Assembly (NCBI GenBank): GCA_963833985.1
Contig: CAWIAD010000002.1
Location: 1,792,001-1,856,000, forward strand
Length of the DNA stretch: 64,000 nucleotides
Source of the DNA: an uncultured Planctomycetaceae bacterium
GTDB lineage: Bacteria; Planctomycetota; Planctomycetia; Isosphaerales; Isosphaeraceae
Direction: 5' to 3'
Under the pieces are notes generated by a model, which did not search any database, was not told where the DNA came from, and was given only the letters and a program-made list of their open reading frames with translations. How positions within the stretch are numbered: position 1 is the stretch's first letter; the number at the start of each line of letters is the position of its first letter. The translations under genes were made by a program, and so were the position numbers. Below are positions 1 through 64,000 of this stretch, one piece after another.

Positions 1-1050
1 GGCGTCCACCGCGTGCACGGCTCGGACGCCCGGGATCACCGTCGGGATGATCGGTCCGGTCAGCTCGTGGATCAGGGCACCGAAGGTGGTGTCCTCCTGG
101 GGCGGCCTCCCCACCGATGTGAACGGCCAGATGGCACTCGAGCGGTGATAGACCCTCTCCACGCGTAGCACGGGGAACTCGTGGGCCAGGCTGTAATAGC
201 CCAGGTGGTCGCCGAAAGGGCCTTCCGGCTTGCGGATGTCTGGGTCGATCGTGCCGGTGATCACGAAATCGGCCTCGGCGGGCATGGGGAGCGATCCAGG
301 AAGCGTCACCATGGCCACCCGGCGTCCGCCCAGAGCGCCGGCAAAGGCCAGCTCCGGCAGTCCCTCGGGCAAGGGCATCACCGCGGCCAGGGTGAGGGCA
401 GGGGGGCCTCCCACGAACACGCAAGCACGTAAAGGCTGGCCTCGGCGGATGGCGGCCGCGTGGTGTACGCCGATGCCGCGGTGAATCTGGTAATGCAGAC
501 CAATCTCGCGGTCTGGCTCGTATGCGTTGCCGGCAAGCTGCACGCGATACATCCCCAGATTCGAGCGTGCCAGGCCGGGGTGGTCCGGGTCCTCGGTGTA
601 CACCTGCGGCAACGTGATGAACGGCCCGCCGTCACCCGGCCACGACTGGATCATCGGCAGGCGGTCGATCGTGGTTTGATTCTGGAGAATCGGCCCGTGC
701 CGCACATTCCTGGGACGCAGGTGCCATAAGGTTCCCGGCACCCCGCGATAGCGCCAGGGATGTCTCGCGGCCGCGGCGGGATCGACCTTCAGCTCGACGA
801 GCCGGTGCACGGCCTCGAGCGTGTCGCGGAAGAGGAACCGGGCCCGGTCGATCGTGCCGAACAGGTTGGACACCAGGGGAAATGGCGTCCCCAGGACCCG
901 CTCAAAGCAAAGGGCTGGCCCGCCCGCCTGGTACACCCTGCGCTGGATGGCCGCGGCCTCGAGGTAAGGATCAATCTCCTGCCTGATGACCACAAGCTGG
1001 CCGGTCTGCTTCAGGTCGTTCACACAGGCTGCCAGCGATCGATAGCCCAT
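1..1050 (-). CDS. UbiD-family (prFMN-dependent) decarboxylase, 3' end outside window
   Basis: Not in the ORF track because it runs off the window edge. Manual translation from ATG at 1050 gives MGYRSLAACVNDLKQTGQLVVIRQEIDPYLEAAAIQRRVYQAGGPALCFERVLGTPFPLVSNLFGT; the EGPFGDHLGYYS motif lies near 190-225. Confidence 0.85.
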   Translation of the reverse strand, partial: MGYRSLAACVNDLKQTGQLVVIRQEIDPYLEAAAIQRRVYQAGGPALCFERVLGTPFPLVSNLFGTIDRARFLFRDTLEAVHRLVELKVDPAAAARHPWRYRGVPGTLWHLRPRNVRHGPILQNQTTIDRLPMIQSWPGDGGPFITLPQVYTEDPDHPGLARSNLGMYRVQLAGNAYEPDREIGLHYQIHRGIGVHHAAAIRRGQPLRACVFVGGPPALTLAAVMPLPEGLPELAFAGALGGRRVAMVTLPGSLPMPAEADFVITGTIDPDIRKPEGPFGDHLGYYSLAHEFPVLRVERVYHRSSAIWPFTSVGRPPQEDTTFGALIHELTGPIIPTVIPGVRAVHAVDA

Positions 1051-1283
1051 CCGGCCGATTCCCCGCAACATCGAAGTAGACGCGAGTCTCCCAGGTGAGC
1101 GTAGTCAGTACGATGGCAGACGCCCAGAGAGGAACCCCGATGCCAGGATGCATTCACGTTCTGGTTCTGTGCGTGGGCTCAAGATCAAGCGTCCGGCGAC
1201 GAATCCCTCCATGTGGTTCCCTGCACGCCGGCGGAGAGATGACGCGGGCCTGCGCGGGGTACGATTTGCAAGGATTCGGTCCC

Positions 1284-1628
1284 ATGGATCCGAGAGCGCC
1301 GCTGGCGATACTTGCTGTTGGCACAATCTTCTATTTGGCTCTGCGCTGGCACTTCGCACGCGCGGCAGCCATCCTCGAGCGCTGGGCCGAGGCAGGTGGG
1401 TTCGTCCTCCTGGAAAAACGGTACTGCCACTTCTTCAAGGGGCCGTTCTTCCTCCGGACGACGGAGCATCAGGCGGTTTACCGGGTGACCGTGCGCGACA
1501 AGGCCGGGCGCGTGTCCAGCGGCTGGGTGGCTTGCGGTTCGTGGTGGTTCGGACTCTACTCCGATCAGGCACAGGTGCGATGGGACGTGGAACCGGAGAC
1601 CGCGGACGCCACGGTCAAGGCCCGCTGA
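1284..1628 (+). CDS. Small membrane-anchored hypothetical protein
   Basis: In-frame ATG within ORF 1095..1628; N-terminal hydrophobic helix (LAILAVGTIFYLALRW) followed by a protein-like beta-rich domain. Confidence 0.6.
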   Translation: MDPRAPLAILAVGTIFYLALRWHFARAAAILERWAEAGGFVLLEKRYCHFFKGPFFLRTTEHQAVYRVTVRDKAGRVSSGWVACGSWWFGLYSDQAQVRWDVEPETADATVKAR

Positions 1629-1778
1629 GCGCACGGTCCGGAGTCCTCGACTCACAGAAGCTGTCAGGCGTCTGGAATTGTCGAGCCTGTCCTGGCTCGT
1701 CGCGGCTCAACATGCGGAACCGCACCCCTCGCAAAGAGTACGCCATCGTCTGCATCGCGATTCTCGTGGCCGCCTCGA

Positions 1779-1967
1779 TCAGCGCTCGACGGCCTTCGCG
1801 ACGCTCATCTCGGGAACCTCGAACGCGATCTCCTCGCGGCGGATCGGCACTTCGTCCGGGGCTTCGATGCCAATCCGCACCGCGTTGTTTTCGATCCGCA
1901 CCACCGTGATCCGGACCTTCGTGCCGACCCGGACGCACTCTCCCGGCTTCCTGCCCAGTACCAGCAT
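1779..1967 (-). CDS. csrA: Carbon storage regulator CsrA/RsmA
   Basis: MLVLGRKPGE...VRIGIEAPDEVPIRREEI is the CsrA signature; GGAGG RBS upstream. Confidence 0.93.
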   Translation of the reverse strand: MLVLGRKPGECVRVGTKVRITVVRIENNAVRIGIEAPDEVPIRREEIAFEVPEMSVAKAVER

Positions 1968-2219
1968 GGCTTCCTCCGTTCTGATTGGACGCCCCGTAGC
2001 GCCACGGCCTCTTCATTCACCCGCCATGGTCGAACGGCTGGCGGAAGCAGGTTGGATGCCAAATCGTCCGCGGAATCGACACTTTCGATGAGATCGGACG
2101 GATTGCAACGCCGAACCAACCGGTTTCCGAGGCCGGGACGAGACGCTCCCATCGCCACAACCGTCCCTTGTGTAAAATGGCGAACGCGATTGTAAGGAAT
2201 TCCTTCAGCCACGAAGGTT

Positions 2220-4772
2220 GTGGTGACCGTGAGCCGCTTGATGAGAAGCTTGATGGCATCCAGCCGACCCCATCGCCCGTTGCCGGCACTTCTGCTCACG
2301 CTTGGCGTCATGCTGGGCTGGCTCTGGCCCTTCGGGATCGGCGGCAAGATGCCGGTGGGCGGCGATGTCACGCAGTTCTTCCTCGGCCTGATGGGCTTCC
2401 TCGGAGAATCCCTGGGGCACGGGCGGCTGCCGGTCTGGAACGACCTCTGGGGCTATGGTTTTCCGGGCATCGGCGAGAGCCAGATGGGGGTGTATTACCC
2501 TCCACACCTGCTGCTCTACGGAGCGCTGCGCGTGGAATGGGCCTATGTGGCGAGCCTGGTACTGCATACCCTCTGGGGCGCGCTGGGGGCCTGGTGGGCG
2601 GCGCGGCGGTTCGGCGTCTCGCCGATCGGCTCGAGCCTTGCGGCCCTGGCATTCTCGGCGTCGGGCTTCTTTGTCATTCACATGCCCCATCCCTGGGGCT
2701 ACACGGTCGGTTCCTGGATGCCCTGGGCCTGGGGGCTGGCCTGGTCGCTGCTGAACGAACCGCGCGTCAAGCTTGCACGATCAATCGCCTTTCTGGGCCT
2801 GGCTCTGGTGCTGCAAGTCCTGCCCGGGCATTTCCAGCTCGCGTTCGTGACTCAGTCCGGCATCATGCTGATGCTCTGCTGGTCCGTGATTGAACCGTGG
2901 ATCGTGAGAGCCACGGTGGATCGGAACACCGGGTCGCTCGAGACGGCAGGCCAGAGACGTCGGGCCGTCGTGATCCTGGCCTGCGTGCTCGCGGTCTTCC
3001 CGCTGGCCGCTCTCCAGCTCTGGCCGACCTTGCGGCTGGCCCGCCTCGCCGCGGCCCAGCGCGACTTCGACTACCTCTCCGGGTTCGCGGCCACGCCCTG
3101 GCACCTCGTCAACTATGTCGCGCCATTACTCTTTCACGGTTCCGAGCTGTGGCGGCCGCTCGTCTGGGATCCGCTGCACACGACACCCGAAGAGCAGCTC
3201 GGCTACGTGGGACTGGTACCTTTGTTCCTGGCGATCCTGGTCGTCTGGCACGACGTCCGCCACGACCGCGCGGTGCGGATGCTGGCAATCCTCGCAGTCG
3301 CCACGCTGCTTCTGAGCCTTGGTCCCTACGTTCCTGGCTTCCGGCTGCTCATCATGCTGCCGGGATTCTCATTTTTCCGGGCCCCAGCGCGCTGGAGCCT
3401 GGCCACGGCCCTGGCGCTGGCGATCCTGGCGGGAAAGGGGCTGGATCGCTCGAGATCGTGGCCCCGCACCGGGCGTGCGCTGGGCGCGTTGACCGGGCTG
3501 TCCGCCGTCTGGGTCGCACTGGTGCTGGGAATCATCGAGCTGGCGCTGGCGAGTGCCACGGTGGGAGCTCATCCGTGGCTGTCGGATGCGTTCGAGCGGG
3601 TGTTCCAGACGCGCCCCTGGACGGGCGACGCAGGGTTTGCGGCTGTGGCGGCCGAGGCGCGCAAGCCCGTGGGCGCCGCGAAGACGGCCCGCTCTTTCGC
3701 AGCCACCCGGACGGAGATCTACCACCGCGAACTGGCCGGTACGGCGGGATTGTTCGTGGCCATCGGCCTGGCGTCCTGGTGGACGGCCGCCGGCGCGCGC
3801 CGCCGCCATTTGCCCGCATGCCTCCTGGTTCTGAGTTGTGCCGATCTCTTGCTCCTGGGCCAGCACCGGGTGGTGGCGATCGGGCCGCTACGGCCGCTGG
3901 CGAGCCAGAGCCCCGTGCTCGCGGAACTCGCCCGCGCACTGCGCGGGACGCGGGTCATCAGCGGCTTGCGCAACTTGCCGATGCTCGTGCGACTGGAGCC
4001 GGTCGCGGCTTACCGCACGCTCGACCTCCCCGCGCTGGAGCCGCTCACCAGGCTGGCGCAGGGCTCGCTGGGCGATGGCCGATCCGGCCCCGCCACTCGC
4101 AAGGCCCTGCGCACCGCGGGTGTGGGCGTGCGCGTCCTTGACCCCATGGAAACCGCCATCGAGCGAAATCTCGCCCGGGCAGAGGGCGTCGCGGCAGAAC
4201 CTGAGACGATCGACGATCCGGCCCTGGCCGGCTGGCTGTTCGGCCCGCGCTGGGCCGCGAAGCGCGGGCCCTGGTCGTCGCGATTTCGGGTTCTCCGTCC
4301 TGAGCCGGAGCCGCACCGCGCCTGGCTCCTCCCCTTGACCGCCGTGAGCCGCCCGGACATGCTGGACCACTGGTCCGGCGACCTTGGACCCCTGCTGGAT
4401 CTCTTCGACAAGGCCTTACCGCTTGCGGCCGAGGCGGGCGATCCGGGAGTCCTGGAACTGGCTGTGGACGCTGAGGCGCCGGGATGGATCCTCATCACGC
4501 AACTGGCAGACCCGCAGTGGCAGGCACGCTGGCGCGATCGGGACGGCCAGGGCGAGTTTCCGGCCGACATCGTGCCGAGCTTTCGCATGGGCAAGGGCGA
4601 TGGCGGCTGGCAGCGCGTCCGGATTCCCGGACCCGGGCGCTGGAGCCTGCATTTGCGGTACGTGGCCGATGACGTCGCGGAAGGACTGGCGATCTCGGCC
4701 TTCGCGTGGCTTGCCGGGGGCCTGATCCTCGCCGCGGTTGCAATCCGGGAACGACGAAAGGACAGAGCGTGA
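2220..4772 (+). CDS. Polytopic membrane protein, YfhO/GT-C glycosyltransferase-like
   Basis: 850 aa with many TM segments; GRLPVWNDLWGYGFPGIGESQMGVYYPP and FRAPARW motifs typical of YfhO-like proteins; exact start uncertain. Confidence 0.65.
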   Translation: MVTVSRLMRSLMASSRPHRPLPALLLTLGVMLGWLWPFGIGGKMPVGGDVTQFFLGLMGFLGESLGHGRLPVWNDLWGYGFPGIGESQMGVYYPPHLLLYGALRVEWAYVASLVLHTLWGALGAWWAARRFGVSPIGSSLAALAFSASGFFVIHMPHPWGYTVGSWMPWAWGLAWSLLNEPRVKLARSIAFLGLALVLQVLPGHFQLAFVTQSGIMLMLCWSVIEPWIVRATVDRNTGSLETAGQRRRAVVILACVLAVFPLAALQLWPTLRLARLAAAQRDFDYLSGFAATPWHLVNYVAPLLFHGSELWRPLVWDPLHTTPEEQLGYVGLVPLFLAILVVWHDVRHDRAVRMLAILAVATLLLSLGPYVPGFRLLIMLPGFSFFRAPARWSLATALALAILAGKGLDRSRSWPRTGRALGALTGLSAVWVALVLGIIELALASATVGAHPWLSDAFERVFQTRPWTGDAGFAAVAAEARKPVGAAKTARSFAATRTEIYHRELAGTAGLFVAIGLASWWTAAGARRRHLPACLLVLSCADLLLLGQHRVVAIGPLRPLASQSPVLAELARALRGTRVISGLRNLPMLVRLEPVAAYRTLDLPALEPLTRLAQGSLGDGRSGPATRKALRTAGVGVRVLDPMETAIERNLARAEGVAAEPETIDDPALAGWLFGPRWAAKRGPWSSRFRVLRPEPEPHRAWLLPLTAVSRPDMLDHWSGDLGPLLDLFDKALPLAAEAGDPGVLELAVDAEAPGWILITQLADPQWQARWRDRDGQGEFPADIVPSFRMGKGDGGWQRVRIPGPGRWSLHLRYVADDVAEGLAISAFAWLAGGLILAAVAIRERRKDRA

Positions 4773-5797
4773 GCGGGCAGGTGGGAGTGGCCATCGTCGG
4801 TGCCTCTGGCTATGCCGCGCGCGAGCTGATCCAGATCTTGCTGCGCCATCCGCGGGTCAAGCTCACCATGGCGACGTCGCGGCAGGATGAGGCCCCGCGG
4901 CTCGACGCGCTGCATCCCAGCCTGGCCCGGCGGATTGACCTGGCGTGCGAGCCCTTCGACGCCGACGGCCTGGCCGAACGCGCCTCGTTCGCCTTCCTGG
5001 CCTTGCCCCATACGGCGAGCCTGGCCGTGGTGCCTGCCCTTCGCGCGCGCCATGTGCGGGTGATTGACCTGAGCGCGGATTATCGCCTGACCGATCCCCA
5101 GGTCTACGCCGACTGGTACGGCCACGAGCATACCGACGTCTCCGGTCTGAAGCATGCGGTGTACGGCTTGCCGGAGCTCTTCCGCGACCAGATCCCGCCG
5201 GCCCCGCTCATCGCCAACCCGGGTTGCTACACCTCCACGAGCATCCTCGCGCTGGCGCCTCTGGTCGCACACGACCTGGTGGAGCGGACCGGGATCGTCA
5301 TCGACGCCAAGAGCGGAGTCTCGGGTGCGGGGCGGTCGCCGAAGTTGAATTTTCACTTTCCCGAATGTAACGAGAGCTTCTCCGCCTACAACGTGGGCCG
5401 CCACCGGCACACGCCCGAGATCGACCAGGTCCTGACCACGATGACCGGCGGGCGCGGCGAGCCTGTGGAGGTGATCTTCACGCCCCACCTGGTGCCCATG
5501 GACCGGGGCATCTTCGCCACCATCTACGCCCGTCCCCGGCAGGCCGCCGTCGAGCACGACCTGCTGGCGCTCTACCGCTCGTTCTACGCCCACAGCCCGT
5601 TCGTCCGGGTCGTCTCCCACTTGCCGGCCACCAAGGATAGCGCCTACACGAACTATTGCGACATCACGCTCCGCGTCGTGCGCGGGCAGATCGTGGTCCT
5701 GGCCTGCCTGGACAACCTGATCAAGGGTGCCGCCGGCGTCGCGGTGCAGAACCTGAACCTCATGCTCGGCTGCCCGGAAGAGACGGCACTCTCCTGA
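4769..5797 (+). CDS. argC: N-acetyl-gamma-glutamyl-phosphate reductase
   Basis: VAIVGASGY, IDLSADYRL, IANPGCY, KSGVSGAGR, HRHTPEI and DNLIKGAAG motifs; GTG start overlaps the upstream stop. Confidence 0.95.
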   Translation: MSGQVGVAIVGASGYAARELIQILLRHPRVKLTMATSRQDEAPRLDALHPSLARRIDLACEPFDADGLAERASFAFLALPHTASLAVVPALRARHVRVIDLSADYRLTDPQVYADWYGHEHTDVSGLKHAVYGLPELFRDQIPPAPLIANPGCYTSTSILALAPLVAHDLVERTGIVIDAKSGVSGAGRSPKLNFHFPECNESFSAYNVGRHRHTPEIDQVLTTMTGGRGEPVEVIFTPHLVPMDRGIFATIYARPRQAAVEHDLLALYRSFYAHSPFVRVVSHLPATKDSAYTNYCDITLRVVRGQIVVLACLDNLIKGAAGVAVQNLNLMLGCPEETALS

Positions 5798-5853
5798 TGC
5801 ACGGCCACGGCTTCCGCTCATCGACTCCCTCTGGAACCTGGACCCAAGAAACC

Positions 5854-8638
5854 ATGCCAAAAATCATCGGCTTGCTCGTCTGCCTCTTCCCTGCACTCCT
5901 TCCGGCCGCGGAGCCCGAGCCGAAGATGCCCCGGCTGGACATCGAGTCCTACCGCTTGCCCAACGGGCTGAAAGTCGCGCTCCACCGCGACGCCAGCGTG
6001 CCCCGGGTGGTCGTCTGCGTCGCCTACCACGTGGGCTCGAAGAACGAACGCGCGGGCCGCACCGGTTTCGCTCACTTTTTTGAACATATGATGTTCCGAG
6101 GCACGAAGAACGTGCCCAACTATGACATCCCGCTCCAGGAGACCGGTGCGCAGTCCAACGCTTTCACGTCGGAAGACATGACGGTGTACTTCGAGACCGT
6201 CTCCAGCGAGTACCTTGAGCGGGCGCTTTACCTGGAGGCGGAGCGGCTGGCCTTCCTCTCCTCCGCGCTCGACCAGGCCAAGTTCGATACCGAGCGCGAG
6301 GTGGTCAAGAACGAGCGCAGGCAAAGTGTGGACAACGTGCCGTACGGCCTGGTGGAAGAGACGCTGCTGGCCCGGGTGTTTCCGCATGGCCATCCTTACT
6401 CGTGGTCGGTGATCGGCTCGATGAAAGACCTGAACTCCGCGTCGCTCGACGATCTGCGGGCATTCTTCGCCGAGTTCTACCACCCGGCCAACGCGACGCT
6501 CTGCCTGGTGGGCGACTTCGACCCCGCCAGGGCGAAGGAGCAGATCGGCCGTTACTTCGGGCCGCTCGCTGCTGGCCCGCGTCCCGCCCGGGTGGCGGCA
6601 CCGCCAGCGCCGGCGCAAGCCGTCCATGCCGAGCTGGCCGACCAGGTGAAGCTGCCCCGGATCGTCTGGTCGTGGCCCACGGTGGCCGATGATCACCCCG
6701 ACGCGCCTGCGCTGGACCTGCTCTCCACCATCCTCGCTGGCGGCGAGACCTCGCGGCTCTACAAGACCCTCGTACGCGACCTGCGGCTGGCCAAGGACGT
6801 CTCCGCCGACAGCGATACCAAGGAAATCGCCGGACTCTTCAGCCTCGAGGCCACCGCGGCCGAGGGGAAGACCACGGCAGCCATCGAGGCCGAGTTCCAC
6901 AAGGAGATTGCCCGCCTGCGCCGAACCCCCGTCCCAGGCCGAGGTGACGCGGGTGCTCGCACGCATCGAAACGTCCCTCTACACCCGGCTCACCCGGGCG
7001 CTTGGCCGCGCGATCGCCATCAGCTCGGGGTTCGCCCAGAAAGATGATCCCGAATACTACCGCAAGGATTTTGCTCGCTATTTTCGGGTCACTCCGGCGG
7101 ACATCCGGCGCGTCGCCGCAGAGTACCTCACCGCGGATAAGGTGACCTTGCTCGTCCGGCCCGTGAAACCCGGCGAATCCAAGTCCGCACCAGCCCCCGT
7201 CGGCCCCGACCCGGATTCCCATACCAGGACGGCGCTGAGCACCCGCCCCCCGGCGCCCGGGCCCGACTGGTCGAAACTTCCCGGTTCCACGGCGGCGCCC
7301 TCATTTCAGCCTCCGAGCCATGTCCGCAAGGCCCTCTCCAGCGGCCTCGACGTCTGGATTGCTGCCTGGAAGACGCTGCCGGTGGTTCAGGTGTCGCTCA
7401 CGGTGCCGGTCGGCACCGGCGACGACCCCGCTGGCAAGGCCGGACTGGCAAACCTGATGACCCGGTTGCTCGACCAGGGCACCAGCCAGCGCACGGCGAC
7501 CGAGCTGGCCGAGGCGTTCGAGGGGCTTGGCACCCGCCTGCGCATCGGCGCGGACCACGACGAGACTTCGATCGAGCTGAGTCTGCTGGCCCGGAATCTG
7601 GAGCCGACAATGAAGCTCCTGGCCGAGATGCTCACGTCGCCCCGGTTCGATCCCGGCGACTTCGATCGCGAACGGACCCAGCAGATCGCGGGCCTGCTCC
7701 AGGGGCCGGACTCGGCCGGCTGGCTCGCCCGCCGCGCCTTCCCGATTGTGGTGTATGGCGATGCCCACCCCTACGGCAAGCCGGCCGAGGGGTATCCCGA
7801 GGCCGTCAAGAACCTCTCGCTCGAGGACGTCAAGGCCTTCCACCAGCGCGGCTTCGGCGCCAGAGGCGCCCGGCTCATGGTCAGCGGCGACGTGGACCCC
7901 GACGCCGTGGCGCGCATGCTCGAGCAAACCCTGGGCCGCTGGGCCGCGAGCAACGCCGGACCAGGTGACCGGCCGGATTCCCAGGTCAAGCCGGAACCGA
8001 AGGTCATTCACCTGGTGGACAAGCCGGGCGCCGTGCAGAGCATCATCCGCGTGGGCCGGCACTGGGTGGACCGCCGCGACCCGGTCTACATGGCGACCCT
8101 CGTGGGCAACCATCTGGTGGGCGAGGATTTCTTGAGCCGGCTGAACAAGAACCTGCGTGAAGACCACGGCTACACCTACGGCATCCGCTCGGCGTTCGAC
8201 TACCATCGCCACAAGAGCCTCTGGAGCGTTTCCTCAGCCGTCCGCGCCGATGCCACCGTACCGGCGCTCAAGGAGGTCCTCAAGGAACTCGACGCCATTG
8301 CTCAGGCCCGGCCGATCACCGCCGAAGAGCTGGAAACGGCGCACTCCGCCGAATCACGGACGTTCCCCGACGCGTTCGAATCCCCTTCCGGTATCATCTC
8401 GGCCCTCGAGGAGGTCGCCCGGTTCGGCCTGCCCGCCGATTACCTCCAGACCTTCTTGCCCAACCTCGAACGCGTCACCCTGGCCGAAACCCAGAAGGCA
8501 ATGACTGAGGTGGTCGCTCCGCCTGCCCGGTTCATCCTGGTCGTCGGCGAACGCAAGACCATCGAACCGGAGCTGGCGAAGGCCGGATTCACCAGCGTCA
8601 AGGTCATCACCTACGACGGTAAGCCCGTGGACAAATGA
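5854..8638 (+). CDS. M16 (pitrilysin/insulinase) zinc peptidase, exported; frameshift near 6925
   Basis: Signal peptide, inverted zinc motif HFFEH and second-half RLNKNLREDHGYTYG; ORFs 5656..7047 and 6689..8638 join into one two-domain protein. Confidence 0.88.
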
Positions 8639-8689
8639 AGAAAAGGTCGCGGCCAGCGCCGCGTGGCAGGCACCGGCGCGCTGTCCGCC

Positions 8690-9481
8690 TCAGGATCCTG
8701 GTGCCGCCTGGCGAGCCCAGCGCAGCGCGATCTCCGTTGCCAGCTGGGCCGCTCGCCCGAGTGCTTCCTGATTGAAGGCGTCTTCATCCGCGCCACTGAG
8801 GCTGCCAGCCAGGACGACCTGGTCCAGCCCCTTCGTGGACGCAGGCCAGAGCCGGCCCAGCCGCATCCGCAGCCGCCAGCTCAACGGCTGGGCCGGCAGC
8901 CACAGGCTCTCGGCCGCCTCCGTCGCGCGCCCGAGCATGGACCTGGGCTGACCCTGAATTGCCAGCGTCGGTCCCACGCCGGGGGCGAGAATCATGATCA
9001 GCAGCGTTGGCCTGGTGCGCCATGCGTCCTCGGACAGGCGTACGAGCTCGCGGACCCCGGCCATGCCGCATGTCATGCCCCCCGCTGCCGCGAGCACCGG
9101 CTCGAATCGTTCCAGCCGGTACCTGGGCCAGGTCCGGGCCATTTCCAGCAGCAGGGCCGCCCCGGCGCTCGCGGCCAGCCGCGACGATTGCCACGCCAGG
9201 TCGCCGAGATTGGTCAGCAACACGACGCGGCCGGGCGCTTGCGGCGATTCCGCTCGGCCAGCGATCACCAGCGGGAACCGGCGAACCCGGTGGCGGTGTG
9301 CTCGGTCCAGCCCGAGGAGCGCGGCACGCCCGGGCGCTTCGATCCGCTCGGTGCTCCAGCCGGCGGCTGCGAATTGATCCATGAGGAACGATGCCATGCG
9401 CGCTTCGGCCCCCAGCCCGGCATCGTGGCACGCGGCCAGTTGTTCCACCGTCTCCATGGCTCGTCCACTTTGAAAGGGCAT
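8690..9481 (-). CDS. Hypothetical protein, degenerate M28 peptidase-like fold
   Basis: ASAGAALLLEMAR resembles the M28 DNASG.AALLELAR helix, but the metal ligands are missing; start uncertain (9481 or 9457). Confidence 0.45.
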   Translation of the reverse strand: MPFQSGRAMETVEQLAACHDAGLGAEARMASFLMDQFAAAGWSTERIEAPGRAALLGLDRAHRHRVRRFPLVIAGRAESPQAPGRVVLLTNLGDLAWQSSRLAASAGAALLLEMARTWPRYRLERFEPVLAAAGGMTCGMAGVRELVRLSEDAWRTRPTLLIMILAPGVGPTLAIQGQPRSMLGRATEAAESLWLPAQPLSWRLRMRLGRLWPASTKGLDQVVLAGSLSGADEDAFNQEALGRAAQLATEIALRWARQAAPGS

Positions 9482-9726
9482 GGCGCTTCTGATCGCCGGC
9501 TCCAGAGGTTTGCGACTCAGCTTCGCACGGCATTCGCTGAATCGACCGATCATAACCAGAATCGCGGGTGGCTGGCTCTGAACCTGGTTCTGTCCGAACC
9601 TGTCCGGACTGCTGGGGTTCTTGACGTTCCTGCGACGGCCGTAGTATCGTGATCGGCCTGGGAAGCTCCATCGAAAGTGATGTCCGGAACCGACTTTGCG
9701 GCTGTGAGCCAGGCGACAGAACGACC

Positions 9727-11484
9727 ATGCTGCTGAAACGCACTCATACCTGCGGAGAGTTGACGAAAGACCAGATTGGCCATGCCGTTGTGCTCAATGG
9801 GTGGGTCGACGCCTGGCGCGACTTCGGCGGGCTGGTGTTCATCGATCTGCGCGACCGCTACGGCGTGACCCAGGTGGTCTTCGAGCCGGACGCGGGTGCG
9901 GAGCTTCAGGCCCGGGCGCGCGACCTGCGGAACGAGTATGTCATCGGGATCAAAGGGGCGGTTGCGCCCCGGCTGGCCGGCAAGGAGAACCCCAAGCTCA
10001 AGACCGGCGATGTCGAGGTCCGTGCCACCGAGCTGGTGCTTTACAACGCCACGCCCACACCCCCGTTCGAGATGCACGGGCCCGAGCCCAACGAGGAGCT
10101 TCGCCTCAAGTACCGCTTCCTCGACCTTCGCCGGCCGGACCTCCAGCGCGTCTTCATCGTGCGCCACCGGCTCTGCCAGCTCATGCGCAACGCCATGAGC
10201 GAACAAAACTTCCTGGAAGTCGAAACGCCCGTGCTGGGCCGCAGCACACCCGAGGGTGCGCGCGATTTCCTCGTTCCCAGCCGGGTGCATGCGGGACATT
10301 TCTATGCCTTGCCGCAGTCGCCGCAGCTCTACAAGCAGTTGCTCATGGTCTCGGGCTTCGACCGTTATTACCAGATCGCCCGGTGCTTCCGCGACGAGGA
10401 CCTGCGCGCAACCGCCAGCCCGAGTTCACGCAGCTTGACGTGGAAATGTCGTTCGTGGACGACCAGGACGTCATGAGCACGATGGAGCACCTGGTTGCCT
10501 CCATGGCCCGGGAGTTTCAGGGCCAGGAGGTAGCGTTGCCTCTCCCCCGCCTGGAGTACCACGACGCCATGGAGCGGTTCGGCAGCGACCGGCCCGACCT
10601 GCGTTATGGCCTGGAGCTCAAGGACGTCGCCGACATCGCCGGGCAGACCGAGTTCAAGGTGCTCCAGCAGGCGCAGCAGTTCGGCCACCGCATCCGCGGA
10701 CTCTGCGCCAGGCGGAGCCGAACGGTACAGCCGCAAGGACCTCGACGGCTTGACCGAGTTCGCCGGTTCATTTGGCGCCAAGGGGTTGATCTGGCTGAAG
10801 GTCGAAGGCGCGGCGTGCACCGGCCCAACCGCCAAGTTCTTCCCCGCGGAGGCTCAGGCGAAGCTCCGCGAGCGGTTCCAGGCGAAGGCCGGCGACCTGA
10901 TCCTGATCGTCGCCGATACCCAGGCCGTCACCAGCCAGGCACTTTCCAACCTGCGAGCCCGGCTGGCGGCCGAGCTTTCCCTCTTCGACCCCGGCTCGTT
11001 CCATTATTCGTGGATCATACACTTCCCCCTGGTGGCCTGGGATGCCGAGGAAGCCCGCTACGTCGCCGAGCATCACCCGTTCACGATGCCCATGTTCGAG
11101 GACCTGCATCTGCTGGATTCTGACCCGGCCAAGGTGCGCGCCCAGGCTTACGACCTGGTCATCAACGGCGAGGAGGCCGGCGGCGGCACCATCCGCTGCC
11201 ACGATCCCGCAATTCAGTCAAAGATCTTCGCACTCCTGGGCCTGACGCCCGAAGATGCCGAGGAGAAGTTCGGATTCCTCTTGAGCGCCCTGCGCAACGG
11301 AGCACCGCCGCACGGCGGCATCGCCCTGGGTGTTGACCGGCTGGTGATGCTCTACTCGGGCCTCACGAACATCCGCGACTGCATCGCCTTCCCCAAGACC
11401 GCCAAGGGCACCGACCTGATGACCGGCGCTCCCGGAACCGTCGAGCCCCGCCAGCTCAAGGAGCTGCACCTGAAGCCGTCGTGA
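9727..11484 (+). CDS. aspS: Aspartate--tRNA ligase; frameshifts near 10409 and 10708
   Basis: KRTHTCGEL, FIDLRDRYG, TPEGARDFLVPSR, CFRDEDLR/RQPEFTQLD, YDLVING and GAPPHGGIALG motifs spread over three consecutive frames. Confidence 0.96.
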
Positions 11485-11656
11485 GCACCTGGAGCGCCAG
11501 GTCAGGCTTCATTGTCCATGTGATGCGCATCGATTGGCTCGGGATGGCAAGGATTTCGATCCGCCTCGTTTCAGTCTGTCCAAGCAGATGGCATGTCCGT
11601 GTTGCGATTCCATCCAGTCCGCTGGACGACTCCTGTTCGTTCGGTCCGTGCCGACA

Positions 11657-12064
11657 TCAGAGAAAGGGGTCGAGCACCGGAACGCCCGCCTTTCGAAAAT
11701 CCCGGACATTTCGCGTGACGACCGTGAGGCCATGTGCCAGCGCGGTCGCGGCAATCATGCTGTCCAGCAAGGGAAGCGCCTGTCCCTTTGCTCGTAGCCG
11801 CGCGACCATTCGTGCCCAGCGGTGACTGGTGGCCGCATCCCACGCCAGGCAATCGATCCGGTCCACGACTTCCTGAAACCACCGCTCAAGCTGAGCGCGC
11901 TTGCGTCCACGCGGCAGCAGGTGAATGCCGAGAGCGATTTCGCCAAGGATCACGGAGTCCACGACGAAGTCTGCTTCGTGTGCACTCAGCCAGGCGACCA
12001 CCTTGGCGTCGGGGCCTTGTTTGGTTAGCTCGCACAGGATATTTGCGTCGACCAGATAAGTCAT
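11657..12064 (-). CDS. vapC: VapC-family PIN-domain toxin
   Basis: YLVDANIL, EIALG, DSMIAATA and VTRNVRDF carry the PIN acidic residues. Confidence 0.92.
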   Translation of the reverse strand: MTYLVDANILCELTKQGPDAKVVAWLSAHEADFVVDSVILGEIALGIHLLPRGRKRAQLERWFQEVVDRIDCLAWDAATSHRWARMVARLRAKGQALPLLDSMIAATALAHGLTVVTRNVRDFRKAGVPVLDPFL

Positions 12065-12312
12065 CCCAGCTTTGGCATCGCGATGTCGTTGCTCGTTTCT
12101 GACCGATCGGCCGGCTGGAACCAGCCTTTGAGCGGACAGTCGAGCAGGAGCTGCACCAAGCCTTCATTGCGCCGCCGCTTCATTCGCTTCAGCAAGTATT
12201 CACCTTGATCAAGGCGCTGGACCTCGAATTCTTGGCCGGACTTGATGTCATCCTGCTGCCGGATCGCGGCGGGCAAGACGATCTGTCCCTTGCTGGAGAT
12301 GGTGGTCTTCAT
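12061..12312 (-). CDS. AbrB/MazE/SpoVT-family antitoxin (VapB-like)
   Basis: MKTTISSKGQIVLPAAIRQQ swapped-hairpin motif; overlaps the toxin start by 4 nt (ATGA). Confidence 0.9.
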   Translation of the reverse strand: MKTTISSKGQIVLPAAIRQQDDIKSGQEFEVQRLDQGEYLLKRMKRRRNEGLVQLLLDCPLKGWFQPADRSETSNDIAMPKLG

Positions 12313-12317
12313 GCCGG

Positions 12318-12348
12318 GTAAGATATCGTCTTACGAGCCGTGCGTCAA
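12318..12348 (-). promoter_or_regulatory. Sigma70-type promoter and palindromic operator of the TA operon
   Basis: Minus strand TTGACG (12348-12343), 17 nt, TATCTT (12325-12320); inverted repeat GTAAGA-N5-TCTTAC at 12318-12334 covers the -10. Confidence 0.7.
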
Positions 12349-12548
12349 ACGCGCTGCGGACCGTCCACCGCGCAACGAACGTCCATGCCGTTACTGGTAT
12401 TTTACGATATCGCGATCGGTTTGATCGAAACGCCCCCGATCGTCAGGAGGAAACGGCACCCAGCCTTTCTCGTGGAGTGCGTCAAGCGGAGCAACGACAC
12501 ATCGCACCTCGAGCCTGACCTCTCCGAGCGGGGCTTACGACCTGAGAG

Positions 12549-13787
12549 CTACGCCAGGTCTCCGCGCCGGGCGCCTCGTTCCCCATTCACGGGCCGGCTG
12601 GTTGTCGGGTTCGTCTTGTTCTGCAACAGGGCGCCGGGGTTGATCCCGGCTGTGGGCGGGCCGCCGATCCAGAAGTCGAGCACCGGAGAGGAATGGTCCC
12701 CGAGCGCCAGAGCCGAGACGGCGGGCTCGCGGTGCACCGGCGACGGAGCTGAAGCCGTGGACGGAGCCGCAGGGATGGGCCCCGAGCGTGGCACGGCGGG
12801 CGGGTCGGGCTCGGATCGCGGGACGGGCTCAGCCGGGTCGCCGCGTTCGGAACAGCGGACCATGGGGAGATCGCGCTCCTTCCGCAGCCGCTCCAGCTTG
12901 GTCCAGGCCGAGCGGAAGAGCCGATCGGCCGCCATTTCATAGCGGTGCAGCCGCGTCCCTTCGGGACCCAGGTCGATCTCCACTCCCGAGCGCCAGTCCT
13001 GCAACTGCGGCTGCTCGACCCCCTCCCACACCTCTTCATGCCGGCCTTCGAGCGCGGCCACTTCTTCCTCGATCATCTGCCGCAACCCGACCACACCGTC
13101 GTCCGAGCCCGTCCGGGCCTGCACGCGCAGCGCTTTCAGCCGGGCGGTCTGATGATCCAGGTGCCGCAGCTCCGCCGGCACCCCCAGCAGGTCCAGCGCC
13201 AGGGCCAGGTCGGCCTCGGTCCAGGTGCAGCCCGGCCCGCCCTCGTCGTCGCCGCTGAGCAGGCCGTTGCCCAGCAGCGTCCAGCGGCCGATGAGCCAGT
13301 CGCAGCCGGCCGAGCTGCGCATCAGGCGGAGCACGGTTCCCTCGGGATCGTCGCTCAGCTTGCGGCCGAGCTCGGCAGCCGCAAGCTGCTCATCCTGCTC
13401 CCAGTTGGCGAACCGGGCGGCATTCCTGCGGGCATCATGCCGGATGATCCGCACGGCCAGCACCTCGCTCCTCCAGGCCCCCAGCGCCATCTGGCGCACC
13501 AGCTCGCGTTCGACCGTATTGCGGGGCTTGAACACGCGGGCATATTCGGCCGCGCGGCGTTCGACCTCCGCGGCCCCGTCCGGCGGCAGGACGATCCCCG
13601 CGCCGGTGAGCCCCTCCTTGCAGCCGTTGCGCCGGCTGCGTTCCTTCCCCTGGTCCGAGGTCGGCCCGCGTGACAGCCGCCCATTGGCCCGGCTGGCCTC
13701 GGCCCGTGCGGTGCTGGGACCAGGACAAATCGTCGTGGCGGTGGACGTGGAAGTGGAATCGAGCGGTTCGGCGAGCGCGGCGAGCAT
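12549..13787 (-). CDS. Hypothetical protein with N-terminal RANGRLSRGPTSDQGKERSRRN motif and Pro-rich tail
   Basis: 412-aa ORF with AAGGAG RBS; the motif resembles the N-x3-STGP-T-EGK-x2-S-x2-N class of uncharacterised proteins. Confidence 0.75.
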   Translation of the reverse strand: MLAALAEPLDSTSTSTATTICPGPSTARAEASRANGRLSRGPTSDQGKERSRRNGCKEGLTGAGIVLPPDGAAEVERRAAEYARVFKPRNTVERELVRQMALGAWRSEVLAVRIIRHDARRNAARFANWEQDEQLAAAELGRKLSDDPEGTVLRLMRSSAGCDWLIGRWTLLGNGLLSGDDEGGPGCTWTEADLALALDLLGVPAELRHLDHQTARLKALRVQARTGSDDGVVGLRQMIEEEVAALEGRHEEVWEGVEQPQLQDWRSGVEIDLGPEGTRLHRYEMAADRLFRSAWTKLERLRKERDLPMVRCSERGDPAEPVPRSEPDPPAVPRSGPIPAAPSTASAPSPVHREPAVSALALGDHSSPVLDFWIGGPPTAGINPGALLQNKTNPTTSRPVNGERGARRGDLA

Positions 13788-13879
13788 CGGCGGCTCCTTG
13801 TCGAGGTGGAAGGGTTGTGGTGCCCCGGGGCTCGCTCCCCGCCCCGATTGATACGCCGGCCTCGTCGCCGGATTAAGCT

Positions 13880-13907
13880 ATTTTAAGCGATCAATTAGGA
13901 AAGTCAA
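13880..13907 (-). promoter_or_regulatory. Sigma70-type promoter for the 412-aa gene
   Basis: Minus strand TTGACT (13907-13902), 16 nt, TAAAAT (13885-13880) in an AT-rich patch. Confidence 0.6.
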
Positions 13908-13943
13908 ATGGCGCTCGCTGAGCATATGGTTTGATCCAAAGTT

Positions 13944-15162
13944 TGAAACCACGTCGCCGCGGCCGAAAAGCGCGGTTCGGACGGGGGAACCCTCCAACCT
14001 CGCCCGTCAGGGCGACCCGGTTCACGTGCAGGTCGGGCTCGCGCCCGAGGTTGGCGGCTGCGCCCGTCCGAACCACGGCCTGACGACCGTGGTCACGGTT
14101 TCCCGACTTCCGTGCTGTCTGGAACCGAGTGGTCCCAGCCGAGAAGCGCGGTCACCACGTCCCTCAGTCCGCTGAGCACGGCTTGACGACCGTGGTCACG
14201 GTGGCCGGACTACCGCGCTGCCTGGAACCGATTCGCCCCAGCAGAGAGGAGCCGTGAGCACGTCTGCCAGTCCGCTCACCACGTCCGTGCGATTGCGATG
14301 ACCACGTCCGTGAGGGCGTGGTTCGGACGGGGGAACCCCCCAACCTCGCCCGTGAGGGCGACCCGGTTCACGTGCAGGTCGGGCTCGCGCCCGAGGTTGG
14401 CGGCTGCGCCTGTCCGAACCACGGCCTGACGACCATGGTCACCCTGGCCGGACTCCCGCGTCATCTGGAACGGGGTCGCCCCAGGCGAGAGGAGCCGTGA
14501 CCCCGTCTGTCAGTCCGGTGACCACGTCCGTGAGGGCGTGGTTCGGACGGGCGCAGCCTCCAACCTCGCCCGTGAGGGCGATCCCGCCGGTGGCTCGAAC
14601 TCTCCACCAGGGCAGAACTCCGCGATGCATGTCCTCTTTCCATGCTCTTTCCATGTCCGTGTGCATGCCAGGGCAGAACTCCGCGATGCATGTCCTCTTT
14701 CCATGTTTCGAACTCCGCAATGCATGTCCTCTTTCCGTGTCTTTCCGTGTGTGTCCTCTTTCCATGCATGCCAGGGCAGAACTCCGCAATGCATGTCCTC
14801 TTTCCGTGTCTGTCCTCTTTCCGTGTCCTCTTTCCGTGTCCTGAAACCACGTCGCCGCGGCCGAAAAGCGCGATTCGGACGGGGGAACCCTCCAACCTCG
14901 CCCGTGAGGGCGACCCGGTTCAAGTGCAGGTCGGGCTGACGCCCGAGGTTGGAGGCTGCGCCCGTCCGAACCACGGCCTGACGACCGTGGTCACGGTGGC
15001 CGGACTCCCGCTGCCTCGAAATGAGCCGACCGAGCCGAAAGCGCGGTGACCACGTCCGTGAGGGCGTGGTTCGGACGGGGGAACCCTCCAACCTCGCCCG
15101 TGAGGGCGATCCGGCCGGTGGGTTGTCGCTTGGGCATCAACAGTCCGCCAGGGCAGAGCTCC
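13944..15162. repeat. Mosaic palindromic array of a 51-bp unit in alternating orientation (BIME/REPIN-like)
   Basis: Forward unit GTGACCACGTCCGTGAGGGCGTGGTTCGGACGGGGGAACCCTCCAACCTCG at 14298, 14518 and 15046 (partial at 13971 and 14869); inverted copies at 14046-14096, 14392-14442 and 14944-14994 (partial 14177-14199). Confidence 0.9.
14607..14841. repeat. Scrambled short-repeat patch (CCAGGGCAGAACTCCGC-ATGCATGTCCTCTTTCC and 13-bp TGTCCTCTTTCCG tandems)
   Basis: Copies start at 14607, 14668, 14710 (partial) and 14771; 13-bp tandem at 14811-14841. Confidence 0.9.
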
Positions 15163-15194
15163 TTGATGAATCGCGGCCGCGAAGACGCCACCGC

Positions 15195-15223
15195 TTGACG
15201 CCGCGTCGGGCGTACTCGATAGT
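15195..15223 (+). promoter_or_regulatory. Putative promoter of the fluoride-riboswitch operon
   Basis: TTGACG (15195-15200), 17 nt, GATAGT (15218-15223), just upstream of the aptamer. Confidence 0.45.
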
Positions 15224-15239
15224 AGATGAATCGGATTTC

Positions 15240-15290
15240 GGCGATGGGGTTCGCCCTGGAACCGCCGCTCATGCGGCTGATAACCCCTAC
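15240..15290 (+). ncRNA. Fluoride (crcB-motif) riboswitch aptamer
   Basis: GGCGATGGGGTTCGCC-ctgg-AACCGCC-gctcatgc-GGCTGATAACCCCTAC matches the GGCGAUGG-GUUCGCC...AACCGC...GCUGAU-AC-CCUAC consensus; lies upstream of crcB. Confidence 0.92.
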
Positions 15291-15330
15291 CGGAAGGTTC
15301 AACCTTCGGGTGGGGCTCGTGATGAGGCCA

Positions 15331-15365
15331 AGGCCCTTGGGAACCTTCCCGAGGGCTTTCTTGTT
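15331..15365 (+). terminator. Putative intrinsic terminator in the riboswitch leader
   Basis: Stem AGGCCCTTGGGAA/TTCCCGAGGGCTT followed by a T-rich run (TTTCTTGTT), between the aptamer and the first ORF. Confidence 0.6.
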
Positions 15366-15428
15366 GGTCGGCCACACCGCGGCCGATGGTCACGCGTCCC
15401 GGCAGCTCCTCAGGAACACCGGCCTCCC

Positions 15429-15837
15429 ATGTCTCGACTCACTGAAAACCATGGCCGCCATGTCGTCCAGACCTTTCTCAGCATCCACAGGCGCCTGGCC
15501 GAACTGGAGGGGCTCCTCGCCCAGAGCGGCACGGAGTCGGTCTTCTCGCAACTGAACACCGATCTCCCGCCCGCGGAATCCCGGGTGCTCCAGGATCACT
15601 TCGCACGGATACGTGCCGCGAGGCGCGCCGCCGTCGATGACCTGGCCCTGCCGCTGGAAGCCCGCAAGACAAGCCTGCGCCTGGATCCTGGAAACGCATC
15701 TCATGCAGATCCAGGTTTCCGTGGATGACATGGGGCCCAGGCAGATGGCCGCCTACGGGCCGCTGCCGGCCGAGGGAGCCTTGATGACCGAAAAGTCCAG
15801 TCGTCCTGGGAGACCAACTCGTGGAGACGTGGGTTAA
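15429..15837 (+). CDS. Hypothetical helical protein, first gene after the fluoride riboswitch; frameshift near 15680
   Basis: MSRLTENHGRHVVQTFLSIHRRLAELEGLL...ARKTSLR continues in the other frame as WILETHLMQIQVSVDDMGPRQMAAYGPLP. Confidence 0.6.
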
Positions 15838-16351
15838 GGTTCTGGCGTTATCGCTGGGTGGCGTGGCGGGTGTCAATGCGCGCTACTGGCTTGGAGTCTG
15901 GATCAACCGCTGGGCCAGTTCGCAGTTCCCCTGGGCGACGTTCGCCATCAACGTCTCCGGGGCGTTCGCGATCGGCTTTCTGACCGCGCTGCTGGCCCGG
16001 TGGTCGCCCCACTCCTATCTCCGATTGTTGCTTCTGGTCGGGTTCCTGGGTGGTTATACCACCTTCTCGACCTTCGCCTTCGAGACCGTGACCCTCTGGC
16101 AGCGCGGGGAGTTGGCATTCAGCCTGACCTATGCCCTCGGGAGTGTGGCGGGCGGCTGCGCTGCCGTGATTCTTGGTGCGGTGCTGGCACAGATGATCGT
16201 CCAGCCCACTTGGAGCCGGTCGCTGCGGATGGGACAATACGAGAGCCAGACCTCAGACCTGGGATCGCCGGAGATTCGGCGCGCGGACCCCCAGCGCAGT
16301 GGCGGTGATTTCGTGGCCTCGTCGGCCGAGCTCGGAGAGACAACCGAGTGA
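15821..16351 (+). CDS. crcB: Fluoride channel Fluc/CrcB
   Basis: GGVAGVNARY, FPWATFAINVSG and GFLGGYTTFSTF motifs; four TM helices plus a soluble C-terminal extension. Confidence 0.95.
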   Translation: METWVKVLALSLGGVAGVNARYWLGVWINRWASSQFPWATFAINVSGAFAIGFLTALLARWSPHSYLRLLLLVGFLGGYTTFSTFAFETVTLWQRGELAFSLTYALGSVAGGCAAVILGAVLAQMIVQPTWSRSLRMGQYESQTSDLGSPEIRRADPQRSGGDFVASSAELGETTE

Positions 16352-16370
16352 ACCGGAGGGCGTACAGGCC

Positions 16371-17129
16371 ATGAACATCCCCCAGGAAGCCGTGCAGCTT
16401 TGTCTTTATCTCAATGCCAGCGATCGGATCGAAGGCAAGCCCGTCTATCGCCGTGCCGTCGAGACGGCGCGGGCGCTCCATCTGGCGGGTGCCTCGGTCT
16501 TCCTGGTTGATTTCAGCTATGGCGTCCATAAGAGGATTCGCGATGCCAGGAGCGAGTATCTCTCGTTCGAGATCCCCGTCGTCGTCGAGGTCGTCGACGC
16601 GGCCGAGAAGATCGGTCTCTTGCAAACGGCCCTCGATACGATGATCGGCGAGGGACTCGTCGTCACCCGTCCTGTTCGCGTCCGGCACTACGCGGGACAC
16701 CTCCTTCCGGCGCCTGGCCATACGACAACCACCGAAAACCCTGCGACGGCGGCTCTGGCGAGCGGGAGCTCGGGCACCATGAAGATCGAAGGCGAAGCCC
16801 AGCGCGTGACCGTGTATATCGGCAACAGCGACACCTGGCACGGCCGCAACCTGGTGACGGCCATCGTCGAGAAATGCCGCGCGATGGGCATCGCCGGTGC
16901 CACGGCGGCCGTCGGAGTGATGGGTTTCGGCAAGACCTCCCGGATCCACCGGGCCGGGCTGCTGGGCCTCTCCGAGGACTTGCCGGAACGGATCGAGATC
17001 GTCGACCGTCGCGAGCAGATCGAGCGGCTCCTCCCCGCGCTCGAAGAGCTCGTCCAGGGCGGTCTGATCGTGGTCGAGGATGTCCATGTCGTCCGCTACC
17101 TGCATGATGCGAAGCCGTCCCGAGGGTGA
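16371..17129 (+). CDS. Tandem DUF190 (PII-like) domain protein
   Basis: Two related domains; the second has TVYIGNSDTWHGR, GIAGATA.VGVMGFG and LSEDLPERIEIVD; typical crcB neighbour. Confidence 0.88.
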   Translation: MNIPQEAVQLCLYLNASDRIEGKPVYRRAVETARALHLAGASVFLVDFSYGVHKRIRDARSEYLSFEIPVVVEVVDAAEKIGLLQTALDTMIGEGLVVTRPVRVRHYAGHLLPAPGHTTTTENPATAALASGSSGTMKIEGEAQRVTVYIGNSDTWHGRNLVTAIVEKCRAMGIAGATAAVGVMGFGKTSRIHRAGLLGLSEDLPERIEIVDRREQIERLLPALEELVQGGLIVVEDVHVVRYLHDAKPSRG

Positions 17130-17136
17130 GTTCTCC

Positions 17137-18345
17137 TCAGCTCAGGTTCGACCGCGCGGCTTCACGCCGGACCATCCACAGCAAGGGCAGGGCAGCGAGC
17201 TGCACGACCACGGAAAAGCCGACCAGGGCCGTCAGGGACCGGTCATAGAGCATGCCCATCGCTGCGCTGCCCGCGAACCATGCCAGGCCGAACGCGGTGC
17301 TGAACACTCCAAAGGCAGACCCGCGCCGCGCGGCAGGGACCATACGCGCGACCGCCGCGCGAAGGATGGACTCCTGGGCACCCAGGCCGATGCCCCAGAG
17401 GATCATGCCCAGCAGCGCGGACGGCCATCCCCCAAGGAACACCAGAGGTGCGAAGAACGCCGAGCCCAGCACGGCGCAGCCAAGGACTGTGAGGCCGAAG
17501 CGGTCGAAGAGGCGGCCCAGTGCCAGCGCCGCGAGGGCGTCCACGGCCATGGCCAGGGAATAGACCGCGGGGATCCAGCCGGCGGGAACGAGCGCCGCCT
17601 TGCTGAAGTGATAGGCGATGAGCGGGAAGTCGGCATAACCGGCGGCAACGAGTGCGGAAGCGGCCATGTAAATCCAGTAAACGCGGGGAAACGCTTGAGG
17701 GCCGGGTGCGGGGCCCACGGGCTCGAGGTCGCGGGGGCGCGGATGGAGCCGCCTGGCCACAAGGAGGATCGCCACCGTGGCCAGGGCCGGAACGAGCAAC
17801 ACCGCGAAGGCCTGGTTATAGCTATGCCCGGAGGCCAGAACCGCCACGATGATGAGCGGGCCGACGACGGCCCCGACCTGGTCGAGTGCCTCGTGCAGGC
17901 CGAAACCCTTACCGTGGCCGACCTGGTGAGTGGCGTGAGACAGCATGGCGTCGCGGGCCGGTGCGCGGACGGCCTTGCCGGTCCGTTCCAGAAGCATCAG
18001 CACCACGGCAATTTCCCAGCGGCCCGCGAGCGCCAGCAGGGGCACCGCGAAGAGGTTCACCGCGTATCCGGCCAGGGTGATCAGCCAGTGCCGGCCCGTG
18101 CGGTCCGCGACGTACCCGGAAACCAGCCGCAGGCCATGACCAAGCAGCTCGCCGAGCCCCGCGGCCACGCCCACCACCGTCCCGCTCGCTCCCAGTGTGG
18201 CCAGGAACGGACCGGTGATGCTTCGGGCCCCCTCGTACGTCATGTCCGCGAACAGGCTTACGAGGCCCAGCAGAACAATGAAACGAAAGGCGGTCGCCTG
18301 ACGAAGGCCCTCGCCCGCCGAGGTGGGTTCAGCACGTGGAAGCAT
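17137..18345 (-). CDS. MFS transporter
   Basis: 402 aa, about 12 hydrophobic segments, motif A SGYVADRTGR and GRLFDRFG. Confidence 0.9.
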   Translation of the reverse strand: MLPRAEPTSAGEGLRQATAFRFIVLLGLVSLFADMTYEGARSITGPFLATLGASGTVVGVAAGLGELLGHGLRLVSGYVADRTGRHWLITLAGYAVNLFAVPLLALAGRWEIAVVLMLLERTGKAVRAPARDAMLSHATHQVGHGKGFGLHEALDQVGAVVGPLIIVAVLASGHSYNQAFAVLLVPALATVAILLVARRLHPRPRDLEPVGPAPGPQAFPRVYWIYMAASALVAAGYADFPLIAYHFSKAALVPAGWIPAVYSLAMAVDALAALALGRLFDRFGLTVLGCAVLGSAFFAPLVFLGGWPSALLGMILWGIGLGAQESILRAAVARMVPAARRGSAFGVFSTAFGLAWFAGSAAMGMLYDRSLTALVGFSVVVQLAALPLLWMVRREAARSNLS

Positions 18346-18674
18346 CAGGGATCACTCGAACGGCCGGCGGCCGTGGGGTCGGCCGAAGTCAGCGTGTCTC
18401 TTCTCCTCCAGATCATCCGCAAAGCGGACCAGGAATGCCACTGCGGGTCATGGTGCTGGAAGCACCGGAGTGGTCTCCGAGGCATCGTTGCCATGGCATG
18501 CCATGCGCCGGCGCCGCTGCCGGCAGGCGCGTATCGACACAGGGGAAGGGGGTTGCTCCAGGCCTGGAAGACTCTTCTACTGTCATTTGAGGAACATGAC
18601 CGTTGTGCGCGCGCTGCGCTGCGTCCGCGTCCGCGTCTCGTCGCCACGACACCGCCTCACAGCCAGAGAGGACC

Positions 18675-19981
18675 ATGCCGATGAAAGCCAGCAGCAATAT
18701 CACCCGCCGGCAGTGCTTGTACAGCGCGGCCGCAAGCGCCATCGGGGTGCCGATGATCATCCCCGGCCGCGCTCTGGGCAAGAACGGCGCGACCGCACCC
18801 AGCGAGCGGATCACGGTGGGGTTCATCGGCTGCGGCAAGATGGCCAACGATTATCACTTGCCCGAGCTGCTCAAGTTTGGCGATGTCCAGGCGCTGGCGG
18901 TCTGCGAGGTCGACCGTTCACGCCGGGAGCACGTGCGCCGGCGGGTCGAGAAGGCCTACGAAGGGAAGACACCTACTCATGCCTGCGATGCGTATACCGA
19001 CTTCCGCGAGCTTGTGGGCCGGCGCGACATCGATGCGGTGTGCATCGCCACGCCCGAGCACTGGCATGTCATTCCGGCCATCGAGGCCATGAAGGCCGGC
19101 AAGGATGTTTACTGCGAGAAGCCGCTGACCTTGACTCTCGCGGAAGGCAAGCGCGTCATCGACGTTGCCCGCAAGTACGACCGCGTTTTCCAGACCGGCA
19201 GCCAGCAAAGGTCGAACGTGTTCGGCCACTTCCGCGAGGCGGCGGAGTTCATCCGCAGTGGCCGGCTGGGCCAGATCCAGACGGTCACCGTGGGCGTGGG
19301 CGGTCCCAGCCGCTGGTGTGACCTGCCCGGGGAGCCGATGGAGCCCGGTCTGGAGTGGGACCTGTGGCTTGGCCCTGCCCCCAAGCGGCCCTATAACCAC
19401 ATCCTCAGCCCGCGTGGCGTGCACAAGCACTTCCCCGCGTGGCGTGATTATCGCGAATACGCCGGGGGCGGCCACGCGGACATGGGCGCCCACCATTACG
19501 ACATCGCCCAGTGGTGCCTGGACATGGACCACTCCGGACCCGTTGAGATCTTGCCCCCCATGTCCCGCAACGCCCACCACGGCGTGACCTACCGCTACGC
19601 CAACGGTGTGGTGATGGTCCACGGCGGGCCGAGCGGCTGTACCTTCACCGGGAGCAACGGCACGCTCCGCATCGACCGCGATCATCTCACCAGCGACCCG
19701 GCCAGCATCGTCAAGGAACCGCTCGGCGCGAAGGAGGTCCATCTCGAAAAATCACCGGGCCATCATCGCAACTGGATTGATTGCATCCGCTCGCGCAAGC
19801 GCCCCTGGCCGATGTCGAGATCGGCGCACGGTCGGTGGCCATCACCATCCTGGGAAATCTCGCCTACTGGAACGGAGCGGCACTGCACTGGGATCCCGTG
19901 AAGTGGGAGTTCGTCGACCCCGCACAGAATCGCTGGCTGGACCGTGAGCGCCGCGATCCCTGGCAGCTTCCCGCCCTCTGA
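18675..19981 (+). CDS. Gfo/Idh/MocA oxidoreductase with Tat-like leader; frameshift near 19803
   Basis: ITRRQCL leader, VGFIGCG, IATPEHWH, DVYCEKPLT and WDLWLGPAP; C-terminus in ORF 19781..19981. Confidence 0.9.
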
Positions 19982-20182
19982 TTCTGATTCATTCATCAAG
20001 TTATTGATAAATGGATCATTGACTGCGACCAGCATTGCGGGCAGGACTGGCCCTGTGCATCATCAGAAACAAAATCATCGATAAGACGTATTCACCCTGT
20101 CACAAACATGGATGTTTTTCGTAGGCCGTGCGGATGCTCCTCTTTTCCCTGCACATTGAGTTCAATTTCCAGGAGTGAGATG

Positions 20183-20395
20183 ATGCCGGAGACTGTCGTT
20201 CACTTTCAGGTCCGTATGCCGCCAGACATCCACGAACGGTTGGCAAGCTGGGCAAAAGATCACAAGGCCTCGATCAATCAACTCGTTGTCGAAGTTCTCG
20301 GCAAAGCGGTGGAGCAACACCAGGAAAAGCTTCAGCCAACGGGCGCTCGTGACACCATTGGTGCCGGCGCGGCCGGGTCGCACCTGCACCGCTGA
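20183..20395 (+). CDS. Arc-like ribbon-helix-helix DNA-binding protein
   Basis: HFQVRMPPDIHERLASWAKDHKASINQLVVEVL; AGGAG RBS at 20171. Confidence 0.8.
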   Translation: MPETVVHFQVRMPPDIHERLASWAKDHKASINQLVVEVLGKAVEQHQEKLQPTGARDTIGAGAAGSHLHR

Positions 20396-20436
20396 GCACG
20401 GAATCAGACATGATGCCCGTTTCCTAGGGTCAGGCG

Positions 20437-20557
20437 GGCGGGCCTAAATAGCTCCCCGTAAGAGGGAAAGTGTGGGACGGCCGCCCTCGGCCGTCCTGAG
20501 CCAGCCGAGGGCGGCTGGCCCACATTAGAAGAGGCGAGGATTTATTTAGTCGCTTCC
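20437..20557. repeat. Inverted REP doublet enclosed by short imperfect terminal inverted repeats
   Basis: TGTGGGACGGCCGCCCTCGGCCGTCC...GCCAGCCGAGGGCGGCTGGCCCACA (20471-20524), each arm itself a hairpin; CTAAATA (20444) and TATTTAG (20543) flank it. Confidence 0.75.
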
Positions 20558-20824
20558 ACGAACCGGGGTGCGTCCTCGTTGTTCGATACGTGGTCGGAGC
20601 CGGTTTTTCTTTTCACGACGCGGAACGCCTGTTGCTTGATCGATCAGGGGGCGCGAGCTAGCCGCTCGCGGCAGCGTCGTGGTTCGCCGGTTCGACTCCC
20701 GCGATGTGAGCCCCCGCGCCCACTGGTGAGATGCGCCTGGACCGGGTACAACGGAACTCTTGCGACTTTCGAGCCACCCGATCCATGGTCCTGGCGATGG
20801 TTGCATTTCTTCAGGGAGCCGAAG

Positions 20825-21817
20825 GTGTCGATCGACGTTCGCAGGCGCACCTCCGGCTTTTTCGGTCACCGGCAACTTCTGGTCCTGATGACAGCCGTGC
20901 TGGCACTCATGCTGTCTGCCGGTATGAGAGGGCGGATATTCCCGCCCGGTGAGCTGAACGGTGGGCCGGGCGCGGTCCGAGAGGATGCGGGCGCCGCGGA
21001 TCGAGCTGGAAGGTCCGCGGTTGCTCTCGAGCCCGCGCAGCTTGTGCATCTGCCTCCGGGGAGCCTGCTGGAGAACGGCGATTCGCCCCCGGAAGGCTGG
21101 ACCCATCTGGCCATGAAGTCCGTTCCCGTGCTGACGACGGGCGACCTGGACACGGTTGCCCCCCAGTCATTCCACACGGCACGCCGGATCCGCCCGCTCA
21201 TCGTGGCCGAGGTGCGCCGGTCCCTGCTGGCCGCCGGACCGACATTTCATCTCGTACGCGTGGGGCTGGGCCTTTGCGCTCCCTCGACCGACGGCCTCGG
21301 CGATCGCGTGATTTCCCCCACCTCGCTGGAGGGGACACAGGGACCGTGGAACGCGAAGGAGCGCATCATCCTGGCGGCCATGGCATTCGAGGTCTCGCGC
21401 AGCACGATCACCGCGGCCACGCCCACCTTCGCCCTGGTCCGTTCGCCGAACACCTTCCTGGTCGACGGGTCCCACCGCAGCGCGGAAACGGCTTACGCAC
21501 TGCTGGTCGATCCTCTCGTCGGCTCGCTTCGGGTCCTCGTGTGGCGCGATGGTGCCCGTGCGGCAAACTCGGAAGTCGAGCAGACAGAGGCACGCTTGCT
21601 GGCCACTCCGGTCTTCGAGTGCCCGCTGGACGTGCATGCCAGCCGCGTGCTCGGAACGCCCATCGCGTGGTCGTTTGCCATCCGGCAATTACCGCCCGGC
21701 CGGGAACTGACGTTCCCGCGCGATCTCACGGCCGCGGTCAGGTCCGGGTCCCACGGCAGCACCGACGCCGCAACGCTCGAGCTGGAGATTCGCCGCTGTC
21801 TTGGCGGTCAGAATTGA
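20825..21817 (+). CDS. Hypothetical membrane-anchored or exported protein
   Basis: GTG after GGGAG within ORF 20579..21817; N-terminal hydrophobic segment LLVLMTAVLALMLSAG. Confidence 0.6.
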   Translation: MSIDVRRRTSGFFGHRQLLVLMTAVLALMLSAGMRGRIFPPGELNGGPGAVREDAGAADRAGRSAVALEPAQLVHLPPGSLLENGDSPPEGWTHLAMKSVPVLTTGDLDTVAPQSFHTARRIRPLIVAEVRRSLLAAGPTFHLVRVGLGLCAPSTDGLGDRVISPTSLEGTQGPWNAKERIILAAMAFEVSRSTITAATPTFALVRSPNTFLVDGSHRSAETAYALLVDPLVGSLRVLVWRDGARAANSEVEQTEARLLATPVFECPLDVHASRVLGTPIAWSFAIRQLPPGRELTFPRDLTAAVRSGSHGSTDAATLELEIRRCLGGQN

Positions 21818-21839
21818 GCGCAGCGCCGGCCGGCGCGGA

Positions 21840-22927
21840 TCAGAGGCTCTGCGCACGCCGGAGGGGCTCGTCCGCTCCGGAATGTGCGGCCGGCGCGTGA
21901 TGGTTGGCCGCCTCGAGCTCGAGCAAGGCGTCCAGGGCGCGATCACCAGGATCGTGTCGCCGGCGTCCAGCCTGGCGTCGCCAGCGGGATTGACATCGAC
22001 TCCGCCGGGTCCCTGGTGCATCACGATGTTCACCCGGTTGCCTGCCTGGATCTCTCTCACGGTGTGCCCCGCCAGCCTGCCGGTTGCCGCGATCGTCACG
22101 TCCGACAGGTGCACGTACTGACCGGCGAGCTGGAAGCCCTGGTAAATCTTCCGCCCCGTGGCGGCCGCGATGAAGGCCGGTGCGGCGACCTGCGCGGTGG
22201 AGATGGCGGGCATGGCGAAGGCGCCGGCGACCTTCGTGGCGAGCGTCTCATCAAAGAGCCGCAGCACGATCCGGGCCTGGCCGTTCAGGTCTCTGGCGGA
22301 GAGGGCGATGTCGAGGTTGGTCAGGTCGTCCCCGGTGGTCACGATCACGGCCCGGGCATCGGCGATGTTGGACTGCTCGAGCACGGCGGTCAGCCGGGCA
22401 TTGCCCTGGATCACGGGGATGCCGCTTTCAAAGAGTTCGCCCAGCAGCGGCGCCTCGCTGCACTTCTCGACGGCCACGATCGACTCGCGCAGCTCGAGCA
22501 GTTCCTTGATCACCAGGTAGCCCACGCGTCCCACGCCCACCACCACGAAGTGATTCCGACAGAGCGAGGCGAGCATGCGGTTCCACTCCGGTTGGTTCTG
22601 CTTGCGGCTGAACATCAGGAAAGCCAGCCGGATCACCGAGTCGGCGATCGCGCCCAGGCCGACCATCGGCAGCAGGAAGAAGAGCGGTTGAAGATACCAT
22701 TCGTCCGGAAAGCTGATCGAGGACTCGAGAAAGATCATGAGGAAGACCGCGTGGCAGGCGCGGCTGAATGAGAGCGGCTCATGGCCGTAGAAAAGCCAGA
22801 GAATCGTGCCGCCCCCCAGCACCAGCGTCGCGAATACCCCGAGCGCCCAGCGGAATTCCCAGAGGAGATATTGCACGAAGCGGAGGTACGTCTTGAGCTT
22901 CGTGGGAATGGGCAGGTGGGGAATCAT
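21840..22927 (-). CDS. Potassium channel / TrkA-family protein (TM + RCK_N + RCK_C); frameshift near 21935
   Basis: Two TM helices, HFVVVGVGRVG, DDLTNLDIALSAR and a C-terminal LDAGDTILVIA; the shifted frame ends LDALLELEAAN...RAQSL with a stop at 21840. Confidence 0.85.
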
Positions 22928-23139
22928 GGTCGGCTGCTCGATCGGGACCGGTGAGACTGACTCAGGATATCCGGCCCGATCACCTGGTTCCACCCGGTGG
23001 AGTACGTCGCCTGGTGAGCTGAGCTGAGCTCAGCCGGGCCGGGGCGGGCGGCTGCCGCGGTTTCACTTTCATTCCGGCGGCCTGCCCTTTAGGATAAGGG
23101 GCAGGGCCACCGAGGTGGCCAATCGCAGGAGGCATGATC

Positions 23140-23331
23140 ATGAGCGCAGCAGACATGAGGCCGCCGGCCGCCTCCGCGGAACAGGGTCGAGAGCAGGAGC
23201 AACCGCCGCTCGATCCACCCCGGCCTGCCTGCCCGGTCTGTGGAGCAGGGCTCACGGAGCGCCGGGGCAAGCTCATCTGCACGCGCTGCCACACCATCTG
23301 CGAGACCTGCTGCGAGGGTGGCCGCGGCTGA
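23140..23331 (+). CDS. Small Cys-rich zinc-ribbon protein
   Basis: CPVCG...CTRCHTICETCCEGG; AGGAGG RBS. Confidence 0.7.
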   Translation: MSAADMRPPAASAEQGREQEQPPLDPPRPACPVCGAGLTERRGKLICTRCHTICETCCEGGRG

Positions 23332-23359
23332 AGGATCCACACGAAGAAAGGACGCTTCG

Positions 23360-24396
23360 ATGACGTTCGGTTCCATGACGGCTCTGCTCTTGACCGTCAC
23401 CGCTCTGACCCAGTTGCCGGCATCGCCGGAGCCATGGTTCCCGGTCCCATCGGCCGGGGGAGACTACACCGCCGCCTTGCCGGCGCGGCCAAGCTCCAGC
23501 ACGCGGCAAGTGCCAACCGCGGGGGGCACGGTGGAACAGCAAATCCATTACTGCCGCCAGGGAGGAGCGCTCTACTCCGTGCAGAAGATCCGCCTTGGTA
23601 GTGCGGTGCCGGCGGGTCAGGTTCCGGCCTGGCTGGCGTCGCAGAGGAAGAGCTATTACCAGGCGGGAGCGACGCCAGGGGGCCAGCAGGTGATCGTGCG
23701 CGATGAGGTCGCCGGCGAGGACTTCCGCTATTCTGCGTCGGCGCCCGGTGGCAAGGGGACCGTGACCAGCCGGACGCAGCATTTCCTGCGCGGTCAGAAC
23801 TACTACGCGCTGACCGTCATGTCGCCGGCCGGCGCCGCATTGCCGGCCGACGCCGATCGTTTCTTTTCAGCGTTCCACTTCCTGCGGGCGCAGGCACGAA
23901 CGGGCGGCCCCGCCGGACCGGCAGGAGGAGTGCCGGCAGCCGGGGCGCCGGCCGCGCCCGGGTTGCAGGCCATGACCGCCGATCAAACCCCCGAGGACGC
24001 CCTCAAGTCGTTCGTGCTCGCCATGGCCACGCACGACGTCCGGATGCTGCGGTCCGTGACCCTGCCCGTGCCGGAGTTCGAGTGGCTGACTGCCGGCGCC
24101 CCGCGCCGGCCAGTGTGATCGGTGATCTGAAAGCGCAGCTCGCCCGGCAGAGATGGCGGAACCTGAAGGCTGGCGATCGGTTCGCGCTTCCGGACGGCAC
24201 GGTGAAGGTGGTCGAGGCCGGAGAGGTCGGCCCGGACCGGGCGCTGCTGCTTCCTGAAGGGGCAAGCCTGCCCACGCACTTGCAGCGGGTCGAAGGACAC
24301 TGGAAGGTTGATGCCAGCGGCATCATCGCCGGCCGCAAGGCCGCCGAGGAGGCGCGGAAGCGCGCCCCCTCAACCAGGCCCGCCCGGACCGGCTGA
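23360..24396 (+). CDS. Exported hypothetical protein; frameshift near 24100
   Basis: Signal peptide, then a beta-rich domain, an Ala/Pro/Gly linker and a TPEDALKSF...VEGHWKVD domain that continues in ORF 24082..24396. Confidence 0.6.
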
Positions 24397-24423
24397 CCTG
24401 AGCACCCGAGAGGACGCATTCCC

Positions 24424-25683
24424 ATGGCCCTGGATCGCCTGGCCGAGGAGCTGACGAAACTCGACCCGGCAAGCCCCCGCTATGCCAGCCTGGCCGTCGA
24501 GCGGCTTCTGGCCAGGGCCAGGGAAGTCGGGGCCAGCGACCTGCACGTGCAGCCCGGCGCCGCTGGCCTGGAGGTGCGCTGGCGGGTCGACGGCGTGCTC
24601 CAGCCGGTCACCACCTTGCCGGCGCGGCTGGCCCCCAACATCGTGGCCCGGCTCAAGGTCCTTGCGGAGCTGCTCACCTACCGCACCGACATCCCGCAGG
24701 AAGGCCGCATCCGGGGCGTCCCGGGCGCCCTGGAGATGCGTCTCTCCACCTTTCCCACGCTGCACGGCGAGAAGGCGGTGGTGCGGCTGTTCGCGGGGTC
24801 GGACCGGTTCCTCCGCCTTGTGGACCTGGGCCTGCCCGACGAGGTGTTCGACACGCTCTCCGCGGCGCTCGATGAGACCTCGGGGGGCATCATCCTTTCC
24901 GGCCCGGCCGGCAGCGGCAAGACAACGTCGCTGTACGCTTGCCTGCGCGAGCTGGCCGCGCGGTCGCGCGGCGAGCGCAGCCTGGCCACGCTCGAGGACC
25001 CGATCGAGTCCGACGTTCCGGGCGTGGCCCAGTCGCAGGTGAACGCCGCGGCCGGGTTGACGCTGGAAGACGGCCTGCGCGCCCTGCTGCGGCAGGATCC
25101 CGAGGTCATCGCCATCGGCGAGATCCGCGACCGGAGCACCGCCGAGATCGCGCTTCAGGCCGCGCTCACCGGGCACCTGACGATGACCACGTTCCACGCC
25201 GGCAGCGCCTGCGAGGTGATCGGGCGCCTGCTGGACATGGGCCTCGAGCCCTATGCGATTCGCAGCGGTCTGCGCGTGGTGGTGGCCCAGCGCCTGGTGC
25301 GGCGTCTCTGCCCGGCCTGCGCCGCGGCGCCGGCGGCGCCCGCCGGGCTGCTCGGGCTACCCGTCACCAGGGCACTCGAGGCCCGCGGCTGTGAAGCCTG
25401 CGGCCGGACAGGCTACCAGGGCCGGCTCGTGCTGGCCGAGCTGCTGCTCCCCGCCGAGGAAGCCTTCGGCCGCGCCGTGCTGGCGCGGCGCGACGTGCAC
25501 ACCCTGGAGCACGTCGCCCTGCAAGGCGGCATGATCAGCCGCTGGGAGCGTGCCTGCCGGGCGGTGGAACAGGGGCTGACCTCGCCCCGCGAGATCCGCC
25601 GCGTGCTGGGCGTCTCCAATCCACCACGGTTCGACCAGGGCCACCGGGCAAGCGTCAGCGAAGCAGCTGCACGCCTTGATTGA
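24424..25683 (+). CDS. GspE/PilB-family secretion ATPase
   Basis: GASDLHVQP, Walker A GPAGSGKTT, TLEDPIE, LRQDPEVIAIGEIRD, His box TGHL and CxxC/CxxC zinc motif. Confidence 0.95.
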   Translation: MALDRLAEELTKLDPASPRYASLAVERLLARAREVGASDLHVQPGAAGLEVRWRVDGVLQPVTTLPARLAPNIVARLKVLAELLTYRTDIPQEGRIRGVPGALEMRLSTFPTLHGEKAVVRLFAGSDRFLRLVDLGLPDEVFDTLSAALDETSGGIILSGPAGSGKTTSLYACLRELAARSRGERSLATLEDPIESDVPGVAQSQVNAAAGLTLEDGLRALLRQDPEVIAIGEIRDRSTAEIALQAALTGHLTMTTFHAGSACEVIGRLLDMGLEPYAIRSGLRVVVAQRLVRRLCPACAAAPAAPAGLLGLPVTRALEARGCEACGRTGYQGRLVLAELLLPAEEAFGRAVLARRDVHTLEHVALQGGMISRWERACRAVEQGLTSPREIRRVLGVSNPPRFDQGHRASVSEAAARLD

Positions 25684-25856
25684 AGCCGATTCCCCGGCCG
25701 CTCCGGCGATTGGTCCAGGGGCCGGCCGGCGGATCGTCAGTTTTTTTCGGTGCGGGCTTGACTGCCTCGGACAGATGTGGTGAGATGAGTCTGTCACAAT
25801 TGTCATAGGCGCGGGTCCGGGTTCGCAGCAGGGTTCGCGCCGGGAGTGAATGGGAG

Positions 25857-26942
25857 ATGGGAGACGCCGCGCAGGGGGAGGGTGGAGCGGGACGGATCTC
25901 GATGCACGAGCTGGCCGCTCTGAACGAGGAAATTGCCGCGCTGGTGCGGGCGGGAGTGCCGCTGGATCGGGGCTTGCTGGCCGCGGGAGCCGACCTGCCG
26001 GGCGGCCTGCGGCAGATTGCCACGGTGCTGGGCAAGCGGCTGAGCCAGGGGGAAAGCCTGGCCGAGGCGCTCGATGCCGAGAAACGCGCCATTCCGCCCC
26101 TGTATCGCGCCGTGGTCGAGGCCGGGGCGCGCTCGGGCCGCCTTGCCGTCGCGCTCGAGGGCCTGGCCCGGTTCGTGCGCAGCTATTCCGAGGCCCGCAC
26201 CGCCATTGGCGTGGCCCTCTGGTATCCGCTGCTGGTGCTGAGCCTGGCGTACGGCCTGTTCCTGGGGTTGCTGGTGGTGGTCATTCCCCGGTTCATCGGG
26301 GCCTTCGAGTCGCTGGGGCTGACGGTGGCCCCGCCCCTGCGCTGGCTGGAGACTCTCGGGGAGCAGGTGCCCTACTGGTGGCCGGCCTGGCCCGTGATCC
26401 TGGTGCTGCTGGCGCTGGCCTGGTGGCGATCGGGCATTGCGGCGACGTTCCAGAGCCGGTCCTGGTCGCTGGTGCGGATGTTCCCCTGGATGCGATCCAT
26501 GCTTGCCGATTACGAGTCCGCCAGCTTCGCCGAGCTGCTGGCTCTGCTGCTGGAGCACCACGTGGCCTACCCCAGGGCCGTGGAACTGGCGGCCGAGGCC
26601 ACCGGCAACCCGGCGATGATCAGCGGCGCCACGCGGCTCGCCGGCGCGCTCCAGCGCGGCGAGCCGGCCGAGCAGGCCGTGCGTGAGCTGCCCGAGCGCG
26701 CGTTCCGGCCCCTGCTGCGCTGGACCATGGCGGGGACCGCGAATCAAGGATCACTGGTGGCTTCCCTCCGGAACCTGGCGCCCATGTACCGCAAGCGGGG
26801 CACCTTCCAGGCTGAAAAACTCCAGGTTTTCTTGCCCACCCTGCTCATGCTCGTGCTCGGCGGATCGGCGACCCTGTTCTACGCGCTCACTCTGTTCGTG
26901 CCGCTGGCCAGCATGCTGCGCGGACTGTCCATGCCCACGTGA
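25857..26942 (+). CDS. GspF/PilC-family platform protein 1
   Basis: ALVRAGVPL, GESLAEAL, AGARSGRL, ALWYP and three TM segments. Confidence 0.9.
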   Translation: MGDAAQGEGGAGRISMHELAALNEEIAALVRAGVPLDRGLLAAGADLPGGLRQIATVLGKRLSQGESLAEALDAEKRAIPPLYRAVVEAGARSGRLAVALEGLARFVRSYSEARTAIGVALWYPLLVLSLAYGLFLGLLVVVIPRFIGAFESLGLTVAPPLRWLETLGEQVPYWWPAWPVILVLLALAWWRSGIAATFQSRSWSLVRMFPWMRSMLADYESASFAELLALLLEHHVAYPRAVELAAEATGNPAMISGATRLAGALQRGEPAEQAVRELPERAFRPLLRWTMAGTANQGSLVASLRNLAPMYRKRGTFQAEKLQVFLPTLLMLVLGGSATLFYALTLFVPLASMLRGLSMPT

Positions 26943-27015
26943 TCGGGCCATGGACCGCGCGGATTCCCGTGGAGGCAAGAGCCAGGCTTCCGCGGCTTTT
27001 TGGGAAAGTGGAGCG

Positions 27016-28085
27016 ATGGCGGATTCTTCGGAACAACTTGAGGCCACGGGCACGCTCACGCCCGCGGAAGCCGGGCAACTGAGCGAGCAGATTGCCAGTC
27101 TGGCCAGCAGTGGACGGCCGCTCGGCCCGGGGCTGGCCGCCCTGGCCAGCGAGCTGCCCCGCGGGCGGCTGCGACAATCGCTCTTTCATCTCTCCCGCGC
27201 GCTCGAGCAGGGCAAGCCGCTGGACAAGGCCATGGAGGAGCAGAGTGAGCGCATCCCGCCCCACCTCCGCGGCCTGGTGCTGGGAGCGCTGCGGAGCAAC
27301 CGGCTTGGCGATGTCCTGGGCCGGTTCTCTGCCTACATGAGCATCGGCACCGAGCTGAAGCGCAAACTCTGGCTCAGCCTCGCCTACCCGATCATGTCGT
27401 GCCTCGTCGCGGTCACGCTCTTCGTGCTCGTGAACGTGATGCTGGTCAGACAGTTCGAGGTCATTTTCAAGGACTTTGGCGTTCAATTGCCCGCGATAAC
27501 AATCGGCATGCTCCTGATCTCGCACTGGCTCCAGTCAGGGTGGTCCGCCCTGCCGGCGGTGCTCGGACTGATCGTGGCCTTGTGGCTGCTCTCGCGGATC
27601 TTTCTCAGGGCGCCGGACCGCCGCAGCCTGGCCGCGCAGATTCCGGTGGTCGGGAAAGTGTGGAAGTATACCTCCTGGGCGGAATACTGCCATTTGCTGG
27701 CACTGCTGCTGGAGAGCCACCTGACCCTGCCCGAGGCCCTTCGGCTGGCCGGCGCGGGCGTGCAGAACAGCGATCTCGATCAGGCCAGCCAGATCATGGC
27801 AAACGAGGTTGAGCAGGGCGCCTCGCTGGCCCAGGCCATGGCCAGCCGGTACCAGCTCCCCTCGAGCCTGCGCGCTTGCTCGGCTGCGCCAGGAAGCAGC
27901 ACGCCACCGCCGAGATCCTGCACATGGCGGGCGACATGTACCAGGCCCGCGCCAGCACCCAGGCCACCTTCGCGGGAACGGTGATGATGGTGCTCTCGGT
28001 GATCATTGTGCTCTGGGGCGCGATCTCCATCGTCGGCGGCCTGATGCTGCCCCTGGTCAATCTGATCAGCCGGCTCTCCGGTTGA
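27016..28085 (+). CDS. GspF/PilC-family platform protein 2; frameshift near 27873
   Basis: LEQGKPLDKAM, SLAYP, FKDFGVQLPAIT and IPVVGK; C-terminal TM in ORF 27876..28085; alternative start at 26950. Confidence 0.88.
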
Positions 28086-28183
28086 GCGCTGGTTTCTGTG
28101 ACAGTCACTCGCCCTCTATCCTGTGGATCCGCCATGCGTCATCCGTCGTTTGATTTCCTGGTTCCTGCACCCGGGAGCATCCC

Positions 28184-29470
28184 GTGACGAGCGATCGACC
28201 GGAACCGGAGACCCCCTACGAGCCGCCCGGCGCCCCGAAGCCCGAGGCGGGCCAGGAGTCTCTCGAATCCTGGATGGCCGAGGAGCAAGCCGCGGCCAGC
28301 ACCCGCAGCTTGCGGCTCTCGCACCTGATGTGGCTGGTGGCCGGATCGGCCGTCGTCTGCTGGCTGATCGTCAAGATTGGCCCGATCGTCGTCGGCGGCA
28401 GCATCGTGGTCCTCTTCGCCATGGCCGTCGGTGCCGGAGTGATCCTGGCACGGAGGCGGAGCACCCAGCAGGATTCGCTGCTCTGGATCCTGGCCATCGC
28501 CGCCGAGGGGAACATGCCGCTGGCTCAGACGGTCGCGGCATTCGCCGACCAGTACCGCGGCAACTACCGCCGGCGCATCATGAACCTGGCCGCCGAGCTC
28601 CACGCCGGCCGCTCCGTGCCCGATGCGCTCGAGAGCATACGGCGGATCGTCTCGCGGGACGCCCTGCTGCTGGCCCGGATCGGCGAGCAGACCGGCCGGC
28701 TGCCCGAGGCCCTGCGCATGGCGGCCTCGTCGCGGGCCTCGCAGTTGCCGATCTGGACGGCCATCGCCAGCCGGCTGGCCTACCTGCTGGGCATGTTGCT
28801 CATCATCCAGTCCATCTGCGGCTTCATGCTTTACTTCATCGTTCCCAAGTTCGAGGCCATCTTCAACGATTTCGGGGTCCCTCTGCCAAACGCCACCATC
28901 TGGCTCATCCAGGGATCACACTTCATTATCAAGTATTTCTTCCTCACCGCCTGGGTCGCTCCTCTGGAATTCCTCATCCTGCTGTTCTTGCCCTTCTCGT
29001 TCGCCGGCTGGGTGAATTACGACATGCCGTTCTTCGACCGCCTGCTGAGCCGCCGGCACACGGCACTGGTGTTGCGGGCGCTCTCGCTGGTGGTCGAGAG
29101 CGGCAAGCCGATCGAGCTGGGCATGATGACCCTGGCCAGCCACTACCCGACCCTCTGGGTCCGGCGCAGGCTGATCAAGGTGGACGACCGGGTGCAGCTT
29201 GGCGAGCCCTGGATTCCCACGCTCTACCGGCAAGGGATCATCACGGCCAGCGATGCGCAGGTGCTGACCTCGGCGGCGGACGTCGGCAACCTTGGCTGGG
29301 CCCTTCGCGAGCTGGCCGAGACGGCCGAGCGCAGGCTGGCGTTCCGCTTCCAGACCGTGATCCAGACGCTCTTTCCCCTGGTGGTCATCACCCTGGGGCT
29401 GTTTGTCCTGTTCATGGCGGTGGCGTTCTTCATGCCGCTGGTGACGCTGCTGGGGAGGTTGTCGGGATGA
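28184..29470 (+). CDS. GspF/PilC-family platform protein 3 with extra N-terminal TM segments
   Basis: GEQTGRLPEAL, FIVPKFEAIFNDFGVPLP and FFMPLVTLL. Confidence 0.9.
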   Translation: MTSDRPEPETPYEPPGAPKPEAGQESLESWMAEEQAAASTRSLRLSHLMWLVAGSAVVCWLIVKIGPIVVGGSIVVLFAMAVGAGVILARRRSTQQDSLLWILAIAAEGNMPLAQTVAAFADQYRGNYRRRIMNLAAELHAGRSVPDALESIRRIVSRDALLLARIGEQTGRLPEALRMAASSRASQLPIWTAIASRLAYLLGMLLIIQSICGFMLYFIVPKFEAIFNDFGVPLPNATIWLIQGSHFIIKYFFLTAWVAPLEFLILLFLPFSFAGWVNYDMPFFDRLLSRRHTALVLRALSLVVESGKPIELGMMTLASHYPTLWVRRRLIKVDDRVQLGEPWIPTLYRQGIITASDAQVLTSAADVGNLGWALRELAETAERRLAFRFQTVIQTLFPLVVITLGLFVLFMAVAFFMPLVTLLGRLSG

Positions 29471-29925
29471 GACGCGATCCGCGCCGAGCACCGAGAGCAA
29501 CGAAGGCCGGCTGGCCGCGACGCGCACGCCGCGGGTCGCTGCTGGCGGAGGTCGCCGTCTCGGGCGTGCTGCTCATGGTGGCCATGGGTCTGACCGTGAA
29601 GGTGCTGGGCTGGATGGCCACCGAGCGCCGGGCCTGGGACCGCCGTCAGTGGGCCGAGCAAGAGGTCTCGAACCTGATGGAAGAGGCCACCAGCCTGCCG
29701 TTCGCGGAGGTCACCGCGGCGCGGCTCAAGAGCCTGAAACTCTCACCCCAGTCGGAGTCGCTGCTGCCCGCCGCCGAGTTCAGGATCGATGTCACCGACA
29801 ACGATCCGGCCGGTGGACCGGACTCGAAGCGGGTGGCGATCCATCTCCGCTGGCGCAACCGGGGCGGTGAGCCGGACGCTCCGGCGCGGCTGACCACGTG
29901 GATCTATCGCGGGAGGACCGAGTGA
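29467..29925 (+). CDS. Minor pseudopilin-like protein
   Basis: Class III signal RRARRG|SLLAEVAV followed by a hydrophobic helix; ATGA overlaps on both sides (3' part of track ORF 28123..29925). Confidence 0.8.
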   Translation: MRRDPRRAPRATKAGWPRRARRGSLLAEVAVSGVLLMVAMGLTVKVLGWMATERRAWDRRQWAEQEVSNLMEEATSLPFAEVTAARLKSLKLSPQSESLLPAAEFRIDVTDNDPAGGPDSKRVAIHLRWRNRGGEPDAPARLTTWIYRGRTE

Positions 29926-30529
29926 TGCGCTCTCCAGCAGCCGGACCTTTCCGTGCGGGGCGGATGATCGGCGGGCCGTGCACGCCGGTCTCCCGGTTCC
30001 GGCGTGGCGTGACGATCATCGAGACGATCGTCCTGATGACCTCGGTCGCGGCCATGCTGGGCCTGAGCGTGATCATGCTTCAACTGCTCATCAAGCTCGA
30101 CGGCGATCTGCGCGGGCGGCTCGACGCCGCGAGCGTGCTGGCGCGGCTGGCCGAGCAGTTCCGCCAGGATGCCCGGGGCGCGGCCGGGGCCAGGCTCGTG
30201 GAGCCGAAGCCTCAGGAAAGCGCACTCCGTTTCGAGCCCGAACCCGAGCACGTGGTGGAGTACCAGGTGAAGGGCCCGGGCCAGCTCGTCCGCGTCGAGA
30301 CCACGAAGGGCAACCGGCTGCGGAGCGAGATCTACAAGGTGTCTCGCGGCGGCGCGGTCGTCCTGGGGATCGACGAGAAGAACGGCCGCCGGTTCGCCAC
30401 ACTGAGCGTCGACCGCAAGGCCGCGCCGAACCGTACCGATCCACCGCGCCTCTTCCGGGTGCTGGTGGAACTGGGCAGGAACACCAGCCGCAAGAGCGCC
30501 AGCCGCCGGCCGCAGGGGGGATGCCATGA
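29925..30529 (+). CDS. Minor pseudopilin-like protein (GspJ/PilW-like); probable frameshift near 30500
   Basis: RFRRG|VTIIETIVLM; the natural stop is probably the ATGA overlap at 30526-30529. Confidence 0.75.
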
Positions 30530-30978
30530 ACGTGAACCGCGGCCAGGAGCCGCGCCGGGGGCTGACCACGGTGGCCGTGCTGGTCTGCCTGGTCGTCATC
30601 CTGCTGATCTCCGGAGTCTTGCTGAAGATCGGCGTGGCGCATCGAGAGACCGTGCGCGCCGCGGAGCGAGGTCTCCAGGCCGAGTGGCTGGCGCAAGCGG
30701 GGCTCGAACGGGCCCGGGCACGCCTGGCCGCCAGCGCCGGGTACGCCGGCGAGACCTGGCAGCTCACCGCCGCTGATCTCGGCCTTGCCGATCGGGCGCA
30801 AACCGCACCGGGCAAGGCCGCCGTCGTGCGGATCACCATCGAACGATTGCCCGGCGACCCTGCGCGGCGATCGATCCAGGTCCAGGCTGATTTTCCCCCT
30901 GACCCACCTTACCGGGCACGTCGTTCCGCACGCATGGTCGTGGAGCCCGGTGCGCCGAAGACAGGAGACTCGCGATGA
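30526..30978 (+). CDS. GspK/PilX-like pseudopilin
   Basis: PRRG|LTTVAVLVCLVV lacks E+5, and QAEWLAQAGLERA follows, as in PilX/GspK N-termini. Confidence 0.78.
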   Translation: MNVNRGQEPRRGLTTVAVLVCLVVILLISGVLLKIGVAHRETVRAAERGLQAEWLAQAGLERARARLAASAGYAGETWQLTAADLGLADRAQTAPGKAAVVRITIERLPGDPARRSIQVQADFPPDPPYRARRSARMVVEPGAPKTGDSR

Positions 30979-31913
30979 TTCGACGTTCGGATGTGCCTGG
31001 TGAACCTCGCTTCCCGAGCACCCGGAGGGCCCGGCCGCAGGTCCCCGGCTTCACGCTCATCGAGCTGCTGGTGGTGATCGCCATCATCGCGGTCTTGATC
31101 GCGCTCCTGCTGCCGGCGGTGCAGTCCGCCCGCGAGGCGGCACGCCGCGCCCAGTGCTGCAACAACCTGATGCAGATGGGCCTGGCGCTGCAAAGCTACG
31201 AATCGGCCCACGAGGCACTGCCCCCGGGAGTGGTGAACGCCACCGGGCCGGTGCTCGACCAGCCCAAGGGATACGGGTTCGGCTGGATGACCCAGGTCTT
31301 GCCGTACATGGAAATGAAGAACGTGTACAACCATTTCAACCTGCGGATCGGCCTCTACGAGCCCGAGAACTCGACCACGCGGACGAACCTGGTGCGCAGC
31401 TTCCTCTGCCCGTCGGACGGCGGTCCATCACGGGACAAGAACCGGGTTGCCATGACGAATTACGTCGGCGTGCATCACGACGTCGAGGCGCCGATCGACG
31501 CGGACAACCACGGCGTGCTCTTCCTCAACAGCGCCGTGCGCTACGAGGACATCACCGACGGCAGCTCGCAGACGCTCTTCGTGGGCGAGAAGCTGAACGA
31601 CGGGCTTGACCTGGGGTGGGCCTCGGGCACCCGCGCAAGCCTGCGGAATACGGGCCTGAACGTGAACCGCATGCCGCGTCCCGGACGAGCGGCCGCCGCG
31701 CAGAACTTCGGGCCTGGGGACGAAGCCGCAGCCCTGGCCAAGCTGGGCACGCCGGAGTTCGTGGGCGGTTTCGCCAGCAACCATCCCGGTGGCAGCAACT
31801 TTGTGTTTGGCGATGGATCGGTGCGGTTCATCAAGTCGAGCATCGCCGCGAAGGTCCTACAGCGGCTGGCCAACCGGGCCGATGGCGAGACAATCGACGC
31901 GGACCAGTTTTGA
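30975..31913 (+). CDS. DUF1559 prepilin-like protein 1
   Basis: [39 protein letters not shown] and HPGGSNFVFGDGSV (H-X9-DG). Confidence 0.95.
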   Translation: MIRRSDVPGEPRFPSTRRARPQVPGFTLIELLVVIAIIAVLIALLLPAVQSAREAARRAQCCNNLMQMGLALQSYESAHEALPPGVVNATGPVLDQPKGYGFGWMTQVLPYMEMKNVYNHFNLRIGLYEPENSTTRTNLVRSFLCPSDGGPSRDKNRVAMTNYVGVHHDVEAPIDADNHGVLFLNSAVRYEDITDGSSQTLFVGEKLNDGLDLGWASGTRASLRNTGLNVNRMPRPGRAAAAQNFGPGDEAAALAKLGTPEFVGGFASNHPGGSNFVFGDGSVRFIKSSIAAKVLQRLANRADGETIDADQF

Positions 31914-31972
31914 ACGTATCCAGGCCCGCGCGGGCACTGCCTTTGTTCCAGCGAGAGCCAGGTGCATCTCCC

Positions 31973-32968
31973 ATGAAAATTCGCCGCGGTTTCACGCTCA
32001 TCGAACTGCTGGTCGTGATGGCCATCATCGGCGTTGTCGTGGCCGTGCTGCTGCCTGCGCTGGTGGGAGCGCGTGCCGCGTGCCGGCGGGTCCATTGCGT
32101 GAATAACCTCAAGCAGCTCGAGCTGGCCATCCAGAGCTACGTGACGGCTTACGAGGTGCTTCCCTCGGGAACCACCAGCGACTCCCGGCCCGTGACCAGC
32201 GAGCCCGGCGGCTACAAGCTGAGCTGGATCGTCTCGATTCTCCCATACATGGAGCAGACCATGCTCAGCCAGTCGTTCGATCCCGACTATGGCGCGGAAG
32301 ACCCCGTCAACCAGACAGCCCGGATGGCCTGGATCAACTCGCTTCTGTGCCCCAGCGAGGGGTTGCCCGAAGACCCCGCCGGTACGATCTCGATGCCGGC
32401 GATGGCGCGCGGCAACCCGGCGCGAATCAGCTTCCTCTCGTCGACCTCTCCCGCACTGGCGCGCACCGGCCCGGGGCGGACAAGCTACGTGGCCTGCCAT
32501 GATGACATCGAAGCGCCGATTGACGTCGATAATCACGGAGCCTTCTCTCTGAATAGCCACACGCGCCTGGTCGAGGTGTCTGACGGGCTGTCCAACACGG
32601 TGTTCCTGGGCGAGGTGCCGTGGTCGCTCTCGCCCGGATGGGCCGTCGGCACCCGATCGACGCTACGCAACACGGGGCATCCGATCAATGGTGTCTCCGA
32701 CGGCTCGGTCCCCATCACCGGCGCGAACGAGCCGCGGCTTCCCGTGCCGCAGAGCCTGATGCAGCTCGACTACGAGATTGATTCCGGCGAACTGATCGTG
32801 GCGCCGACCTTCGTGGGCGGATTCGGCAGCAGCCACGCCGGCGGCGGATCAAACTTCGCGTTCGGCGACGGCTCGGTCCGGTTCCTCAAGCAGACGATCG
32901 ATCGCACGGTTTTCCAGCGGCTCGGGAATCGTTGCGACGGAGAGATGATTGATGATGAGGCATACTGA
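31973..32968 (+). CDS. DUF1559 prepilin-like protein 2
   Basis: [32 protein letters not shown] and HAGGGSNFAFGDGSV. Confidence 0.93.
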   Translation: MKIRRGFTLIELLVVMAIIGVVVAVLLPALVGARAACRRVHCVNNLKQLELAIQSYVTAYEVLPSGTTSDSRPVTSEPGGYKLSWIVSILPYMEQTMLSQSFDPDYGAEDPVNQTARMAWINSLLCPSEGLPEDPAGTISMPAMARGNPARISFLSSTSPALARTGPGRTSYVACHDDIEAPIDVDNHGAFSLNSHTRLVEVSDGLSNTVFLGEVPWSLSPGWAVGTRSTLRNTGHPINGVSDGSVPITGANEPRLPVPQSLMQLDYEIDSGELIVAPTFVGGFGSSHAGGGSNFAFGDGSVRFLKQTIDRTVFQRLGNRCDGEMIDDEAY

Positions 32969-33914
32969 GGTTGCGAGGTCCGGCCGGGGTGTGTTCCGGG
33001 CGGAAAGCCCCGGCGGCTTCACGCTTCTCGAGTTGCTCGTCGTGCTGATCATCATTGGCGTGCTGGTCGGCCTGCTGCTGCCGGCCCTGAACAGTGCGCG
33101 CGAGGCCGCCCGCCGCGTGCAGTGCGAGAACAACCTGATGCAGCTTGGCCTGGCGCTCCAGCACTATGCCTCGGATCACCGTGTGCTTCCGCCCGGCGTG
33201 GTCCAGGAGACCGGGCCGATCGCCACCGGTCCATCCGGGTATCACTATAGCTGGATCGTGCAACTGCTTCCGTACCTGGACCAGCGGGAACTTTTTCACC
33301 GGGTCGACTTCCGGACCAGCGCCTATGATCCGGCCAACGACACGGTGCGGCAGACCTCCCTCGGCGTGTTGCACTGCCCCGATGACGACTCCGGCCGGCG
33401 TAATCCTTCCACGGGCGCGACGCTGACAAATTACGCGGGATGCCATCACGAGGTCGAGGCGCCCATTGACGCGGATAACCACGGCGTGTTTTTCCTGAAC
33501 AGTCATGTGGCGCTGGGCGACGTCTCCGACGGCCTCTCCTGCACGATCTTCCTGGGCGAGGTGGCACGGGCGCATCCGCTCGGCTGGTTCTCGGGCACCC
33601 GGGCAACATTGCGGAACACGGGCCACCCGATCAACGGGCTCGATATGACTGCGGCCAACGCACCTTTCTCCGGCACGTCTCCCCTGGGGTCCGACCTGGA
33701 GCCTGGCGAAATCGACGACATGATCGATTCGGGAACGCTCAAGATCGGCCCGCTCTTCGTCGGCGGTTTCGGCAGCGATCATGGCCGCGACGGCGCGAAT
33801 TTTGCCCTCGGCGACGGCTCGGTCCGGTTCGTGAGGGCGAGCATCGACCAGACTGCCTACCGCCGCCTGGGGCACCGTTGTGATGGAGAGCTCATCGATG
33901 ACGAACAGTTCTGA
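32949..33914 (+). CDS. DUF1559 prepilin-like protein 3
   Basis: [30 protein letters not shown] and [15 protein letters not shown]. Confidence 0.93.
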
Positions 33915-33927
33915 GAACCCGCTGCCC

Positions 33928-34840
33928 ATGCGCGGCAGCCGCGGCAGCAAGGGGACGGATCCGAGGTGCCGGCGCGGTTTCACGCTCATCGAGCTGCTGC
34001 TGGTCATCGGCATCATCGCGGTGTTGATATCGCTGCTGTTGCCGGCGATCCAGGCTGCACGCGAGAACGCCCGGCGCGTGCAATGCCAGAAGAACCTCGG
34101 CCAGATCGGCCTCGCCCTGGCTCAGTACGCGTCGAGCCACCGGGTCTTTCCGCCGGGCGTGGTCGACGAAAAGGGCCCGATCTCGAACCTGCCGGTGGGC
34201 TACCACTACGGCTGGGCGGCACAGATCTTGCCCGAGCTGGAGGCCCCGGCCATCTACCATGAGCTCAACTTCGCCCTCAGCGTCTACGATGAGAGTAACG
34301 ACACCGCGCGGGCACCGCATCAGCGCGTTCCTCTGCCCCTCGGATAGCAGCCCCGGCCTGATGAGCTACGCCGCATGCCACCACGACGTCGAGGCACCCA
34401 TCGACACCACCAATCAGGGCGTCTTCTTCCTGAACAGCCGGGTATCCAGAGACGAGCTCAGCGACGGCCCGGCGTTCACCATCCTGGTGGGCGAAATGCA
34501 CGGCAACGGCCCTAGCCTGGGCTGGGCGGTCGGCACCATGTCGTCGCTGCGAAACGCGGGGACGGCCATCAACGACGACGCTCGCGTCGTGCCGCCTGGC
34601 ACTCCCGGCCGGTTTCCGATCGGTCTCCAGACCGGCATTGCCGAGTTCCAGACCGTGGTCGAGAGCGGGGCGCTACCGGCTGGGTACGTCGGCGGCTTCT
34701 CCAGCAGGCACCGGGGAGGGGCGAACTTTGTTTTCGCCGATGGCTCGGTCCGCTTCGAGAGCCAGAAGATCAACATGTCCGTCTACCGATCGCTGGCGAA
34801 TCGCCATGATGGCAACCTGATCAGCGCCGATGACTATTGA
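33928..34840 (+). CDS. DUF1559 prepilin-like protein 4; frameshift near 34310
   Basis: [12 protein letters not shown] in ORF 33880..34347; FLCPSD and [14 protein letters not shown] in ORF 34259..34840. Confidence 0.9.
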
Positions 34841-34854
34841 GGGCTGAATCAGCC

Positions 34855-35214
34855 CCGATACCGTTGAGATAGCGGTAAGTTGAGTGTGGGTAGAGGTTTG
34901 CCCCTCGTTCCCACGCCGAGCGTGGGAACAAGTCTCTCACAAATCTCTTAAATGATTCATATGCTTGTCCCTCGTTCCCACGCTCCGCGTGGGAATGCCG
35001 TCTGCGACGCTCCGCGTCGATCGGGGCCCGTGCGGAGGCTGGGAAATCCATGGGACGCAGCGTGTCCTCACCGGTGTTCCCACGCTCGGCGTGGGAACAA
35101 GTCTCTCACAAATTATTAATTATTACATATGTATATTCATGGTTTCCACGCTCTGCGTGGGAACAAGTCCGCCGCAAACCTCTTGCCTGGTCAGGGCTAT
35201 TTCAACGGTATTGG
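34855..35214. mobile_element. Non-coding MITE/REPIN-like element, copy 1 (19-bp TIRs, four REP palindromes)
   Basis: CCGATACCGTTGAGATAGC (34855-34873) versus GCTATTTCAACGGTATTGG (35196-35214), 17/19 inverted match; GTTCCCACGC-N3-GCGTGGGAA palindromes at 34907, 34974, 35076 and 35142. Confidence 0.8.
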
Positions 35215-35234
35215 ATTTAGCTCCTGATGTCCTC

Positions 35235-38200
35235 CTATTCCGCTCCAAGCACGGCCGCCAGGGCCTTGAGGCCTTGAGGGTCCCGGAAGTAGCTCAGGTG
35301 ATCGCAGGCAACGGGATGGACCTGGAACGAGGCTTTCCATCCGTCCGGGACGTTCTCCATGCTGGCCACGGAGACGGCGATGTCGTTTTCCTGGCTGAAG
35401 AAGAATGCGTTTGCAACCTGGTGCAGGAGCTCGGGCGATCGCAGCCGCGCAAGCAGCCGCGTGAACAGAGCCCGGGCGCCTTCGGCCGGTTGCTGGGGCA
35501 CCTGCTTGATCATCGACGTGTTGCCTGCCAGCAGGACATAGGGAATGCCCGGGTCTGCGCCCTGCTTCAGGGCTTGCAAGACCCCGGACGTGGGCAGCAT
35601 CTCGTTCAGCGCGACGGTGGGGTTCTCGATCCAGGCAGCCAGGCCGCCAACGATCGACGCCGGCCAGGCGATGGCGGTGAGGTGGTTCAAACCGAGCGTC
35701 AGCGCAAGCGTGGCCCAGTCAAAGACCTGGGGCCAGGGTGAACCGCCGTTGGGCGTGCCCAGCATGACCAGCCGGCGCACGACATGGTTGCCCCCTTCTT
35801 GCTCGATGAACCAGCGCGCGACCAGACCGCCCATCGAGTGTGCGACGACGTCGACCACCTTGCCGTGCCCGGGCGCAGTCCCACGGCCTCCAGCCGCTCT
35901 TTCAGGAGCCGGCCATTCTCCTCGATGCGGGTATTCAGGTTCTCGTAGTCGAAGGTCAAGACCAGGTCATACAGGCTGGCCAGGGGCCAGTTGTCGGCGC
36001 TCCGGGCAAGCTGGAGGCCTGGCACCATGCTCGAGGTGTCGTCGATGATTCCGTGCACCAGGACCACGATGCGCCCGGCCTGTGCGACCCGGTTGCGGAC
36101 CTCGATATGATCGCGCACGGAGCTGACGGTTCCGTCAGCCGCCACGTCCGCGGCCGCCAGGATCGGGTACGGGAACTCCAGGTGAACCGCCTTGCTGACG
36201 ACCTTCTGGAAGAAGATCTTGATGGCTCCGCCGAGAGTCCGGCTATCGACAAAAGGATCAGGAAGCCGGTCCAGGGCAATGGTGGTCCGGCCTTCGGACC
36301 GGCTTTCCACGCGGCCCAGGGGCAGGAAGAACTCGCCGTCGTACGCAACCGGCAGGACATGCTCGTGCGGCAGCAGGGCGACGGGGACGTCCAGCCGCAA
36401 GGGTGCCTCGCGCGTCACGAGCGCGGGGTTCTTCACCTCGGAGAGTTCCAGCACGCTCAGCCCCACTTCAAGGCCCCGGCTGGGGGAAAGGAGCAGGGGC
36501 TGGCTCAGCTCCGGGTCGTCATAGAGCAGCCTCGGCAGCCGGACATGGCCCAGGTCGCGCGTGGCCAGGGAAGCAGTGGCCAGCCGGGCTGTGGCCTCGA
36601 GTGCGGGGTGCGGTTGCAGGATCACGCCGGGCGCCAGTTCGACCGCCGGCTGGCTGGCCATCGGAACGGCCCTGCCGTCGAGCGGGCGGACCGTGGTGAA
36701 CGCCAGCTCGGCGGCCTGCCAGTCGTCGATGGACGCGGGCGCGCCGGTGCCGAAGTCGCGGGTCTGCACCTTTCTCATAAGGTGCTCCAGCGAGCCGCCC
36801 CTGCCGCTTCCCCGCATGCCGCCGCCGGCTGCGCGGGCGCGGCATGTCCAGCCGCGGCTGCTCCAGCAGCCTGGGGTCGAACTCCTCCGTGCAAACGATC
36901 AGTTTGAGCAGGTCCTTGTATTCGATCACTCCCTGCTTCCAGAGCTCGTCCGGCACGTTCGCCGTGATCGGCTGGCCGTCGTTCGCCCAGGCCGTCTCGC
37001 CCGGCTCCAGCTTCACGCACCCGGACCGGATCAGCCCGGCGGATACCTGGAACCGCTGGGTCAGGTCCAGCAAGCCGCAGAAGAGCCTGCGATTGCTGGT
37101 GTTGGTCAGGCTCACCTGGAACCCGGGCTCGACCGTTTTGCCTTTCTTGACCTGGTATTCCAGGCGGATCTCGCTGCCGGCAACCTCCTTGCCGTCGACG
37201 AGCACGCTCAGCTTGATGGCGCCCGGCTCGATGGTGGTGGCGGGATTGGCAAGCCGAGCGGTCTGGTTCCAGCGGGCCATGTGCTCCAGCCGTTCCACGG
37301 TCTGTTTCGCCCCGGCCGCGTCCAGGCCGTCTATCTGTGCCACCAGCGGGCGGTCCTGGTCCGGCCGGGTGATGGTGTACTGACTGTCGCGCACGAGCAC
37401 GCGGAACTCCGCGGCGCTCGTCTCCTTGGCCTCGATGATGAAGAGCGACGGCTTGCCCTCCGGCGACGAGGTCGCGATGGCGTGGCGGACCAGCGCGCAG
37501 TCCGCGGCCTGTCCTTCCAGCACGACTCCCAGCGGTGGCACGGGCAGGCTGATGATCACGGCCTTGTACGTGTTTTGGGGATCGAGCGCCGTGGCTTGCT
37601 CGACGGCCAGCCGGCTTGTCGTGGGCAGGACCTCGGCCACGTGAGCCATCGCCAGCGCTCGGGACGGGTCGGCGAGGTCGGCGGCCGGCGCATCAAACGC
37701 GTACAGCGCCACCCGGGCGGCGTCGGCACCAGAAGGCGCCGGAATGCCGCTGGCCGCGCCGGCGCTCAGCACCCAGCGCGACCCCATGAGCTGCACCGGG
37801 ATTGCGGCCGGTGCCGGCCGGATGAGTCCGTCCAGGAACGTGGCGTCGAGGTCCTCGTTCCACGCGGTCTCGAGCTGGGCCGACTGGTCGCTCACCTGCG
37901 TGGCAAGCAGGGCCGACGTGCGTGTGAACAGGTCGCGATAGGTGGGAACGCCCGATGCGCTGCGGAGTGACTGGCCCAGGAAGAAGGAAAAGGCCCCGCG
38001 ATGCTTGCCGTCTCCCGAGTATTCCTTGGCCTCCTGGTCATCGCGGCAGGCTGCCATCAGCACGTGCCGTCCCGCGGGAGGCATGTCCCAGCCTCTCTTT
38101 TTGTTGCCGGTGCTGCGCGTGGCAGCCGCCTGGGCTTCATCCGCCGTGACCAGAAAGGTCTCGATGGGTCGCTGGCGGAGATCGGTGGGAGCGCGGCGGA

Positions 38201-38681
38201 CCACGGTATCGCTGCCGCGCGTGCCGGATCCGGAGTGGCAGCAATCAAGGATCACGGCGACGTGCGGCCCGTTTGCCGCCACCTGGCCGATCAGCTTGGC
38301 GAGCTCCTTGTCGGCCAGGTCCCAGCTTCCGGGCTCGCGGCTGTCGTAGAGCACGAGCGTCTCGTCGAGATGGTCCGGCTCGATCGTCCAGAACTGTTCG
38401 GGCGCCGGCTCCTGCGAGCCGTGGCCGCTGTAATACAGAAGAGCGACGTCGCCGCCCGCCGCCTGGCCCAGGTGCTCCTGGAACGCCGCGACCACCGCCT
38501 TGCGGGTGGCCTCGCCATTCTTCAGCGTCCTGGCCTCCAGCCGGACCATCTTGTCGCCAGCAACACGCTCCTGGAGATAGGCCGAGATGGCGTCGATGTC
38601 GTTGACGCAGCCCTGAAGCCTCGGTATCGGAGCGGGATAATCATCGATGCCAATCAGCAAGGCGAAGATGGTGCGGGCCAT
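35235..38681 (-). CDS. Caspase-like (peptidase C14) protease fused to a C-terminal alpha/beta-hydrolase; frameshifts near 36830 and 35875
   Basis: ALLIGIDDY, LQGCVND, YYSGHGS and ILDCCHSG (His/Cys dyad); then LVHG, VVAHSMGGL, LGTPNGGS, NDIAV and DHLSYF (Ser-Asp-His) across ORFs 36519..38681, 35699..36817 and 35235..35858. Confidence 0.88.
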
Positions 38682-38725
38682 GCGATGGTCTCCTGAAGAA
38701 CTGGCTGTCCGGTCACCGGGCGAAG

Positions 38726-39940
38726 TCAGGGTCCCTGCGAGGGGAGAGTGATGCTCCCATTCTGCTGGGTGTTCGTTCCGGCGTCGATGAAATCGACGGT
38801 CGTTTGATCAAAATGGTTGGCCACGTCGCCCGGGTTGGTGAAGCGCTGGCCGTCGAGGGCGAAGATGATGTCGCCGGCGTCGAGCGGCAGTTGCGACGCG
38901 GGCGAGCCGGGCAGGGGGGCTCTGGTGAGCTTGAGCCCGACCGTGCCGTCGCCGAATCGGATCGGGACGTAGACGACGCCCAGGTTCGCCGCCACCAGCG
39001 AGCCGGGCCCGCCCGCTGAGGGCTGCGGTCCCGGCTGCGGCCCGTTGCCGGCGTTCGCTAGCTGCCCGAACTGGTTCGTCCCATTCATCGCCATCGGGGC
39101 CGGGGCGTACCTGGGCGGGGTTCGACCGGTGTCAGACGCGGAAGGGAGAGTGATGTTGCCGCGCTGCACGGTGTTGGTGGCCGCGTTGATGAAATCGACG
39201 GTCGTTTGATCGAAATGGTTGGCGACGTCGCCCGGGTTGGTGAAGCGCTGGCCGTCGAGGGCGAGGATGATGTCGCCGGTATCCAGCGGCAGTTGCGATG
39301 CCGGCGAGCCGGGCAGGGGGGCTCTTGCGAGCCTGAGCCCGATGGTGCCGTCCCCAAGCTGTATGGGCACGTAAACGATGCCGAGGTTTCTTGCCGTCAT
39401 CGGCCTGGGGCCGCCTTGCGCGATTCCCGGTTGCGCGGACATCGGGCCCGCTCCCATGTTTTGCTGGCCCCACTGATTCACTCCATTCATCACCATCGGG
39501 GCGTTCGGCTGTCCTCCGGGAGTCGGTTGCAATGGGTTGGCGGGTGGTTGCGGTACGCCGTTCGCTGACGGCAGCATGATGTTGCCGCGATGCAGTGTGT
39601 TGGTCCGCGCAGCGACGAAGTCAACGGTGGTCTGATCGAAATGGCTGGCGACGTCGCCGGGGTTGGCGAAGCGCTGGCCGTCGAGGGCGAAGATGATGTC
39701 ACCGGCGTCGAGCGGCAGTTGCGACGCGGGCGAGCCGGGCAGGGGAGGCCGGGTCAACCTGAGACCCATCGTGCCGTCCTGAAAGCCGATTGGTATGTAA
39801 ACAACGCCCAGGTTGGCCGCCAGCAGGGGCTGCGGGGCCATGGGGGCGGGCACCGGCGCAGGGCCCTGGCCGAAAGCCGGCCAGCAGGGGCCGGCGGCGA
39901 TGCATGTTGCGACGAGTGCCATCCTGGTGAACTGGTTCAT
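38726..39940 (-). CDS. Secreted protein with three near-identical PDZ-like repeats
   Basis: Signal peptide; three ~85-aa repeats NLG.VY.PI...GL.L.R.PLPGSPASQLPLD.GDII.ALDGQRF.NPGDVA.HFDQTTVDF separated by P/Q/G/M-rich linkers. Confidence 0.8.
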   Translation of the reverse strand: MNQFTRMALVATCIAAGPCWPAFGQGPAPVPAPMAPQPLLAANLGVVYIPIGFQDGTMGLRLTRPPLPGSPASQLPLDAGDIIFALDGQRFANPGDVASHFDQTTVDFVAARTNTLHRGNIMLPSANGVPQPPANPLQPTPGGQPNAPMVMNGVNQWGQQNMGAGPMSAQPGIAQGGPRPMTARNLGIVYVPIQLGDGTIGLRLARAPLPGSPASQLPLDTGDIILALDGQRFTNPGDVANHFDQTTVDFINAATNTVQRGNITLPSASDTGRTPPRYAPAPMAMNGTNQFGQLANAGNGPQPGPQPSAGGPGSLVAANLGVVYVPIRFGDGTVGLKLTRAPLPGSPASQLPLDAGDIIFALDGQRFTNPGDVANHFDQTTVDFIDAGTNTQQNGSITLPSQGP

Positions 39941-40051
39941 GATCTGGTCCTTCGGGTGCGGGTGAAAAGCGACGATGGGAACCTGGTTGTGACTGCGTCA
40001 GCTCTGTCGCCAGAATCCTGTCCCGGTTCCTGCCGGCCTCCTCGGCCGCGT

Positions 40052-43000
40052 TCAACCAGGCTTTGGGGGGTAAGTTCGGACGATGCGAAACCCGACGGCG
40101 GTCCAGCGGCTGGTCGGCCGGGTGGCATCCCGGTAGGCGGCCCTCAGGTTCAAGGCGAGCTCACCGAAGGACCCGCCGCGGTAGACCCGGCTGTCCACGT
40201 CCAGGACTGTCCGGTCGGTGCGCTCGCTCCCGAGGTCATCGACGGGCGGGCCGTCTGTTGCCGGGTAGGTCGGTCTGCGATCGGAGCACCACTCGTTGAC
40301 GTTTCCGTGCATGTCGAAAAGCCCGAACGCATTCGGCTTCTTCTGGCCGCCCTCCTGAGCCTGCTGCCGCAGGTTCTTCGTGATGGAGTTATCGAGGAAC
40401 CATGCAAAATCCTTCATGAGCGCGCTGTCGGACCCGAAGGCCCAGGGCGTTTCCGCCCCCGCGCGGCAGGCGTATTCCCACTCGGCCTCGGTGGGGAGCC
40501 GGTATCCCGTGCGGGTCAGGTGGTCGGCGAATAGCTCCATGCCCTCCTTGATCCGGGGGATCGGGGGGTAACATTGCTCCTTCTCCGGCAGACCTTCCTG
40601 CTCACCGAGCCAGCGGCAGTACTGGGCGGCCTCGAACCAGGTCACCGACAGGATCGGCCCTGTCCGCCGGGGGCTATAGCTTTGCAGGTCGGCATATACA
40701 AAATTCGCCTTCGCTTCTTGCGCGGCTGGATCGTCCAGGAACCTGAGGTAGTCGGCAACGGTCACCTCGCGCGTGCCGATGGCGAAGGAACGAGGGATGC
40801 GCCGGTGGTGTTGCCGTTCGTTCGGGTTCCGGCCCAGCTCGTTTTCCTCGTCGGGTGAACCCATGACGAAGACGCCGGGGTTCTTGACGATGACGAAGGT
40901 CTGGCCTTGCTTGTTGACGTACCACGCCTGCCTCGGGCCGGGCGGCTTGCCGGCCAGCGACTCATCCACGGCCACTCCGTCAAAGCAGAGCAGGTTCGGC
41001 AGCAGCCAGGCCAGCGCGGAGTGGAACCCCGGCTCCGGGTCGTGAGCGTAGGCGTCGAGCAGCTTCGCCGTCAGCGTGCGGTTCATCTCACCGGTCCGTA
41101 GCTCGTAGGGAAACTCGCCCAGAGCCAGCACGATGGCCGCGCGGATCGATGGCTCCTGCTCCTCGAACAGGTGACTGGCAAGGAGCTTGAAATCCACGCC
41201 CAGGCGCCCCATGCGTTCGATCAGGTACGTGCGCAGGCGCGGTTCCGGGCTCTGTCTCAGGGCGGGCCAGAGCCGGTCAGTCTGGCCCAGCATGGCGAGA
41301 GTGATCAGGGCATTGGCTTGCCGGCCCGCCAGTTCATCTTTCTGCTTGTAGATGCTTTTCAGCGGGGCCTTCTTGCCCAGCTCGTTCTTCATGGACCGGA
41401 CGGCCGCCCCGGGGTGATCCCTGGCCTTCGCGAACACGATGGGGAACTGGCGGGCGTCGGCCTGCTTGAGCAAATCGAAGGCGACCTCGTCGGTCATCGA
41501 CCGCACGGCTTCCTCGGGGTTGGCACGGGCCCTGGAGAAGAGGATCCGGAATTGCTGGGTGTCGGCATTCTTCAGCAAGGTGAGGATCTTGACGATATCG
41601 TCGGCGGCGTAATCGTTCAGGATCGTGGCCGCGACCTCCCGTTCGTGCGGTTGTCCCTCGTTGAACTTCACCTCCAGTGAGGGGATGAGCTGCTTCTTGA
41701 CGAGGCGGAACGCGTCGGTCCAGCCGCCGAGCTGAAGGGCGTTGACCGCGAGGACGTCGGCGACGACGCGCTCGGCCACCTGCCCCCAGCGCGTGTCTTG
41801 ATCGCTGAAGGCGGCAACCACCGCGGCATGGCGCAGGCGGAGCTCCGGGACGCTCTTGGTGTTCTTCACCGTCTGCCACAAGCGCTCGACAGTCTCTTGC
41901 GACAGGTAGGGACGCAGGTAATCCCGGACGAGCAGCAGCTCTTCGGGGTCGGAGTCGGCTGTGAGCACCTGCTGGAGCAAGAAATCGACCTCCGCGGGGT
42001 CCCTGTCCAGCAGGGCCAGGGCCGCCCGGCCTCTTTCCTTGGTGCTCGCTCCCTCTTTCGACCGCACGCCCCGCAGCCGGTCCATCGCTTCATCGCTCTC
42101 GCGCACGGACTTGAGGATGTCGGGCACGGCTTGAGGGTCGGCCTCGAGTAATTCCTCGGCCTGGGCGAGGGAGCGCACCTTCTTCTCGCTGGTGAGCTTG
42201 AGCAGGCTGTCGCTGAGATTGTTCCCCTTCGTACGGGCGTCGGACCATTCCATCGCCGCGATGCTCGCCACCAGCACCATGATCGCGGCCGCGGCACCCA
42301 GCAAGTAGGTCCCTTGCCGGAGACGGGTGTTGGTCTGTTTCTGCTTGAGATTGGCCTCCTCCAGGCGCTGGTTCGCCTCGAGCTGCTGCTCGTTGGCCGT
42401 CTGCTGTTCCGCCAGCCGGTGCTCGGCTTCCTGCCGGGCCTGGGCCTCTGCCTTCAGCCGCCCTTCCTCGGCCTCGTGCAATCGGCGGGCCTCCTCGGCT
42501 TCCTGGGTCTTGACGCGTTCGTCCTCATCCCGGCTTGCCATCACCAGGCGCTCTTCCACGCCGGTCCAGCCGCGCATTCCGGAAGCGCCTTCGAGGACCG
42601 TGGCCAGGTCCGCGCGGTCGAGACAGGGGCCGGTCTTGCCGTCAACCCAGTCGGGCACGCGGTTTTCCAGCAGGCGGCGCGCACGCTGACCGGGAGCGAC
42701 GGAGATCCGAAACCGTTGCTGAACCAGCGGCGCAAGCAGGTCGTGAGCCAGCCGTGTGGAGCGGGTGGTGGTCCCGGCCACCGGCTCGGCCTCCACGATG
42801 AGATAGTGGTCCTTACACTTGCCGAGCAGGCCGTCGAGCACCCCGGCCTGGTGGGCATAGCGCGCGTGGAGTGCCTCGCAGGTCTGCTGGGCGGCCGTGC
42901 CGAGATCGGTGGTATGGTACAGCAGCAAGTCAAGCGCCAGCCCTGAGTGCTCGACCTCGGGATTCCAGCGGCCGATGGCCTTCAGCCCCTCGTCGAGCAC

Positions 43001-44557
43001 GTCCTTGAGAAGGTAGCCCTCCGCCTTGAGAGATTCGTAGAGCGCGCGGTCGAAACGCGGCTGGCCCGGGTTTGCCTGGCGGGCCCTTTCCCACATCTTG
43101 GCGAGCAGGACCTGGAGCGTGGACGACAGCGCCGATCCGGCGTCGGCCAGCAAATCCTCGGCAATCACTGCGGGCAAGCCGTCCTCGATCTCCAGCCGGT
43201 ACTGCCGCTGGAGCCGGCCGGGCCGTGACGGGCCCTGGATCGCGCTGATGATGCCGCGCCGGTCGAGCGGCTTCAGGAACATCGGCGAGCGGGGAAGCCT
43301 CGCCTCGGCCAGCCGGCGGTCCAGCTCTGCCAGCCACTCCTTGCGAAACCCCAGCACCAGCTTGCCGCGCGGACGAAGCTCGCGATTGCCCAGCGTGGCC
43401 GCCAGCGCCGCCATGAACTCGTCAAGCTCGCGCGGCCGATCCGGGTCGGGCCGTGTGAACACCTCTTCCACCTGGTCCAGGAAGACCACCACGGGCCGGC
43501 CCGAGCTTGCCTCCGCGGACCGCCACGCCGCGTTCAGGGCGGTCAACTCGTCCGCGAGCCCGAGCGCATCGCCCAGCGAGCCCAGCAGGCCCTTCTTTTC
43601 ATCACGCCGGCGATAGCGAACCAGGCTGCCGCCGGTCTCCAGGCGCGGCACGAGCCCGGCGTCCAGCAGCGACGACTTGCCGACGCCCGATGTCCCGTAC
43701 AGCAGCAAGATCGGCGGCCCGGCCGGGTCAATGATCTCCTCGTACAATTCCCGGATCTGGTAGCCGCGACCGAAGAAGACCTCGGCATGCTCGGCCGTGA
43801 ACCAGTTCAGATGCCGGAACGGGCTCTCGGGCAGATCGCGCTCGGGCAGGCGTGGGAGGCCGAATTCCGGATGACCGGCCGCATCCGGCAAGCTCCAGCG
43901 CTCGACCAGCTCGGTCCCGGGCCGGAATTCCCACGGGAACCCGTGGTCGTCGGCCGGATCTGAGTTCGCCGTTTCCGCGGTCGTGCCGAAGTCGCGCTGC
44001 CCGTAATAGGCCTCGGGCACGGTGTCGTGGGCCGCCAGGACTCGTCCCCTTGCCCTTTCGAACGCGGCGCGGAGCGGGAATCCGGCGGCCAGCTCAGTAT
44101 AAAAGGCCACGGCGAAGGCGCGTGCCTTGCCATCGTCGATCGCGCGCGCCGTGGCGATCACGGCGGCGACGCCCGCCTGGAGCAGCCGCGCCACCTGGCC
44201 GCGGGTCGAGCAGCCGTTGAGAAAGACCAGTTGCAAACCGCCGCAGTGGCCCAGGAACGTTGCCAGCCCGTCCGCATGCGCCGGGGCTGCTCCCGCGTTC
44301 GATTCCAGCAGCAACCGGCCGCTGTCGGCATGCCCGGCGTAGTGCAGAATGGTGACCTGGTCACGGTTCAGGGTGAAGACGTCGAAGATCTGGTCCAGGG
44401 TCGCGTTGGAAAGCACTTCCAGGCGGCAGAGTCCGTCATGCTGCGCATCCTTGAGAATGCCTTGAAGCTGTCGCAGTTCCTCGGGCAAGTCCCTCAGGTA
44501 ACGCCGGCCCTCCTGCTCATTCGCAAAAGCCAGAACAACGATCGGCAGCTCTGCCAT
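40052..44557 (-). CDS. CHAT protease - STAND (nSTAND1-like) NTPase - coiled coil - TM - helical region - FGE/SUMF1 domain protein
   Basis: ILHYAGHA and VFLNGCST (CHAT dyad); Walker A GTSGVGKSS; Walker B VFLDQVEEVF; RLAHDLL; TM YLLGAAAAIMVLVASIAAM; RLPTEAEWEYACRAG, FGLFDMHGNVNEW, RGGSF and VGFR. Confidence 0.9.
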   Translation of the reverse strand: MAELPIVVLAFANEQEGRRYLRDLPEELRQLQGILKDAQHDGLCRLEVLSNATLDQIFDVFTLNRDQVTILHYAGHADSGRLLLESNAGAAPAHADGLATFLGHCGGLQLVFLNGCSTRGQVARLLQAGVAAVIATARAIDDGKARAFAVAFYTELAAGFPLRAAFERARGRVLAAHDTVPEAYYGQRDFGTTAETANSDPADDHGFPWEFRPGTELVERWSLPDAAGHPEFGLPRLPERDLPESPFRHLNWFTAEHAEVFFGRGYQIRELYEEIIDPAGPPILLLYGTSGVGKSSLLDAGLVPRLETGGSLVRYRRRDEKKGLLGSLGDALGLADELTALNAAWRSAEASSGRPVVVFLDQVEEVFTRPDPDRPRELDEFMAALAATLGNRELRPRGKLVLGFRKEWLAELDRRLAEARLPRSPMFLKPLDRRGIISAIQGPSRPGRLQRQYRLEIEDGLPAVIAEDLLADAGSALSSTLQVLLAKMWERARQANPGQPRFDRALYESLKAEGYLLKDVLDEGLKAIGRWNPEVEHSGLALDLLLYHTTDLGTAAQQTCEALHARYAHQAGVLDGLLGKCKDHYLIVEAEPVAGTTTRSTRLAHDLLAPLVQQRFRISVAPGQRARRLLENRVPDWVDGKTGPCLDRADLATVLEGASGMRGWTGVEERLVMASRDEDERVKTQEAEEARRLHEAEEGRLKAEAQARQEAEHRLAEQQTANEQQLEANQRLEEANLKQKQTNTRLRQGTYLLGAAAAIMVLVASIAAMEWSDARTKGNNLSDSLLKLTSEKKVRSLAQAEELLEADPQAVPDILKSVRESDEAMDRLRGVRSKEGASTKERGRAALALLDRDPAEVDFLLQQVLTADSDPEELLLVRDYLRPYLSQETVERLWQTVKNTKSVPELRLRHAAVVAAFSDQDTRWGQVAERVVADVLAVNALQLGGWTDAFRLVKKQLIPSLEVKFNEGQPHEREVAATILNDYAADDIVKILTLLKNADTQQFRILFSRARANPEEAVRSMTDEVAFDLLKQADARQFPIVFAKARDHPGAAVRSMKNELGKKAPLKSIYKQKDELAGRQANALITLAMLGQTDRLWPALRQSPEPRLRTYLIERMGRLGVDFKLLASHLFEEQEPSIRAAIVLALGEFPYELRTGEMNRTLTAKLLDAYAHDPEPGFHSALAWLLPNLLCFDGVAVDESLAGKPPGPRQAWYVNKQGQTFVIVKNPGVFVMGSPDEENELGRNPNERQHHRRIPRSFAIGTREVTVADYLRFLDDPAAQEAKANFVYADLQSYSPRRTGPILSVTWFEAAQYCRWLGEQEGLPEKEQCYPPIPRIKEGMELFADHLTRTGYRLPTEAEWEYACRAGAETPWAFGSDSALMKDFAWFLDNSITKNLRQQAQEGGQKKPNAFGLFDMHGNVNEWCSDRRPTYPATDGPPVDDLGSERTDRTVLDVDSRVYRGGSFGELALNLRAAYRDATRPTSRWTAVGFRIVRTYPPKPG

Positions 44558-44738
44558 ATTCCTGACCCCCGAGCCAGCCGGCCGGGAGCCCACGGCGGCA
44601 CGCTGGCGCATGGCAACATGAGAACGGGCGGCGACCGATGCGCCGCTGCCCCGCACGGACTCCGGCCGCCGTCGGGTTCACGCCGGTTCTCCAGGCCGTG
44701 CGTGACCACCGGCCGCCCTCGAAGCCCCTGCGCTGGCT

Positions 44739-44912
44739 TCACTGCTCAATGATCTCGATGTTCTCCTGAACCTCGCTGATGTTCTCCTGAACCTCGCTGA
44801 ACTGTTCGATAAACTCTTGTCCCTGGGGTGTATTGATCACCTCGACGTTCTCGGTTACCTGGGTGATCTGCTCTCTCACTTCGATGATCTCTTCTTCAAA
44901 GAATTCCGGCAT
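44739..44912 (-). CDS. 57-aa acidic E/Q/I/V-rich peptide with heptad repeats (absent from the ORF track)
   Basis: Manual translation MPEFFEEEIIEVREQITQVTENVEVINTPQGQEFIEQFSEVQENISEVQENIEIIEQ; GGAG 9 nt before the ATG; in-frame 21-bp tandem duplication at 44757-44798; GAAGCC/GGCTTC hairpin at the stop. Confidence 0.72.
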   Translation of the reverse strand: MPEFFEEEIIEVREQITQVTENVEVINTPQGQEFIEQFSEVQENISEVQENIEIIEQ

Positions 44913-45174
44913 GACGATATGCTCCGGCTCTCAAGTGGATGGCGGCGCGGAAAGTAGCCCTCCAAGGAATATCAGCGACTCCCTTCCCGGGCGAAATTCC
45001 TGCCGGAAGAATCTCGTGGAAGTGTACGTGCGTGATGGTTCGGCCTCTCCTTTTCACGGTTGCGCTGAAGGCGTCTTGCCCGTTCCGATGCGGGTGGTGG
45101 CTTGACTGACCTGGCTGCCGTAGCATGGTCGGGCCGTACGTCGTGAGCATCCATCTCCGTCTGCGCGAGTGAAC

Positions 45175-45870
45175 ATGATCAGGGTACCGATCAAGTCGAG
45201 GGAAGGCGTCTACCGCGTCATGCGGACGAGGGTGCCGCGCACCCGAACGTTTTTTCTGTACCGCCAGGCCGAGGCCAACGACAAAGCCTGGCTCCAGGCT
45301 CTTTACGCCGCCATCTGCAACCTGGTGCAAGCCCATCCCGAAGCAAGGTCGCATCGCGCCGTGGCGCTGATGGCGGAAGTTTCTGCCCAAGGATCCCGCG
45401 CAGCGCGAACACTCAAATTTTCGTTCTCCGATGCGAAGCAGCGCTCGCTCTTCGAACAGGTGCTCTGGACCTTCTTCTTCGACCAGCCCGACACCTGGGA
45501 AACCTCGTGGCCGGAACCGGGCCAGGACGACGCGGAATACGTCGCGGTACGCGCCGGCCGGATTGCGCAACATCCCGCGGATCCGCGTCAGATGGCCCCT
45601 GCCGCCCGTGCCGCCAAAGCGCGCAGCCGCGGGCTGGACGCGGCTCCGGCGGCTACGACAGCCGTGGCGTCCGACGATGAGCTGAAAATCGGGGATATCG
45701 TCAAGGTTGTCGAGGGCCGGTACACCGGCCTCATTGGCCAGGTGGTAGCCATCCCGGTCGTGGGAGGGTTCGAGCGCTATACGGTCCGGCTGCCCGGCGA
45801 CGACCAGTATTATGACGTGCCGAATTTTCCCGCCTTCGCGCTCGAGAAGGTTTCCGCACCGGCGCATTGA
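45175..45870 (+). CDS. Hypothetical protein with C-terminal KOW motif
   Basis: LKIGDIVKVVEGRYTGLIGQV matches the KOW consensus; Ala-rich linker; unrecognised N-terminal domain. Confidence 0.65.
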   Translation: MIRVPIKSREGVYRVMRTRVPRTRTFFLYRQAEANDKAWLQALYAAICNLVQAHPEARSHRAVALMAEVSAQGSRAARTLKFSFSDAKQRSLFEQVLWTFFFDQPDTWETSWPEPGQDDAEYVAVRAGRIAQHPADPRQMAPAARAAKARSRGLDAAPAATTAVASDDELKIGDIVKVVEGRYTGLIGQVVAIPVVGGFERYTVRLPGDDQYYDVPNFPAFALEKVSAPAH

Positions 45871-45877
45871 CCGCGCA

Positions 45878-47398
45878 TCAAGGCAAGATCCGCTGCCCGA
45901 CGGCCGTGTTCAGCTTGAGCATGCTGCGGCGGTGCTGGATCTTCAGCTCGTCAAGCTTCGCGAGCTGGTTATCGTCGTCATCCGCGATGAGCCGTTGCAG
46001 GCGCTCCAGTAGCATGAGCATCTGAAGATCCGGCGTCCGTCCCCCTTTCTCGAACCGCTTCATGAGCGGCTTGATCACCAGGCCCTCGTCGGAGAGGGTC
46101 TCCGGCCTGACGCGCTCGACGGCCCTGAGCGTGAACTCGTGCTGACGGTAAGCCCGCCGCACCTCGGACTCGACAACGTTTTCCAGCCAGAGAAGCTGGG
46201 TTCGCGCCTGCGCGGCCATCGCCCCCGCCTTGGCGATGTTGCCTTGCTGCCGGTTGTAAATGGGCAGCGGGACCGTCACGCCCAGCGCCCAGGCGAGCGT
46301 ATTCTGGGGAGCGACGTTCGGAATGCCGGTGTAGAAGGTGTAGGGCTGGTACATGAGCAGGGCGTCGTCGAACCGGTTGGCGCGCGCCGCGGCGATATCG
46401 GCCTGGGCGCGTGCCACGTTGAGACGCAGGGTCACAAGGTCCGGGCGCTGAGCGAGCGCCAGCCGGATGAGCTCATCCTCCGGTGGCAGCGGGGGCTCGT
46501 CCCGGCGAGTGAAGTGCACCCGGCCGTAGAGGCCCCGTTCCTTGAGCTCCCTGGGCGGCAGGTTCAACTGGAGGGCGAGCGTGCTCATCGCCTCCTCGTA
46601 GACCTCGCTCGCGTCTTCACGATCGATCGCCGAGAAGAGACTGGTGTTCTCCCCGCGCCCCTTGAGCAGATCAGGGTTTTTCCGCTCTTCAAACTCGACA
46701 TTCCGCTGAGCCAGCAAGGCGTCCACGTAGGCGGTGTACAGGTTATCGATCGCGAGCCGGACGAGGTCGCGGTACTTCGCCTCGACGGCGCGCTTGTTCC
46801 ACCACGCCGATTTCATGCGTGCCTGGCGCTTGTGAGACAGATCCAGCGGGTGCACCAGGTTGAAGTCGTACTGATTGGGTCCTCCGGACGTCTGACTCGT
46901 GTATTTTCCATAGGGGACGCCCTGGGTGTCGACATAGGCGATGGGATTGGTGCGCAACCCCGCCGTGATCAGGTCGGCCTCGGCCTGGGAGATGTCGCAG
47001 CGACTCTGCGCCAGCTCAAGGCTGTTGTGCAACAAGATGTCGATGGCCAGGTCGAGCGTGATGCCTTCGGGCTTGCCGAAGACCGGCTTGAGCGCCGGCA
47101 GGCCGGGACGAGGACGCGCGGGATCGGGATCGAGCGGCAAGGGCAGATCGCGGGGCGTCCGGACCCGGGGAATCTTCAGGTTGGCGGGATCGGATGGGCC
47201 AAAATCGACGGGCGGAAGGACCCCGAACCCCGGCTGCGTCCGTCCCACCGACGGACCCGGCTGGCCGCCGACCAGACCTTGCGGGCCAGATTGACGGGGG
47301 TTGACCAGCGACTCGCGCGCTGCCTGCGCGCGGGCCGAACCCGATCCCGCAAGCAGGACGGCCAGAAGCGCTGTTGCCGCCAGTGCCCGCTCTTCCAT
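45878..47398 (-). CDS. TolC/outer-membrane efflux family protein
   Basis: Signal peptide, ITAGLRTNP, ALAQRPDL and VTVPLPIYNRQQGNI. Confidence 0.85.
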   Translation of the reverse strand: MEERALAATALLAVLLAGSGSARAQAARESLVNPRQSGPQGLVGGQPGPSVGRTQPGFGVLPPVDFGPSDPANLKIPRVRTPRDLPLPLDPDPARPRPGLPALKPVFGKPEGITLDLAIDILLHNSLELAQSRCDISQAEADLITAGLRTNPIAYVDTQGVPYGKYTSQTSGGPNQYDFNLVHPLDLSHKRQARMKSAWWNKRAVEAKYRDLVRLAIDNLYTAYVDALLAQRNVEFEERKNPDLLKGRGENTSLFSAIDREDASEVYEEAMSTLALQLNLPPRELKERGLYGRVHFTRRDEPPLPPEDELIRLALAQRPDLVTLRLNVARAQADIAAARANRFDDALLMYQPYTFYTGIPNVAPQNTLAWALGVTVPLPIYNRQQGNIAKAGAMAAQARTQLLWLENVVESEVRRAYRQHEFTLRAVERVRPETLSDEGLVIKPLMKRFEKGGRTPDLQMLMLLERLQRLIADDDDNQLAKLDELKIQHRRSMLKLNTAVGQRILP

Positions 47399-47553
47399 GG
47401 CAGTGAGACCGCATCCCATGCACCGCGCCGAGTCCCTCCTCCTTGAACCTTGACTCGGCCGTGCTTTCACCCATTCTTTCGGTCTTGTGGCCTCCGCAAA
47501 TCCAGAAAAGCCGTTCCTTCCGCTGGCACCGGCTCACTTCGCCCCGTGCGATT

Positions 47554-50500
47554 TCACTCCACGGTCATGATCCCGTTCATGACCATCCAGTGGCCCGGGA
47601 AGGTGCAGAGGTACGGATACCGGCCCGTAGCCGCCGGAGCGCGGAAGGAGATCGTGAAGTCACTTCCCGGGTTCACGATGTCCATGTAAACGAGGATGTC
47701 GTCGCTGCGGGGGATGTAGTGACGGGCCGCGGCGTCGGGCTCGGCAATGATCTTGTTCACGAGGTCGCCCACTTTTTCGAGCGTTCCCGGACGCGCGAGG
47801 GCCCAGTTGTGCGGCACGACGTCAGGGTTCGAGAAGGTCAGCTTGATCGCCTCGCCGGCATGCACTCGAAACGAGGTCGGCAGGAAGCTCAGGTTCGGGC
47901 CGGCCGCAAGATGAATCTCGCGTGCGCCGCGGATGGACGCGCGCCACGGATTGGGAACCTTCGGAGCGCTCGAGCGCTGCCATGTCGGCGAGCATGGGAT
48001 GCGCGGCGATGATCTTGACGGTGGGCCGATAGCCGGGGTACCCGGTGAACGCCGGTGCCAGCCGGTGGACCGTGGCATACAGGTCATGGGGGTCGCCGGA
48101 ATCCACCCGCAGGTGGAGATGAAGCTGGCTGACCGGCTGGAGCTCGGGAATCTCAAGGAAGAGAGTCTTGCCGTCGCCCAGGAGATGTGCCGAGGCGACG
48201 GTGAGCGGATCGTGGCCGGGCAGGCCCGGATGGCGGGGTGAGAGCTCGGGAGATCCGTATCCGCTGCTGTAGTGATAATTCCAGGCCTGCACGAAATGGT
48301 TGCGCGGCTGCTCGGCAACCGCGCGATCGAGCGGCTGGCTGAAGGTCACAAGCACACCGTTCTCGACGGCGTGCCAGGCGAGCGGAAGCTGCGCGGGGCT
48401 ACCCGTATAACGCACCCGCTGAAAGCAGCCGTCCTGGCTGGTGTACGTTCCCCAGCCGGCCATGCCCGTGACGTAAAGCTGTCCATCCGCCGGGTTGAAG
48501 CGTCCGCGGTGCACGCCCGAATCAAAATCGCCGGGTAAGGGGACGACGGCCCCTTGAGGTTGCCCGTCGACCTGGTCGCGCAGCACCAGAAAATGGGTTC
48601 CCGCGCCGAAGGAGAAGTGGATGAGCTGGCCCTTGAGCGGGCCCCAGCGGTCGGAGGTCACCTCCACCTGGGCGGAGCTCGAATTGTCCAGCCCGCGCGG
48701 CAGGTAGACCAGCGGCAGGTCCGGCGCGCGGCCGTGGAGCGGTCCGCCGTAGCCGTAGTGCCCTCCCGGCTTGACCTCGCAGATCATCGACGCGGGCACC
48801 CAGTCCCCCTCGGAATTGGGCACGGTCAGGACGCCGCCGGAGCACAGGCCCAGGCCGTCGGGGTTCCGGAAGCCCGTGGCCAGAACGTCGACTGATCTGC
48901 CGTCCGGTGCAATCTTCAGCAGCCCTTGCTTTCCGGATACCGTGTAGAAGTTGCCGGCAGCGTCGTTCTGAAGGCCGCAGATGAAGTCGTGGCCGGCGGG
49001 AGAGGTCTCGTAGGCGTTGCTCACGCATTCGTAGGCATCGGCCTCGCCGTCGCCGTTGAGGTCGCGCAGCCGCGTGATCTGGTCGCGGCCCAGCACATGG
49101 ACGGCGCCATCGGCCACCACCAGCCCGAGCGCCTGGTGCAGCCCCGAGGCGAACCTCCGCCAGCGCACTGCGCTGAGGCTGGAATCAAGACCCTCCACGT
49201 GCCAGACGTCGCCCTGCATGGTGCAGAGCATGGCCGAGCCATCAGGTAGAAAATCATGGTCGCCGAAGAAGAGGGGGACTTTCCAAGGGTTCTCGAAAGG
49301 AGGCCCGATCGTGTCGATCGCGTAGGGCTGGCCCTGGCCGAGCGTGCCACGGGTGGTCAGCACCTGCGGCCATTGCGCGGGGCCTCCACGCGTCAGCCTT
49401 GCGAGCGAGTCATCGGTGGCGGGAACGACCCGCCGCGCGAACTTGCCGTCCTCCACCCAGGCCGAGTCGAGCCGCTCCTCGCCGCCGATCCGGTACGCGA
49501 AGACCACTCGCTTGCCGTGCCGGAAGAAACCATGGTAGACGAAGGGCTGCGTGGGCCGGCTGCCGGGCGGGCGGGACAATGGGGTGCCGCTCAGGATCAG
49601 GCCGTCCATGAAACCATGCCGGGTTGCCGAGAACTTGACGAAGCCGCCCGACCAGAGGGCCTCGTAACAAAGCGTCTCGGGGTTGAAGCAGGCGCTCAGC
49701 TCGCCATGGTCGCCCAGGCGAACGCAGACGCCTTTCGGCACGACCACACCGGCCCCTCGGAAAACGCCACTGAGCACCGAGCCGAGCTCCGTATCATTCC
49801 AGCGCGGGTCGGCCCAGCTCTGCTCGTTCTGGTTGCCCCAGTGGCCATGTGAACCGCCGTCGAGCCCGGGATAGGGGGGCAAGAGCATCGGTAGGGGAGA
49901 CTGCTTGCGGAAGTACTCGGCCTCCTTCGCGTAGTAGTCATAGATCCGCTCGCGATTGACCGGCTGCTGCCAGTTCGGCCGGGCTTCGGGGTGTAGGGGA
50001 GCCCGGTCAAAGGGGAAGGTTGCAGCCGCGTGCGGCTGGTGGGCCATGGCCGTGACAGCCGCACTGCCGGGCTTGCCCAGGTCCATCAAGAAGCGGACCA
50101 GGTCGCGGCGATCGCGGGCCGTCATGGTGGCCGCGATCCCCTCCGGCATCAGGCTGCCGACGGTACGCAGCTCTTCGATGGATGCGCGCGGAACCTGCAA
50201 ACCGGTGCCGGTGGTGGCCTCGGTGAGCGTGATCGCGCGCGATCCTGCGCACGTGGATAGCCCTGGATGACCTTGCCATCGCTGGTCGCCAGCGCGATGG
50301 CCTCGTATCCCGTCTTGACCGTACGGCGCGGCCAGAGCACCGACTCGACAATTTGCTCGGGGGTCAGGCAGACGCCCGCCGTGGTCAGCTCGGGTCCCAC
50401 GATCCCTCCCGCGGCTCCCACCTTGTGGCACGACGTGCAACTGAAGCGCGGGTCCGAGAAGACCTCGGCCCCGTGGCGAGGATCGCCCGCGCTCCGGGCC

Positions 50501-51570
50501 TCGGCCACCAGGGCGGCCACCAGGGCGGCTTCCCTGGCCGGCAAGTCCGCCGCGCGGGCGGGCCGCGGAGCCACCGGCGTGCGCGGTACGGGTTTCGGGC
50601 CGGGAGGCTTGCCCTCGAGCTGGGGGAGCAGCCAGTCCAGGCCGTCCAGGTTGTCGCGCAGCCGGGCCTCGGCGTCGTCCTGCGTGTGGCCGAGGATGCC
50701 GATCGGGCCGCGGTAGCCGCTGTCGCGGATGATCCGCAGCAGCTCCAGGTCGTGCTCGCCCTGGCCCAGCGGCAAGATCTTGCGGCCCACCCTGTCGCCC
50801 CCCCTGTCCATGCCGTTGAGATTGAGCGCCCGCAGGTACGGCTTCATGGACTGGAGCAAGGCAGGGAACCGGTCGATATGCTCGTGGCCGTGGTGCAGGT
50901 TGTAGACCATTCCGACGTTCTTCACACCCGCGGTCTCGAGCCGTTTGATGATCGCGATCTGGTTCTCCGGCTCGCCGAACCAGCCGCCGTGGTTATAGAG
51001 CGCCAGCGTGCAACCGATTTTCTCGGCCTCGACTGCCAGGGGACGCAGCTTCTCCGCGGCGACGCTGATCCTACGCTCCTGCTCGGCGCCGCTGGCTCGG
51101 TCGCCGCCCAGGTCCAGCAAGACCCAGAGCTGGGCCTTGATGGCATGGCGACGCAGCAGGTCGAGGATGATCCGCGATTCGCGGTTCAGCTCGCCGGGAG
51201 CCACCCAGAAGGCGTCCAGCGCGATGCCATGCCGCTTGAGCGCCTCGACCTCGGCGTCGAAGCTGGGAATGTGCTCGGCGCGCCAGTCGTAAGCGAAGTG
51301 CTTGAAGCCAAGGCGCTGAAGCATGGCCGCACGCTTCTCGGGCCCGCGCTGCTTCGCATCGAACGGCACGATGCACCAGGCGATCAGGTTGTCGCGCGCG
51401 AAGAGCGATTGAGCCGGTTTCTCGTCCCGCGCACCGGCTGGCTGATCCGGACCGGTCACGGCGCAGCGCCCCACCAGGCCCGTGCCCGGCACGAGCGCCA
51501 GGAACAGAGCACCGCGGCCGACGAGATCAACGAGGTCGCGCCGGGTTTTTCCGATGGAAAAGCAGATCAT
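47554..51570 (-). CDS. Large multidomain redox protein: xylose-isomerase-like TIM barrel + c-type heme + beta-propeller-like region + azurin/plastocyanin domain; frameshifts near 50255 and 47965
   Basis: LYNHGGWFGEPENQ, CTSCH, SLMPEG, ATGFRNPDG, VPHNW and YLCTFPGHW..M across ORFs 50149..51630, 47822..50440 and 47554..48318. Confidence 0.8.
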
Positions 51571-51702
51571 GCAGCAGTCCTTCAAGGCCAGCGCCGCCGC
51601 AGCTTGCTCGAGGACGGACTCCGCGAGCACCAGCGTCGAGATCGCTTCAAGCTATCTTGCCTGGTGCGAGATCGCAACCGATCGACTGCCGCGCCGCGGC
51701 GC

Positions 51703-54700
51703 TCAGTCATCGCTGACGAGGTCGAATTCGTCGGGACTCCAGAAACCGGTCATCTGCTGCACAAGGCGGCGCCGCTCGTCGCCCTGGGAGGCCAGCAGGC
51801 GGGCGACGAGCCGGCGCTGTCTCGTCCAGCCCTGGCGCCGCTGACTGTCCGGCGCTGCCGGCAGCGCAGCCATAAGGGCGGCCGCGCGTCCGGGATCGAC
51901 GACCGCGGGACCGCCGAACATCGCATCGGGAAGGTAGCCCGTGCCCCCGGCAACAAGACGAGGCAGCCGGACAAACACCGGTTCAAGCAAGGCATGCGCG
52001 ATCGCTGGTTCATACGGCAGGATGAGCATGGCGATCACGGCATCGGTCCCGAGCCGGCCGACCTCCTCGCGCTCGTCCTCGTACCTCGGCCCGCGCAGGG
52101 CCAGGGCACGCCAGAGATATTCCGAAACGCGCCCCGGATCGATCCGCTCCACCGCTTCCAGCAGGGTCGCGGCCGTCGAGGCTGCGCACCGCGTGTTGAG
52201 GTAGCTCTCCTTCTTCGCCGCGATGGCCTCCAGTGCCCGATAAGCCTCATCCACCAAACCCGTTGCCGCGGCCTTATCGGAGGAGCTCGAAGACCAGCGC
52301 CATCTGGCCGAGCGTATATGCCCGCGTGTACAGATCGCCGATCCTGGCAGCGATGGCGCGTGCCCGGGGCAGGTCTTTTGGTGCCATCGCGTAGCAGACG
52401 CGGAGTGCGTAGAAGTCACGCATGATCGGCCGCTTGAGCATTTGCCAGACGCGCTCGGCTTCCGCCGGCTGGGTGGATGCCAGCCGCTGGGCGATGTTGC
52501 CGTGATGACGGTCGAATTCCTGCTCGTCGGTCAACCCCTCGATCAGCCCTAGCGCCGCGGGCACATCGACGCGCACCAGTTCATCGGCAAAGGCACCCCG
52601 GCCAAAGCCGCCCACGGCCGACGTCGCCAGTTCCCCGGCAATTCTCTGCCCGTCGCGAAAGATCTTCGTCGCCCTTTCCTGATCGCCCAGATCGAGCAGC
52701 CGGCTAGCAATCTGGCCCTGGAAAATAAGCCGCAGCGCTGGGTCCTTGATGCCCTGGGTGTGAACCAGGGCCTGCATCAGGAGCGACCGCTTCTTGTCGC
52801 GCTCGGTCGCAGGCAAGAGATCGCTGGCCTTACGGTAGCCGTCGGTACGGCCGATCGGGTCGCCGAGCGACTCGACGAGCGTCAGCGCCTCGTCGGGTGT
52901 CTCCTTCATCAGGCGCCGCGCTGCGCCCACTTTCACACCGTCGCGCATCATCGGCTCGGCGAACTTCGCCTTCTCGGCAATCTCCATCGCCAGGGCCGGG
53001 TCGATGCGCGCCAGCGTCTGGAGAGTCTGGAATTCGGTCACTCCGCAAGGGCCCGTGCGCGCCCGCTCGATGTCCGGCTCCAGCACCCTGAGCGCCAGCC
53101 GGCGCCGTTCTTCCGCGGGGAAGCCGGCCGGTGAATCATGAGGCCCTGGAGCGGCCGGACCAGCCGCACGCGACAGCACCAGCTCGACCGAGTCAGCCGC
53201 CGGCTGAAGCAGGCTTCCCTGAAAACGGTAACCTTCCGCCTCGGCGCAGATCATCATCGTGCCGGCGGGAGGAAGGTTCACCTGGAATAAGCCATTCTCA
53301 GCGGATCTCGTGATGGGACGTTCGGGCTGCTCGCTCACGAGGCGAATCCTGGCACCGGCGACCGGCCGGCCATCGCCATCCGCGACACGTCCCGTGATCG
53401 GTTTCGGCCGGTCGACCACGAGATCGGGAAACACGACCTGGGTGCCCGGCCGAGGCCGCATCCAGTCCGACCAGTCCAGCGACAGGCCCGGCGCCGCGGC
53501 TCTTACCTTGTAGCGCTGGTCGATGCGGAACTGGCGGGGCGTTTCGAACCTGCCGTCGCTGCCGGTATGAGGGCTGCCGGCTGCGGCAGCGTTCAAAAGG
53601 ACCGGGTTGGAATACTCCTGCTCCTGTGCCCAGAACTCGAGCTCAGCCCCCGCGACCGGCTGTCCCGTGCGGTTCACCACCCGAGCGGCCAGGGAGACCA
53701 GGTTCGCCGAGCGAATCGTCAAGGTCACAGGCGTATCGAGCGCGGGGGAAACTTCGAACGGCTTATCCGTGCGAGCGTCCGCGGTGCTGGCCTCGAGCCG
53801 GAACCCCGCGCGCCTGGGGTCGAGCACTGCGAACACGAATGTTCCGTCGGGCGCGGTCGACGTGGTGAAATTCTCGCCTTCAATTCCTTGCTGCCAGACG
53901 AGGGTTCCGTCAACGCGGGCGCCGGCGACCGGAGTGCCCGAGGCGTCGACGACCTTACCTTGCAAGGCATCGCCTCGGGCCAGTTCGATCGGGGGAATCT
54001 CGAACTCCGAGACATTCGCGGGGATCTGTTCCTCGCGTCCGGGCGGCCGGGTCGGGAAGAAGGGGCGCGGAGTCAGCCAGTCAAAGAGGCTCGTGCCAAC
54101 GGTCCCTGGCAAGACGTAATCCTCGAAGCGCCCGGCGTCATCGCTGTAGACGACATTCGTCCGGTACTGGCTGCCGACCAGCACACCCGCTTCCGCGATG
54201 GGCCTGTTGGAGCCGCGCTCGCGCACCTGGCCTCGCACCCGCACGCCGCGCTTCAGAGTGATCTCCAGGTGGTTCTCCCGGTTCGCGGCAATGGGGGTGA
54301 ATGCCGGCTGAACGGGGCGATACGGTGACCGGGGCGCCACGCCAACCTGAAAGAGCATCAGGCCCTCGGCCAGGGCGGGGACAACAAAGCGGCCCTGGTC
54401 ATCGGTGCGCGTGCTGGCCAGTCCCGACACCGACTTGCCGTTGAACTGCGTGCCCAGGTAAATGGGAATGCCGCGCACCACCGCGGGATCATCCGCGCGG
54501 ACGCGTCCCACCACCCGACCCACTGGCAAGAGCGTGATGGCCTTGTCGGACGGGGGTTGCCACTGAATTTCTTGCACCCCCAGATCGGCCGTGCTGACCG
54601 TGAGGATGGGCGCCTCGCCCGGCTGGACGTAAGAGATCTCGGCCTTGCCTTGCTCATCGGTCCGCGCAGCGAGTTGCTCGGCCAGCGCGTCCGGTACGCT

Positions 54701-55165
54701 CAGGTAGTATGCCACCACCCGCGCGTTCGACGGCACCATGGAAAACGGCCTGACCTCGGCACCGGCGAGCGGCTTGCCATCCGGGCGCAGTAAAACGAGC
54801 CGGCACGGGCGCGCCGTCGGCAAGGTGAGACGGACTTCCTCTCGCGGCTTCTCGGCAGAGAGGCTCACGTGAATGCGCGCGGGCGCATGACCAGCCTGGT
54901 AGGCCCACACGGAAAGCATCTCCAGCCCTGACCCGGAGACGGGCACGCCTTGCGGAACAGGCACCAGGAAATGCCCATTCTCATCAGCCTTCGCGCGCGC
55001 CACCGAGGGCGTGACGCCGCTTCGGTTCCAGCCGCACGAGAGCCAGATCGCGACGCCCGGCACCGGTTTGCCGGCGGCGTCCTCCACGAGCCCGGAAAGC
55101 TCATGACCGATCATGCCGAAAAGGCCAAGGACGGGGAGGGCGAGTGTGCCGATCGGGAACATCAT
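51703..55165 (-). CDS. Exported protein with multiple carboxypeptidase-regulatory-like beta-sandwich repeats and a helical C-terminus; frameshift near 52280
   Basis: Repeated G.V.D..G.PVAGA.V and TD..GRF motifs; AGGAG RBS; C-terminus in ORF 51703..52419. Confidence 0.78.
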
Positions 55166-55366
55166 TCTGCTCCTGGAGATCCATCGTATGACGTTCGTCC
55201 AAGGTATCGCGCCATCCGGGGAAGCACAACGCAGCCTCTCCGTCGGGCCTGGCCAATTTCTTTTGGCTTCCCGCCTGGATTGGGTATGATGGCGAACGTT
55301 CCTTTTCCGGATCATGAAGCCGATATGAGCCTCGAGCGTTGCAGTGACGAAGCTTCGGAGCCACAC

Positions 55367-55738
55367 ATGAAGTCGAAGAAGCCGGCACGTCCCGGGGCCG
55401 GCCGGACTCCGGCCAGCACGGCCGGCCGCTCGTCCCGCAAGAATCGGGCGGTGGTCCTGGATTTCGTGCAGAGCCGGATCGAAGCCTTCAACGCCGAGCA
55501 GGGCGGCGGGGTGGCTGTGCGCAAGGACGCCCACGGCTACACGCTGCTGCAAGAAGACTCCGGCACGCCGATCGCGCGGTTGCGTCCCCGCGATACGGGC
55601 GATCGATTCGAGGTCCTCTACTGGAGCCCGTTTAGCAAACGCTGGTGCCCCATCGGAGACCTGGGCGGCATGGTGCTCTCGCTCGTCGACGCGCTCGAGT
55701 TCATCGCCAAGGACCCGGTGAACTGCTTCTGGCGCTGA
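55367..55738 (+). CDS. Hypothetical protein (DUF3024-like)
   Basis: PIARLR...FEVLYWS...RW...LEFIAKDPVNCFW resembles DUF3024. Confidence 0.55.
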   Translation: MKSKKPARPGAGRTPASTAGRSSRKNRAVVLDFVQSRIEAFNAEQGGGVAVRKDAHGYTLLQEDSGTPIARLRPRDTGDRFEVLYWSPFSKRWCPIGDLGGMVLSLVDALEFIAKDPVNCFWR

Positions 55739-55756
55739 TCGGCCAGTGCAGGTCTT

Positions 55757-55994
55757 GACCTCAATACCTTTGAAAGAGCGCTAACGAGCCGGTGTAAGAG
55801 ATATGTGAGAAACTTGTTCTCACGCTCTGCGTGGGAACACCGGTCGGGACGCTCGGCGTCCCCTGGATTCTCCATCTTGAGCACGGGCCCGATCGACGCG
55901 GAGCGTCGCAGACGGCATTCCCACGCGGAGCGTGGGAATGAGGAAGAAACCTCTGCCTGCTCTCAGCTTATCGCTATTTCAACGGTATTGGGTC
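55757..55994. mobile_element. Non-coding MITE/REPIN-like element, copy 2 (inverted relative to copy 1)
   Basis: CAATACCTTTGAAAGAGCG (55762-55780) and CGCTATTTCAACGGTATTG (55972-55990); REP palindromes at 55816 and 55917; the core GATCGACGCGGAGCGTCGCAGACGGCATTCCCACGCGGAGCGTGGGAA is the reverse complement of about 34975-35022. Confidence 0.8.
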
Positions 55995-56080
55995 TTGAGC
56001 CACACTCACGCGGGGGCCGTTCCCGAACCGCGACGCCCGCCCGGCATTTCGAAAACGCGGATACTTGCGGAAGTTTTTTC

Positions 56081-56124
56081 TTGACCCGATCGTTTACTAT
56101 GGTAAATTTACTGCGATAGACGAT
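56081..56124 (+). promoter_or_regulatory. Promoter and BlaI-type operator
   Basis: TTGACC (56081), extended -10 TGnTAAATT (56100-56108), palindrome TTTAC-TATG-GTAAA (56093-56106) plus an imperfect second copy. Confidence 0.65.
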
Positions 56125-56148
56125 TGCCGGTCCTGGAGGGAGCGATTC

Positions 56149-56523
56149 ATGGGCGAGATTCAGCTCGGACGGTTGCAGTTCCAGATCATGCAGGTTCTCT
56201 GGGACCGAGGGCGCGCGACCGCCCGTGACATCACCGACGCTCTGGGCGGCTCCGAACCGGTCGCCCACAGCACCGTGCAGACGCTCCTGCGGCAGCTTGA
56301 AGCCAAGGGTGCGGTTGGCCACGAAGCGGAGGGGCGAACCTTCCTGTTCTTTCCCAGGCTCAAGGAGCACCGGGTGAAGCGTACGGCCGCGCGCGATCTC
56401 CTCGATCGGGTTTTCGGGGGGAACGTGGGCAGCCTGGTGTCTTACCTGCTGAAGAACGAGCGCCTCTCCAGGACTGAGCTCGAAGAACTTCAAAGGCTGA
56501 TTGACGAGCGGAAGCGGGGATGA
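56149..56523 (+). CDS. BlaI/MecI/CopY-family repressor
   Basis: IMQVLWDRG.ATAR, STVQTLLRQLEAKGAV and LLDRVFGG; GGAGG RBS. Confidence 0.93.
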   Translation: MGEIQLGRLQFQIMQVLWDRGRATARDITDALGGSEPVAHSTVQTLLRQLEAKGAVGHEAEGRTFLFFPRLKEHRVKRTAARDLLDRVFGGNVGSLVSYLLKNERLSRTELEELQRLIDERKRG

Positions 56524-56547
56524 GAAATCGAAGGAAGGAGTGAGGCG

Positions 56548-59422
56548 ATGGGACTGGATCTTGCGACAGTCGCGACGAGCATGCTGGGGCTGGGTCTCAC
56601 CTGGCTGGCTCAGACCTCGGTTCTGCTGGTGCTCGGCCTGCTGCTCGGGCGCATCTTGCGGCGGAGCGGCCCGGCGGTATTGTCGGGTGTTTACCGGACC
56701 ACCCTGGTAGCGGTGCTCCTCTGCCCGTTCGTCTCGGCCGTTCTCGATGGAGCCGGGCTCGGCCGGCCGAAGCTGGTGCTGCCAACCGCGGCCCGCATCC
56801 GGGGGACGTTCCTGCCCGCGGCCTCGCTGCGCAACGGCTCCGCGCCCGCGGCGCGCTCTGCTGATCCCGTGCGCGGGTCCGCGCCCCGGCCTGCGGCGAC
56901 AGTCTCACTGCCGGCGCCCGGCGCGCGGCGATCCGGCGCAACCACGCCGCCGGCCCTGCTGCCGGCCGGGGCGGTCGCAGGTCCGGGATCCGCGGTCGCG
57001 GAGCCGCTCGAGGCGAGAGCGTTCGCACCTTGGGTGCTTCTCGTCTGGATACTCGGATCGCTGCTGCTGGGAATCCGCTTTCTGCTGGCACAGCGGCGCA
57101 TGAGCCAGGTGCGGGCCGCGGCCGTTCCGGCCGGGCACGACTGCGCAGGCCGTCTGCCAGGCGCTCGCCGGACAACTCCGGGTCAGCACCCCGCTGGTCT
57201 TGCACAGTCCCTTCCTGTTCAGCCCCTGCCTGGATGGCCTGCTGCAACCCGCGATCCTGCTGCCGGAGGATGCGGGCAGCAATCTCCGAGAGACGTTCCT
57301 GCATGAGCTGGCGCACCTGGCGCGCCGTGATAATGTGTGGAACCTGCTGTCCCGCGCGGCCATGGCGGGGCTCTGGCTCCAGCCGCTCCTCTGGATCCTC
57401 CTGCGCCGCATCGAGGCAGCCTCCGAGGAGGTCTGCGATGATGTGGTTGTGAACTCGGGCACAGACCGCACGCGCTACGCCGACCACCTGCTGGAGCTTG
57501 CCAGCCGCGCCCTGCCGCCTCCGGCCCCGGCCACCGTGGGAATGATCTCGCTGCGGTCCATGCTCGCCCGGCGGATCGTGCGGATCCTCGATCCCTCGCG
57601 CCGGCCGTCGATCCGCATCGGACGGCGGGTCGTCTCGTTCATGGCCTTTGCTGGGCTGGCCGGTACGTTGTTGACGGGGTTGATCGGGGTTGCTGGCGAG
57701 CCTGGAAAAGCGAGGACCACGCCACCATTATTAAGGGCCGAGCAGCCTGACGCCGCCCCGGCCGCACCCCAGCGCTCCGGTGACGTGCCGGTGACCGGCC
57801 GCATCATCGACCTCGAAGGGCGGCCGGTGGCGGGAGTGACGGTGAAGATCGGCGGTGTGCAGGGAGCGGCCTCGGGCGATCTCTCCTCCTGGATCGAGGG
57901 GGTGAAGAAAGGCGAGCCGCCCTGGATCGCCTACAAGCACATCGAGCGTGAGGTCGATCTCCCCAAAAGCGTCGTCCGCGAGGCAACCACGGACAGGGAC
58001 GGCCGCTTCCGGTTCGATGGCCTCGGCGCCGAGCATGTCGTTTCGCTGTCGATCCGGGGCGACACCGTGGCCTGTACCTCGATCGACGTCATCACGCGGA
58101 AGACCGAGCCCTTCGTGGCCCGTGGCTTCCCGGACACTTATGGGCCGGGTTCGCAGACCGTCTACGGTGCGGATTTCACCTACATAGCGCGTCCGAGCCG
58201 GCTCATCGAGGGCGTGGTTCGCGACGCCAGAACGAAGCAGCCAATGGTGGGCGTCGCCGTCGAGAGCTGGCATTTCGCGGGCTCCGACTTCGTCAGCATC
58301 CGCACACAGAAGACCGTCACTGACGCGAACGGCCGCTTCCGGCTGGCCGGCATGCCCAAGGCCAACGGGAACACGGTGATCGCCATTCCCGCTGACGATC
58401 AGCCTTATTTCCTGCACGAGGCCTCGGTCGGCGATCCGCCGGGGATCGATCCGGTCCATCTGGAAATCGAGCTCAATCGCGGCATCATGATCACCGGCAA
58501 GCTGACTGACAAGGCGACGGGCAAGCCGGTTACCGAAGGCCGCGTGCACTACCTGCCGTTCCTGGAGAACAAGTATGTGCAGGCGCTCCCTGAATTCGAC
58601 TCGAACGGCAACGTGCAGGGGTTCCAGGAGCGCTACACGACGAAGGCCGACGGCACTTACCGGCTGGTCGCCATGCCGGGCCGGGCGATCATCGGCTTCG
58701 AGAGCGTTGGCCAGACGCCATACCGCACCGGCGTCGGTTCCGAGAAGATCGCGGGACTGGACAAGCACGGCAACTACAACACCTGGCGCAATCCGATCTG
58801 GCCGGGCAAGCACTGGCCGAACACGCTGATGGAGATCAACCCTTCCGAGGGCACCGAGACGCTCGCGCTCGACGCCCAGCTCGATCCGGGTTTGAACCTC
58901 CGGATCAAAGTGGTGGACCCCGACGGGAAGCCGGTGCCGGACGCTATCGTGGGCGGTGGGAACCGGATGAAGGCGGGTCCGGCGTCGACGGACGCGGTCT
59001 TCGAGCTGGCCAGCTTCCGGCCGGACGAGACGCGCAGCGTGGTGGTCCGCCACGATGGACGCAAGCTCGGCAAGGTGGTGCGGATCAAGGCGGGGGATGA
59101 CGTCAATGGGCCCGTTCTCGTGACCCTTTCGCCCTGCGCGGCGATCAAGGGCCGCGCGGTGGATGCCGGCGACAATCCGGTCCCGGGAGCGACCCTGCGC
59201 GTGGACGTCGAGCCGACCGAGGGGTTCGTCCATGTTCTGACCAATGTCGGGGCTGATCGCGACGGCCGGTTCCGTGTGGAGAACGTCCCTGCCGGCTGCA
59301 AGTACGGACTGGTGCTCGAGGCCGGGACAATGATCAAGGAGCATCAGGTCGCCTTCGGTTCGGCCGAGGTGAAGCCGGGCGAGACGACGGACGTCGGCGA
59401 CATCAAGTTCAAGAACGACTGA
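56548..59422 (+). CDS. BlaR1/M56 metallopeptidase sensor with extracytoplasmic carboxypeptidase-regulatory-like repeats; frameshift near 57150
   Basis: N-terminal TMs, PAILLP, HELAH, EEVCDD and YADHLLEL, then GRIIDLEGRPVAG-type repeats. Confidence 0.9.
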
Positions 59423-59461
59423 GACCGAACCACGACTCATGACGGCTGGAGGTTCGCTTTC

Positions 59462-60830
59462 ATGAACGCGTCTCCATGGTCGCCCTACCGCCCGAGCCCG
59501 ACCGTACCCTGGAACCTCGAGCGGGCCTGGACGCTCCGCAGGCGGGCCGGTTTCGGAGCCACCTGGGAGGAGCTCGAGCGCGATGTCTCCAGCGGACCCG
59601 AGGCCGCGGTCGATCGCGTGCTGGCTGGCGAGTGCCGGATCGCAGGGGTCCCCGTCGGATTCCACCCGACCGCCGACATCCTGGGCCGCTCCGCCGCCGG
59701 CTCGTCGGACCCGCGACGTCTCCAGGCCTGGTGGCTCTACCGCATGCTCTGCTCGCCCGATCCGCTGCACGAGCGGCTGACACTGATGTGGCACGACCAC
59801 TTCGCCACCAGCCTGTTGAAGGTGGACGACGTGGCGGCGATGCACGCGCAGAACGAGACCTTCCGCCGGCTCGCCCGCGGCCCGTTTGGCGACCTGCTGC
59901 ACGCCATGCTGCGCGACCCGGCGGTCCTGATCTGGCTGGACGCTCCGTCGAACCGCCAAGGCAAACCCAATGAGAATCTGGCCCGGGAATTGATGGAGCT
60001 GTTCACGCTTGGCGTCGGCCGTTACACGGAACGTGATGTGAAGGAGGCGGCGCGGGCGCTCACGGGCCGCACAATCGTGCAGGGGCGGTTCCAGGTCCGC
60101 CAGGCAGATCACGATCCGGGCGCGAAAACCATCCTGGGCAAGACGGAGCGCTTCGACGGTGCCTCGCTTGCCGATCATCTGCTCGCCCAGCCCGCGGTGG
60201 CCGAGCGGCTGGCCTGGCGGCTCTGCTCCGCGTTTCTGGGGGAAGGCGTGGCCGACGCGGCAGCCCGCAGCACGCTTGCCGGCCTGCTGCGCGGACAACC
60301 TGCACATCGGCCGGGCCGTGGCGGTCATGCTCCGTTCGACGTTGTTCTTCTCCGACAGGAACCTGCGTGCGCGCGTTTCGGACCCGGTCGGCTTCGTGAT
60401 CGGCTCGGTGCGCGCGCTCGAGCATTTCGACCCGCCGCCGAGCACGTGGCTCCTGGCCGAGTGGACCGACCGGCTGGAGCAGCGACTGTTCTTCCCGCCC
60501 AACGTCGGCGGCTGGCCGGGCGGGCGAAGCTGGCTGTCAGGCCGGGCCGTCGTGGCCCGTGCCAACTTCGCGGCCGCACTGACGTCCGGTCAGCTCAACT
60601 CCGACGCCAGCCCACCGGACTTGCTTGCTCTGGCGGGGCGCCGTGGTCAGTCGGGCAACCCGGCCACTTCCCTGCGCTTCTTCAGCCGGCTCTTGCTGGG
60701 ACATCCTCTCGGCGATGGCTTGCTGGAAGGGCTGCTGCACGCCGCCGGGACCGCCGCAGCCTGCCGATCGCCGCAGGCCAACCGTGCGCTGGCCCTGCTG
60801 CTGGCTCGCCCCGAGGCTCAACTGGTTTGA
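59462..60830 (+). CDS. DUF1800 family protein; frameshift near 60290
   Basis: RRAGFG, ERLTLMWHDHFATS and PNENLARELMELFTLG; C-terminus FFPPNVGGW in ORF 60159..60830. Confidence 0.88.
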
Positions 60831-60889
60831 GCCGAGCCCAGGTCCCTGGCAACTCTTCCGACCGTGATCCTGTTCCGGGAGCCATCGCG

Positions 60890-62095
60890 ATGATCACCCG
60901 ACGCGCCTTGCTGAAGAATTGTGGCTTTCTTTCCCTGGCACCGGCGATTCCCGGGTTTCTGGAACGCACGGCGAGGGCCGCAACGCCCGGGCGCGATGCG
61001 CGTGTGCTGGTCGTGCTTCAGCTCGACGGCGGCAACGACGGCATCAATACCGTCGTCCCCTTCGGAGACGAGCAATACAGGCGGCTGCGCCCCGAGCTTG
61101 CCTTGCCGGCGGGGAAGATTTGCAAGCTGGCCGAGGGGATCGGGCTGCACCCCGCGATGAAGGCCGCGGCCGCGCTGTTCGAGGCGGGACATCTGGCGAT
61201 CGTGCAGGGCGTCGGCTATCCCAACCCCAATCGATCGCACTTCGAAAGCATGGCCATCTGGCAGACCGCGCACCCCGGACGTCCGGAAGACGCCGAGTTC
61301 GGCTGGCTGGGGCGCGCTCTCGACGCCGCGCGCCCTGCCCGCCTCGGGCCGGACGCGGTGCATGTCGGCGATCGCGGACTGCCGCGTGCCCTGCTCGCCC
61401 GCCGCGCCGTGGCGACCTCGTTCGCGGATGCCTCGGACTTCGCGCTGGCGCTCGCTCCGCCGGCAGCACGGCCGGACTCGCAGAGGGCGACGGCCTCCGA
61501 TGTGGAGGACCTCACCGCGTTCGTGAACCGGATCGTCACCAGTGCCTACGCGTCGGCGGCCGAGCTCGAGCGCGCGACGGACCGTGTCAGGGACGGAGCA
61601 GGCGGCTATCCGGGTACCGAGCTGGCGCGCAAGCTCGGCCTGGTGGCCCGTTCCATCAAGGCGGGATCGCCGGCGCGTGTCTATTACGTGATCCAGGCCG
61701 GTTACGATTCGCACGCGGTCCAGTTACCGGCCCATGAACGCTTGCTGTCCGAACTTTCCGGGGCGCTCAAGGCGTTTCTCGACGACCTGGCCATGGCCGG
61801 GCTCGGCGATCGGGTGGCCGTGATGACGTTCAGCGAGTTCGGCCGGCGGCCCGCGGAGAACGGCTCGCTGGGAACCGATCACGGCACGTCCGGACCGGTG
61901 CTGCTCGCCGGAGCGAGCGTCCGGGGCGGGCTTTTCGGCAAGACCCCGGCGCTCTCCGACCTGGAGGGCGGAGACCTCAGGTGGTCCACCGATTTCCGCA
62001 GCGTCTACGCCACGCTGCTGGACCAGTGGCTCGAGCTGCCGGCGCTGGAGATCCTCGGCGGCCGGTTCGAATCTCTGCCGGTGATCCGGACATGA
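60890..62095 (+). CDS. DUF1501 family protein (Tat signal)
   Basis: MITRRALL, LQLDGGNDGINTVVP, PNRSHF, FSEFGRR and GTDHG. Confidence 0.9.
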   Translation: MITRRALLKNCGFLSLAPAIPGFLERTARAATPGRDARVLVVLQLDGGNDGINTVVPFGDEQYRRLRPELALPAGKICKLAEGIGLHPAMKAAAALFEAGHLAIVQGVGYPNPNRSHFESMAIWQTAHPGRPEDAEFGWLGRALDAARPARLGPDAVHVGDRGLPRALLARRAVATSFADASDFALALAPPAARPDSQRATASDVEDLTAFVNRIVTSAYASAAELERATDRVRDGAGGYPGTELARKLGLVARSIKAGSPARVYYVIQAGYDSHAVQLPAHERLLSELSGALKAFLDDLAMAGLGDRVAVMTFSEFGRRPAENGSLGTDHGTSGPVLLAGASVRGGLFGKTPALSDLEGGDLRWSTDFRSVYATLLDQWLELPALEILGGRFESLPVIRT

Positions 62096-62099
62096 TGCA

Positions 62100-63678
62100 C
62101 TACCGGCCGTCCGGCAAGTAGCGTGCGGCGAGAGCCTGGAACGCGGCCACCTGTCCGGCTTGCCAGGCATCGTCGCGGCCGAGCTCCCGAGCAAGCAGCG
62201 CGGCGACCTGGGCGCGGCCTCGGCGCTGGAACGGGCATCGAGGAAGAGCGCGCGGGTGCGGCGTGCCAGCACGTCTTCCACCGTGCGTGCCGCCTCCTCG
62301 CGTGCCGCCCAGACGACCTCGGCGGCGATGTAGGGCAGCTCCGCGTGCAGCGGAGTGCCAAGTTCCGGGCGGACGCGGACCAGGTCCTCGAGCCCGGCGC
62401 GATCGGAGCCGTACACGGCCATGTGAGACGGAGGCCCGTCGCCTGCCGCGGCAGCCCCGTGCAATCGCAGGGCCGCGGTGGGCGAAGGGCGTACGGGCAA
62501 ATCACCGACGCGGGCGGCATGGTCCACGGCGTCCTCGGCCATGGGCCGGTAGGTCGTCCACTTACCGCCGGTGACGGTGACCAGGCCAGTCCTGGAGACG
62601 ATCACCTCGTGTTCCCGCGAGAGGCGGGATGTGGTCCTGGACCGGAAGTGCGCGGGGCGGATCAGGGGCGCAGGCCGGCGAAGGCGCTCTTGATGTCGGA
62701 CTCGACCGGGCGCCGTTCCAGGTAACGCCCCGTGTGATCGAGCAGGTAATCGACTTCCTGCCTCAGCGGTTGCGGTTCGAGGGGCAGGGCGGAGATGGGC
62801 GTGTCCGTGGTACCCACGAGCACGCGGCCGCTCCAGGGAATGGCGAAGAGCACGCGGCCGTCATCGGTCCTGGGCACCATGAGGGCGCTCTGTCCGGGGA
62901 GGAACGAGCGGTCCAGCACGATGTGCGCGCCCTGGCTCGGCGCGATCAGCGGGGGGGCGGCCGCTTCATCGAGCTGACGAACCAGGTCGGCCTGCACGCC
63001 GGCGCCATTGACGATGGCACGCGCCGAGAGCGGAAATTCCTCGCCGGTTTCCTGATCGCGGGCCAGGGCCCCGGCCAGCTTGCCGGCGTGGTGGATGAGC
63101 TGGATGACCGGAGCATAGTTGAGTGCCAGGCCACCCAGGTCGGCGAGCGTTCGGGCCAGTGTGACCGCCAGCCTCGCATCGTCGAACTGGCCGTCGGTGT
63201 AGAGGATTCCGCCGCGCAGTCCGGCGGATTGAACCGTGGGCAGGCGCCGGATCGTCTCCCCGCGCGAGATCCAGCGAGACGCCGCGAGCCGGTGCTTCCC
63301 CGCGAGCCGGTCGTAGAGCCAGAGGCCTGCGCCGTAGTAGGGCAGTTGCCAGGAGTGAAAGGCCGGGACCACGAAGTCGCGGCGATGCACCAGGTGTGGC
63401 GCGTTCTCCAGGAGCCGGGCGCGTTCCCGGAGCGCCTCGCGTACCAGGGCGATATTGCCCTGGGCCAGGTAGCGCACTCCGCCGTGGATGAGCTTGGTGC
63501 TGCGGCTGGAGGTTCCGTGAGCAAAGTCGTGCGCCTCCAAAAGCGCCGTGTCGTAGCCACGGGCAGCCGCGTCCACCGCGGTCCCCAGACCGGTGGCGCC
63601 ACCGCCGATCACCAGGACATCCCAGCGCTTGCCGCTTCGAAGCCGGTCCAGGCACTCCTGGCGCGCCAGTTGGTTCAT
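62100..63678 (-). CDS. glpD: FAD-dependent glycerol-3-phosphate dehydrogenase/oxidase; frameshifts near 62665 and 62210
   Basis: VIGGGATG, GTSSRSTKLIHGGVRYL, DGQFDDARL, AGLRP, TGGKWTTYR and EDVLARRTR. Confidence 0.92.
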
Positions 63679-63691
63679 GGGAACGGCTCGC

Positions 63692-64000
63692 TCAGACATC
63701 GTGTCCGGGGATTCCCAGGCTCCGCGCGACCGCCTGCAACTGGTCCCACGTCTTCTCATCGAGGGGAATGCCGTCGCGCGTGCGCTCGACTCGTGATCGA
63801 TGTTCGGGCTCGCCCGGCATGAGGATCTCGCCATCGGGCGTCACCGTCCGCGCGCTTTTCACCCACGCCGTGAAATCCGCGATGTCCTGGTCGAAATCGT
63901 CGCGGGCGCGGAGCCGTTGCGGGTCGATGACGATCGCCAGCATGTTGTTCGCCACGACCTTCGCACCGGGCCGGCTGCATGAGCCTCCCGACAGGGCGCC
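63692..64000 (-). CDS. Ldh_2-family (malate/lactate/ureidoglycolate) dehydrogenase, C-terminal part
   Basis: GALSGG...NNMLAIVIDP...ILMPGEPE...DGIPLDEKTW. Confidence 0.82.
   Translation of the reverse strand, partial: GALSGGSCSRPGAKVVANNMLAIVIDPQRLRARDDFDQDIADFTAWVKSARTVTPDGEILMPGEPEHRSRVERTRDGIPLDEKTWDQLQAVARSLGIPGHDV

Follow-up and report, generated by a model that had tools for sequence, protein, structure and literature searches.

A CHAT-STAND receptor with a predicted membrane helix is linked to a caspase-lipase fusion in planctomycetes and other bacteria: a candidate protease cascade

To our knowledge, the STAND defence receptors characterised so far sense phage proteins in the cytoplasm. 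Among systems related to the locus described here, oligomerisation activates SAVED-CHAT, which then cleaves PCaspase and brings about abortive infection (10.1101/2023.06.23.546230); this CHAT-to-caspase cascade is tied to CRISPR signalling. The nSTAND1-FGS systems are described as intracellular, with an FGS domain often diversified by DGRs (Kaur et al., 2021; PMC8195603). In VMAP ternary systems a caspase-superfamily domain always occurs with an adjoining hydrolase gene, and the EACC1 system has membrane-linked caspases and external periplasmic-binding domains (Kaur et al., 2020; PMC7159879). The components of the present locus have computational precedent, and no description of the combination of the receptor with a caspase-lipase fusion was found in the literature.

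The locus lies in a window of 64,000 nucleotides, the whole stretch of DNA analysed. The initial annotation had proposed a system of four co-oriented genes for a 57-aa peptide, a CHAT-STAND-FGE protein, a PDZ protein and a caspase-hydrolase; the ORF coordinates (35235..44912) bear out this order, with all four on the minus strand, and the Pfam profiles agree with the domain content given for the three larger proteins. In gene order they are an acidic ORF of 57 aa containing a tandem duplication of 21 nt (44739-44912), a receptor gene of 1501 aa (40052-44557; counted from the ATG common to homologues, the longest ORF having a GTG start at 44656), a triple-PDZ protein of 404 aa (38726-39940) and a fusion of a C14 caspase, a middle region and an alpha/beta-hydrolase of about 1150 aa (35235-38681), separated by 181, 111 and 44 bp. 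A scan for promoters and terminators inside the operon returned nothing informative. Relative to intact orthologues, the fusion gene is read in three frames in this assembly, owing to the gain of a base near 36,828 and the loss of another near 35,876; both single-base indels lie in GC-rich runs, no in-frame stop is gained, and the gene is intact in other genomes. The catalytic motifs, annotated as intact, are all present despite the frame breaks and are conserved across 120 homologues of the receptor and 109 of the fusion.

The distribution of the two smaller genes does not support a four-gene unit. The 57-aa ORF has a relative in only 1 of 120 other genomes of the family (G024), where it matches the N-terminal end of an acidic repeat protein encoded some 500 bp downstream of the fusion gene; this is a loose lead, and a role of the peptide as precursor or inhibitor was set aside, no match being found among longer proteins. 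The PDZ protein, with three PDZ_6 stretches (Pfam, 3e-17) and a signal-peptide-like N-terminus, has relatives in 27 of the 120 genomes, and among the loci examined it shares an operon with the other genes only in the best match, G086, where the receptor, PDZ and fusion genes keep the order of the window and are intact; a signal-peptide-like PDZ gene follows an FGE-type receptor in two genera. Co-occurrence elsewhere, as the annotation envisaged it, was found for the receptor and fusion genes. The predicted core is a pair of genes, the receptor and the caspase-lipase fusion, and the PDZ gene is accessory.

The receptor, whose family comprises 606 matches, starts with a short CHAT protease domain (43868-44557, minus strand; PF12770, 2e-15; dyad H76/C116) and an nSTAND1 NTPase (42578-43822, minus strand; PF20703, 2e-32; Walker A K294, Walker B D361), followed by a coiled coil, a hydrophobic helix, HEAT-like repeats (HEAT_2, 0.002) and a domain of FGE/C-lectin fold (FGE-sulfatase, 2e-39). 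The CHAT His and Cys are each kept in 117 of 120 homologues, and the Walker A Lys and Walker B Asp in all 120. The only significant PDB match of the CHAT domain was 8TL0, SAVED-CHAT (E 1.2e-9), with the dyad aligned and in invariant columns; the CHAT domain of a gene neighbouring the fusion in Acaryochloris also matched 8TL0 alone, and a control TPR-CHAT matched 8ROT, not 8TL0. By sequence, the CHAT domain of the receptor is of the SAVED-CHAT type. No SAVED domain was matched in the receptor by Pfam, nSTAND1 coming after CHAT instead.

Residues 751-769 (42251-42307, minus strand) are the sole strong hydrophobic segment of the receptor (Kyte-Doolittle 2.25), an uncharged stretch of 19 residues with a basic cluster on its N-terminal side in most relatives. 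It is predicted to be a single transmembrane helix, N-in/C-out, the transmembrane and signal-peptide calls being made by hydropathy and inspection. The membrane segment that had been annotated here is a conserved prediction, reaching a helix score of at least 1.8 in 107 of 120 homologues, against 0 of 120 for a control stretch, and missing in 13. Beyond it, a HEAT-like solenoid and the FGE-fold domain (40076-42160, minus strand; best PDB matches TvpA 2Y3C and PvdO 5HHA) form a predicted swappable sensor. This C-terminal part is WD40, FGE or TPR among relatives and is exchanged between receptors more than 80% identical across the N-terminal half; most relatives have WD40 in its place, and FGE is not essential. 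The HEAT-FGE module is also carried by four kinase-nSTAND1-(helix) paralogues in the same genome, the kinases being of the Ser/Thr type. Diversification of FGE by a DGR was rejected: a search of the whole of genome G000 for a template repeat that differs from the last 549 nt by adenine-only mismatches found none; there were 24 RT matches of any class, none within the window.

The fusion belongs to a family of 1164 matches, with Pfam hits to Peptidase_C14 (4e-21) and DUF7379/PGAP1/Abhydrolase. In the structural model, its metacaspase-like domain (37824-38681, minus strand) superposes on 3BIJ (Z 26.6, rmsd 3.0, 245 aligned) and has the p20 fold, the dyad H87/C148 and an acidic specificity pocket (D28/D146) that place it among the metacaspases/orthocaspases (C14); His is present in 108 and Cys in 109 of 109 homologues. 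The C-terminal domain (35238-36103, minus strand; 6WPX, Z 16.0, rmsd 4.8, 230 aligned) is predicted from its fold and Ser-Asp-His triad (107, 109 and 107 of 109 homologues, respectively) to be a lipase-type alpha/beta-hydrolase. The middle region (36104-37823, minus strand) has no Pfam match and is modelled with confidence (pTM 0.78) as beta-barrel, alpha/beta, Ig-like and beta domains; for the region folded as a whole, the best fold match was 8Z5N (Z 8.8, 76 aligned, rmsd 2.4), which is not clear-cut, followed by an Ig-like sandwich (Z 7-8) and ZU5 (Z 6.6). The viral contigs yielded nothing beyond five short hydrolase-motif matches.

Seven conserved Arg-containing loops, chosen after inspection of the alignment, are candidate cut sites in the fusion. 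The motif [ST]R[SDG] occurs at these loops in 31-93% of sequences, compared with 1.6% elsewhere; five loops lie in the middle region, and six overlap low-confidence segments of the model. Arg or Lys is found at position 155 in all 109 homologues, Arg155 being the residue in the present protein. In PCaspase (Hoch_1323), cleavage reportedly falls seven residues beyond the catalytic Cys146; the matching position here would be Arg155, a parallel that is given no weight as evidence. A complex prediction of CHAT (1-240) with the caspase and middle region (1-612) scored 0.00 and speaks neither for nor against pairing.

The pairing of such receptors with caspase-lipase fusions recurs across several bacterial phyla. 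Of the 26 other loci with a caspase-lipase gene, 20 have another clan-CD protease (17 loci, CHAT in 12) or a STAND NTPase (12 loci) within about 10 kb, by a hand tally in which related genomes are not independent; a random site in G000, the one genome in which this background was measured, has a CHAT gene within about 10 kb 1.3% of the time. The linked loci span planctomycetes, cyanobacteria, Chloroflexota, Rhizobium and Deinococcus. Close co-oriented linkage is seen in the window, G086, L035 (where a CHAT-nSTAND1-helix-WD40 gene immediately precedes the fusion), L142 and Acaryochloris, and single-chain fusions occur at L164 and L147. Nostoc WP_104910174 is a single chain in which a caspase-lipase and a caspase-nSTAND1 are joined to a periplasmic-binding domain (helix score only 1.65). 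The fusion is present in 7 of 10 other family genomes with the receptor versus 15 of 120 overall. Its occurrence is patchy, with 16 of the 121 genomes of the family and 1 of 400 from the rest of the phylum having it, and members of its family are also found on plasmids. Six of the 26 loci lack a partner nearby, and G077, G024 and G007 carry their CHAT-nSTAND1 gene at another genome position than the fusion. About half of the linked loci have a C14 caspase, TIR-STAND or TPR-CHAT as partner, and therefore CHAT is not obligatory; in G005 and G074 the receptor is paired with a caspase without lipase.

Compared with SAVED-CHAT/PCaspase, the locus has the same CHAT subfamily fused to an oligomerising module and a C14 caspase next door as the likely substrate. 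It differs in that the operon encodes no sigma factor, inhibitor, kinase or SAVED domain, a STAND NTPase with a predicted membrane helix takes the place of the switch, and a lipase is fused to the caspase. With nSTAND1-FGS systems it shares nSTAND1, a C-terminal FGS and an N-terminal peptidase or kinase, as well as multiple copies per genome with differing effectors, but a helix is predicted to lie between the NTPase and the FGS domain, the search for a template repeat was negative, and the sections of the survey examined name no caspase-lipase partner (PMC8195603). The pairing of caspase with alpha/beta-hydrolase, the membrane link and the periplasmic-binding domains recall VMAP and EACC1, whereas here a single polypeptide holds both caspase and hydrolase, a STAND receptor forms the core, and the operon has no MoxR or vWA gene and no apparent EACC1 gene. 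By Pfam, neither MoxR nor vWA was found in the four genes or in the two genes next upstream, and the model NF047832 scores the caspase at 50 bits against a cut-off of 140, the gene upstream being the PDZ protein. Separately, a VMAP-type locus on a Haliscomenobacter plasmid carries the same CHAT type and part of the fusion's middle region. The effector-STAND-sensor layout resembles Avs and other bacterial NLR-like STANDs (10.64898/2026.01.04.697583), and the predicted Arg-specific executioner caspase resembles that of type IV Thoeris (10.1101/2024.10.24.620036), but those systems respond to phage proteins in the cytoplasm or to a small molecule, and the present receptor has no PADLOC match. The system is not catalogued in the PADLOC library of 2023: the generic 'caspase' model PDLC02987 was the only strong match in the operon, with none for the receptor or PDZ protein. 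None of the 28 other window ORFs tested was matched, and therefore the window is not a defence island.

Considering these results, we propose a receptor-gated CHAT-to-caspase cascade releasing a lipase for defence or cell death, to which we give a probability of roughly 0.45. The receptor and fusion genes very probably act together; CHAT is likely to activate the fusion, a role in defence or cell death is likewise likely, and a signal from outside is fairly likely. A ligand on the C-terminal HEAT-FGE part (WD40, TPR or periplasmic-binding elsewhere), probably outside the cytoplasm, would cluster the receptor, and STAND oligomerisation would turn on CHAT, as filament formation does in SAVED-CHAT. 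CHAT would then cleave the fusion, Arg155 shortly past the catalytic Cys being the most plausible site, and the Arg-specific caspase would cleave the remaining Arg loops, perhaps along with proteins of the host, and release the lipase; proteolysis and membrane damage may result in cell death or arrest, with the PDZ protein as an optional secreted partner. Of the interpretation first offered for this DNA, the receptor-fusion linkage, the predicted helix and the CHAT domain, now placed in the SAVED-CHAT type, have held, and the four-gene system has not.

The same cascade could instead work in routine signalling or in development: a cue from the envelope or from contact would lead through limited proteolysis to a lipid-remodelling or protein-deacylating hydrolase without killing. 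This would agree with the four kinase paralogues, which share the chassis and fit general signalling, with the lack of PADLOC-recognised defence genes among the 28 window ORFs, with the likeness of the hydrolase to PGAP1, LCAT and palmitoyl thioesterases as well as lipases, and with the putatively secreted PDZ protein, which suggests envelope quality control, a function to which HtrA-type PDZ domains tie PDZ proteins. We nevertheless consider it unlikely, as its patchy occurrence, its presence on plasmids and its exchange of sensors are what conflict systems typically show, L151 has a TIR-STAND with a caspase-TIR partner, and two characterised bacterial analogues are cell-death effectors. That the system is intracellular and NLR-like, sensing cytoplasmic phage proteins as Avs does, with the hydrophobic segment a buried coiled-coil helix or simple anchor, seems quite unlikely to us given the uncharged 19-residue stretch after a basic cluster, the periplasmic-binding domain in the sensor slot of the Nostoc fusion and the signal-peptide-like PDZ gene behind FGE-type receptors in two genera; yet the segment is absent from 13 of 120 relatives, FGE-like and WD40 sensors occur among defence-associated STANDs (10.64898/2026.01.04.697583), and FGS domains are regarded as intracellular sensors by Kaur et al. 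(2021; PMC8195603).

The genes might also be independent conflict modules gathering at the same sites, the caspase-lipase activating itself or answering other triggers without being a CHAT substrate. Orthocaspase MaOC1 autoprocesses with no activator (PMC5756287), partners and orientations vary (convergent or divergent at L148, L151, L154, L163 and L187), and the six partnerless loci point the same way; tight co-oriented linkage, the two single-chain fusions and genome-level co-occurrence well above the base rate make this very unlikely. Finally, the effector in this strain could be a recent pseudogene and the locus inactive, whatever the family does, as two indels within 3.4 kb and frame breaks in only 5 of 81 DUF1559-like loci of the genome might suggest. 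It is rather unlikely, however, because the changes are single bases in GC-rich runs that leave no in-frame stop and all catalytic residues, and the frame is broken in two receptor paralogues and a nearby DUF1559 gene too, which fits long-read assembly error.

The proposed cascade, if true, would join STAND sensing with a CHAT-to-caspase cascade and add a lipase effector, possibly with signalling across the membrane. A bolder reading, which we hold to be doubtful, is a bacterial extrinsic death-receptor pathway, running from a transmembrane NLR through an initiator CHAT and an executioner caspase to a proteolytically released lipase; external cues such as phage adsorption, envelope damage, or predator or non-kin contact would be read by interchangeable WD40, lectin-fold or periplasmic-binding sensors, in a pathway common to planctomycetes, cyanobacteria and other aggregating bacteria. 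The proposed cascade is directly testable, given its candidate cut sites and the existence of intact gene pairs such as the G086 operon and Acaryochloris S15 WP_212666882/881/880. It would also offer a candidate role for more than 1000 unannotated 'caspase family proteins', including cyanobacterial ones without known activators.

The CHAT-nSTAND1-coiled coil-hydrophobic helix-HEAT-FGE receptor (1501 aa, window 40052-44557, minus strand) and the caspase-lipase fusion (about 1150 aa, window 35235-38681, minus strand) constitute a real, recurrent two-gene module of known parts. ORF reading, Pfam and hydropathy bore out all four ORFs of the initial annotation with their domains and motifs. Its proposal that the four genes co-occur held for the receptor and fusion, which recur together, and failed for the 57-aa ORF (window 44739-44912, minus strand), which is missing upstream of the matching operon in G086. 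The presence of DUF1559-like genes and the names of the nearest homologues suggest an Isosphaeraceae planctomycete. The home genome (10.16 Mb in two contigs, with the window on contig C2) contained no close paralogue of the receptor N-terminal half, the PDZ protein, the caspase or the 57-aa ORF.

The fusion was present in 16 of 121 family genomes, three more with a caspase-domain match alone being excluded, and a window-type receptor in 11, with both together in eight. Excluding the home genome, the fusion occurred in 7/10 receptor genomes versus 15/120 overall (hypergeometric P 1e-5, an overstated value because related genomes are not independent). In G005 and G074 the receptor was adjoined by a convergent caspase without lipase, and G101 was a receptor genome with neither fusion nor adjoining caspase. 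Beyond the family, 1/400 genomes of the phylum and 2/401 genomes of the phylum of G145 carried the fusion. Furthermore, eight of the best 39 receptors lay on a contig of the same size as that of one of the best 68 fusions, and we infer that these contigs (five of 18-66 kb) are shared.

Gene neighbourhoods, the check suggested initially, were read to a distance of about 10 kb at 26 fusion loci besides the window, including L054, whose 5' end is cut off. A second clan-CD protease or a STAND NTPase gene lay near the fusion in 20 loci: the protease in 17 (12 of them CHAT) and the NTPase in 12 (10 nSTAND1, two NACHT-like). The six loci with neither were L031, L032, L033, L042, L059 and L060. The count left out contigs below 6 kb (L034, L039, L040, L055, L057, L061, L157, L158), an incomplete match (L156), a copy that lacks the hydrolase and is followed by a caspase-nSTAND1 gene (L166), 72 short hydrolase-only matches and plasmid matches H6 and H8-H24. 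The chance of a nearby CHAT gene at a random site was 1.3% in the home genome; CHAT genes are more numerous in cyanobacteria. G086 repeats the window gene order with an intact fusion, and L035 carries a WD40-type receptor immediately upstream of the fusion. Other arrangements were caspase-nSTAND1-WD40 upstream of the fusion (L142, L056), the order fusion, CHAT, nSTAND1 in Acaryochloris S15, caspase-TIR and TIR-STAND at L151, and caspase-lipase, caspase-nSTAND1 and a periplasmic-binding domain within 3057 aa on a Nostoc plasmid.

Several other features were observed around these loci. In G090 (L146-L147), caspase-lipase is followed by CHAT-NTPase and a 2994-codon ORF in which a second caspase-lipase accompanies a P-loop, repeats and a peptidoglycan-binding domain. 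Protease-inhibitor genes stood beside module members, namely a serpin (L048 1115-2443), an I42 inhibitor with a C1 peptidase (L165 6590-8504) and an alpha-2-macroglobulin (L062 4803-9671). At L152 609-7049 (G077), genes for a NACHT protein and a non-specific endonuclease converge on caspase-lipase.

Relatives of the PDZ protein (window 38726-39940, minus strand, 404 aa) were found in 27/120 genomes, the best (44%) in the same operon of G086 with a similar signal-peptide-like start. The sole match to the 57-aa ORF was the N-terminus of an acidic repeat protein encoded close to the G024 fusion (L032 13962-14792, downstream of caspase-lipase); the first 32 residues of this protein match the ORF at 50%. 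Just beyond the operon 3' end, about five copies of palindromic repeats (window 34881-35179), which we take to be REP-like, are bracketed by 19-nt inverted repeats (34855-34873 and 35196-35214). Divergent from the operon is a 233-aa ORF with a C-terminal KOW motif (45169-45870, plus strand), without paralogue in the home genome or match in the related loci scanned.

Compared with intact orthologues, the window fusion gene is spread over three frames, with an extra base near 36,828 and a missing base near 35,876. These indels could reflect decay of the gene, but assembly error is likelier, because nearby genes and paralogues show breaks of the same kind. A DUF1559-like gene that ends a tandem array of four is frameshifted at window 33880-34840, and frame breaks occurred in 5/81 DUF1559-like loci of this genome.

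The intact orthologue L039 (72% identity to the window fusion across the first 614 residues) retrieved 1164 proteins at E<=1e-20 from 8000 candidates scored; most of the best 120 measured 1140-1260 aa and bore the annotation C14 plus DUF7379, the organisms named among them being Isosphaeraceae and cyanobacteria. The AlphaFold model (pLDDT 75.8, pTM 0.48) predicted a fold of metacaspase type (3BIJ, Z 26.6) together with a hydrolase of lipase type (6WPX, Z 16.0), and the intervening region of about 550 residues gave no Pfam match or clear fold match. Across 109 full-length sequences, the caspase dyad, acidic pocket (D28 and D146) and hydrolase triad were almost invariant, and position 155 was Arg or Lys in all 109. 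C14 proteases outside animals with an acidic pocket cleave after Arg or Lys (PMC5756287, in the part available). The motif [ST]R[SDG] occurred at seven loops, picked by eye, in 34, 73, 73, 57, 91, 101 and 49 of the 109 sequences, against a background of 1.6% in 62 other alignment windows; we regard these loops as candidate cut sites. A locus of Haliscomenobacter pHALHY01 (L211 8768-22090) encodes a CHAT protein, MoxR, caspase-WD40, two NACHT genes and a 2048-aa protein that combines four FGE domains with a portion of the fusion middle region (E 7e-15), suggesting a shared adaptor role for this region.

A search with receptor residues 1-660 returned 606 proteins (E<=1e-20, 8000 candidates). Of the best 120, 117 retained the CHAT His and Cys and all 120 retained Walker A/B, and a hydrophobic segment lay C-terminal to the NTPase in 107 versus none in a control stretch. 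Sensors by profile were WD40 (66), FGE (17) or neither (37, some being WD40, TPR or LRR per Pfam), and receptors >80% identical in the N-terminal half carried different sensors. TvpA and PvdO were closest to the receptor FGE domain, for which no DGR template repeat was found. Reverse transcriptase matches occur at 24 places in the home genome, about nine of them being split in two at one common position of the model by an insert of about 2 kb. The same genome encodes four kinase-nSTAND1-HEAT-FGE proteins, one TIR-nSTAND1-TPR and one CHAT-AAA-TPR (L191-L196); with kinase, TIR and CHAT versions in one genome, the chassis therefore accepts interchangeable effectors of three types. The CHAT domain matched 8692 cluster representatives at E<=0.001, and its only significant PDB match was SAVED-CHAT (8TL0, E 1.2e-9, residues 5-180, dyad aligned).

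STAND NTPases oligomerise upon ligand binding. SAVED-CHAT is activated by oligomerisation and specifically cleaves PCaspase, the pair leading to abortive infection (10.1101/2023.06.23.546230, accessible text). Considering this precedent, STAND oligomerisation and the shared CHAT subfamily beside an Arg-loop-rich caspase, the module is most simply read as an initiator/executioner cascade, of which we infer all five steps. The STAND-gated CHAT would be the initiator protease, the caspase of the fusion the executioner, and the lipase a cargo tethered to it. The likeness to SAVED-CHAT/PCaspase would lie in this cascade mode; the module itself does not belong to that system. A defence role is uncertain; PADLOC models matched 5/27 ORFs flanking related loci, mostly generic kinase, helicase, NACHT, protease and TPR models, and 0/28 other window ORFs.

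Related elements appear in the accessible parts of earlier reports: nSTAND1-FGS proteins whose effector is a peptidase or a kinase (Kaur 2021, PMC8195603), caspase paired with hydrolase in VMAP systems and periplasmic-binding domains on membrane caspases (Kaur 2020, PMC7159879), lectin-fold domains treated as sensors (Dore 2024, PMC10907252) and Arg specificity of a type IV Thoeris caspase (10.1101/2024.10.24.620036). FGE and WD40 sensors appear in the available part of a 2026 STAND survey (10.64898/2026.01.04.697583), whose supplements may cover the receptor clade. The fusion was not found by term search in two supplements of PMC7159879, whose source-data files may list it, or in the accessible portions of two caspase surveys (PMC8283722, PMC3501461). 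No description of the receptor and caspase-lipase arrangement could be found in the literature, most subscription journals lying outside the search.
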